Shown here one piece after another: positions 1 to 60,257 of a DNA stretch of 60,257 nucleotides (positions within the stretch are counted from its first letter, which is position 1; the number at the start of each line of letters is the position of its first letter). Source of the DNA: Podarcis erhardii (taxonomy: Eukaryota). The stretch is taken from NCBI GenBank assembly GCA_964252035.1, contig CAXUOO010000130.1; one strand, written 5' to 3'. The position numbers and the translations under genes were made by a program. Under the pieces are notes generated by a model. The model made no database searches, was not told the origin of the DNA, and saw only the letters and a program-made list of their open reading frames with translations.

Positions 1-3000
1 ATGATTGAAATATCAGGCTTTCATCACTGTTATTGTTAGTCATTTCCATTTTTGTCCTACGAAAGAGTGCTTTGCACAAGCTGAACAGTGTCCGGCTAAC
101 AAAATTAAAGTGCATATCTTGGACCTCGCGTAGGACATACTCGTCACATCTTTCTCTACACAGCTCGTACCAATGCTGGAACTTAGCACTGTATTCAACT
201 GCGCCCGGCCAATTAATCCGTACAAATGTAATTCAATATTCGTCTGTTGCGTCAGTTTTTCTTCTGCAGGTTTACTAAGTGCTCGGATTGTGTTTCTATC
301 GGGTTGCAGTTTTCAAGCGGCGAGCTTCTGGGGTCTTGTAGGAACTGCGACAAAGCTTATGAATTCATGTAGCTACATCAAGTTTATAAAGCACATGCAC
401 GCCCAGGTCCTGGACTAGTAGAAAACACTGCACCGACAAAATGGCAGTCTTGCAGAGTCAGATTGTACAGTCTAATGTATGTGGCGCCTCAAATATTCAG
501 ACTCTCTAGCAGGACATAGTATGTGTGGAAATAATTGTATATATATATATATATATATATATGACTTCATGCAATGAAGTCGAAATGAAACAGCGGCACA
601 TGCAGGAATTGTTCTAGTCGCAGGCGCAACAAGCATGAGTATCTTATATGTCAAAACGATAACGCAAAGTTGCAGGCCAAGCCGACTTTTCTGGCACGAC
701 ATTTTGGTAGCCATACGTTGGTATTATAAAAAACCTGGGTGTCCAGTAAAATCCATTCACAATTTTCGATTGAAATGTACTGAGATTCCTAAGCAGATAT
801 ATGCCCATACCTGTATTCTACGTGAAAGATGCAGCTTTCATGCTGCTGGTTTTTTTGTTCATAATCGCATACACATTACAGTTGATGAGCTTGAAGCCGA
901 TAATCTTCGATAGGAAAACGCAAGGCGACGCCGCAACAGCATAATTAATCAATGAATTGTCACAATGAAATCATGTTTGTACAGACTCTGCCAAGTTTTT
1001 TATCGCTCATCTCCTAAGAGCACCGGCATTCTGATTGGTGCTGCAATATCTCATTCTTCAGTCTCTCTGCGCTTCTTTCGTGATGTGGCTGCTCCGGCAC
1101 CCCCTTACGACTGCATCATAAATATTCAATATTGTATTTGCGCTGGCACAGAGTCCATATCGGTCACAGATGTTGCGGCTTTGAAGAGTCTCGCGCAACA
1201 GAATAGACATAGAGCAAGCAGTAGTAGAACAGTGAAACTTGGTGAATAGCGTTTCCGTTTTTTTGATGGTGGTAAAGGGCTCACGCACTTTCTCTCAGTA
1301 CAAAAGTTTGCACACTAAACCAGAAAAGTCTGACTTTTACTATTGTTTACGCTTTGATATTAATCTCTTAGAAGGTCATAACAAATGGAAAAGCTTGTAG
1401 GATACGATATGTATACACGTATGAGTACATATATCTATAAGGTTGAGTGTATGGTTTTTATGCATTTGCCTGATCCTAATGTCGACACTGCCTTTGCAAA
1501 GAAGCTGTGCCGATCGCATAAGTAGGACGACATTTTGCAACGAACACTTAGTGGCTTGCGTTTTAGACATTGAAGCGGCGGAAAGAATTAAAACCACATA
1601 CAAGCTTGAATTTCTTATGTTTTGGTTTGAGCTCGTCATAAGCGATGAACTAGTGTTATCTTATGTACATCAAAGCGCGTCCTCAATTCACGCTTGTGAC
1701 CGAATGTAGTGTAGAAATATCACGTTCAACAGAAGGACGAGTACTAAAGAAGGTTTAATCTCATTATGCTTGTACTTGTTAAACTGGCGGATAATATGGC
1801 ACTACATAGACCTTGTTCGTCAGACGAGTATGACAGTGAACGACACCTATTCTCCGTTGAGAAGCACCTGAACAGCTTCTCTACTGACGGAGGGGGGCGA
1901 AATCAAATGGTTGTATAGTTTTTGTATATTTTGGAGCACGCACCTGTTCTCACATGCTGTATCCATATACATATATATGTATACATTTACGTACTTATAT
2001 ACATATATATATATATTTATTTATTTTTTATTTTTTTCAGTTATTCGTCTAGATATATATGTATAACATTGATTTATATAGATGTATATGTCTAAAAACA
2101 TCTGCATGTGTGGTCTTTTTCGTGAGAGGTCTGTTTCGGTAAAATATCTTTCGATGAAACTTTTTTCCAAGTGTGGTTCTAAACACTATTGCATATTACT
2201 GTACAACAAGAACATTTTCACGTCATTTGTACGTGTAGTGCACGCTTTTGTGCACTCATATACTGCGTATGCTGATCAGCACATTAATCTATCAATAAGG
2301 GACTCGTGAAATTTAACCGGCTCAGCACTCTAGGTCACAAAAACAGCACAGCAAGGCCAACAGCACGGTCGATTTGTTTGAAACCTGTTTTTGAATGCTG
2401 AATTATAGTATATAAAAGGTTTGATTTCTATAATCTCGAAAGGTTTGTTAGAATGCCTCAGCTCTTAGCTTTATGCAGCAAGTCCGGCCACGTGCATGCC
2501 TGTCTAAGAGCGAATCCCGCGCGTAACACAAACACAGCAGCTGCGCGCTGTTCTCGGAAACTTTCCAAGAATGTGCACAGCTGGCGACGCATACACAAAT
2601 CCGGCGACGTAAAAGTCTCTCCACTTCGACGTCTACAGGATTCAGAGCAAACATAAATATATATGAAGCTTGATGTACGGCAGCTTGAAGTACACCGTTG
2701 ATTCTATCTCTGCGCATAGTGCAAGTGCCCACGCGTCCACAATTTTATCGTAAGACCAACCGAGTGTGCAATATCCAGGCTGCAATTCCAGTAGATCGAT
2801 TCTTCGATGCGGCATCGTAAAGCTCTGTAGCCTACCATTTTGTGGTACGAAAAGACATATTCTTATTAGGCTTTACTTGCAGTGATACAACAAAGAAGCT
2901 GTTTGTTCAGGGCCGGCTTTCTGCTAGGCTTATATGCTACCTTTCCTCGATTCAAAGCTCAAAAGCTTCTCGATGCCTACATTGAAGATACGTTGCACAA

Positions 3001-3514
3001 ATCAAGCAGTATAACAGTTTTATTTCGATGAATGAATTCACTTCATCAGAGTACAAATATACTTTGCGCTCTGCTGTTGTTTCTGTTTACATCTCCAAGG
3101 TCTGCCAACTTTGCAATATCCGCAATTTTTTCCCGATGAGTATGTCTTTCGTAATTTTCCTCGTTTTGAGCCTCACTTCCCTTTGGAGGAATTCGTCTTG
3201 CACAAGCACTATTGAGGCGCGCTGATGCCTCATGCACTGCTCTGTAGAGGGCCCAAAAATTCTAGTTGCAACCTTGTACTCACCTTTGCAGTCCAAAGAG
3301 ACGCGAAACACCAAATAGATTTTCAGGATCAATGCGAACTTTGAGCTATGAATATGGTCTGGATTTTTATACTGGTCTAGAACAACAGGTGTAAACTATT
3401 ACACGATTGATTTATTAGCGCTACATTAGAATTTATGAGCTAGTGAAACTAATGTTTTATACAATTATGTCTACACGCATATACATTTATGAATATATTC
3501 ATAAAGTTAGGCGC

Positions 3515-3519
3515 ATATA

Positions 3520-3560
<41 letters not shown>
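3515..3560. repeat. (TA)n microsatellite
   Basis: Direct reading; one interruption. Similar tracts lie at ~540-562, 4059-4108 and 7845-7874. Confidence 0.95.
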
Positions 3561-4073
3561 GCGTACACGTTTCCGTAATATTACGCACTATGGTGAGCTT
3601 GAAGCAGAGTTGACTTCGTCTAAAATCAAAACAACCGTATTCATCTCATTTGTATTCGGTTTTTTTTTTCAAGTTGGGCCGCTGATGCTGAATGGGCTAC
3701 AAGAAAAGAACTGTGTGAATGCTAGACATCACACTAGTATGAGCTCTTCTGATGGTACCAGATATCGACGTAATGCTTTACATATTTTACACGCCTGTGT
3801 TGTATACGATGACGACCGTCTTTTCCGACAAAGAGAATTTCAACAAATTCCGACTATATGCTTGATGGTGTCGCGTATCGGTTTTGGGTGTTCCGTATTA
3901 GCATTGCATTTTCACGATCAGTGCGGCATCAATACTGATTTTACATGACATGAATGGAGATTTGTGTTTTACATAGGAGCAATTACGTTGCTGATATAAC
4001 GATTTGATCTGCTTCATGTTTTAATACTCATGGAGTTCTGCGAGACAATACATATGTAATATATATATACATA

Positions 4074-4106
<33 letters not shown>

Positions 4107-6857
4107 CATATAAGGACTAAAATTGCATGTGTTTTGATAATAGGGAAAATGAACTATGAGAGGTCCTACCCGATTGCAACCTGGAATAGGATAGATTTTG
4201 AGACTATATATCTTGTCATTTTCCGCAAAAGTGTATGTAAAATCGCAAGTCGGTTGATGTGCGTCCACATGTTTTTGAATGCAAACCTTCAACGTACATG
4301 AGAATTCTCTAATATGGTACGAGTGAACTGTGGGAAATAAAAGCTTTTACTTGTTGCAGCGATGTTGTCCTATTTGTGAAATACATGTTGGACAGCAACG
4401 TATTCTGAACGAGCGACGTAAGGAAGGAGAACAAAATAAACAAGTTGCTCACAATACTGCCGCACTTGTGGCCATTCTTACTGCAGCGCAACTCTGCAAC
4501 AATTTGACGGGAATTGCTTGCTGTCGAGCTCGGCTTGTGCAGTATATTTTCCCGCACGAACCTCAGAAATTTGGTGTGCAAAGTACACACCTTCTTTATC
4601 TGCCGGATAAAAGGTGCATTTTCTACAGTTGTAGTCGTCGAATATTTCAATGCTTTGTCTCGTCTGATGTGTCCCTCATATCAAGAAGAGCAAAACAAAC
4701 ATTCGCCACAAAGCGCTTTCGTGTGAAAAACTAATCAGTCCCCACGTGCACTAAATACAATAAAAAAAGAATGAGCTGTTCAAATGTCGTCTGCTTCCTT
4801 TCAAGCCTCGAATACCGCTCCCTATAACGTTAGATCCAATCATATTCTATAAGCGACCTCAATGCGGGACTGCCATAATCTGGCAGTCTGAAGGTTTACA
4901 AATGCAGCAGTCGCACTTGAATTGATATTTTGTCGATACGAACTCAAATTTTCCCAATGAAGTCTTCATCTCCGGCTTGCAGGTGACACAGCTAAGGCTT
5001 ACTGCTTTGTCACTATGTATACATGTGTTTCTGCTGGTCTTGTCGTTGCGCATCACTCTGTTCCAGGAACCGATATCAGTCTCTTAGGTTCGCTTTATGA
5101 AAGTCTCTGCAGTTTTATTATTGACAGCACGATATGTACAAACGCAGCAAAGACAAAACTGCAGCTGGCTCTTTTAATCGGACTGCAAATCTGAACACTA
5201 GGCATAGAATGAAACTAAACCCTGGTCTGCTTATTAAGCCAGACTATGAGATCGCCACGGCGGTCGGAAACCTATATATACTTGCAGGTGCTATCGACCT
5301 GGTTTATAAATTTCATTTGCGTCTAGGTCCGCATAATTTGAAGCAAATTTGAGTTCATATACGTATATTCATAGATTTACGTTTATCTATTCCTACAAAC
5401 CAAAACATGTGCGGCTCTGACGAACATGGATGCAAGCGCTGTCAGCTCCTCAATGTTTGAGTAGAATTTTTGTGCCTTTTTGCATCAAGAATATAATATG
5501 AGACTACTTTGCGCGTCTTTTTCATAAAGCAGGAAGAGGCGTTAGAATCACATGCTCCAAGAACAATAATTTTCACAAAAATATCCACTATGTGGATTCA
5601 CATGAAGTCCAGGTAAACGTTCAAGTTTTTTTTAACACCTATGATTTCGTAAAGAGACCAGATATCTGCCCTATTGTTGCGAAGGCACATATGAACACAT
5701 TTCGTGGAAAAAATTACCCAGTAATCAATCTCTGCGGTTGGCATCAAATCAAAAATTCCCGCATAGATAACAAAAGTTGCCAAAATCAAATTCAGTATGC
5801 TTGTATTCCAGAATTCATGCAACTGCCGTCCTATCAAACAATAGCAGAAATCTGCTCGCATATTTCGAGTGTGGTTGCCTTCGTGCTGAACGTCGGGAAC
5901 TAAGGCCCTTTTCTCGATCAGCCGAAGCTAAGAGAATGCATTAGTGAAGGGGAAGAATTCCTCAAAAGAGAAAATAAAAATAACGTTTGCTCTGTTGGAA
6001 TGATAATTTTTTCATGAATATAAAAGCGTGATATAAGTGTTCTATGTAAATAATACCGGTTATGAGTACTAATACCTAGCACGAGAAACGCATTGTATAT
6101 TCTAATTATCCAAAGGATGCTAGGAGACTGAGCAGCAGCTCAAAATCATTCCCGCATGACTGAAAGTTTATCTGCCACGCTGTAGGATAGAAAATCTGGC
6201 AGTCAAAGATGAGTTTGAGCCCCACGCCAGTGAGTCGCGGCCAAGCACGCAGCTGGTTGGCTTTGAAGTTTCTGCAGCACAGCAATGAATGCAGGTGGCC
6301 TTTTCATTTCTTTCATACATTTCTGCACAACGTTACCGGTGCGCAAAATGCATTTTCAAACAAAATGTATATGCATCCACACTTTGGCTGGTCAAATGCT
6401 GGTTTCGGGTTGCATCAACAATCATAGTCCTCGGCACGCTGTGTTTGTGACATCCTTTCGTAAGTTAGTATTTCGAAGTAGGTCCATCTGTGCTAAATTG
6501 GCGTGAATACCTCTGGAACAGCTTCATCTTAATCTATAACTGCAAATGGTAAGGGGTGTTCATCTACTACTACAGCTAAGATCTTGCTCTGTTTAAACTA
6601 GAAATAATCCTACTGTCTGGCACTTTGAATACTGAGCATACGAGCTGCAATCGTTTCTGTGCGCAAGCTTGACTGGAAACTGCGTTAGGTAACACATCAG
6701 CGTGAATGCGTTAGAGACCACTGCGCGACCATGATGCTATCAGTGGCACAGCTTGTACAATGCAGTCGTCTCTGTCTACAGACACTTTCAATTCTCACAC
6801 TGTTACTTACACTTTTTAGTCTCCAGATATAAGTGCTTTCTCGTGGACAACGTTGCT

Positions 6858-7083
6858 GCCCTGCGCTCCGTAATAATCGCAACTACTGAAATTGCATGGA
6901 CGCTAAACTTTTTTCCCAACACCGTAACACGACGGTGTATGAGATGCTTTAAAGGCTCGTTTACAAAAGTGCCCTGCGCTCCGTAATAATTGCAACTACC
7001 GAAATTGCGTGGACACTAAACTTTTTTCCCAACAACGTAACACGACGGTGTATGAGATGCTTTGAAGGGTCGTTTACAAAAGT
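6858..7083. repeat. Tandem duplication, 2 x 113 bp, ~94% identical
   Basis: The unit gccctgcgctccgtaataat...cgtttacaaaagt starts at 6858 and 6971. I counted 7 substitutions. Confidence 0.95.
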
Positions 7084-7842
7084 TAGCACACTGCTCATCC
7101 ACGTAAAAGCGCAACTGAAGCTGGCTTTTTGAAATTACATCTGGACTTTCAATACAGCCATTCTTTACACATCAGTGCTGCTACTGCATTGTCAGGATTT
7201 AAAGTATTTCACAACTACCTCGTTGGCGCTGCAGGACGGTACATTTGCTGACTAAGCATCACCGTAAATTCTAAAGGTCTTTAACATGAATATATATCCA
7301 TATATATGTTTATCACTGAATATATACATTTTACAGCACCTATACATATATGCATACACATATGAATGTTGAATGTCCAGTTGCACCCATTGTCATCATT
7401 TTTGAGTTTGAAACAGAGAAACCCTAACCCCACTTGTCCTGGTATACTTTTGATGCCGAATTCTTATTGTATTTTTCGCACCGAAGAGGATGCGGATTAG
7501 ACGTCTTGTATGAAAGGTGTATGAATTACACGGATCGTGAATCTTGTTTACATAATATCAGTGGACATAGTAGCTTCATACTACCAGTCGTTGAGGATCA
7601 CTCAGAGAAAATCAGAGCCAAAGCTAAGTCTAGGTGTTGATTGTGCAAACGAGGCTGCGTGGCAATCTCTTCTTGCAAATGTATAAACGTCGGCAATCAG
7701 AAGACCGCAGCGGCAACGCTAGTTTAAAATCCTCTTAACACGAAAAATAGCTTGCCTATCAAGCACACCGGTGTGCATTTGCTTTGTATTCATGCCGTCT
7801 GTGATATGATATTCTGTACAATTGTACGCACGTACGCATTTT

Positions 7843-7878
<36 letters not shown>

Positions 7879-10076
7879 GTAGGAAGTAGGACGCGATACT
7901 AGACTATCCTTGTACAATCTTCTCTAAAAAAAAATAAGTATGGCGTACCTCTACAGATAAGTATAACACACATTTTTTTTAAAAAAAGGCTTGACAGGTA
8001 AGTGTGTATTTGAGCGTAGCATCTAGACTCTGTTTTTTTGGTCAAGCAAAGTTCTACTAATAGACACAAATGTGAATTCTAGCACACTCAATTTAAGTGC
8101 GTTCGAGCACTGGTAGAGTCAGAATCCTCTTGTCCATCTGCTTGAAATCACATGACGAAAATAACCTGGAGCTCAGATGTAAAAAAAAATAAAATATATT
8201 TGTATATTTATTCTGCGTTGCGGTGGAATACTGGGATGCTTTTTCTGGACCATCTTTTTTTGAAGGCTATCCGCTTGAATCCACATGGCGGGCATTACGT
8301 GGAGCTCGCTAAGTCCATTATGGCAGAAGCACGCTTGGCCGTCGTAGAAGCAATTAATCGCGGCCTGTGTGTAAGCCAATGTGGCCCGATAGCTACGTGA
8401 TAGTGGAGTGCGTGATATGGGTGCAGCCAAGCAACTCTGTGTCAACGGTTCTAGAGAACGTGATAAAATATCACAGCCCAAAACCTTCTTGCTGGCAAAG
8501 CTGATGACATTTTCTGGCATTTAAGACTAATAGCCCACATTTCACGTTTCAAGGAGACTAGATGTCTGCTATGCGTATCTGATTAAATTCGTTCATTGTG
8601 TAAGAGTGTGCAACGCAAATGGTCTTCAACTACGAGAAAGATCTGCAACCGATAATTCTATTGTAATGCGTTTGAGTGCGGTGTGTAAACCAAAACAAAT
8701 TGCAGCTGAACAAGTAGATTGCTTGCTTTGACTGCCCATTTTTGCTTCAAAATCTCAATGTGTCATATTTGATCCGACAATTCTGTAGGTAACCCTGATG
8801 GAGACACACTTTAACATAAAGAGCCTTATACTGAACGCAGCCGCTGTGAAAGTTGTGACCTCTCGCTGTTACATACTATGCATTATAGTCGTTTCCGTGC
8901 AGCTGCTCCTTCATTGGCGACGCTGCATCTGCGAGCGTCTATATAAATCTGCATACAGACGGATTGTATGGATCGTTTGCGGAGCATCTTCTCGGTCTGT
9001 TGCGACTATATATGGAGAGAGAGAGAGAGGGAAAGGGAGAGAGAGGTACGCTACTGAAAGGCTTGCAGAATCTGACATGCCGCAGAATTACATACAATAC
9101 AGTATGTGCCTAGAACAAACGTGTCTTCCTTCGAAGAAGGGTAATGTATCACATCTGCAAAGCAACACTTACTATATTAGCAAAAACAATCGAATAAAAT
9201 TTATTTTCCTCCAATTGGGCTGTATCGCGGAGACACCTCGATCGATGCTTGCGGTATTTACTACCATAAATATACACTAATTGCTCGAAACAGAAGTGAC
9301 CCCATAAGAGAAAGCTAATTTGCTGAATGTGCAAAGACACTATCTGCTACAGTAGCTACTATAGTTGAGTTGTATACCTCAAATCAAGTGTGTTGTATCG
9401 CGGACACAACTCAGTCAATACATGCAATACAATATACTATACGTGTGTCCCCCTTCATAGAAGCCTGACTTGCTGAGTTCGCGAAAGCAGTGAGGACTAC
9501 GATAGAAAGTAGAGTTGAATTGCATTTGCCCTAGTTCAATTGTCTTCATCGTGTCCACCACTCAACCAAATACGCGGTGCTTACACAGACCGTATAGTAC
9601 ACACTATGTTCGTTGAAAAAAAGCGTCTTTCTTTATAGAAGGTCAATTTGCTAAAGTTGCAAAAGCAATATTTACTATTATACCAACAGCATATACAATC
9701 CCCGGAGAAGGGACAATCTAATCAACTTTTCAGACTACGGAGATGAATATTGGATCGTGCAAAGAGTCTGAACCTCCACACCGACTCTGACGAGTACACT
9801 TGTGACATATAACAATCCCTTTAAAGCATTCTAAGTGACAAGACACATCAAGAAACATGTATACATATATGATATATATATATATATGAAAGTATGAATT
9901 ACATTTCTCCGATGATATGCGCATGCATATATGAAATATAAGAAAATCAATAGCAGGTCGTTTTTTGCAGTGAAGAGCACGACAGGTCAGTCTCTTATCT
10001 GTGAATATCAATTCACGTTTGAATCTAAGCCGCTGGTAGTTTGTTGAGCTTTACAAGATAAGAAATACGTGTTTCG

Positions 10077-10079
<3 letters not shown>

Positions 10080-10127
<48 letters not shown>
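10080..10127. repeat. (TA)n microsatellite
   Basis: Perfect TA run. Similar tracts lie at 11727-11778 and ~14116-14150. Confidence 0.97.
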
Positions 10128-10130
<3 letters not shown>

Positions 10131-11726
10131 CACATGCGTTTGACAAGTGCACAGAAAAACAAACTTGTCGTTTGGAATGTCTACATAAGTCTGAGAGTAT
10201 CCTAAACACTTTGTCGATATGTGATATAGTAAACACTCTTCGCTCTGTGTCGTCTGAAAAACAACAACGCATTCATCTAGGAAACTGATTTTTACGCGGG
10301 AGACTGGATTATGGTCTTCATGTGCGTTGTGGTGGAACATGAACAGAATTGCAATATGAGTTTTATGTGCTGTTTCCTCAACGAAATGAAGTCTTCAGAT
10401 CCACAATATACTAATTACGGCTCCCTTTGTATTATAATCTGTGTAACATTCTGGTTTTGCACTGCCGTGTATAGCTTGCGAAGACGTATGTACATTTATT
10501 TTCAAAAATAGGTCGTGTTGGTCTTTCGTACGTGAAAGGTGCAATTTGATCAGTGAGACTGCACCTAATAAGCTCTTGAGATTGTGGGACTTTATACAAG
10601 GTCCTACACAAGGCTCCTCGTGCACGCTCGCACGTCTATGAGACGTGTATCCAAATCTAACTTACGCACACTTTTTATATAGAAAAAGTCGGGAGGCAAT
10701 ACTTTGACGTGACAAAGCGATGTTCTTCCGTTTTTTAAGTTGGATCTACATTAACACAAGTATTTTATCTTTTCTGCTGACAAAAATGCTTGCCTTTTTC
10801 TCGACATTCCGACGTACATTATACATTCAATGAAGCTAGCGCGTTCGCTCAGAGAGGCTTCACCTGGCGCCACAGCTGCTCAACCGTGGAATGAGGGATA
10901 GAGTTCTAAAACTGAAATTCCTTCCAGTGTCCCAAATTTTTGATAAACTTTGTTTTTTCGAACCAAGACGCATTTAAAAACGAGATATATGCCGCCTTTT
11001 CTATGTCATTTTTATGTTTAAAAAACTTTTGAAAGGTAAGTCAGCTTCTCCACTGCGATAGGCCATGAGTACCGAGACATCCACTCCAAGGTTCGTGTAC
11101 TCGACACATATTCTCCATAGATCGGCCATAATTTGCTAGTGCAGCACAGTATTTATGACACCTGATAAACAAAAATCCCGCGCTTCAAAACTCTGCAAAG
11201 AATCTTTGCTGGCGTTTTGCCAGGTCAAGGATTTACACACTGCGCTTTCCATCTTCCAGTAGAGGGCCTTTCGTCGTCGAAACCCCCGAATAAACAAGTC
11301 ACATTAGTGCGTCGATTATCGACGGCATGGCTTCATGCGGGTTTGGAAACGAATTATAAACCCTTGTTTTTCTCTTCGCACAGTTGTACTGTGTGCAATC
11401 GTCCAATACTATCTATGCGTGCTATTGAATGGTGTCGGTGTTGCTTGGTACTCTGTTACGGTCTATTAATGTTGTAATGTCGCATTATAAAGCGCTACAA
11501 GAGAGTGACAAGACCGTTAAACAACGCATGGGCAATTTCGGTAGAAGCAGAAGCTCGAACTATTTTTCCCGAACAATGAGCTGACGCTTACCCTATAACG
11601 GTTTACCAAACAATTGACGTCTGAAAGTATGATCAATCCCTTCCAGCAGCAGTTGCGGGAGGTCACATTGAAAAGTGCAAATGTTGACGCTTATCGCAAA
11701 TTGAGCTCGTGCTTAGATCTACGTAC

Positions 11727-11783
<57 letters not shown>

Positions 11784-13594
11784 CAAGTAATATGTATGTG
11801 CACGTGGACGATAGTATTTAGGTTGGTGCAGAGAAACAGAGGGATGCCACTTTTGTCTTGCAAGAATTGATTCAATCGTGTACCCTACGCGCTAGTGCGC
11901 TCTTTTAAACTCAAAGAAACAATACGAAACAATGTCGTATCGAAGCATGCTGGATCAAATATGTAAAAGCACACTCTTGCATGATGTCTACATGAATGAT
12001 GACAATAAAGTTAGTGCTGATAAATAGCAACCGTGTAGCGGTTGTATTTTGTAAGCCACACAATACCGAAAATAATAATGTATTTTGATCACCAGTCTCT
12101 GCACATGAGCTGGGTTGACTCTTTTGACAGCCCCTTAATAAACAGTAAGCACTAGAGACTGCGAGACTAGTTCAGCTTTTCCGTTTCTTGAGAAACGCTA
12201 AATTTTTCTTTTTCAAAACATCATAAGACATGTTTCTTGTCAATATTTTGACCGGCAATTTCAAAGTCTGGTTCATGCTCTATTGGGATGTCTACTGTAT
12301 GTCCACACCGAGTTGCAGAAACAGAAAGTCACCTGATATTACTTTAAGATTATGTACAATTGATTGAAAATATGTGTATGAAAATTTTTTTAGGTGTAGT
12401 CACAGGTATTTGTATGCGCGGTTGTTTTCGATGCATCATGAAATAGATGATTATATAGTGGGATACCTTATGAGGTCACGATCTCTGTCTACTATGCACA
12501 TGAGTTTCTTTGGTTTGATATTACGTTACCTTTCCGTCTCTTCTCAAGATAGATACATGCTTATCATACGGGCGCTGTAAGGTTTGCGGCTTACACATGA
12601 AATGAAACGAAATTTGTGTAGTTTTGAGTTCTGGACGATTGTTCTTTCAGCTTCCGGCCGCTGCTCCGAAGCCGCAAAAGCATTAGAGCCTTTGACAAAT
12701 CCGCTTGTATAACTTATTAGATTTCTACAGTAGCACAGTCTTGAAGGAAAGAACTATATATACGAGCAACGATATCGAGTTGGAATGGGGGGCTGGGCTG
12801 ACGTGTGCGAATCTGAATACGCGTATACTATCTTTTCCACGACTTGTCGTTTGTCTCGCTGTAATTTCAGCGGAGACCATACACGGAACACGAGGATAAC
12901 ATATATATTAGCATGCAACATGATTGGATCATTTCGGTCCGGTTTCGCAACCTTGCTAGCAAAGTGCGTAGGTTATATCTATACACAGATATCTTCAGCT
13001 TGTGAACTGTTTGTTACACAGAAACAACGAATGTCAGTATAAGAGATCCCAAGTCACTGTCTATATGATTTGGGGAAAGTGATATATATGATGCGCCACT
13101 CGATAATGTAGAACACTAACGTTCGCTGTTTGCAGAAATATGAGCAGGCAAGCTGATTGGATCTTTTTGTTCAACCATACGTGAAAATCTAGCGCCTTTT
13201 GATGAATGCTGTCACGTCCATTCTGCAGAGGTCACAGCTAAGAAGGCTTTTCTCATACACGCGGAAGTCGGAGGCGCCTGCTTTTCTCCTACCGTATCAA
13301 TTATCAGCGGAGACCAATGAAAAGAAAGCATTCACTATTAGATGTAGTGAAAAGTTTATCTGCCGTATCCCAGTTCTTCGAGGAAAACCAAATGTGAGCA
13401 TTCACAATATGTTCAAGGCGAGGATACTTCACGTAAGTAATTCAATCGAAGTGTGCTTCTTTTGCATATTGCTGAGACGAACATTTATTTATCCCGTGCC
13501 GTTCACTATCCCTAACAGCTGAAAAACCGTATCGTACGGCTGTTTGCACATGCATGGGTCGAACTTCACTTTTATTGAGGAAAATATATATTCC

Positions 13595-13704
13595 TCTGTA
13601 TAATATCAATAGAAGCAGGGTGCAAAGCGTCGGATCTAACGTCTGCTGATCTGTATAATATCAATAAGCAGGGTGCAAAGCGTCGGATCTAACGTCTGCT
13701 GATC
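13595..13704. repeat. Tandem duplication, 2 x ~55 bp
   Basis: The unit tctgtataatatcaatagaagcagggtgcaaagcgtcggatctaacgtctgctga starts at 13595 and 13650. The second copy has a 2-nt deletion. Confidence 0.93.
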
Positions 13705-14115
13705 AAAAGCAAGAGCTTTTTGTTCCATCAGTGTGTGCACCACAAAATACGGCAATCTGCGCAATTGAAACAGTCAACGCAACAGGAATAGACAAGTTGC
13801 GTTGAAACTCTGCCCTCCACGACGAAGTAAGAAAGTAATACACCTCAACTTCAACGGTGCGATGGTAACACAGTGAAACACCGCTTACACGACGTACTTT
13901 AGCGCTTTATCGATTCCTGTGTGTTATGTGAGTCGAGTATACCTGCACTAGCTCCTTTCATCCACATTCCTACACTATGATCAGATTAAATTCTTCGCAT
14001 ACTATTTGTTATTGCCATTGTGCCCAGAATGAAGCGTCAGAATAGACGGTCACTAACAAATGGACAGAATTGTTTCAAGGCTTCGATCCAAATGTGCAAA
14101 TCTTTACAGTATCGT

Positions 14116-14150
<35 letters not shown>

Positions 14151-16961
14151 GTATGTGCAAGTTGGTAAATTCTAAGTCCCAAAGCCTTGCGGTAATGAAA
14201 AATACTTTTCTACACGGAACAAAGATTGTAATAAAGCTACGAGTTTGAAAAGGAATACGGCAAAAGAACAATAGTTGCACTTCGACATGCAGATAAAGAT
14301 AGTCATTGAAATGGTGCAAGAGAGAATACTGAGACATACAGCATAAAGCAATATTACGAGCAATCTTGTATATCACGGCACCATTCTTCTGATAGAAATT
14401 AGCAATTAAAGTTGAATTTTCGCAAAATAAACTCGCCGTATTTCCGCTTCCTCGGAGTTACGCAGCAAATGCTGACGAGTGTTGCGTCAATTTGCTGTGC
14501 AATTCTCTCCTCTCATGATACACGAGGTTAATTCCTCACTAACGTCACCCCCTCCCAAGTGGAAAAGTGCGTGGTGTAATGAGATTACTAGAACAGACAC
14601 ATACAGACGGTACAAGGAATGTGAAACTGACATATCGTGGAAAAACGCATCTCAAAAGCTAGCGGCGACCTAGTGACATTTTGCTCTCAGTGGCCATCCA
14701 AAAAAAAAGCACATATAGAAAAAGCAACCTTCTCTTTGCCAGCGCCAAATCTCTCGAATATTGCCTTCACGAACCGCATACGCTTCGTGGCCATCACTGC
14801 ATAGCGTCACCGTCCGTAGGAATCGCTTACACTGGAAGATAAAGATTGCTCAGTGGTTGACTACCCAATCATCCGCCACTTCAGCATTTCGAAACAGCTT
14901 TCAGCGATTGTGATCTAGTGATGATAAGTTCACAGCATATAAACTTAACATAGGCATAACAGCATATTATCTCCGAGTCGATGTCATATTGGTTCATGAA
15001 TCTAGCTACATCATACGAAAAGAATCACATAAAAAGCTTGTCAACGCTTCGTATTAATGTCGCCTTGACGCGTTCAACGATATCTTGAATAATGCAGAAT
15101 CTACATATGGGCACATCTCGCTGGTGGACTTTCATATGAATTTTAGGGAAACTCACGTCACGACAAAAACCAATAAATTCAGTAACGAAGATGACGGAAT
15201 TAGCTATGCAGAGCTCTTCATGTCCCGTGAAAATTGTGCAAGTCTTTCTCGAACTACTAATCAGAAAGATGAAGACCGACCTGCATCTTCGTGCAACCGT
15301 ATTAGGAGGGGGACGGAATGTGTACATTGCTTCTATGAATTGAAGTCCACTATTAACCAAAGGAGATGGTGGTTTACGAACGAATACTATTTATTTACGT
15401 TGTCCTCAATTAGCTGACTCTTGCTCAAGGCTGCTAGCTTCCATACGTTGCGTAGATTTGCAGGTCGTGCATAGTACCCTCTGCATCAAAAGTTTTCCGA
15501 GTTAAAAAGAAGTAGAGCACTAAAGGATAAAAATTCATGTTTATCGTACGAAAGAGCGCGAAATTTTCAAACGGAGTCTATGTTTCTTCAGTTGAGTTAT
15601 AAAAACACTCGTAAGGCTTCTATAAGCTAAGAGCAATATATTTGTAAGTTTGCTTGGACGATTTTGGTGCAAGAAGCTGACCTCGCTTCTATCAGGTTAG
15701 AATCTGAAATGATACGCGTGCTACAGAGACAAAGTATGAACTTTCCAGAGTCGAAGATATTCTGTAATCGACTTGGACAACGTTTTATATATTTTCATAT
15801 CAATTCTAGCTCAATATAATGGTAAGTCATCATACACTGTGCGACACCGTCTAGCGGAACATCTTGATCCTTGAATTGCTCGTAACTAATAGACAGGCTT
15901 CTGTGTAATCTACTAAACGTGCAAAAAGGATTCTAATATTTTTTTGGAAAACTCTCACCCGGGACCTCACTTAAATAATCGTATACATCAAACCTTGTGA
16001 TATATGCTCTTTCTGCGCAGGGAATCCGCCAATCGTCCTTCCTGCTTGACGTGTGCGAAAATCGCGATGTGCAAAACACATGAAGAATTTGACGTCACAG
16101 TCCACCTAGACGGACGATTAACTCATCTTTTCTGCAATACTATGTAGTACGCCCTAAAGAAGCTGTATTAAAGAGTGAACTTACAAAGAAAAAAAGGGTC
16201 AGCAGGTGTTATTATCATCGCAACTTAAACTGAAGTAACAGTAATAATATCTTTCATCTCAGGCATCAAATTCTGCCCACAGCAACAAATTTCAGCAAGC
16301 ATATTCTTCCAATTGATGTCGCAAAGCAAATAAACCCATTACTTATTATTATTCAATTTTAAGCAGATTCACCTGTATCGACGCAACGAGACAAGCCAAA
16401 CGTGGCAGTTCCCATGGCTGTCTGCGGAAATACAGGTATTTTAATGCAGAAATCGAAAAGCCGATAGTGTAGAAAATTTTTACACTTTCTTAAAATCATG
16501 ATCAATCCTCTCATCATAAGTATGAATACAGTCTCAAACGACGATGTAACGGACCATTCTGAGGACGGACGCACCCGAAGGTAATACCGAATCAGCGTGA
16601 TATAACCACGCTTTTTGTTCTGTCCAGAAATGTTATCTCTACGAAGAAAGATAGCGTGTGAATCAGTTGGAATGAAACGCATACGCTGTTTTTCACAACA
16701 GAAAACACCTTTACAGAAGATCTTACAATCCTCTGGAGATTCCTTCAATACAATTGACCTGATTTTTGTCAAAGAAAACTACAACTTCGCGATGTTTAGC
16801 TGCTGATAAAAGAAAGGTCAGACAGAAACGACTACGACGAAATTCCCGAAAAAAGAGAGTAGAAAAAAAAGCTTGAAAAAGATAGAATCTTAGTTAGCAA
16901 GTAGCGCATCCCTCAAATAACGAAATCTGAGTGCTTCAATACCAACATGGCCTTCTCATTA

Positions 16962-19900
16962 TTACGTAGGCAGAAATGACTTCCGATGTGCGTTTGTGAT
17001 AAGTCTCAACGTGGTGCTCCAAGAAACAGCTGGGACGTGGAAGGGCGTCACGCAGCACCGAGGGTCTCCTTCATGAGAGAAATGCTCTGCAGCAAGAACT
17101 TCTGCTAACTTTGACTGAAAACCACCACCTCCGGCGAGAATTTGACTTGATATTTCCTCAGCTGCAACTGCAGTGCAGTGAAGACCGCTCATCTCAGTAT
17201 ACCTATCTCGCTGGGCACAGATTTTCAGGCATGCCACAAACTTTTCACCCGCAGGAGGGCACCACCCAGAGCCAGACGATTCAGCACTTTCAATATTTAT
17301 ATAGTCTGGAATGTTTTCTCCAGTAGGCAAAACTAAAAATGGGCAAGGTAAGCGTCTCAAACTAAGTTCACGATCTGGAGTGTCAAAAGCCAAGTCCAAT
17401 GTTGAAGGCTGAAACAAAAACCCCCCATGCACCACACTCCAGAGCAATTTGATTACTTTCCAAGTACTCCTTGCTCCGTTTTCTTTGCATTCCCTTCTAG
17501 TAAGACGGTGGATTATACACAAACCGCAAAATTTATCACCGTAAATGCAAGTTTGGTAAACGAAGAACACCTGCAAAAAAGTTTTTACTACTGCGCCGCT
17601 GAATTTCGAAAGAATTTGCAACGCGTTCCACCAAAATACGCAGCTTCACATAAGTGACTAGAAATATACACTGAACATACATGGGGAAAGGCATCCCGAT
17701 TACGTCTCATATCTCTGATCTCAAAGCACGAGCACATCTCCTCCCTGCTAGCAGCGATCTAGGAAGAAGAATCTCAACTCACTTTTACATCGCCACATGC
17801 CATTTGCATTGCGATACGCAACAGATTTTGTCGATCTGACAGCAAGCCATTAACCTCCTACGGAACACTTACGGAGAAATTTTGTATATACGTCGCGGAC
17901 TGTACATGCTACACTGAACAGGGGGCTATGGTACAAACTGTCAACAAGCTCAACGTTGATCACAATCGCCACAACCGCCAAATACGTGTACACGCCAAAA
18001 GCAAAGTTCGCAGTATCTGCTTATTCAAACAGGGTAGAAACGTTACCCCGTGTGTACCCAATCGTGAATTTCACTAATCTTTAGAAAACGGAGGGCTGAA
18101 AATAATTTCTGTGTGAAATGTCTCCTTGTTTTGTTTTACAGACGCCACGTACGTTATTAAATCTATTATTTCTGTGCTCTATTGCATTATGGTACCAGCT
18201 TACATTTCGCCCGCATACCCATTTGTACTGTGTGTTCCCGGTAACGCCTGCCTGTAAGACTTCGTCTCTCAAATGCGTCTGCTCATACGAGACCTTTGGT
18301 ATAGAATCTGCAGAACAACGCACACAGATATCGCACACAACGGACACTCTACACAGGTGAGCTGTGACGGTCTTTTAAGTCAGAAGAAGCTGCTCCACAT
18401 CACTCTCATGAAAAAAGGTGCTGCAGTAAAATCATTGAGCTTAAAGTTGCAGCGTCCTTGCTAGAGAATTGACTCGTGATTGAAGCCCAGAGCAAGACGT
18501 ACACGGCCACAACCATGACTTCATAAAGAACTTGTAATTCAACACAAATGTGAAAAATGTTCGACAAACGGAGCAAACAGAAGGACTACCTATGGGTGCG
18601 ATTGATGCAGAAGATTTCGGTCCAGCATACGTCAAAACTGAATCATTACCAAGATTTCCGTGTTGTTTGAAAGAAAAAACCGTTGATACTTTTTGCTGGA
18701 GACCTGAAAGACCTGTCTGCGCGCTGCACTGTGTTGTCAGCTTGGTGACTAATTGTCCATTTCCAGCTCGCGAGTAGTGCAGCCTCCCCATAACCTTATC
18801 GAGGTCACCAGCAGAACAGCACTGCACCGCTGCTGGCTGATTTTGAATCGAAGGAACAGCTCGCGAATCAACATTGCTCGTATTAAGTTGGCGTATCTGC
18901 TGTTGCCAGTGTTGCTGGGCTACTAGTACATCTACATGACGATCAGAAGGTATCTTTAAAGCTGAAGATAGATACTGGAATGTCAGGCGCTCTTCTTCAA
19001 ATGCGATCGACACGCATACACCCAAACCGCCAAAACGCCCAGCGCGACCACTCCGGTGTAGGAGGGTCTGCTGATCCTGTAAAACTCAGAAAACTGATTG
19101 AATGTTCGCTCCTACCACGGAAAAGTAAACTTCTATCAGTTAGCAGTCTCAAATAAACATATTAATATAGAGAAATTCATCATTACAAGCACGGTGTAGG
19201 AAGGTCTGCTGATCCTGTAAAACTCAGAAAACTGATTGAATGTTCGCTCCTACCACGGAAAAGTAATCTTCTATCAGTTAGCAGTCTCAAATAAACATAT
19301 TAATATAGAGAAATTCATCATTACAAGCACGGTGTAGGAGGGTCTGCTGATCCTGTGAAACTCAGAAAACTGATTGAATGTTCGCTCCTACCACGGAAAA
19401 GTAAACTTCTATCAGTTAGCAGTCTCAAATAAACATATTAATATAGAGAAATTCATCATAACAAGCACCGCACAACGCCGCTACTATACGAAAGCACATC
19501 GCACATCACTAAAACGCTTCAAAGTCGGCAACTTGACAGCTGATAAAGACTTACTCTCGGAATATCCAAGTTCACCACAAGGTCCACCGCAGCAGCATCG
19601 ATGCCGCGACTTATCTGTTAAAGTAATGTCACATATTATTCATCAGAATGCTGTATCTGTGCAATATAGCCGGTAACTTCCACTACACTATGCGCATGAT
19701 CGCTAGACGAGATATGTAAAAAATTGAGCGAACTCACATTTAGACACGTTCCAAAGTCAAAGTGCTTACGACTCAGAACTGGCCGCGAATTGTTTTTCCC
19801 TCATAGCTGCATGTAACGAAGTTTTTCTTGATGGTCTTACAAATTATCAAAGCGTAAATTTGTATGTATGCTCCACTATCCAAACATATAGTTTTATTAT

Positions 19901-22900
19901 GTCGAAGTCTTTAATATGTGAGTTTCTTGTTTTATTAGGAAATCAAATGAAATTTCCTTGGAGCCTTAGATCAGGTCTTTCAGCAAGTCTGCAGAATTGA
20001 TCACTACAACTACACATTATTGGCACCGTTTTCCAAACTATCCGCATCAGTAATCTCTCTCTCTACTTTCAAATACAGAAATTGGAGCTTGGACAACATA
20101 CCTCTCCCCAGCAAGACAAACTTTTCTTGCTTCAACTACCTTTGAGTTTATGTCAGCTCCGCTTAAATTCATAAAACGGAGCGTTCTCGTCACCATATAT
20201 CGCGACAACTACCTGCGCATTTGAACTTCAATTTATGGAGTGGCTGCAGAACTTACACTACAAAGAAGCTCGCCTTGCAAAAATTATTGTGCAATGCCGG
20301 CCATAAACAAAATTCATCGAGGAAGTAACAAAGACGAGATGTTTAGAAGTCCTCATCAAGAAAGTGCAGGTAAACTTACAACATCCGAGCAGACCAGCAC
20401 GCGGCAGTAAACACGTTTCAGCGCCAGAAGATTGCGCAGGCGAGTTTCCTGCGCTACTTTTGAGCTGAAGGCAAAACACATGCAGTCAAACGGATCACCG
20501 AACCGTGAACATTATCACCGAAAATATGAAATTTTCTAAGTGTATTCTGCCTACATTCAAGAGCATCTCTTGCACAAATGCAGGCACCAGACCTGACATT
20601 TTTGCATATCGCTAACAGACTAAAAAGACTGCTTGCAAAAATAGTTCACGAGATTAGTCGCCTGCGTTCTTGGGAGGTCAGGTGAAGGTCCGCTGTCGTT
20701 TTCAAACTCAGTAGTCAACTCTCAACGTAAGCCCGACAGTATTTCCTTACACTCAAACAGTTCAACTCCAGTTCGCATGAAATATCAGCATGCACCGCGC
20801 GTTCTTGACACAATGGAGTTTCGCTTACCTAGTATATAATGCCGGAACACCAAGTTGCGACAGACACTCTGCAACTTGGGCTCCGCTGTGCAGAGAAAGC
20901 AAAACAAAAAATCAACGATGATATTAACAAAATACGTGAGACCAGTGAGAAACAATCAGTAAGTCGCGTTCAGGAAAGGTTTGCCTCTTTACATCAAGAA
21001 TGACAGAACGGATGAAATCAAGTATGATAAGCAACACATAAAAAATTGTTTTAGGGCAGAATTATATAATTTAGTCTCAAAACACACTCCGCACCTATTT
21101 ATTTTCATAAAAGCAAGATGGCACTAGCCATTTACTACCAAATGATTGGATGGTACTATAACGTTTGATCCGCAGAGAAAGCCGAACTACAACCTTCAAT
21201 CTTCAAACAAGGCATTAATGCGATTCATATACATATGCATAGTCAACCTTAAAGTAGAAGAAAGAACATGTGATTAAAAACTACGTTGAGAGCATATTTG
21301 AAAAACCCCACAACGCATATCAGTGACATACACCGTGTCTCGCAAATCTAAGAATAGTAGCGCGTGCAACGTATGAGCTACCGAAAGCTGCAAAATAACT
21401 TTTCTTTTTCCTTGGACACATGACTACTTCAAAGTCCTGAGGATGAAAATACACACGTATATGCGCGAAGTTATCCTACGATCTTATTTTTTTTTTCTTG
21501 ATTTGTTGTGTTTTTCCCTCACTTTCTTCGTGATAGAAGAATTTGTACAATACATACATATATATTTAGATATAGATACAGACACATATACGTACATGGA
21601 ACACGTGTCTCCGAGTATATACGTTTGTAATCTACTGGTACGGAATAAAAAAATATTAGCTCCAACGCTTGCATCAACTACTTCGCAACGTGTACGACTA
21701 AGTGTGTAAGCAGTATTTTACGTTATGAGAATTAGTTTCAGTTATTTAACAAACCAGTGTGTAATCAAGAAAGACTCGTACACACCGCCTAGACAACATA
21801 ATCGGGAACAACATACGAAGTTGTAAAATTGCTGTCACAGAGCATTCTAAAAACTAGTAGTAACAGAAGTTTATCAATACCTTGATTTGAACAGTTGCAC
21901 GCGCTGCATTGTATTCTACACACTTATTTGTTCTATAATTGATAATGACGCTTATAACGTATAATAATGCTTACATCTCAGGGCTATTACAAAACACTAT
22001 CGCTTGCCGAAAAGCAACATTCGTGAGCACCTGCCGTAAAGCCTCAACCTTTGCACCCAGCTGCCGCATCAGAGATGGCTCATCCGGCAAAACGAGCAGC
22101 GCATATTTGAGCCCTGAGGAACACCAGACAGAGAATATGCTTTTTACCAGAGAATGTGTTTGCTAAGCAATCCGAAGTTTTTCGGAGCAGTGCATGTGAA
22201 GAAGTTCGAATCAGATGGTTCAGCTACGACATATCGACGCACATCAAACGGTTGAAAAATGCTAGTTTGTCACGTTATCGGACGTCTCTCATGAAGGAAC
22301 GTCCGCGGAAGCGTCCAAACGACGGATCTGGTAATTCTGTACACATTAGAGAAGACGAAAAAATGATTAGCACATAGATGATACACGCAAGTGTGTCTGC
22401 ACATACAACTAGCAACCTTATGCTGATGATAGTTGATAGAGATTCGGCTATGTTCTTCAACTCTCTAAACAAGCGTTTTCACTCTTTTTCGCACGTGTAA
22501 AGTCAAGCTTCGATCCTAACTTATGTACCGGAAAGAAGAGGCAAAGGCGCTGCTTTGCTGGCTCCGCTGCCTTGCGCGTCCGAGGCGGTCCTCTTCGTCG
22601 CATCACCGCCTGCCTTTTGTGTAAACTTCTCCTTGACAATCATGTCGCCCGCCTCCACGCTCTTATCCGCTTCCGAACCAACAGCACTATTTGCCGTTTC
22701 AGTGCACACATCCCCCCCAACAACTGGAAGAAAACACCCCGAAGAAGACGGCGACTTTGTCAAAAACGTGTCTACTACGATGCCTTTTGATGAAGATCTT
22801 CTGCAGCTACCTCTCTTCAGATCTTCGCCGTCGGGAACCTGCTCGTTAGTGCGATTTGTTTCCTCTGACCGAAGAACCGCCGCATTTGGCGCTTCATTGC

Positions 22901-25900
22901 AAGGAGATTGGGAATTCTGCTCGCTTAGTTGTTCTTCTTCGTGTCGCACTCGCAACGGCTGATGCTGATGCAGCTTCGGCTGCGAAATGTTTGTCCGATT
23001 GTCATGCGCATCATTGTGAGCACAAGACCCACTCATCGGAGTCTGCAAATCTGCTTGTTGTTCTGTCCCAGTCTCTGCCGCTCTCGCTGTCTCGCGTTCT
23101 ACTCCACTAGCAGCAGCTTTCGAAATGAGATGACTGTGGAAAAACTCGCGCTCTTTGTGTACGACGAAAGAAGAGCAGAGATGTATACGTTCGAAAATAC
23201 GACGACGTTTCACCGGTGAACTGAAGCTCGCGGACAGTCTGTTGTCGACTTGAAGCTGAGGACGCTCGCAAGCTGTTGCGTGCATATTCTCTTGCACAGC
23301 ATGACGTGGTGTAGAGGAATACGGAGGTATGTCGAGGAGATGAGAAGTATCTGAAGTTTTCGAGACGCTCTGATCTGCCTGCCTGGATTGTTCTTCAGCT
23401 AGTCCTTTGCCACCATCTTCGTAGAAGCCGCTCAAATACCTCAACACTGCAGCACTGCGAGACGCCGCCGCTGCTGCCGCATGAGCAGCAACAAAGGCGT
23501 CCACCTCTGTTGCATCTCGTGAAATTACATCATCATTAGTCTCTGAGTCACTCTCCGCACATTCATTTGACTGCTTTACTGTATGCCTGGTTGACTCGCA
23601 GCCGTGCACGATAGCAGCAGCATTTTGCAACAGCTGCTGCTCATGTTCTCTACGGTCGCCCCTCTGCTTTACATTTTTTGCGTCAGCTGTGCGACAGAGA
23701 TCTTCCAGAAAACTAATGCAGAAGGGCGGCAGTGTTGCAGAGAAGGCCATCAGTTGTGTGTGCGGTTGCAGCAAGTCCATAATGAGCTTCCTGTACAGCC
23801 AATGCCAAGCAAATACACTCGAGCAGTAACATCTTGTACAGCTGGAAATCCGCGCGCATTTGAAGCTATCATTCTCGACCAGAAAATGCACCTCTGCAAC
23901 ATTGAAGAATTTTTGAATGTCACCGTTCGACAGCTTATGCAAATACACTTGCTTCCTCAAATTTTGCGTGCACGCACGGAGGAAAGAAAGTAGCTTCCCA
24001 AATCTGACTTTCTTCACGCTAAATGAGAAATTTAGTATTCTGGAGAGAGACCTCATACGAGAGAGCCTCGAGTGCCACCTGTGCAAATCAGGAATCAACA
24101 ACACGCAATGAGTGCATAGCCGCCGAAGCACTCTACACGTCGCTGCAGCTCAGTTCAATGCTACTTTCTTCTTCATCGAACAAGCTCTTTCCTACACATC
24201 AACCAAGAACGCGTTGCCCTACTGTAACTGAAGCCGAAAAAAGTGATCAAGAAGCATGTCGGCCTCGTCCAAAACCACCGTCTCCAAATGCTGCTGAATG
24301 TGCCGAGTTAGCAGCGCGAGCCGCTTCTGAGATTTTTTTCCACAACGATGTGCCCCCGGTGAAAGTTGTTGGGCCGAAATTCCACAAGGTTGACCAGGGT
24401 TTGCACTATGCTGCGAAACAAACGGGTCATTCCCATGGTCCTTGGCAATTCCCTCAGAAATCTCGCTATCAACATGTACGTTTTCACAGCTGAAGCCCGA
24501 TTCATTGTACCGGAAATTGGCAGCTGTGCCGTTATTATCGGAACAAAGCGTATGCGATAGATTAGCTAAACTTTTCGCTTGAGCAAATGTTTCATGGCTG
24601 ATCCCGGGATGCAAGTGATGGAAAGCTGACGAATCGCGGCAGCAGGGCCAAAGAGCTGCCACCTGCTGTGACGCCTTGTTCCGCAGCAAACTAAGTAATC
24701 TTCCTGACACACAAGAAAAACGAACAAACATACATAACACAACTTCTTCATGTGTGGCAGTGTATACGTTGCTCGTCAGTTTCTACTTTCTTCTGGCCCA
24801 ACTCTCACAGAAACTACTGCATACCAGCCGACAGCGCGCCTAACAAAGGTACTTTTTAATCTCATTCGTCTGAACAGATTTATCTTTACATTACCACAGG
24901 GAGAACAACAGGCGATACCTGGCAGCAATTCAGACCTCGATTTTGCAAATGAGAAATACAGCAAAGAGAACTGATGATGCGTGCCTAGAATTTTACATCT
25001 GCGTGGTGATATGATTCGTGGTTTCATTAATTGCGGAGCAGAAAGCGCTATATTACGTACCGAAAAAAAGGGCGACCAAGCTACTGTGTTCGTGAACTTT
25101 CGAGTAAGAACAGCGATGTCGACAATAGGTAAAGAAACTGTAAGACCACGTTTTTCAACGGACAGCCGTACAATAGAATAATCCAAATATATCTTTGCGT
25201 GTACAGACTTCAAAGCGTTTAGATACTTATCAGTCAGAGCTTGCAGCTTTCCCTGGCGCAAAGCAGCGTCGCGAAGAAAATCCTGTAAACTTCTGCAATT
25301 GATGTCGGCCACTGACTGATTCACCCGTGCGAATGTGATACACACTTGTAAATAAACCGCTCTCATGGAACTATTTGCTGATAGTGCCACTGTTTCTTTG
25401 ATGGTTTCCGTACGTTAAAGCCGCAATCAAAATCAAAGTGCTCTACCAATATTTCTGGCCCGTAAAACGATTTACGCTTGACATCAGCTTGACCACCACT
25501 GCAAACATATTTTCGAAAACTTTCTCCACGCCAGCATAATACACACAGCAAACTGTTGGCGACTCAAGTTATTGTAAAAAAAGTCGAGGTGGCGACACGC
25601 GCAGCAAAACCTTCAAAAACTTTTCACACGGTGGAGAGCCAATTGGCTATATACGATCCAAATAATCAATTATGATTACCTGGTGTGCTGATAAGAATAT
25701 GCGGACGCTGATAGAGCTGCTGTTGACACGCACACAATCGCCGACCTCCAAAAAGGCACGCATATCGCAGGCGCTGCGAAGCAACACATTCAAATCATTT
25801 CGTGATACAAAACACAATTGCTGGAAAGCAACGCTGAATTCAACATCACAAAAACTGAACCCTTGTAGAACGTATTCGGCGAGCTGAAAATGATCCGCAA

Positions 25901-28900
25901 CTTCATGTGTCTATCAATAAAAATATGTACCAGGAAAAGTGAATTGAACTGCTTACTTTGAGTAAACTCTCTCACAAAATAAAGACTCTAACATTTGAGT
26001 TCTAATGGCTGTCATACACACTCCTAGAGATTGTGCGCACTATCTGCACACATATATGTACCATATTGGCGTTGATATTATGAATATGAAGATTGACGCG
26101 GCCGTACAACTATAGAGTTACCCAAAGAAAAGAAGATGTACATATACGTATATATACAGAGAGAGAGAGTGAGAGAAAAAAACACCCGTAAAGGTAAGTA
26201 CTTATATAGACGAAATCACATATAGCTGCGGATAAGCCGACTCATGTTTGTAACACCAGAAAAATGAATTTCCAGCTCAGCACGTCTCTATAGAATCTTA
26301 CATATAGCTGATAGAGTGGTCTGATGTGGGCTATGCTAAGTTGAAATCATTTACGACATCATCATCGTCAAAAAATGGAAAGGACAGGCATAAATTTTGC
26401 GAATTGATATAGGCAATAGGAAACGAAAACCTCGAGCAAATGCCGAGTAAAATTGGTATATACACAGGGGATAATAAAATTGAAAGAAAAAACGAACTTC
26501 TTTAGAGCAAGGAATGCGCCACACAATAGAGAGCGTGTGAAAAGAATTGGTACCAACAGAAGCTGCTTTACTGCCTTTGATATCTTAGCAGTTAACTCAG
26601 TATGGCTAAACTTCTCGACGCCGTAACACAGGGGCCGCAAATAAAAATGAGCCATCCTCGCAGAGTGACGAAGAGCGAGAAGGCGCAGAAAAAAATCAGT
26701 CTCTCACCGGTTCTTCCATGAACCAAGCCAACCGTCTGAATTCCTCGGCAACCTGAATCGCTAACTCTCGCGTTGGAGTTAGGATAAGCGCTGCAGCTAC
26801 GCACTCTTGATCCGCCTTTACAGAGGGATCTCGAGTTTCTTCGCAAACTTGTCGTCCGCAGTTCTTTCTCTCTAGCGAAGTTCGTTGGGCTGCCTCTTTC
26901 TCAGGTTCCACCGCTTCATCTCGCATCTCTACACCTCTCCGCTGCCGCTCTTGCTCCACCTGCTGCTGCTCCTGCTGCTCAAACTCCTCCTGCTTCCACT
27001 GAGTTTGTCCTTCACGCGTCTGCTGCTGATGCTGCGATTCAAATCTTTCCTGCTTTCGCTGACTAAATTCACAACTCCGCGGCTGCTGTTGCTGCTGCTG
27101 CTGCTCGTGTCTACTCGACCCCACATTTTGCGCATCCCCAGTCTTCAGCATTTCCCGCTTTTCAAGCCACTCTGCCCCTCCTTGCCTGCATCGATGCAGC
27201 TGCAAATCCATCTCATTCTTTGTCGCACTCAGCTGATGCTGCGACTGCTCTGCCGCCTCATCAGTTGAGACAGCCTGCTGCTGCAGCTGCAGCTTTTCCT
27301 CTTCTTCACCGCTCACCAAAGGCGACAATATCTCCTGCACTTCTTTTCGCAGCCGATGCTTCTGAAACTCACACTGCAGCTCTTGCGAAGTCTCGTTGTT
27401 GCTTTCGACCCTTTCTTGTACAAAGAAAGTGTCAACAACGCGCACAGCAGCAGACGCACTGCCTTGTTCACCACCAGCATTTTTCTGTTTGTCCAGATAG
27501 AAAGCGTGCCAGCGCCTGAAGCGGCTTATAAGCAGCTGCAGAACGGACAGCGCGAATGCGATTGTTTTGCCTGTGCCTGACTTCGCCTGGACGATAAGAT
27601 CTGTAAACACAAGCAAAAAAATACTCCTGAAACACCAGTACAAGGCTACTACGGTCGAGCTTACTACTGTCTCCCGTACGAGATACACTCTATCATATTC
27701 ACCCGTCGTCATACACTCGTCCAGCAACTACTCAAAAAAAAGGCAAGACTAGTCAGGAGCATCGCACCACTCTACTCATACACATACAAATTTAGGTGTA
27801 CATAAATGCGTGCGTATACATATATGTATGTTGGAAAGAAGTCACTAGTTCTTCATAAGTCTAGTTTGCTGCAGAAAAGCAAACGAAACCACTCAAGACT
27901 GTCATCCGCAAAGCTGTGTTGAAGATTGTATTCAGCGAAGCGTGCAACTGCTCCCGCGAGTGTACAGAAATAGCATTCTAATTCAATATTGTCCACCGAC
28001 AAAGCGCTCTATGCTCGGCGTTTGCTTAAATTCGAATTGTATCTCAAATTGAAAGTCCTCATTCGAAATCTAAGACCTGATCGAATACATTCTTCGATTG
28101 CTCGCGTGCACGAGCGCGCTTGCATCAAAATCACATAGGTACAGCAGCACACTCCATGCCAAGTACTGCGATAAGGATACCGTTCATAAACGAATTTTGC
28201 CAGCCTAACAAATTTCGATATTCCCCTGCGGCCAGACAAAACCGAGTACACCCCCCTTACGGCTTTCAATTTAATGTTCTTGCCAAAGAGATATGGCGAA
28301 CATCAGCAGACCTTCTTACGCTTCTGACAAAAACATGAGCGCAGTGCTGAAGTACGCATGATTATCTTAAATCTGGACACGTCTGCAAATATCCTCTTTA
28401 CTTTGTAAGGCTTGGAAGTCTCAAAAAGTGGAACAAAAAAAAGCGAAATAATGCCGCAGCGCTGACACAGCAGCATTCGCAGCAGGTAAAAACAGCCATG
28501 TTCGTAACGTGACGCGACTCTGCAATCCAGGATAAGAAAATGAGATAAGGTGACTCATTTTTAATTGTACCGCTACATTTTAGGTAGAATCCATTTACGG
28601 TTTCAAAAAGGTATATACATTCCACACCAGAGCTTTTGTCCTCTTGTGGAGTTGTTGTAAGCAAAGAAATTCGCATATATCTCTAGACGTGCATAAGCTG
28701 ATCGTCGAGTAGAGAGGGAAAGGAACCGAAATCGAAGAGACAAAATAGATGAAGCGAGAAAATATACTGGATTGCCTATATATATATATATATATATATA
28801 TCAGATATGCATACGTAAAGCCCGATGCGGTTACAAAAGCCGCTAAAAACGAAGTATTTGAAACAAAGACAATCTAAGTGTACGGCGCGTCGTTTGAATT

Positions 28901-30179
28901 TAAAAATGGGCAGCAGCCCAGCATATCTGTGAGTGCTAGTCTTTGAGACGATGAGTAGATATCAGTTGGCGGCATGCAGACTACTACACAGACACTAATA
29001 ATCTGAACAGCTGTTTATATATATAGTAGAAATATACGTGCAAGTGTGTCACTCGCCCGTCCCTGAAGCGTGTAGAGATACACGCACCTGAGTACAAGTA
29101 CAGAGAGGTACCTACAGAGAAAGTAGGCAACTTAAGACATACGTTTCGGTGAAAGTTGAAAAAAATGCATAGCCTGTTCAAGAAGTGAAGGTCACGCATA
29201 GGACTGCCCACGCGAAAAAGCTTGATTTCCTTTGCAGGCCAGCCAGCTGAGAGTGCTTTTTGTATGTTCTCAGTTACTTGTGTGGATAAAAGGTCTGTAC
29301 AAAATTCTATTCTAGCCTTCGCACACATACACATACAGGATGGTGACGGTATGTTCTTCAGAAATAGCGGCACAATAAGAACCGACAGATAAATGTAGAT
29401 TCGTGGAACACTTGTGCAAAAACGTGCACACCAGTACGGGACAAAAAGACATAGTAGAGAGTTTTTAGGAAGTTGATGACGTCGACAGGAATACGACCGT
29501 TCGCACATACTGACGTCGCACTCACAAAAAGACTCTTACTTTTACTCTGAATAGCCCGTGGCACGGTAGCGCACTGAACTGGAGAAGGAAGGTTCAAACC
29601 CATTACCCGAATGCTCCGCAGCAGTGCTCCATCTAACCCCAAATCAGCAAAGGTTATGATAGAAGCAGGATGACCTTGACTTTGCGACTTAGAGCATACA
29701 CGTTTCTGGTCGTCTACAGGCTTTTCTAACGCTGGGGCTGCCGGTGAAGTAGCTGCTTCAGAGAAAACAGATTCGAAATTCGACAATTCTGCGTCAACGT
29801 GTGCCATATGTCTACTTGATGCTACTTCTGGACTTGCAAAATTCACAGCATCAAAGCCCGCATCTGCTGGTGTTCTCTGCTGAGGTACCTGCATGAGATC
29901 ACAATGCTGCTGCTGCACGTCTACAGTGCGTGAGGACGGATGATGCGGTTTCAGATCCTTTTCAGCTTCTATGTCTGACACTAACAGCTCAAGTTTTCCG
30001 GATCCGGCATATTCAACGAAAATATCACTAAATTTTTTACGAGATCTTCCGGATTTCTTTTCCTTACATGGCTTCTGCTTGTCCAACGACCCCGCGACAA
30101 AGGTATTTGCAGCTCCTGCTATATTCTCCAACAGAGCAGGAAGCTCTTCCTCAGCAGCAGCAGACTCGCAAGAATCCAT
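16962..30179 (-). CDS. DDX20: DDX20/Gemin3-like DEAD-box RNA helicase, ~1580 aa, about 12 exons, with large low-complexity insertions
   Basis: All motifs occur in order across phase-consistent GT-AG exons: Q motif (TFADLGL..LPSPVQ), motif I (LIVQAKSGTGKT), Ia (LILTPTRELAIQ), GG (CLFGG), Ib (ISTPGR), II (VLDEAD), III (FSAT), IV (QAIVFCNS), RLRNLLALKRVYCRVLVCSD, V (ISRGIDAAAVDLVVNLDIP) and VI (HRSGRAGRFG). Exons: 29540-30179, 26708-27600, 25680-25773, 24223-24703, 22529-23790, 21975-22113, 20829-20885, 20380-20464, 19555-19614, 18590-19076, 18204-18307, 16962-17408. These sum to 4749 nt, divisible by 3. PSPVQ, LIVQAKSGTGKT and SRGIDA..V.LVVNLD.P match DDX20 better than eIF4A or DDX19 as I recall them. 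The last two exons and the ATG at 30179 rest on splice and phase logic only. Confidence 0.85.
19054..19468. repeat. Tandem repeat, 3 x 138 bp, spanning an intron/exon boundary of the DDX20-like gene
   Basis: The unit cggtgtaggagggtctgctgatcctgtaaaactcag...cattacaagca starts at 19054, 19192 and 19330. Copy 2 differs from copy 1 at two bases, and copy 3 at two other bases. Confidence 0.97.
27084..27106. repeat. (CTG/CAG)n coding microsatellite encoding poly-Gln in the DDX20-like insertion
   Basis: The run ctgctgttgctgctgctgctgct reads QQQQQQQ on the minus strand. Similar short CAG runs occur in the PH and hydrolase exons (e.g. ~56265-56283). Confidence 0.85.
28777..28801. repeat. (TA)n microsatellite in DDX20-like intron 1
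   Basis: Direct reading. Similar intronic tracts lie at ~35526-35555 (PH gene) and ~45870-45918 (TPH gene). Confidence 0.9.
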
Positions 30180-31939
30180 TGAGCTTGAATGAATGTTTTG
30201 CGGTGCTTCGGAAAGTTCTCTGGTGCCAATGCCGTTCTGGTAGCATTGGATTCTATGATGGCAAATGGCAGCCGCCTCCCCCAAACTGGTACACTGTCGC
30301 AAAAGGTATTGATGTGACTGCCTCGGCGCTTCCTGCTGCGGTCCTATATATGTCACCTCTGCATCGAAGAATTATCAATGTCATATCTACAACGTGCCAC
30401 AACTTCAGTTGAACTGAACCGGTATGACACAGGGTCGTGGATGTGACTCATATCGTGTTGCGCGCACGTTTGAACCGCGAGGAATAGAAAGTTTTCCAAA
30501 TAGGTGACTCACAACTGCGAACTGTTGCTTCTTTTGCTGGAAGTTCAAAACGCAACAGCCGCTGAGGTTCAGAGCACCAAGTACAGTTACTTTAGGCAGA
30601 GGCTAACCGAGCAGATAAGATTTATCAATATAGATCCACATGCACAGTTGCTTGTACGAAAAAATATCATCACATTTCAAGTCATGAAATCAACCTTGCT
30701 GCTTCGGCAGGTGGTGCTGCTGCAACGTCCATAAAAGATGAGTTGTTCCACACTTCTTACAAGAGTATCGAATTCAGTAGGCCTTGTTTCAGCTTCGATT
30801 TGGCGCTTGGGGCTCCTACGTTCAGAAGGTATCCACCATAAACATAGGCAAACCGTTAGAGCAACAGACCCAACGGACATGCAACACGAGCGACGGCTCG
30901 ACATCGAGCGGCACGGCAGCGACAATTAGCAACGTTGCTGACTCGGCTCTGCGGTGTTTTTGGATAATACCGCTTACAGTAGTTATAGAGCTCATAAATT
31001 TAAGGCAGTGGATCACTCTTTAGAGCAGCAGCATCAAATTTGATGAGCAGTGGGAAACGGTAGTGAATGTGGACCGTGCAGCAGGATGAAGTGCTATCCA
31101 CTGTGTGAAACACAGCACAAAGAATGGGATTTGTCACATTCTCGATGCTATAAATTATTTCTGACTGTTTGTTTCGTTCATTCATGCTTGTTCCCTTGCA
31201 TTTGGCACGTATCCAATTGTTTATCTTCGACATTTATTTAGAAACAAAGGTCACCACTCTGTAGCAGCACCGTTCGGTGGAAAATTTATTGCCGTGGAGT
31301 GCGCTTTTTGGGGACCGTGTTTTTCTCTGTTTTTTTTGAAGTGTATGCAATACAACGAGCTTATTGTTTTCATTAGCAGTCACCCAATTCGCGTATCGAA
31401 AACACCCGCAGAACATCGTACGAGCTCTATGGTTATCAAGAACTTTTCATCCCATCTGCTCCAATAAAAATACATCACAAGTTAATTAATTTGTTTGAAA
31501 GGCATTAAGATGTAGAATCGGGAAAAAAGGGTCCAGATTCCCAACATTGTCTGCAACAGCTGCAGCAGTAGTAGCTGTAACATCATTGCTGAACGCAACA
31601 GAAGCAACACCAGCATCTGGATATGATCTGCTGATATTGTTGCTTCGTAGCATCATTGATACATCGATTTTTCACAGTGTATATAAGGCTGCATATCTTT
31701 CATGGCTACTGGTATAGGGAGCTGATGTTGCCCTAGCTTCTTCGGCTGATAACTTGCGCTTTTGTCTCTTGCATCCCACGTGAAACGGCATCGTGTGGAA
31801 ACCGGTGCTGCACATTGGACACCTGTTGCAGAAAGCCCTATGTCACTGAGTGTCAACTTTTACTTTCAGCTACCATAGCATAGGAATTCTAACGCGCTGT
31901 GCAGGGGAATTTTTTGTTTGAGAAACTATGCGACTCTGG

Positions 31940-32053
31940 TGTTTTATGCACTCCGTATTCGATTGTTGACGGTACACCGGGTGTTTCGGTTTGCGGGTTC
32001 GCTGTTTTATGCGCTCCGTAATTGTAATTGTTGATGGCGCTGCGGGTGTTCCG
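31940..32053. repeat. Degenerate tandem duplication, period ~63 bp
   Basis: tgttttatgcactccgtattcgattgttgacggtacaccgggtgtttcg at 31940 versus tgttttatgcgctccgtaattgtaattgttgatggcgctgcgggtgttccg at 32003. Confidence 0.7.
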
Positions 32054-32592
32054 CTTTCCATTTATCTTCGTCAGAATTTGTAATATAAGACGTCTTCGCA
32101 GATTTGGGTGAAGGTCCATGCAAAACTTGCCGATTTGCACACCAAGGAGTCGCCATTGTATTGCCACGACTATTACTTATGGTGATGTATATATCTATAC
32201 TTTTTTTTCCATCCATACGTAAAACCTACAGCTTTTGCATCAGTTTGAGTAGTGTAGAATTCTCAGCAGCTGTAGTTTCTCCCTAGTTGCGGCGAATCAA
32301 AAACTAAACTAATAATCAATAATATAGAATAATGATATAAGTACAAGAGCACTTTTTTAATTCAGAATATTACCCCCCTCCGCCACGTCCTGAATAAGAA
32401 TCACTCCACACGAGATCCGATGCAACTGTTCTGAATTCCGGAAAAAGTCATATTCCACCTGACGGTCTGACCTGTTTACCACCCTTCCCCCGAAACATTG
32501 CATTTACGCCTCTTTCTGAGCCATTTTTCCTGTTTAAGGCATTGCTTATACTGTGTAAAACAAGGTGTCCATTTTCAAATGGCACGATACAC

Positions 32593-35500
32593 ATGCACAA
32601 TAAGATCACCACGTCTTGTTTTCCACCGATGGCGCAGCAGCCAGTACCTACGAAAGTTTGCGACTTCCGCAGATCTCGTGGACGTCCGGCTTCAGCAGCA
32701 GCAGCAGCATTCTCAGTTCCTTCACACTCAACGTCTTGTGCAACACAACGACCTTCACCGTTCGGCAGCAACAGTTTGGATTGTTTCCCTCAGAGACTTC
32801 GAGTACCGACACTTATTCCCATGCAAAACCGACTGCTCATTCAGAATATGAAGCCAAGCAACATACGGAGTGACAGTGATATCTTCAGCCAGCGGCTGCC
32901 TGCAAAACAAAGCACTTACTGCGCAACGCTGCATCCATCCAGCAGCAGCTGCAGACCTGGACGACAACTTGGGAACAACTGCAAAATCGAACATCCCGTC
33001 AGAAGCAGCGGTCGACACCACAGCAGCGTCAACTCTCAGCCCGATGCTTCTGCCCGATGGCGCCGCATCAACAGTAGCACGCATCATGAACATAGCAGTC
33101 GCAGACAACCCAACATCCCAAGCAACAGTGTGCCACATAACGTTAGCGCCACCCAGCTATACACTAGTGGAGGACAGCAGAGTGTCAGCTCGTACGGTAG
33201 CACCACGACCCAGGACAGATCACGAAAGCAGCCGAGAAGCAGCGGCAGCAGCACAACACGGCGGAGATATACCAGCAGCAGCATCAGTAGTAGATCAGAC
33301 GGCAACAAGGGGAAACTCGAAGAAGACAGTGAAGGTTCAAGCGGAATGTTGCAGCAGTCGTATCAGCAGTACCGAAATCCGCATTCAAATCCGCAGCAAG
33401 CGAAGCTAGCCGACCACTGCAGTGCAGAAGATGTGAATAACGAGGTGTCCATGGACTGGGAACTAGAAGGCGCCTCCGCTGCAGGAGCTCGGGTACACTC
33501 CCATGCAGTACTTTCTACGACTCGTGGAAATCCTGCTGATAGGTTGTCTGCTGATGCTGCAGAGGTTGCAGGTGTTGAACTCCCGGCGGCCATTGGTGCG
33601 TACTTGAAGCATGGAGAAAGGGCGCTTTTATGGGGGCCGCTGGTTCGGATGAAAGGTCAGTGCCACAGGGAAAGCAGCAGTTTCTTCGCACACACTTCTC
33701 AGCCGCTGTGACCGCCGCGGCGCCGTAAACAGACGCGGGGAATGTGTTTTCAGACCGCCTCTACTTACTGTGTTGAGTATTTTTTGCACAAGTACAATTG
33801 TGCAAAGAGCTGTCATTGTTTTGACAAGGGAAGCAATTGCCAAAATTGCGAAGTGTGTAAGTTCTTTTATGATTTTGAATCAATGTTTATCGAGGATTCT
33901 GTCGTGGACTGCTGTTAGCACGCGGAGCATTTTCGTAGTGCATGCCCTGAGCAGGCCGGTGACGTTGCAAGTGACGCAGACGGCTAGCGGGCATGATGAA
34001 TTCTTTTCTTTTTAATGGGACTAGTACATTGCGTTCATAAGTTCAATTCTCATTCCATATACTCTTGTAGACGTCGGTTGCTGCTAGTGCTCGTGTGTGC
34101 TCGTTTTTGACAGAGGCCCGTACACTCCTGCAACGGATGGTATGGCTATGCATGCGGCGAAGAGGCTACGCGCTTTGTGGAGACAGTGACGAGCAGTTGC
34201 AGCCGCACCGTTGCTTTGCTGTCCTAACCGACACTCCAAGTTTGCTGCTATTTCACCCAGAAAAATTGAGACTGCAAGTCCGCTTACAGCACGTTGATAG
34301 TAAATTTCCTTTATCCTAGAGCTTTACATGAAACCGCCTGTACAGATCCTTCTGGTGAGGGTGCGGGTGTCCGTTTGTATCTATACACTCACTTGCGAAC
34401 TCGCTGATATGGATTGACTGTATTTTGCCCGTGCTTAGATGGGTAACCATTGTGTGCGGTAAAAACTGCTCGGGTAAGCCTTTTCCTTGACATAGGTGCA
34501 GTTTGACAGTTTAAGGCTGCTTTTCAAGGATGTTCCCCCTCCTGTGTTTTAATCTTCTAATGCACCACTGTAACTAAATGCCCTATCAAAAACAGTTTCA
34601 TTATGTTGTGCTGATGACCTATAAACAGTCTGGGTTGGGCGTCATACAATGCTCCGAAGCTTGAAGTTGTTTTCGCAGTCAATTCCTTCATGCGAGTGAT
34701 GGTGCGATGTATGCATCATTACACACCCGCGTCTTGATAAAATCTTCATGTATTCATATGTTTTTTCCCGGTTGACTGTCAGCTGCTGTAGCATTGAGGA
34801 TGCTTTGCTTGATGCGGAAGCTGATCTCGCGCGCGAATCCAGTTGAAGTTGTAGCTATATATACATACATGTAGAAACAGGACTATATACGTTTTCTGCC
34901 AGCATACCATAGAAACCTTTTGGTGTTTTTCAATCCCTTTATAGGTGCCAAAACCACTTCTACCATATTGTGTGGATGATAAATTATGTACTGTATGATG
35001 ATATTTTACTGTATGTAACTGAATATCACCTGTCAATCTACATATTATACATATGTGTTTCACCTTTCATCGGCAAGCTTACCCACAATCGAGTGCTTTC
35101 GCACGACCCTTAGTCAACTGCTCTGCTTTAGAGTTAATAGGAAGTATGCAAATGAATTTTGATGCACCGCACTGCACAAGCCCTTCCACGTACGTTTTCG
35201 CATTTATTGCAGATGTGTGTATGAATTTTTCCGGATTTTTCTGTCAAAGGAAAGCATAAAACTGGTTAAAGAAGAAACAGATGTTGCAACAGAGGGAAAG
35301 GATTTGCTAATCTTTCAAACGCCGCGCTCTACGCTGATTTTCCTTGAGGGTTTGGGAGCAGCGGAGCGCTGGGCTGAAGTGATGCGGCAGGCCATCTCGC
35401 TGGTAAGTGCTCGGCCGGACAGCATAAGGAACTATATGCGTCAGTCACTTTCCTGTTTCTTTTTTCAGTTAATATGAAAACATACTCATCAGGGGTCTGG

Positions 35501-36752
35501 TATATGGTCGTCTTCCTGTGCGTGTGTATATATATATATATATATATATGTATATGTAATGTACAACTTTTTTTTTGAGTATATGTACACGCATATCCGG
35601 CAATACATTTTACAAATAAGACTTGTGCGGCAATACACATCAAGCATTGAGACACTTGTGCATAAAAATTTTTCTTAGTCAGAAGGTGAACCGTTCCGGC
35701 AGTGCTGAATGTGCTGGTCACAGTGTTTTGCCCATATTTTTCTTTAAGACGTTTTGCGCGTGACGTCGCGCTGGCCCGCACACCGTCAGCAGAAGAAAAC
35801 GTGATTCCACTGCAGTTTTTGAGCATGACTTGCCGGTTAGCAAAAAGCTTTTTCAAAGCAAAATGAGAGCATTCGTGGCGCAATAGATATCGGCATGGAT
35901 CACGCATATATTAGCGACACATTGTATGTTCTCATGAATACTACACACGTAGTCAGCAAACATTTCGTTGCCCTTCCGAGAATAGGTTTATTCAAGTTTA
36001 GGAAGACAGTATGTATGCAGGTTCTCTGAAGGTTATTATGTTTGTCTTTTCACTTTTTGGCTCAGCAGTGTGATCAAAGTCCAAGCTTTTTGAGCGAAGA
36101 AGAAAGCCATTTTTACCAGTTTGCCTCAAGATCTGCCAGTCGCTTCTTTGCATTGCTGAAACAGCTTTGTGCGCTCGTCCATCCCTTTGAACGAAAGAAA
36201 AGAGGCAGTTTTGATAGATTAAGTCATAGTAGCATAAGCAGCGAAAGTATCTTGTCTGTTGCTAATGTGCCTCCGAACGGAGCCCGAAGCACTTCTTCTA
36301 CGCCTTTTCATTTAGATGGGAATTGCATGGAAAACTCTTTTATGGCTGTACGTGATGAAGGAAGCAACAGTTATGCGGCTCTTCCATTATGTGAAAAAAG
36401 CCCGTATGCTACGAGCGATGCAGCTGGAGAAAGGAAGCAACAGCATTCTACTCAGGTACAGTTCCCAAATTCCCAGAAGGGTTCCACATGGAGCGGGAAA
36501 TTTTACGAAGACCGCCGTGTTTACGACGCTTTTAGTGAAAGTGATGTATCGGCACATGAAGCTTGGCTCAGTCCGAAAAGTACGCTACAGCTGCACGAAA
36601 GTGATCCGGATTCGAGTTCCTTGTGGGAAGGGGAGGAACACGGCCATGCACGTAGGTACACAATGAAGAAGGCACCAACTCTCTTGATAGGTCGCGTAGG
36701 AGAAGCTGCCGTTGCCGCGTTCAAACGAATTTCGAACTGGAATTCTTCATAA
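32593..36752 (+). CDS. Protein with a PDK1-type PH domain flanked by Ser-rich low-complexity regions, ~690 aa; no kinase domain recognised
   Basis: Phase-consistent exons 32593-33655, 34114-34277, 35250-35402 and 36066-36752. The spliced product reads ERALLWGPLVRMK...RCFAVLTDTPSLLLFHPEKLRLQ|ESIKLVKEETDVATEGKDLLIFQTPRSTLIFLEGLGAAERWAEVMRQAI. This aligns by eye to the PDK1 C-terminal PH domain ([62 protein letters not shown]). The 5' end is uncertain because a possible acceptor lies at 32538/32539. Confidence 0.72.
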
Positions 36753-38194
36753 TATTCAATTAAAATTAAAATGTGCTGTGCCAACTCTAGCGACCTCGGG
36801 GTTGAAGTCACTTGAATTCCATAGTCTTGTAATTACCTGCAGAGCTGTTCTCACCTTCTGAAAAAACACTGCAGTCACGGGCCAGCTAGAAAATACACGC
36901 GGGCGCCTGGGAAGGTTTTTCTGTGACTTCGACAGGAATTCAATCTCTCCGAGTTTCTGATTGTTGCAGTCAATTATGAGACGTACACGTGCGAGCAGTT
37001 GCGCGAGAAAATGATTAGCTTTCTTCAGCAATCCAGCAGAATGCATGCTTGTGCATCACAACGAGAGCACTCTTACTCCCTGTATTATTCAAATTTTTCA
37101 AAGAAAAGTTGAGGGGGCTCTCATTGTCAAAATTCTCTTTTCCTTGGTATTTTTGCCGTTTTGAACGCAAGTCTGCAATTACTTTAGAAAGTGCGACGAG
37201 GGCTCATGTTCACCATGCAAAAACCATATCTCTAGGATAATTTATGGATTCACGTTAGGATGTGTAAAAGGTTTGACGTACAGCTGCGCATCATTCTCGG
37301 CTACACTTTGTCAGACAACTTGTTCTCTTTCGTGGATAATATTGAAATAATGTGATTTGACATCGGGATCAGTTGTTCGATTGTTTTATTGCGGTAGACT
37401 TACCAACGTGCAGTGCAAGTGTCGTTTTACAAGGTAAGTGCTGCGTCATTTGAAACATGATTTGACTTATTCATACGCCTCAGCCCTATTTCGATAGTGT
37501 TCAGGAGTCTTTGAGAGAGAGTGAAAGAGGGAAAAGGAAGAGGGCAAGTGAATAAACAGAAAGTGAAGAGAAGACGGAACGTAATTAATGATGATTGCCA
37601 GCATTTTTCTGAATTATAGGGCATGTTCTACAGTTGGTGAGTGAGCTTATGTTTATCAAACAGAAGGGAATAAATTCGGCATCGTTGGTTTTTACATGCT
37701 TATGAAGGGTACATGGCTCCGCGCTCAAAGAGTGCCGAAGATTCAAAAGAACAACATCTCCCAGGCTATTCGAATATGATGCTTAAAATATTGCGGACGG
37801 TAGACCAACCGAACTCACCGTAACCATACGCAGCGCGACTCATGTGATGGCAAATTCTGCACACTGGCTACATATGCAATTATCAACAATACATGCACAT
37901 TCTCTATCCCTATCCTCTCTCGTCGTCTGTGAGTGACTTGTAAAGAACTGCTTTTTTCACCGATAAAATATGCAGTTCCCGAGATTGTTCGATACATGGT
38001 AATGTTGCTACAAGTATCGATATGTTTTTTACGATGAGGGTCGAAACTACGCAGTTTGTCTGCGAGCAACTGATACGCAGCTGCGAAAGCGTCACTTTAT
38101 GAGTGTCAACGCAACCGGATAGAAACATTACTTTTGTTCGTGTATATTAAGCGACTCTCAATCCCTAAAAGTATATTTTTTAAATGTCAGAATT

Positions 38195-41100
38195 TCATTT
38201 CTGCAGCGTAGGTTCCGTGTGACGTAAGTTGTATGAAATTTTTTTGGAAGACTTGCATAGCTCACTCAGGGCTTCACGCGGAATAGCATCAGCCAGCGAC
38301 ATGTGACACAAAGGGCAATACTCAAGCTCCTCCACCTCCGAAGCGAAGAGGGAGTGGTTACATCTGCTGCACATCAAGATCTCAGCGCTGTAATCCAGTG
38401 CAGACATCACACGCAAGTCTACATACCCTCTGCCACCCTTCAAACCCTTCTTTTCTCGTGAATAACTACCGTTAGCAGCGCAACTGAAAATTGATCTCCC
38501 ACTGGCGACGCAGAAACAAAAACATACACCACATGCAGGGCACGCGGCATCCCAAAAGTGTATGGCTTCATGACATTGAAAACATTTAAAACCTGGCAAT
38601 AAATCCATGTCTGGGGGATGACGACTAAATATACTCAGGGCTAACTCTGCGATCGCATCTCTTAGTCGAGGTGGCATGTTGTCCAGCGAGTTTTGAAGTA
38701 GCATAAATGCCCTGGAGCACACTAGCCAATTTTCAGCAAGGTAACTTGCAACCGCAAGGATTGAGTAAATGGTGCAGCCGTCGATAAAATCTGTGTAATA
38801 GCACAGCCGCGTTGCTGTGCAAAGAGCAGAATCGAAACGATTGTTGCTCAAATGCTTATGAAAGATGTTGTACAAATGATACGCTTCAGCGCCTCTCCAC
38901 GTATAGTTCACGAGGGCGTCAGGCTTTACTGCGCTGCGCGAATTTGCCGTCAGTTGTTCCAAAGCATATGACCCGGGTGGATATGTCGTTTTCAAAGTTC
39001 TGTCAGTGTTCTTGAAGGTAGCGCAGAGGCCGTCGCAGTTCTGAGAAGTTCTGGCTGAATCCTTATCGAGCTCTAGCGCAGCAAGCACGTATAACTTCTT
39101 CTTTTGAAGTGAGGTAGTTTTTATGTCAACCATCTCAGTGGCGACATGAAGCAGCACTTTTGCGGCCTCGAGATGGCGACCTGCGCGCTGGTATAGTTGC
39201 ACTGCCTGCAGAAATTTCTTCTGCTTAAGTAGGTGATCGCCAAATGTCGCTAATGACTTGTGAATCCGTGGATTATTTTCATTATTCGCAATGTCTACTG
39301 CTAAGTCCCAGCGGCTCATATAAATGCAGGTGTCGAGTGCAGTTTGCAAATGATTACCGCGGCAATAGGCCATGACAGCCTCTTCGCACAGCCCAACAGA
39401 TGCTAGCATGCGTCCAATTTCAACCAAGAGACTGTCGTCAGACTGCAATTCTTTGGTCAACTGAATCAGTTCCTCAAAATTTTCAGTAACAAAGAGCGCA
39501 TGAGCTAATCTTCCAGATTTATTTATGCAGCGATATGTTTCAATTGCTCGAGTCCAGTTCCCTGAGTCTTTGTAGGCATCTGCAATCTCTTCTAGCAAGT
39601 TCTCGGTATCGCACAGACCTCGATTTCGCAGCTCAACCACATGCGGCCAATCGCCCATGAGGAACCTTAAGGAACTCACAAGGTCGGTTCGCCCCACGGC
39701 TTCGTATACTTGCTCAGCTTCTTCCAAACATCCAAAGTTTGCTAATACTTCCGCTCTCTGTTGTTCAGAGTCAGGCAGGCTTGTAAGCCGCTTCACAAAA
39801 CATATTCCGAAATAGTCCTGACACCTGTCGAAGTCCAAAGATATCAACGATCACGAATCAGTGCTGAAACTCCCGCTATTTCACGCTTCATCAGCGGGCA
39901 TCTACGCTGGTGAATCGGAGAATTGAGTGATAAAGTATGAATTCTGCAAGGCCGTTGCAACAGCCGATGCTCACGTACCAGCGTCACAAGCGCCACGCTA
40001 TGAAGACACCATTCAACAAAAGCACAAGTGTATCTTTCAAAATACCTTGTCTACGAATCCTCCGTCGCCAGTATGATAAACGCTGGGCCTTATATAACTT
40101 ACTTGATAAATGCTTTTCTGGCTGTTGTAAAGTCGAGAGCTCTTAACGCAGCCTTTGCAACAACTTGCCAAAGTACTTTGTGCGGTTTCTGCGCGACGAA
40201 GGAAAACGCTTCTCTGAGGTTTTCAAGATTCGTCAAAATACTTTTTGTATCTCGGAGAGATTTGGTCTCCAGTCGATAAATGCAGGCTTCGTCGGGTGTC
40301 GAAGAAGAAGATATATTTTGTCAACGTAAACACCCCTCATTTGTAAGTTTGCGAACTCGACAATACGAGCTGAACACTCTAACCTCTCTTCTAAAGATCC
40401 GTCTTTCACTACGTACAGCAATCCTTTTTCCATCATTACGAATGCATCAGCGTCATCGCATGCCCACAGTAAAGCCCATATATTATCCCGTTCGAAGGGC
40501 AAACGACTTCCGAAACGGGTCTCCTCTCCTGGACGAGAGGAATAGATATTGAATAATTAATTGTTAGATTAAGAGAGCGCAGCTATTCTCATCCCGGGCA
40601 GCGAATATTCACAATTACCAAAGCGTCTCCGGGACCCATGGTTAATAAATAGAGTCAAGGAGCTCCCTCATGAGAACAAGGAATGTCATGCCAGCCTTTC
40701 CGATATGAAAAGGCTTACGACTATAATTACAAATGAAGCATACTTACGGAAGTGAGCGTAGCACAGACGTTGTTCTTCAATCACTAATAACTTGCCATGT
40801 GACGTTTGTGTTTGCCTATTGCATCCGTCTTTGTCCCCACCAAGACTGCTGCACAGCTACCTGTAAATCCCAACCAAAGAACTATCTCGAATCTCTTTAG
40901 TGCCGAATATAATTTTTGACGAAAGTCATTTTACCTGCCTCCGACGTTGCTATCTGGTTGTTCGATCGTTGCTCCGCTTCTGAGGTGGCGGTGGGTTGTC
41001 GTCTAGGACTCCTGTGGAGAGGATATATACTTAGGTGGTTCAGAGTATCTATGACGGCTAGGCAGCGGCCAGTACAGTTAAACTGCAGCAAGAGAGGAAC

Positions 41101-43640
41101 CGTATTAGTTTCAAATGAGTCTTCAAGTTGGAGCGTCTGTAAAGAGTAGAGGCGCATTTCCCCGTTTTTCCTCCCGACGACGACATTATCCTCGCTGGCT
41201 GTCAATGCTACAATTTGATTATCGACATTATAATGTTTTGGATCAGGTTCGTCATCCGTATCACGCGAGGTGTTCGGTGACTCGCTGTAGAGGTCTATTA
41301 TCCACTCCGTGAACTTGCAGTCTTGAACATCAACTTGTTGTCTAGTTGCAGAGGAAGACAGCGGCAGAACTGAGCTCACGCTGGATGCAATTGAGGAACG
41401 CAAATTCACCGAAGCATTATCCAAACATTTCTCCTTTCCTCGCTCAGAGAGTCGGGCACTGTATTGCCAAACGAATATCTTCTGAGCGCCGGCTACAACA
41501 ACATGAGAGTTTGTGATCGACGCCAAGCTACACATTAAATTTGTTTGTATTGTCTTGATGACATTCCCCACGGCATCGAAGATGCTCAAAAGATAGGCAC
41601 AGTTGCGTAAATCGTTCCCACTTTCGAACGCATCAACATTAGTAATAACAACGCAGCAATTTTTCGCCGCTTTCACATGTAGCGGTCTTCTGCTAAGCAC
41701 CCGCAAATGCCTGGTGTTCAAGTCCATATTCCAAAACCAAAGAAGATGCTTGCACTTTTCTGTCTGAAGGCTGCTATAGACCAAGGTGCGAGCGAAGTAC
41801 GCCATTATGGTTGGACACCGAGTGCACGCAAAGAGCAAAGATTTGCCGGATGCTACAACAAGTTTGTTTCCTGCCAGATTCCAGCTGAACGCTTGCATTT
41901 GCATACCGCATGGAAGAGCGAGCGTGTACAAATGTACTCCCCTTGAGCTGTAGAGTCGAATTAGAAAGCACGATTTCGCATGGCTGTTTTTAGGGCCTAG
42001 TGGATGGTATATGGAGCTTTTTCCGGCAACTGCTATAATTCCGCCCGTAGGGCGCCACGCTATGGACAGACAGTGACTGAGGCAAGCGTCGAAAGAAAGC
42101 GGCTTGTCGTCAGCTTCATCAACGAAGAGCTGCACCCATCCAGTCTGATATGCAATAGCGAGCGGACGCTCTGCATCGAACTTTTCTCTACAACGAGGAA
42201 ACCAATCGATTCCTGCGAAAGCACAGCTGACAAAAAAACAGCAAAAGTGAGTTGACCGCGTTGCTGTTGGCAATATCGATAGAGTGTTTCTCTGCTTCTG
42301 AAAAGCACCGGTAGTTGAATCTGCCCTTTACCCACATGTTAGTGAACATGTCAGATGACCACTGGAGGAGCTTCTGCAACAGCCGCTACACATGTCTGGA
42401 TTTCTAAATAGCCCTCAACTTATTTCGTCAATTTAAATTTGAAGCTAAATACTCTCAAACATGGTCTTGAGGAAATCTCTAGTGGAGCTTTGAAGGACAC
42501 TATAACAGAGCAGTGTGAAAAGTTCCATCTACGTCTTTGTATATGCACGCACACACCTGTCGAAGGAATAAAAGCCTTGGTAGCTGTACTATGAGACTGC
42601 TTTGGCCCTTCCAGCTGTGAAGGCAAGGAGTGGCTGTAGATTCCGTCGCCATCATAAAAAAGTATCTCTCCTCCTTCAGAACACAAAAGCAAAGCCGTAC
42701 CAGTTGGTGACCACACAACTCTACTCATATGCCGCTTTACTTGTTTGTGCCAAAGTGTCTGACCGTCCGATGTGGCCATCGTCAGGCTGCAATCTGAGTG
42801 TACCAAACAAATTCTCTGTCCATCGGGCGACCATGCGGCAGTTTCCACTGGTTTACACAAGTAGGAAGTGACTTTATAGTCAAACGAGCAAAGTGATTCT
42901 CGTTTCCAGAACAGGATGTGTCCCGCTGCGTTCACTGCGCACACCTGTGCTTTAGATGGACTCCAGCGCACTAGAGTGATATGGCTCTGTTGATAGACAG
43001 ACATACAGGCAACTCTCAACCATCTCGAAAAATATTTCACGCGTGGAATTTGTTACGCGGAACGAAGCAGTCTTATAGTGCTCGTCACGCTACCGGCTTC
43101 CCAAGAAGACATTGAACATTTCGTTTATTACATTAAGTTGACAAATACTGCTCTCTTCCAATGTTTGACAGATAGGGGAAGTAGAAGTTTTGCAGTTGTG
43201 GTGCCGGTGTAGATGAGCACTTGGGACATTCAGAGATACCAATTTAACCTGTTGCAACGAAATGTGGAGCTACTGCCTATATTAACCGAGTAATTACATA
43301 TTGACAATGAATTTTTGGACTGGCTAGAACTTTCCTGATGTAATTTATTCTTTTGCAACGGTACAGCATGTATAAATGAAAACCTAACTCGAAATCAACT
43401 CCTTACACTAGGATAAAGATCTTTTTCTTTAGATGTAAGAGTCTTCAAGCAATTTTCCTCAATAAGATCTTCTGTTGATACGGATGCATTTTCTTCCGTA
43501 AACATAGATGTTGTGTCCAGCACGTTGACGGATCCATTGACACCTCCAAATACTAAAAGCCCCTGGTTCTGCGTCCAGCTGAGGCATGATATCTCGACGT
43601 TGCAAGTCGGTGTCAATTTCTTAGCGAAAAAGGCGTACAT
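38195..43640 (-). CDS. WDR35: WD repeat-containing protein 35 / intraflagellar transport protein IFT121 (IFT-A), ~1370 aa; 1-nt frameshift in exon 5 as assembled
   Basis: The N-terminus MYAFFAKKLTPTCNVEISCLSWTQNQGLLVFGGVNGSVNVL matches the WDR35 start. Other matches: WSPDGQRICLVH, IVALTASEDNVVVGRKNG, ERDNIWALLWACDDADAFVMMEK, SLRDTK..PHKVLWQVVAKAAL, CQDYFGICFVKRL, QKKKLYVLAALE, WRGAEAYHLY and C-terminal Cys zinc ribbons ending YCPLCH. Exons: 43407-43640, 43132-43248 (less certain), 42557-42986, 40935-42212, 40103-40528, 38195-39824. Confidence 0.95.
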
Positions 43641-44638
43641 TGCGAATATTTAAGCTTTCCATTCATTTTCTAAAGCCGTGGGCGGTTTACAACGGCATCA
43701 GGTATAACTAGAAACATACTATATAATATAATCAATTGCGTAGAAAGTGCTACCTAGTTGAAATGATGTTATCATCTACAAGCTCGATTAGGCTCTGCCA
43801 CTTTTTTATGATTAGATTTTCCTTCAAGGAAATAAGTATGCGCAGGCTTTCAGTTCGCCCCGTTGACAGATGAAACAATTGATAGGAAAATGGCAAGTGG
43901 CGGAATAGCGCTGAGAATCTCAGTCACAGGTAAGATACCACGGTTCATGTTCTCGCGCAGATAGCTGGTATTTTCCAGTGTGACTTGACCATTACAAACA
44001 TGTTTCTTGCAAGATTCGTCACCGGTGCACGACATCAACTCATCTGATTCAATGTAAAATATGCTATCGCAAATAATGCTCTCAATAAGTGTGTATATAC
44101 TGGCCTAAAACTACAAACACCCTAGACTCCTACCTTTAGAGCGTTAACTCTTACATTTAAAAAAATTGGGCATTAAAAAAATCAAGTTTGCGTCTGTTGT
44201 GGGGCGGCGTCGAGTATTCTTGACTCCTGCATTTGGAACTGAAACTCGCAGTGGAAAAAGTATCTCACGCGAAGAGACATCTGTCTTGTATATATTCGAT
44301 GAAACGTGATGTACTGAGTAGTAAGACGTCTTCATAGCAACAACTTCTCTTCAGCCCTTTCAAGCGTAGCCCATTTCCAGTGAATGTATGGCATTATATG
44401 CGTACATGTGAGCGCGTCAAGAAAGAGAATAGATAAAATAAATTGCACCGAATAAGCTTCGGCTTGATTTGTTGGTATATATTTCAAAATGTATGTGTTT
44501 TTAGTTCAGCTTCAGCAAGCTTCGCCCCCGCTCCTTCGACAGAGTGCCTTCAGTGCACAGATGGCTAAAGACTTTTATTGAACTACATGTTGTACAAAAG
44601 CAATAGCGCAGGCATGTACCGTATGGTGTGAAAGGAGG
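43641..44638. promoter_or_regulatory. Putative bidirectional promoter region between WDR35 and the TPH/CFAP210-like gene
   Basis: This 998-bp interval separates the divergent ATGs of two flagellar genes. I identified no specific motif; the call rests on gene geometry only. Confidence 0.45.
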
Positions 44639-45870
44639 ATGACGTCACGAAGCTCTGAAGAAGTCTTTAGAAAGTCTCCTGTCTCTTCCTTGCAGAGTCC
44701 TTGCCTAGCCCCTGAAAGTTTTCGTTTGATAGCAAGGCAGAGGCTTGAAGAGATTGTGACGCAGAGTGATATAAGCCATATACGTCAATTAGTAGAAGAT
44801 GATCATCTTAAGCAGAGTAGTAAGCACAATGATGCAGCAGCATGCACGGCAACTGTTGGTGAGTATACTCATAAATGTGACAGTATCACGGATACAGAGA
44901 ATACCGATGCGCTCAATGAGTTCAGTTCGGGTTTGAGAAAGACGGAGCAGTCAAGCGTGGCTGATCGAATCGCCGAGAAGGTAAAACGCCTAGCCGACGA
45001 TGAGGCAGCAGGGATGAAGATGGATCAGCTGGCGGCGATTGCCACAGAGGGGAATCGGCAGACACTTATCGCACGCGCTGAGCGTGTACTAGGGATGGAC
45101 ACAGAAAGACACAGGGCTCTCATAGGAGGACTTATGAGGAGTGACTGGTTAGGCGCATTGAATGAACAAAGAAAATGGAAAGAGCGCCTCCAAGAGCTAA
45201 GTCAAGCGAGAGAGGAAAATTATAAAAAATTTGCGGCTGAAAAAGAGAGAATTTTGACTGAAAAGGAGGAAGATAATAAGCGGAGCCGCCAGGACAAAGA
45301 GCAGGAATTGAAAGAGTGCCGGTTGTCTCAACTACGCGAGAAGGAAAGAAAAGAGACAGCGGAGAGAGCCGCAATCGCTGTAGAAGCAGAACAGCGGAGA
45401 AAAATACTTGAAGGAGAAATATGGAAGACCAGAGTAGAAGAAGATCGAAGACGCACACAAGTACCGCAAAAATTGATACTTGGTGTTTTGTACTTGTTAA
45501 AAAAAGTATGCTTTTCTTCTGATCAAATGCAGCTCCGTATATTTCTGAAGTCTCATACGGAAAAAAGGTTCAGCTATCGAGTGCCTGTTTTTTCTCATGT
45601 TGCCTGATCATGATTTGCGATTGGTATTGCAAGCGATATGGTATAGTTTGTGGGCAATTTCAAATGAGCAAGAAATTCATTGTGAAAGCCTAACGTGCTC
45701 AAAAAAATTAACGTATAGAAACATGAATCGATGGGTTACTACTGCGGCTTGCCCAAAAATGTTCGGAGAGCGCAGACTCACGCTATACGTTGAGTGTTCG
45801 CACAAGAAAGCATGAGAAGGAATATGGTTCTGGTAGGATTTACGAATACATATACGGATATATGTGTGTG

Positions 45871-45908
<38 letters not shown>

Positions 45909-47472
45909 CATATATATGTAGTTAAGTGCATATACAGACATCTATATATCTCGAAGATGAGCTTGTGATTTTGTGGAGAATACATGGCTAAAATGTCGAA
46001 AAAGTTTGTAATTACGCAGGAAGAAAACTACGCACACGATACTACAGATTGAGCTACGAGAAGAGTGGTGATGTTTCGCTGACTTTTAGAGACAAGATGC
46101 TTTGCTCGAATCAAGAAAATGCTATGCTAAAGCCATAGAGAGAAGAAACACACAAAGCGAGGCATTAAACGAAGAGGAAGACGCTCAGTTGTTGCTTCTC
46201 GAAGAGAAGAAGGAAAAATTGAAGTTCGTAGAGGCTCAAACTAGAGAAGAGAGGCGGAAGCGAGTCGAGGCGTGTTCTGCACTGTCAAACCCCCAGTCCA
46301 CAGATGAAGCTGCTAATCAGGTCTCTCAAATGCAGATATTCTTTACGCGTTTTTATTCTCGCCAATCAGTGAGAGCGCCATTATATGCATCTTGTGAGCT
46401 GTTAGCTCAATCCATGATTCAAAGAAAACTGTTGTCCAGGTTTTTCACACTGCAAATTCTGATGCGTAATCAGTATCGCCAACCAGTGACACCGCCAATT
46501 CGGGCAATTCGGGAGCATTTGATACAGATGCGTGATTTGAATGATGTTGTTATTCAGATTTTCAAAGTGCAAACTATCAGTATCTCCAACACGTGAAAAA
46601 ATTGAAATCACGGGGCAATTTGGGTGCAGTTGATTCAGACTTTTGCTCTGCACGCGGTAGCTTTATCACGCTGTTCCATAGAACTGCAACTATTTTGAAA
46701 CCTGCGAATTCAAGTTATACTTTCTCTCCTCCAGTGGGATACGTGTATAGAGATGATGCACCTTGCTCATGGGACACCTGAGGAAATGCAAATTTCCCAG
46801 AACACTTGAACATCGCCGCTAACCTCTTCGTCTTGATCATACACTACAGCGTTAGAATCAAAAACCTAGATTGTTTTTAGTGCGTAGTGGGGATAATATT
46901 TGTGCTTTTCCCAGGAGGCGAAAATAATGAAGGAGGCTGAAAGTCTCGAAAAGAAATCAGCAGCTCGAGAAGAGGCACTCCGACAAGAGAAATTAAGACA
47001 ATGGCGTATTACAGCCTTAGAATGCCTGCGTCATAAGCAGCTAAAAGAGGAAATTACTGTTGCAAAAAAACGCGAAGATGCAGAGTTTGCGAGACAAACG
47101 TCCGAAGCTTGCAACCGATCGTTTACGGTAGAACGCGAGCGCCTCGACACGTTACGCAAAAATCAGCGGGAACTTATGCTGACTCAGCGCTTGCAGATGG
47201 AGAAGAAGACGGCACAGAGGAGAAGAGAAAGAGAGGAAGAAAAGCGCGAGCATAACATGAAGTGGGAAACAATCAAAAAAGAGGACGAGACTATCAACGT
47301 CTTTGCGCAAAAATGCATTGAAAACGCTGTGAAAAATGGAAATGCACCCGAACCCATTGTAGCATCCATGAACAAATGCTTAAGAATCTCCGGGAAGTTG
47401 CTAGTTTGCCCTGATTCAGTTGAAGAAAATAGCCTTTGCGAGGATGTAAACAGCAGTTACGAAGAACAGTGA
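44639..47472 (+). CDS. Trichohyalin-plectin-homology (TPH) coiled-coil cilia/flagella-associated protein, CFAP210/CCDC173-like, ~536 aa
   Basis: Three phase-0 exons (44639-45460, 46090-46320, 46915-47472) give 1611 nt. The product is a long E/K/R-rich coiled coil. The segments IARAERVLGMDTERHRALIGGLMRSDWLGALNEQRKWK and EDETINVFAQKCIENAVKNGNAPEPIVASM resemble the CFAP210 N- and C-terminal motifs as I recall them. The family call (CFAP45/53/210) is firmer than the specific ortholog. Confidence 0.65.
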
Positions 47473-48971
47473 AAGTCTAAGAAAGCAAGTCAATATTTTT
47501 TGTCGAAACCAATTTTGTTTCACGCTTACGATCATTCGTTAATTATCACATAGAATTTAAGGACGTACTTCACACAAAAATCTAGAAAGCATGTCTTTGG
47601 AAACAATAGCACATGCATGAAACCCATACTTAAAATTGACTTAAGACTGGTCAAGAAATCACAAGCTTGATTTTTCATCCGCATGTACAGATTGAAGAAG
47701 ACCACCTAGACTAAGACTATAATCTAGCGTCTCATACAACTGCTAAATGTGAGATCGAAAGTGCATTATCCTGCTTTTGTCCGTAATAAGTATCAAAGAA
47801 CTACATGCTACTACAAACGAACGAACGGTCACCATGAACATACAGGCATTTGCTCTATTGAGTTAAAGCAGACATGGCACGAAGAGGATTGGAGAAGTTT
47901 TGAGTCAAGGCGTCAGCAACATAGCGTTTCATTGCGGTCTGGAAAACTGGAAAATAGGCTGCAAAGGCTAGTATAGCAAATCAACTTTTCCATAAATGAC
48001 GGCTATGTGTAAGAACACAAAAAAAATCTTGGTGCAAGATGTGCGATTTCTCGGGTGTCGGAATAAAGTCGGCTCGCAATAGCATTTCAACATTAAAATA
48101 TATATGACGTCATCTTAGAAGGACGAAAAAAGATACGAAAGAGAACGACCAGATGCAGCGCAAGATAAGCACGGAGAATTCTCTGTGCAGTACGCGGAAA
48201 AGTACATTTTGTAATAAATCAATTCATGCATCGGTCGAGTTTGATCAAAATATTGATTGAATGCATCTACTTACGTTTTTTTACATCTTCGAATGCGCTG
48301 CTTGAGCGCGGCCGATAAAGAATATGGCATTCGGTTGTGCCGTATTGTATTCTATATCATCCACCTGCTCACAAGCCTTGCGAATTTTTCAAAAATTCTC
48401 TATTGTGAACGTCATAGCTAGTGAGACAACCAAATCCAGCTGAAACGGGCTTCAAAAACTTCGAAGAGTTGTAGATAGACCCATTAGCACAGTATGTTGT
48501 ACTTTTTGCGTACTAAGCCGTTTATGCCAAATTCGCTGTTCCTTTATTCAATGGATGGTATTCATCAGGCAATTGAAAACAGCGCTTAGCTCATTCCCAG
48601 CTTTTTCAGCAACTGCGCATGGTATCGCACGCTTTATTGGTATTTGCATGTTTTTCTTCTATAAGCAGACATCAACGCTTCCCAATTGTTTGAACTTCAT
48701 CAGCAAAGAGATACATCATCCGCTGCGTTGAATTCGTGAGACATTATAGGTCCAGATAAACCCTACAGTCACTTCGCACCAACCTGCGTGTCAGCGGTCT
48801 GGTCACTCAACCAGTAAAGTTTCGTGAAATGGTCGCTGTCTTGAACGCACCACTTCGCATACTTATCGTCATATGTGATCATGATAGACCCCGGTTGAAT
48901 ATTGCTTTTGAAAAAATAGAGGTGGTCGGTCACCTTTTTCCACCTATCTGCGTATCTATGTCGCACACAGC

Positions 48972-51170
48972 TCATTGTATTTGTGATTGTGGCTTCATCT
49001 GCGAAAGAGAATGAACAAAAGCTACAGCAGCAGAAGAGAGAATTAGATGCTTGCTGTATGGCTGTCCTAGTTTTTCGGCTGCTGCATCTGCAGCAGAGGA
49101 CCTCAAATTTCGTGGGGTATATGCCTGCACCCCAGGTGCCGTTGAGGGGGTCTGGTTGCCGGCTATTTTCTCCCAGAGAGACGTCAGGAAGGATGTTGTA
49201 CTATAAAACTGTTTGAGTACGTTAGCGTAAACGTCAGGATGTGTCCGCGCAAGGTCGCAGTGGGCGCCGGTAGAAAAGACGTAGATCCAGCTTGAAAGCA
49301 TCACATCATCCACATATCGCACCAACAGGGGAATTGACCGGTGTTCACAGACTATACTTCTCAAAGGTTAGGCATAAAACATTGAAAAAACATTGATTTG
49401 ACCGGTATCAGGCCCAAGAGGATGGACATTAATGCTCAAGTTAATTGGTAGGTGCAATGTCGTGAAATGCGGATTAATACAGACGTACAGTAGTGGTGGA
49501 TACAAGAGTCAGCAACCAGTTGGCGAAACTACACCAAAGTAAGCTTCTGACATTTTCTTTACCTGTCAATCATTTTTCTCCGGTAGGTGCAGACAGCTGA
49601 TTGTTGTTGGCTTTTGAGGCCCGAAAAGTGTAAGACGCACACATATACATGTGTGTTTGCATACATTTGTATACATATAGATATATACACTCATACCCAT
49701 ATGCACTCACATACACATGAACATATGAATGTGAAATGGAATTTCACGTAAAGTATGGGCGAACAAGGCTAGCTGAACCATGCCCAAATCAGGAATATGC
49801 TGCCTACTCTGGTCGATCTGATTCCGGCAACTGCAACATCTCGTATCGCAGGGTGGACCAGGGCGTGAGCTTGTCCGCTTTACTGGCAAATACAAGCATT
49901 TTGAAAGGCTTCTCTGCACGAAGAAGGTTGCTTGCTCGCAAACGACGGAGCTGATATCCTAGCCTAAAAGCGGAAAATATGTAGAAAGGAGTCGCGCGCG
50001 AATACACAAACTGTACAAGCACCAAAATGAATCCTTTATTAGAGAAATTCTGCATGTGAGTGAACACGTGGAGTTCTGTGCTGCTCACGCTAGAAATCTT
50101 CAAAAGAGCTGCAGTTGAAATTCCCCTATTCCGGGATTCTTCTATTTTCTTCAACTCACCATAGCGAGTCGCTGTTTCGAGCGGATCCCGCTAAATTGGC
50201 AAGAGCTGAGCAACTTGTTCCTGCGTCTGATCCATACCGTGTGAATCAAGCCGTGACAAGTTTTTGCCTTCTATTCCCGGTAGGAAACATATATCGATAA
50301 GAAAAACTACTAGAGTCTTAAGTGTGCATTCTAGCTTCTAGATACTTGAACAACACACGATATACAATATCAAAATCTTACCGTCGTCGTACAACCCACA
50401 TCAGAGCGGCGTGCAACCAAGCGGAAGTCTGCGCAAGGCAAGTAGCCAAGGGTTGCTTCATCAAAGCGTCAGAGGCACTGCATACCGGAGATTCGAGAAC
50501 TACACGGTCAAATGCAATTCCCCACTGTCTCTCCAATCTGCTGCGATAGTCCTTCAACTGTAGCCATCAAGTACAAAGCATTTCAGACGAACCATCAGTA
50601 TTTGATTTCTTGTGTGTACAAGTGGAAAGAGCTCCTATGATGCTTATACAGTCAAATATGTGCAGCTGAAAATAATGCTGCTAGAAAGCACTAAGGGGTA
50701 GTTAAGAATCACACCATCCTGCCATAGTAATCGAACAAAAGATATGATTCTTTTAGACAAAGATAGACACCGCACCGAGAGATTTACCGCGGGAGTAAGC
50801 GCTGATTTACATCAACTAGTATTCAGTGGTGAACATAACATTAGTACTAGTACGTTGCATAAGAAATGAGATATATATCAGGCTCTATGCCATCTTAGCA
50901 ACTGGTCACAGAGTAATTGTTTCACTACTCAAGGTTTTTCAATCGTTCACTGTCCTCCAGTCAACTAACCAACTCTCAGCACAAAACTAGGTGAGAGATA
51001 CAGTTCTTTGTTTTTCAACCTAGCATTCTCTCTTTATCGACCTCCGTCTGCGTATATGGCTGCGTCACTGCTACCTAGCTCTTTAGCTTGACTTGAAGAG
51101 TTCAAGGTTCACAGCCAAAAGCGTTTTTTCATTTAATACATGAACACAGAAGTTTTTATATGTATACATA

Positions 51171-51219
<49 letters not shown>

Positions 51220-52082
51220 TGCAAACCCAGCATAGCTGTGTACACGCGAGCAAGACCGTTTCACAGTGATTTTAACCCCACTTTCCTTGAAATCGAATGG
51301 CTAAATCAATAGAAGCATTCTCCAGCACACAATAAGGCAGAATAGGACTTACGAGCAGCATCGCTCCCATTGCTGACACACCCTGAGAGTACAAGGAAAT
51401 TGTAGTAATTCCAAATTGTTCGCGCAAATATACAATTGCCTGCAGCAGATCCAGAGATGCCTGGCAGCCGAGCTGATCTTCAAAGCCGCTCTTGCAGCTT
51501 TTCTCGAAGCTGCAGCTATCAACAGAGGCCACATCTTGCTTGCGTGAGAAAACAGGTGAGAGCTCACCGCAGCCTTTCAAATCGAGCAGCAAGAAATGGT
51601 GGGTTTTTCGCAATCCCGTCTGCAGCATAAACAGCAGCGCACATCCAAGTGCGAAAGTAGACTACGAGTGATAATGATGATAATGACTGCTACACCGAGT
51701 AGCATGAGTGGCCGAACCTGTTGAAAAAAAAAATCAATCTGGAACGTAATGCGAAAACGACATTTGGGGTCATAACAAGTTGGTGAATCTAATTGAATAA
51801 TGCGGATTCCGTTAAACTGGATGTGTTGCATACGTAAAGAAGAAATCGCAAGAACACAAATTTGTCTCATTATATGTGTGTATAGTAGTTCATGTAATAA
51901 ATCTTTGCGTACGCAAGACATGCTGTGAAAGAGAATATTTAAGAGTTGCTGCTCAGTGACGTATAACAGGAAAAGCGCTTCGAACATGCACTGCAGAGTA
52001 CAAAGTGTTATAGCTACACGTGCCTCCGCTACCATATATACATAAGTCAAATATACGTTGATAGAGCTACATGTAAGCACTC

Positions 52083-52139
<57 letters not shown>

Positions 52140-55100
52140 CATCCTCGCATTGACATATATACATACACATCTGTGACATTCTTGAAAAAACAGGGGTTGA
52201 AGATAAGACATAAAGTAAAGGATAAAGAGTACAAAGAATACGAAGACACCACATCAAAAAAGGAGATCGAATCGTACAAGGGAGAAAGAGACTATACACT
52301 TAGTAGCGCAAATGCGCACTATGAGAAAGAAACAATGAAAAAGACTGGAACAGGCACAGATACCTTGGGAGAATCCAAGGAGAAAACGAGCAGATGACCC
52401 GACACAAATTTAAATCAATCTCAAGTTTGTAGGAGCAATGCAACAGCACAGGGCAGTATTCACAGCAGCTATTAGGCGTGCGCACACCAATTCAAGTTTG
52501 ACCAACAAACGTCCAAAAAACGCTCCCAAGCGAAGCCATGTTTGATCTGCGAAACAAATGGAGTAGGTTTAAGTTCTGCGGTGAGAGGTACTCGCAAGAT
52601 TCCAAGTTCTTAACGAAGCGTCAGCGTCATTGCCGGACGATCCTTATGCAAGTAGTATTATGAAAAGTAATAGTTCTGTTTCGTCGTTGTCAGCTCAACA
52701 ATTATAACGGAAGTCTGTAAGAAGCTAAAAAGTGAGACCTTTCTGCTCTATAGTCAAGCAGTGCTTGGCTGCCGTGCACAAGCACTAACTTGTCTGTGAG
52801 CTTGCTGGATGACAGTATAGAGATATTTGTGCTCAGATACCAATGGGATATAGATGTTCGCGCGAAAGTATTATACTCATTAGAAGTGTCATTGATGATT
52901 TTTACGTATTCGCACACTCACGCTTGCAGTTTTGCCATAGGTGAATGTAAAATGAGGTGCAATATCATGTGTATCCGCATGTACACAAACGTGAACCAGA
53001 ATTGAGTACCTTTTCTGCAATATTCAGAAACGGTAGACACGCCTGCCGATTGGCAAGCCATCCGTGAGTGCAGATGATGGCTTTTCGGGAGCTTTGATCT
53101 TCAGCAGGAATAAACCATCCTTTAAGCACCCCACGTGTAGATGCATTTTTGCTGCTTATGCTGCTGCAAACTGGTGTGCCTTCTCCCTCGTCGATAGCAT
53201 TTTTGTTTGACTCTTCAACTGCAGAAAAGTCGCAGCTGGCGCTGAAAGCTGCTGTCTCAGCATCTTGCAGATCCGTTTCACTTGCTGCCGAGATATCTGT
53301 TGCAGAAGGAGAGGCAGCTGCAGTGGCGCTGGTGCTGCTGTTACTATTAAGCAGTGGTTGAACCCAAGACGAAATAGGAGGTATGGTTACCTAAACCCAA
53401 TGGCATCACAAAGTCGCACACATTCTCAGATAATGGTAAAAATGGATATTTCTTTTCGAACATCAAATGAATGTCGTTTTTTTTAGTCTCTGAATGTTTT
53501 CTTACTGTACGCTCAGTTTCTGTTTTTTGTCCATCCATACACGAAAAGTGTTCGTTAGCGATGTATGCGTGGGACGCCGCCGAAAGATGTGCCACGGCAG
53601 CGTAAAACATTGTCGTTTTTCAAATTTGTTTACCGATAATGCAAGCTTTTTCACTTGAGGGGATACAGGTTGACGCTATGCAAACTGGTTCTTTCTTCTT
53701 TTAATAATTGGTGCTCCAATGATGTTGCTGCACAAGCTGCATTTCTGATGCTGCCACTCTTCCTTGATGTGAGCGCTGATGTTGTGTTCGTATACTAATA
53801 CTAAACAACAACTGCTCTTCCTCGAGTCGTTACTGGTACAAGTACTAACTTCAGCTTCTCCACATTACATGCTGCTTCAATGGAAACCTGCTAACTCAAA
53901 TTTTTTAGTGTACCTCGTAATACTGGAGATTGAAATTCGATGGAGAAGCATCTTCCGGCAAATTGAGGTGTCTGCAAGAAAGAACAAATCAGCAATATGG
54001 GAATTGTTATTGTATCAACAGCAGCAGCGATGTAGATTGAGCATTTCGAAAAAACTATTTCGAGAAGCGTTCACTTTGGTGTAGTGTTCTGGTCAAACTT
54101 ACGCGCATCAGCTACTGAAAACAGCTCCACATCTGGAAGAAGTTACCACTCGATTACCGTAGAAAAGACCACGCGCCGCAGCGTTGTACAAAGTTGTTCG
54201 CATACGGATATGTGTATGTTGGGTAGGCAGAAAACCGTAGCCATTCGTCAACAAAGCTTCTTCATTGTATCTCAGTACCAACAAGTATACGTACAGATGT
54301 CAAATATGTATCAATGTGTGTGGTAATGTCAAATCGACCACGTAGTGGCTGAAGTCGTCCACATTATCATTTTGAAAAGCGTCAGCAGCGGCTTCAAAAG
54401 AATTTGTGTTCATCTAACAGGGGATGCAACAAACAAAACAAACAGGTGCCTGCCTGACCTGAGAAGATAAGGGTCGTTGAGAGGCACCCTGCTAATAACG
54501 TCGAGATGATTTGGAGAAGAGCACAACGGCAGGAACAGCAAAGAAAGACCGAGAAGATACACTCCGAAGTAATTTCGCAGGCACTGCAGGACCATTTCCA
54601 GCAGTCCTTGCAGCAGCGCTTTGATCTCTGGTTGATGCTGCCTCACTTGCTGTTGCAGCTGTAGCCGCACACACAAGGAGGCTCAAAGCAGCAGCGGACG
54701 CATGAAAGCGTCTAGCGCTGACAATGGTGGAAGAGCAGTGACTTTACTGTAAAATCTCAGATGCTCTATTGCAGCAGTAGCCCAGTCCTCGCGCACAGCA
54801 GCAGGCAATTTGCGACATTGGAGCAACGGCACTGCCTTAAGTATGAATGAAACAAGCATCGAAGGCTCAGCTGCGAGAGCCACAATTATCGAAACACTCA
54901 GCTTACCCTAGAATCACAGACGAAGCAGCACCGAAAAGTTCGTACATACACGCACAGTAAGGGCGTATCGGGCGACAGCGCTCACACACAAAAAGCAGCA
55001 TCTGAGTGATGATCAGCAGACACACGAACAAAAACACCGCGAGCAGATAGCGTTATTACGGGGGCACCTCTGCGGCAGCAAATGTGATTGCTTGTTGAAG

Positions 55101-56534
55101 CAAAATTCACTCATACTCAGAGACAAAACAGTACAAAACTCCGTACACCAACCATCACGCTTCAGGAGGGAGAAATGAGTACATTTGGGGACGATAGACG
55201 TCCGTACACTCGTGACTTGAGAGTCAGACCCACGCTCACACGTCGGCGCCAAAGCAACAAGGACAAAACTTCGATTACTGTGTGCGTATACAAACGGCCA
55301 CTGCCGCCTTCCGCAGGTGCAAGAAGTGCGTGTTCAGATGTCTAGGAGTTCGAGCACCCACACACACATATACACTTGAGCAAATGTACGAGTAGGTTTT
55401 TTCCAAGAAGATCTATCAATGCAGTGAATTTGCGACTGAGTGGGATGCCTGGACGTTCGCGCGCTGCTGAAAAGAGATCAGAGTCTGTGTGTGTCTGCGT
55501 CCGTTAAGTAGCTTCGTGGAACGCAGAAACGAACGCAGGAGTTTGAGAGAAAGAGCATACTTGACGTTTCATCAAGTACAAAAAGGCTCCACTGCCGCGG
55601 ACAGGCTTTTCATGTAAGAGAGCAGCACTAGCAAGAACCGCAGAGCTTTCTGCTGTCGTGCTGCTCAGAAAAAGCTGACGCGGCCAGCGAAAAAACGATA
55701 ATCCACGCCCACAACCTGCAGATCCAACTGTGCACTTTTGCGGGTGTTTCACCAGCGGAATAACTGCAAGTCGAAGCGGACTAGCTGCCGCAGCCGATCC
55801 ACGACTCATCACCGCAGCTGCAGCAACAGCAGCACCAGAAGGCGCAGCAACAGCAGACAAAAGCCGCACCAAGCAGTGAGGCTGCAACAGCGAGGAACCC
55901 AATGACGCAAGGAAAGGGGGGGGGGAACTGCTGCGTTGCTTCAGAGAAGAAGGTTGCGCAACAGCTGCTCCAGCAGCACCTGCACAAGAGGCTGCAAGTC
56001 CAGCCAGATCACTTGCGTTTTTCGCACATGCAGCAGCCGCTGTTCTGGCTGAAGCAGCAGGCCCCACAAGAGCAGAAGCAAGTGGAGAAGAAGGGCTGCG
56101 AGGGCAAAGACAGCGAGACTGCTGCTGTGCGAGTAGGGCGAAGCGTCTGAGATCAGCAGCAGCTGCGGCTTTAGAAGGGCCCCCATAGGGGAGAAGTGAC
56201 GAGGTTAGCTGCAAGGCAGAGCAGGTCTGACAGCAGAAAGTTGAGAAAGAGAAGAGAAGTGCCAGCAACAGCAGCAGCAGCAGCCAGAAGCGCCGAGGGG
56301 GTCCAGGCTGCGCTCTGCTAAGCAGCCACTCGTTTTTGTGTGCAGTGTTCTTGAGGCTGCACTGCAGCGGCTGCAGCAGTGCTGCGCAACTTCATCGCGT
56401 GTGAGAAAAGCTTTCCGTGAAGTCGGCGAGCGAACTGAGTAGGGGTCAGTCTGGAGAACAAACGGTGAAGGAGCATTTGTGCTGCAGCCGCTGCTGACTT
56501 TGTTGTTGTGAGACGGAGGAGACGGTGCCGGCAT
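48972..56534 (-). CDS. Alpha/beta-hydrolase-fold protein (ABHD13/YqkD-like, Hydrolase_4 type), probably membrane-anchored; nucleophile Ser replaced by Gly
   Basis: Exons: 55561-55809 (frame open upstream to ~56391), 55183-55341, 54743-54907, 54459-54658, 53914-53971, 53010-53390, 51353-51619, 50382-50557, 49808-49963, 48972-49290. From the ATG at 55809 they sum to 2130 nt. Motifs: SPSNFNLQYYEVTIP, LKGWFIPA..KAIICTHGWLANRQ, FLLLDLKGCGE, DLLQAIVYLREQFGITTISLYSQGVSA, VVLESP, LVFASKADKLTPW and VFSTGAHCDLARTHPDVYANVLKQF. The hydrophobic stretch YFGVYLLGLSLLFLPL precedes the domain. The start is uncertain: 55809, or 56534 with a 1-nt correction. Confidence 0.8.
51157..51220. repeat. (TA)n microsatellite in a hydrolase-gene intron
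   Basis: Direct reading. A second tract lies at 52088-52137 in the adjacent intron. Confidence 0.95.
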
Positions 56535-59470
56535 TTCGAGAAACGTCACAGGAGGGCGCCACGCCACACGACTGGAGCGACGAATTGACGTTTTACGAGG
56601 AAACAGGATTTTCGCGCGGCCTCCTTGCTTGCAAAGAGCCAGCTTTCTGGCTAGCCCGGAACACGACACAGAAAAGTGTTTTTGCGTGGAGTTGTGCTAT
56701 ATAATCTGGCTGTACTGAAAAAGCAGCGGCGCATCAGCGTACACGCACTCGGGACTTCTTGCCAGCAGCAGTCTATCAGTACTGCTGCGAACACATCTAT
56801 TTACGTCTGTGCAATGGAATGTCTGAACTAATTCCGTCGTCCGTGTGTTCATATATACATATACACTTGTATATGTGTACGGGTAACCTTAAAGAGAACG
56901 ACGCCTCACAACACTTACAGAGGAACGTCTTTCTGTGAAGGGAATAGCCCGTTTTCCACAACTCTCTAGTGTGGCCACGTACGTACTGCTACATGTTTCT
57001 GGGGAGTGAAGGGTGATTCATGAGGTTTTCAGTGACGTTGCAAAATCTGTGGCAAAACGTGCTTTGCGTTTCTGAATCATGGCAGCAGCGAACGCGTATA
57101 GAGTCGCAACCCCGCTCTCCCTTCAACAACATACCCGCATGGGTAGCTGTCCCCAATCTTCAAACATCGGTTTTTTCCACAGTTTTTCGGCAATCGCTAC
57201 TCCAGGACGGAGAAAAATAAGTGTGATGCATACACGTGAGATACCGTTTGTACTCCAGTGCTGAGGAGTCTGCGGATCTGCGCGTACCTTCAACTATCAA
57301 GGAGCACGGAAGACCGCCAATAAATCATTATATACGTATGCTCATTAAAAATTTTTCACTACTTGTGAATGACTAATGCAGACTGTTCACTTCATTTGTT
57401 TCCACGCCCGGCCCCTCTGAAATAGAAGACGAACAACAGACAGACTTAACGTGAATCAAGACTTTTCGCCACTATGACCTGTACTTACGTTCAAATGTCA
57501 TTCGTAAGCCAGACAGAACGTGGCATATTTTGACAGAATCATCGCATGCAATTCTGTCTTTATACTCTCACATTTTACATATCTATGTATAAATAGATGG
57601 GAGTAAGTACATATATATATATATATATATATATATGTACTCATATATAGTGTCTTATGTTTTTGGGCATTTTCCAACGCCCAAGAAACAGAATGGAGAT
57701 CTTGATGTGGAAAGTTACCCATGCATAAAAGTTCGAGATCATATAAAATTTACAAATGTTAATATACTTGATTTTTTGCCTTTATGTGGCTTTAGAAATA
57801 CGTGGAAAAAAAAAGTTGATCTCCTGTTCATGTTCAGCCCACTCTCCCTCCTGTGAAGGTGTAGCAGTATCTAGTAAAACTCTGGTGTGACAATTGTCAG
57901 AGAATTTGTATACGCGAAGGTGCCGTACGGAACAGACACATATACGAGACCGAAAGAATACGGAGTCAACTGCGGAAATGGATTGGAAAGGCTAATCAGA
58001 ATGCATTGCTGAAGAGAAGCGCCAGCTTTCGTTGGCAATTTGTGGCTCAGCCGTTTGATAAGAGAAAGGTATATCGAAGTATCGGGGCAGGCTGAAGACT
58101 TCAAAAAAGTTTTGGGAAGATAAAAGGTTGAGGGTTCAGAAGAATGCAGTAGGATAAATTCGAATGTGAAAGAGGTTTCTTAAGTGAACAGATGAGACGA
58201 ACGAAGAAATTAGTTGAGAACGAAGAAACCCTGCAGATATTGAAAACAAATTCTATAAAGCTCTTCCATATGCGGCGGAAGTAGAAGGAAGAAAAACAGT
58301 TGCGAACGAAAGTCTACCGTTACGTGACAAAAGAGATATGTATCCTGTTACAAAGGGCCTTGAAAAAAATTCAAAAAGCGAAGAGGGGACTTTAAAGTAT
58401 AATAAATTACGTGACACTATCGCGTAGCAGGGTTGCTCAGACACAGCAAGCTTACATAGAACTTTGCAGGAGGTTGAAAAACATACGCAAGTGCTCAAGA
58501 CAAAGACTTAGGGAAGAGGAACTGAAGAGAGTCATAGAGACAGGAATATATGAAGACACACACACGTATACTTTGGGTGGATTTGCATACACGCTATCAA
58601 CGCACAAGGTGTGTACAAAGAGACTCGATCGGTATAAGCTGGCTAATAAATTGTACAAATGTAGGCATTGAATGAACGGAACAGAAAAATTTGTGGGAAA
58701 CAAGTCGTTCAAAGGATACAAAATCCTATCCCAGGCTACACACGGTAAATGCGTAGCACACCAGCAGGAAGCGATGCAGCTGCGACAGCACGAGTAACAG
58801 TGTCTCAGAATAGTAACTGCACGACCGTATGCGAGTGGTGATGATACAAATAATGAAAACTTTCAATTCAGTCGAATATTCATGTGCGTAAAAGCCATAG
58901 TTTTCTTTTCCAAAGTGGGCCCACATCTAAAGCGCAGTATTGATTTATATCATGCAGCAGGCGCAGTATACGCAGCAGCGTTGAAAAGTTGGTTTTAGGA
59001 AGAGCGAGACACGCAAGAAGAAATTCTACAGTGGATCAAGAACAATTTAGAACAAACCCTTCGGCTCTACCAACATCTGAGACAAAGCTATTGAGGCTAG
59101 AGTAAGTCTCAGTAGAGAGTTCTTCAGAGGTTTCTTGCAGAAATCACTGTCTCAGTATGCGAATTTCGCAGCATCATAAGGCAGCATTTGAAAAAACCTT
59201 CACGCAAGATGTGATAATAGACAGAAAGATTCACATACGTTTACGTATATATACGTTTTACATATAAATATATATATATATATACGTATGTAATACAAGG
59301 TAAAAGAGACTTCGTACAACGTACACAGAAGTACAAACATATATACATCACGTATAGATATTAAAATGAAAGCGGTGTACAAAGAATTCAGACGGTCTTG
59401 ACCATTCCCTGCTATATGTCGCTTCTTTGACGAAAGCATTTCAACTCAGGTGAGAATACATGAGATATAC

Positions 59471-59475
<5 letters not shown>

Positions 59476-59512
<37 letters not shown>
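59476..59512. repeat. (TA)n microsatellite
   Basis: Direct reading. Further tracts lie at ~57610-57636 and ~59970-60017. Confidence 0.95.
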
Positions 59513-59515
<3 letters not shown>

Positions 59516-59961
59516 CAAAGTTCAATAGGATTTCAGTAACGTACACAAAATATCTACATATTTTCAAATTAATAGAGACTGTTGAAAAAAAATCACATAT
59601 ATACATGTATTTGACGTGAATAAAGACTTGAGTCAGGTTTTATTATCTGGGAATACCATATTAACTAAAATAGGGCGCGAACTGTGGCAAGCCCTGCCAC
59701 TGCTGCAAGAGCTAAACATGTTGCTAAGCTGCCTCCTCCAACAATATGGACTTATCTGTGAACGAATTCTACGTTTATCTTTGATTAATGAAACATATGA
59801 AGGCCTTAAAAATTAACGAAGATGGTATTTTGTGAACAAAGCAGTTCAAGCGCATATTCATGTGAAAGTCGCCTTTCTAAGGAGATAAAAATAAGTGGGC
59901 CTCTACACCCATATCTTTATATGTACGAGTCTACATAATTTATGGCACCTCAGAATCATTC

Positions 59962-60017
<56 letters not shown>

Positions 60018-60257
60018 GCATTTCATTTTCATATCGTTAATTATACTCATGTGTCAAGTTACTGTTGAGATAGCGTAGATGTCGAGTTCAAACCCTTGCG
60101 GTAAACTTTACGTAATTATTTATGTTTAAAATGCATTCCCGGACTCGGAAATGTCCGTATGCATCCTCTACTGTGAATCCTCTATTTAAAAAAAATGATT
60201 CGCCTTTTACGCTCCGCGAAAAGCTGCCATATTTTTTCTAGGAGCAGGTAGGCTGTC

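What the first reader, a model, noticed from the sequence alone, without database searches (positions are those of the whole stretch)
19054..19468. Triplicated 3' splice site: two decoy acceptors precede the real acceptor of the helicase motif VI exon
Seen: the 138-bp unit contains the distal end of intron 9 (a CTAAC element, a pyrimidine tract and CAG on the minus strand) plus the first 22 nt of exon 10 (DQQTLLH). The pre-mRNA therefore presents near-identical acceptors at 19352, 19214 and 19076. Only the last continues into HRSGRAGRFG. The first two read DQQT(L/F)LHRACNDEFLYINMFI* and cut motif VI. Internal GT sites would give 22- or 28-nt micro-exons, and none of these, alone or paired, restores frame. 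Each copy has private substitutions, which argues against a simple collapsed or duplicated read. Established: motif VI is essential for DEAD-box ATPase activity, spliceosomes usually favour the proximal competent AG, and DDX20/Gemin3 acts in snRNP assembly. Inference: the cell skips two equivalent acceptors, or this is a splicing/NMD dimmer on an snRNP-biogenesis factor, or it is a recent hypomorphic allele. It could also be a stage in intron gain by tandem duplication.
Basis: partly seen in the sequence, partly recalled or inferred. Interest (0 to 1): 0.75.

Follow-up and report, generated by a model that had tools for sequence, protein, structure and literature searches.

The report
Repeated splice acceptor in parasite helicase
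A 138-base stretch covering the end of an intron and the first 22 bases of the next exon is repeated three times in a parasite's RNA-helicase gene; the repeat is real and probably varies in copy number between isolates, but the same kind of boundary-spanning minisatellite is already known from amphioxus and human genes.

Summary
Window 19054-19468 is a 3 x 138-bp head-to-tail repeat. Each unit carries 116 nt of the intron 9 end plus the first 22 nt of the motif VI exon of a minus-strand DEAD-box helicase gene.

It is not an assembly artefact. Contig depths in a run of the same sample (4.92 and 2.73) match a three-copy model with the assembled private substitutions exactly; two- and four-copy models fail. 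An independent sample with near-identical flanks holds the unit as a closed 168-nt k-mer cycle at about 13 times flank depth. A lineage about 5% diverged also shows excess depth. I read this as a copy-number-variable minisatellite, not a fresh private allele.

Toxoplasma, Neospora and Besnoiti orthologues show that only donor 19554 to acceptor 19076 gives the conserved helicase sequence. The same intron in Toxoplasma has one acceptor.

The window is a coccidian contig assembled with a lizard genome. The DDX20/Gemin3 label is not supported. No RNA data exist, so actual acceptor use is inferred, not shown.

The architecture matches amphioxus 'mirage' minisatellites, which splice normally, and mirrors the human F7 intron 7 VNTR. 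Verdict: new member of a known kind, moderate-to-low interest.

The parts
19555..19617 (-). Exon 9 (motif V, ISRGIDAAAVDLVVNLDIPR). Its last base is 19555.
   Evidence: Reading frame and tblastn of the Toxoplasma orthologue, 79% identity.
19469..19554 (-). Unique 5' part of intron 9, beginning with the donor GTAAGT at 19554-19549.
   Evidence: GTAAG donors recur at the gene's other inferred exon ends.
19330..19468 (-). Repeat copy 1, first on the RNA. It holds CTAAC at 19419-19415, acceptor AG at 19354-19353 and a 22-nt exon-like piece at 19352-19331. Private bases: unit positions 8 (T, giving GTTATG) and 111 (C).
19192..19329 (-). Repeat copy 2. Donor-like GTGCTT lies at 19330-19325 and GTAATG at 19324-19319. 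It holds CTAAC at 19281-19277, acceptor AG at 19216-19215 and an exon-like piece at 19214-19193. Private bases: positions 63 (A) and 128 (T, Leu to Phe; window 19202).
   Evidence: An X1 contig covering 19154-19232 carries this private base joined to the copy junction at single-copy depth.
19054..19191 (-). Repeat copy 3. Donor-like GTGCTT lies at 19192-19187 and GTAATG at 19186-19181. It holds CTAAC at 19143-19139 and the productive acceptor AG at 19078-19077. Exon 10 starts at 19076.
   Evidence: The orthologue alignment starts at 19076.
18444..19076 (-). Exon 10 (motif VI, HRSGRAGRFG, and downstream). The frame is open to the stop after 18444. The true 3' end of the exon was not determined.
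18444..29999 (-). The host gene: a divergent DEAD-box helicase with long inserts and about ten exons. Motifs: Q (~29600), I and Ia (27600-26702), Ib (25770-25678), DEAD (24704-24222), SAT (~23700), IV (22114-21983), then exons at 20896-20830 and 20466-20374, V (19617-19555) and VI (19076 onward).
   Evidence: Pfam DEAD hit; six-frame reading; tblastn of the Toxoplasma orthologue.

Best explanation
This is a real, copy-number-variable minisatellite of the 'mirage' type. It straddles the intron 9 / exon 10 boundary of a DEAD-box helicase gene in a coccidian parasite.

A 138-bp segment (116 nt of intron end plus 22 nt of exon) was duplicated in tandem at a 1-nt microhomology. Unequal exchange or slippage then changed the copy number: three in this isolate, probably ten or more in another.

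Only the last acceptor (19076) gives a helicase with motif VI, so the functional mRNA removes the whole array as part of a lengthened intron (478 nt instead of about 202).

Inferred, not shown: the upstream acceptors are largely ignored. Each is followed by only a 22-28-nt exon-like stub that runs straight into donor-like GT sites, which is too short and too poor in exon context to be defined as an exon. Any leak to them gives a premature stop 21 codons in and is presumably lost to nonsense-mediated decay.
For: Structure:
- TRF, the repeat finder and the copy comparison establish the array.
- X1 contig depths of 4.92 and 2.73 are reproduced exactly by the three-copy model and by no other.

Variability and age:
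- X3 is an independent sample whose flanks are about 99.4% identical. It holds a 168-nt contig, which is 138 + 30: the length of a closed k = 31 cycle. Its depth is 37.5 against flanks of 2.4-3.4.
- X4, about 5% diverged in flanks, has unit contigs at depth 14.6 and 41 against flanks of 3.2-3.9.

Productive junction:
- Toxoplasma, Neospora and Besnoitia orthologues are contiguous across exactly this join.
- The intron sits at the same position in Toxoplasma and in a Cystoisospora-like contig, each with a single acceptor and no repeat.
- The gene looks functional: all helicase motifs are intact over about ten exons.

Precedent:
- Amphioxus BflGb6 has 150-160-bp units of intron 3' end plus exon 5' part, with 3 versus 6 copies in two haplotypes. 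RT-PCR showed regular splicing (PMC3087553).
- The human F7 intron 7 37-bp VNTR has functional but silent pseudo-sites (PMC1557585).
Against: - There is no RNA evidence at all, so the share of transcripts using each acceptor is unknown.
- The three acceptor modules are identical from -116 to +22, apart from a C/T at -5 and one exon base. Nothing in the sequence itself marks the last one.
- Co-transcriptional 'first come, first served' splicing would favour the upstream sites.
- Copy number in X3 and X4 rests on contig depth at low coverage. It cannot be tied to this locus, because the cycle contig has no flanks.
- Predicted RNA structure gives no help in masking the decoys (z = 0.13).
Confidence: 0.62

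Rival explanations
1. Dosage dimmer or hypomorph. The upstream acceptors are used at a substantial rate, so a large share of transcripts carries a premature stop and is degraded. Helicase output would then fall with repeat number, whether as a tolerated cost or as a tunable, heritable expression level.
For: The decoys are complete and near-identical 3' splice-site modules. They are transcribed first. A premature stop follows 21 codons later. Copy number seems to vary widely between samples, which would give graded output.
Against: The array persists, apparently at ten or more copies, in other samples and in a diverged lineage. That is hard to reconcile with strong loss of a conserved helicase if every unit competed equally. 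The amphioxus and F7 precedents show silent pseudo-sites. No RNA data exist.
Confidence: 0.22
2. Assembly artefact. The true locus has one (or two) units, and the triplication comes from mis-joined or duplicated reads.
For: The parasite is at low coverage in the host's read sets (depth 2 in X1). Tandem repeats are a classic place for assembly errors.
Against: Depths of the two X1 repeat contigs match the three-copy model to two decimals and reject the 2- and 4-copy models. A contig carries the middle copy's private base linked to a unit junction. Unit-to-unit junctions also occur in independent samples X3 and X4.
Confidence: 0.03
3. Intron or exon birth in progress. The exon-like stubs are, or are becoming, real micro-exons, or the array is a step towards a new intron position.
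For: Each internal unit is bounded by a donor-like GTAATG and a full acceptor. The gene's exon 3 uses a GTAAT donor. Three 22-nt stubs together (66 nt) would keep frame without a stop, which is possible only in arrays of four or more units. The mirage model for intron gain was proposed in PMC3087553.
Against: In the three-copy allele no combination of 22- or 28-nt stubs keeps frame. The intron is ancient, not new. An insert before motif VI would sit in a conserved spacing.
Confidence: 0.08
4. The helicase gene is decaying in this lineage, so the decoys do not matter.
For: The protein is very divergent and carries huge inserts. Several exon pieces have no Pfam hit.
Against: All core motifs and reading frames are intact, and exon-by-exon identity to Toxoplasma is 45-79%. 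The same long-insert architecture is present in annotated Toxoplasma, Neospora and Besnoitia orthologues.
Confidence: 0.05

Closest known systems
'Mirage' minisatellites of amphioxus (Adh3; globin genes BflGb6 and BflGb9; PMC3087553 and its reference 68)
   Same: Both are head-to-tail repeats whose unit spans one exon-intron boundary. BflGb6 repeats the 3' end of an intron plus the 5' part of the next exon, in units of 150-160 bp, with 3 versus 6 copies between haplotypes. Many units keep AG/GT signals, and only the last unit continues into the exon.
   Different: This case is in an apicomplexan parasite rather than a chordate. Copies here are far more alike (97-99%). Normal splicing was shown by RT-PCR in amphioxus and is only inferred here.
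Human F7 intron 7 37-bp VNTR (PMC1557585)
   Same: A minisatellite with one element spanning an exon-intron boundary, so the authentic site sits beside several identical, competent but silent pseudo-sites. It serves as a natural model for splice-site choice.
   Different: F7 repeats the 5' splice site and the authentic site is the most upstream, which fits 5'-to-3' scanning. Here the 3' splice site is repeated and the productive site is the most downstream, which scanning from the donor would not predict.
Intron gain by tandem duplication of an AG|GT proto-splice site (PMC3265369, PMC2891723, PMC4974935)
   Same: A short tandem genomic duplication supplies ready-made splice signals, and the extra copy can be removed as intron.
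   Different: Those duplications lie inside coding exons and create a new intron of unit length that restores the mRNA. Here a pre-existing, ancient intron is merely lengthened, and no new intron position arises.
NAGNAG and other tandem acceptors
   Same: Several acceptors compete for one donor.
   Different: NAGNAG sites are 3 nt apart, share one branch site and keep frame. Here the sites are 138 nt apart, each has its own upstream module, and use of the extra ones ends the reading frame.

Membership tests
Mirage-type minisatellite (tandem repeat spanning an exon-intron boundary) | The unit contains both intron and exon sequence of one boundary, repeated head to tail. | tested here: met
   There are 116 nt of intron end plus 22 nt of exon start in three copies.
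Mirage-type minisatellite (tandem repeat spanning an exon-intron boundary) | Minisatellite-sized unit (10-160 bp in the described cases). | tested here: met
   The period is 138 bp.
Mirage-type minisatellite (tandem repeat spanning an exon-intron boundary) | Copy number is unstable or polymorphic between haplotypes or individuals. | tested here: inconclusive
   Sample S1 has three copies. In X3 the unit depth is about 13 times flank depth, and in X4 about 4-12 times. These are depth-based figures at low coverage, and no read spans the array.
Mirage-type minisatellite (tandem repeat spanning an exon-intron boundary) | Regular splicing is maintained despite the extra splice signals. | not testable with these tools
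   No RNA run holds the locus.
DDX20 / Gemin3 | DEAD-box helicase core motifs (Q, I, Ia, Ib, II, III, IV, V, VI). | tested here: met
DDX20 / Gemin3 | Closer to DDX20 than to other DEAD-box subfamilies. | tested here: not met
   The DDX20 N-domain (2oxc) ranks about 54th, at E = 3e-17, behind Hera, DbpA, CshA, eIF4A, DDX6 and others. The C-domain's best matches are DDX6, DHH1 and DbpA. No phylogeny was made.
DDX20 / Gemin3 | C-terminal region that binds SMN and the Gemins. | not tested
   The 3' exons beyond 18444 were not modelled.
[quoted passage not shown] | The duplication lies within a coding exon and contains AG|GT. | tested here: not met
   The duplication spans an existing boundary. That intron is at the same position in Toxoplasma.
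[quoted passage not shown] | Splicing between the duplicated sites removes exactly one unit and restores the original mRNA. | tested here: not met
   Internal GT sites leave 22- or 28-nt remainders, and none of their sums is a multiple of 3.
F7-type boundary VNTR with silent pseudo-sites | One terminal element of the array carries the authentic splice site, and the others carry identical pseudo-sites. | tested here: met
   The last unit carries the productive acceptor. This mirrors F7: it is the 3' site, not the 5' site.
F7-type boundary VNTR with silent pseudo-sites | The pseudo-sites are silent in vivo. | not testable with these tools
   No RNA data.

The most novel reading that the evidence does not exclude
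The array is a heritable, fast-mutating expression rheostat. Each extra unit would add a competent decoy acceptor that diverts a share of transcripts to a premature stop and decay, so isolates with 3 versus 10 or more units would make different amounts of a conserved helicase. Alternatively, if all decoys are silent even at a dozen copies, coccidian spliceosomes must choose 3' splice sites by downstream exon context rather than by order of transcription or proximity. The locus would then be a natural 3'-site counterpart of the F7 model.
Probability: 0.12. Interest if true: 0.6.

Novelty: new member of a known kind. Interest (0 to 1): 0.33.

Why it matters
The locus is a clean natural experiment on 3' splice-site choice. 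Several complete and near-identical branch-region, pyrimidine-tract and AG modules sit in a row, only the last one is productive, and their number seems to differ between isolates. Junction counts against copy number would show whether proximity, transcription order or exon context decides the choice in an apicomplexan.

It also extends boundary-spanning 'mirage' minisatellites from amphioxus and human to a protist. On the practical side, it warns annotators that gene finders may pick the first acceptor and truncate this helicase, and that this 'lizard' contig belongs to a parasite.

Tried and rejected
- RNA evidence: no run on record as RNA holds the stretch. The single sequencing-run run and the single read-laying run are both used.
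- Word-indexed protein search with the exon 10 frame: no hit. The full HMMER search then found only Sarcocystidae relatives at 46-59% identity over the first ~50-75 residues of exon 10, and no closer species, so no orthologous intron from a near relative could be fetched.
- Exact scan of JGI metagenome contigs for the unit-to-unit junction: 0 matches.
- RNA structure masking the decoys: the 531-nt fold is no more stable than shuffles (z = 0.13). Rejected.
- DDX20 label: tested against solved structures and not supported.
- Dispersed-repeat origin: the unit occurs nowhere else in the 60-kb window, and X1 depth fits three copies genome-wide. Rejected for this isolate.
- Coding potential of the array: every frame of the unit has stops.
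- The two other long-period tandem duplications in the window (113 x 2 and 53 x 2) overlap no convincing reading frame. They were not pursued as further boundary repeats.
- All searches were exon by exon, by reference.

Full report
**What is there.** On the minus strand, exon 9 of a helicase gene (ISRGIDAAAVDLVVNLDIPR, motif V) ends at 19555 and is followed by GTAAGT. After 86 unique intron bases comes a head-to-tail array at 19054-19468: period 138, 3.0 copies, 97% matches, no indels.
- Each unit holds 116 nt that end in a pyrimidine-rich stretch and CAG, followed by the 22 nt GATCAGCAGACC(C/T)TCCTACACC.
- The 22-mer and a 57-nt intron piece occur three times in the window and nowhere else; shuffles give none.
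- The array is 415 = 3 x 138 + 1 nt, so the breakpoints share one base of microhomology. A single-copy intron would be about 202 nt; it is now 478 nt.
- Only four columns vary. Positions 8 and 111 are private to the upstream copy, positions 63 and 128 to the middle copy, and the last copy equals the consensus.

**Reading of the three acceptors.**
- The upstream sites (first exon base 19352 and 19214) run into a stop after 21 codons.
- The last site (19076) continues into HRSGRAGRFG.
- GT sites follow each upstream acceptor at +22 (GTGCTT) and +28 (GTAATG). The second is plausible as a donor, because the gene's exon 3 uses GTAAT. No sum of 22 and 28 for two stubs is a multiple of three.
- CTAAC lies 63 nt from the AG with six AGs in between, so it may not be the branch site. 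This does not matter for the argument, since any nearer branch site is also inside the unit.

**Is it real?** No RNA run holds the locus, and the runs that do are kept as k = 31 contigs.
- *Run X1 (same sample label as the best holder).* The flanks lie on long contigs at depth exactly 2. The contigs break at 19094/19065 and at 19430, where the repeat graph must branch.
- *Depth model for X1.* Two repeat contigs have depths 4.92 (19065-19183) and 2.73 (19154-19232). I counted, from the window itself, how often each 31-mer of these contigs occurs and multiplied by two reads. The three-copy structure as assembled gives 4.921 and 2.735. Two-copy models give 3.3-3.6 and 0.7-2.4, and a four-copy model gives 6.2 and 4.7. 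The second contig carries the middle copy's private base joined to a unit junction. The reads of this sample therefore hold exactly the assembled array. This is raw-read support, not independent support.
- *Run X3 (independent; another organism label and study).* Its flank contigs differ from the window at about 6 of 1032 bases. It has one 168-nt contig that spans a unit junction. The length 168 = 138 + 30 is what a closed cycle gives in a k = 31 graph. Its depth is 37.5 against 2.4-3.4 in the flanks, which suggests roughly 11-15 identical units.
- *Run X4.* Its flanks are about 5% diverged, and its unit contigs are at depth 14.6 and 41 against flanks of 3.2-3.9.
- *What follows.* The copies in the window differ from one another (1.4-2.9%) more than X3 differs from the window in flanks. 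The duplication is therefore not brand new, and copy number very probably varies.
- *Caveats.* These are depth estimates at low coverage, and the cycle contig has no flanks that tie it to this locus.

**The gene and the organism.** A full HMMER search with the exon 10 frame found long DEAD/DEAH helicases of Cystoisospora suis, Toxoplasma gondii, Neospora caninum and Besnoitia besnoiti, plus one unnamed contig.
- The Toxoplasma, Neospora and Besnoitia proteins read ...VISRG(I/V)DA(A/V)GVDLT(V/I)N(V/L)DLPMD(S/K)QTFLHRSGRAGRFG.... This matches exon 9 joined to 19076, residue for residue in spacing. The Cystoisospora protein and the unnamed contig match only from the motif VI exon onward, because both begin at that exon.
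- tblastn of the Toxoplasma protein lays out about ten exons carrying every core motif.
- In Toxoplasma the intron is at the same codon boundary, is about 835 nt long, and has one acceptor and no repeat of this kind. The unnamed contig also has a single acceptor before the same residue.
- The window is therefore coccidian, nearest to Sarcocystidae for this gene. Earlier notes of this scan say the assembly is a wall lizard's with a parasite assembled alongside. That fits the low parasite depth in host-labelled runs.
- The DDX20/Gemin3 label fails a simple test. The solved DDX20 N-domain ranks about 54th for the orthologue's N-domain, and the C-domain matches DDX6, DHH1, DbpA and eIF4A best.

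**How it most likely works.**
- *Shown.* The array is real. Only the last acceptor is productive. The gene is otherwise intact.
- *Inferred.* The whole array is removed as intron. The upstream acceptors are passed over because each is followed by a 22-28-nt stub that runs into donor-like GT sites. Such a stub is too short and too poor in exon context to be defined as an exon. Leaky use gives a premature stop and decay.
- *Why I favour this.* The array persists, apparently at higher copy number, in other samples, and the precedents below show silent sites. I give it about 0.6. The main rival, substantial decoy use that lowers output with copy number, gets about 0.2. An artefact gets about 0.03.
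- *Structure.* Predicted RNA structure offers no masking (z = 0.13).

**Comparison with what is known.**
- The same architecture has been described as 'mirage' minisatellites in amphioxus. In globin gene BflGb6 the 3' end of an intron plus the 5' part of exon 2 is repeated in 150-160-bp units, with 3 versus 6 copies in two haplotypes. RT-PCR indicated regular splicing (PMC3087553).
- The human F7 intron 7 37-bp VNTR is the mirror case at a 5' splice site. Its identical pseudo-sites are functional but silent, which the authors explain by 5'-to-3' scanning (PMC1557585). Here the productive site is the last one, which such scanning would not predict.
- Intron gain by duplication of an AG|GT proto-splice site (PMC3265369, PMC2891723) is related in mutational origin, but its defining features are not met.

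**Verdict.** This is a new member of a known kind. Its value is as a natural test of 3' splice-site choice, provided RNA and copy-number data can be obtained.

Noticed in passing
whole window; shown for 18444-29999 and 38195-42273: The window is not host DNA. Its genes are coccidian: the helicase's nearest relatives are in Cystoisospora, Toxoplasma, Neospora and Besnoitia. Earlier notes say the assembly is a wall lizard's. It looks like a parasite contig carried in a host genome assembly, seen at about 2x depth in host-labelled runs.
   Followed up: partly
window 38195-42273, minus strand: Two long reading frames match WDR35/IFT121 domains (second beta-propeller, TPR repeats, zinc finger; E down to 5e-34). 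This is an intraflagellar-transport A gene next to the helicase, in a parasite whose only flagellated stage is presumably the microgamete.
   Followed up: no
window 6857-7083 and 13595-13704: There are two more long-period tandem duplications (113 bp x 2 at 93% and 53 bp x 2 at 96%), so segmental tandem duplication of 50-140 bp occurs about once per 20 kb here. Neither overlaps a convincing reading frame.
   Followed up: partly
window 19202 (middle copy, unit position 128): The middle decoy's private base changes Leu to Phe (DQQTFLHR). That happens to be the residue the Toxoplasma, Neospora, Besnoitia and Cystoisospora orthologues have at this position. X3 and X4 units carry the Leu codon, so this is probably coincidence.
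   Followed up: partly
window 21496-21649: A TA/CA-rich low-complexity stretch draws very high contig depth in all four runs (47-268 against 2-3 elsewhere). The excess presumably comes from host or other simple-repeat DNA.
   Followed up: no
window about 18570-18723 (inside exon 10): In X1 and X12 a contig matches up to 18681 and then runs on for 255 unlike letters, and local depth rises (4.3 and 13.1). A short piece of exon 10 seems to be shared with some other sequence in that sample. Unexplained.
   Followed up: no
protein P0003 (Cystoisospora suis, CSUI_003400): The annotated C. suis protein starts at MDRQTFLHRSGRAGRFG, exactly at the motif VI exon. That gene model appears to be split at this same intron.
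   Followed up: no
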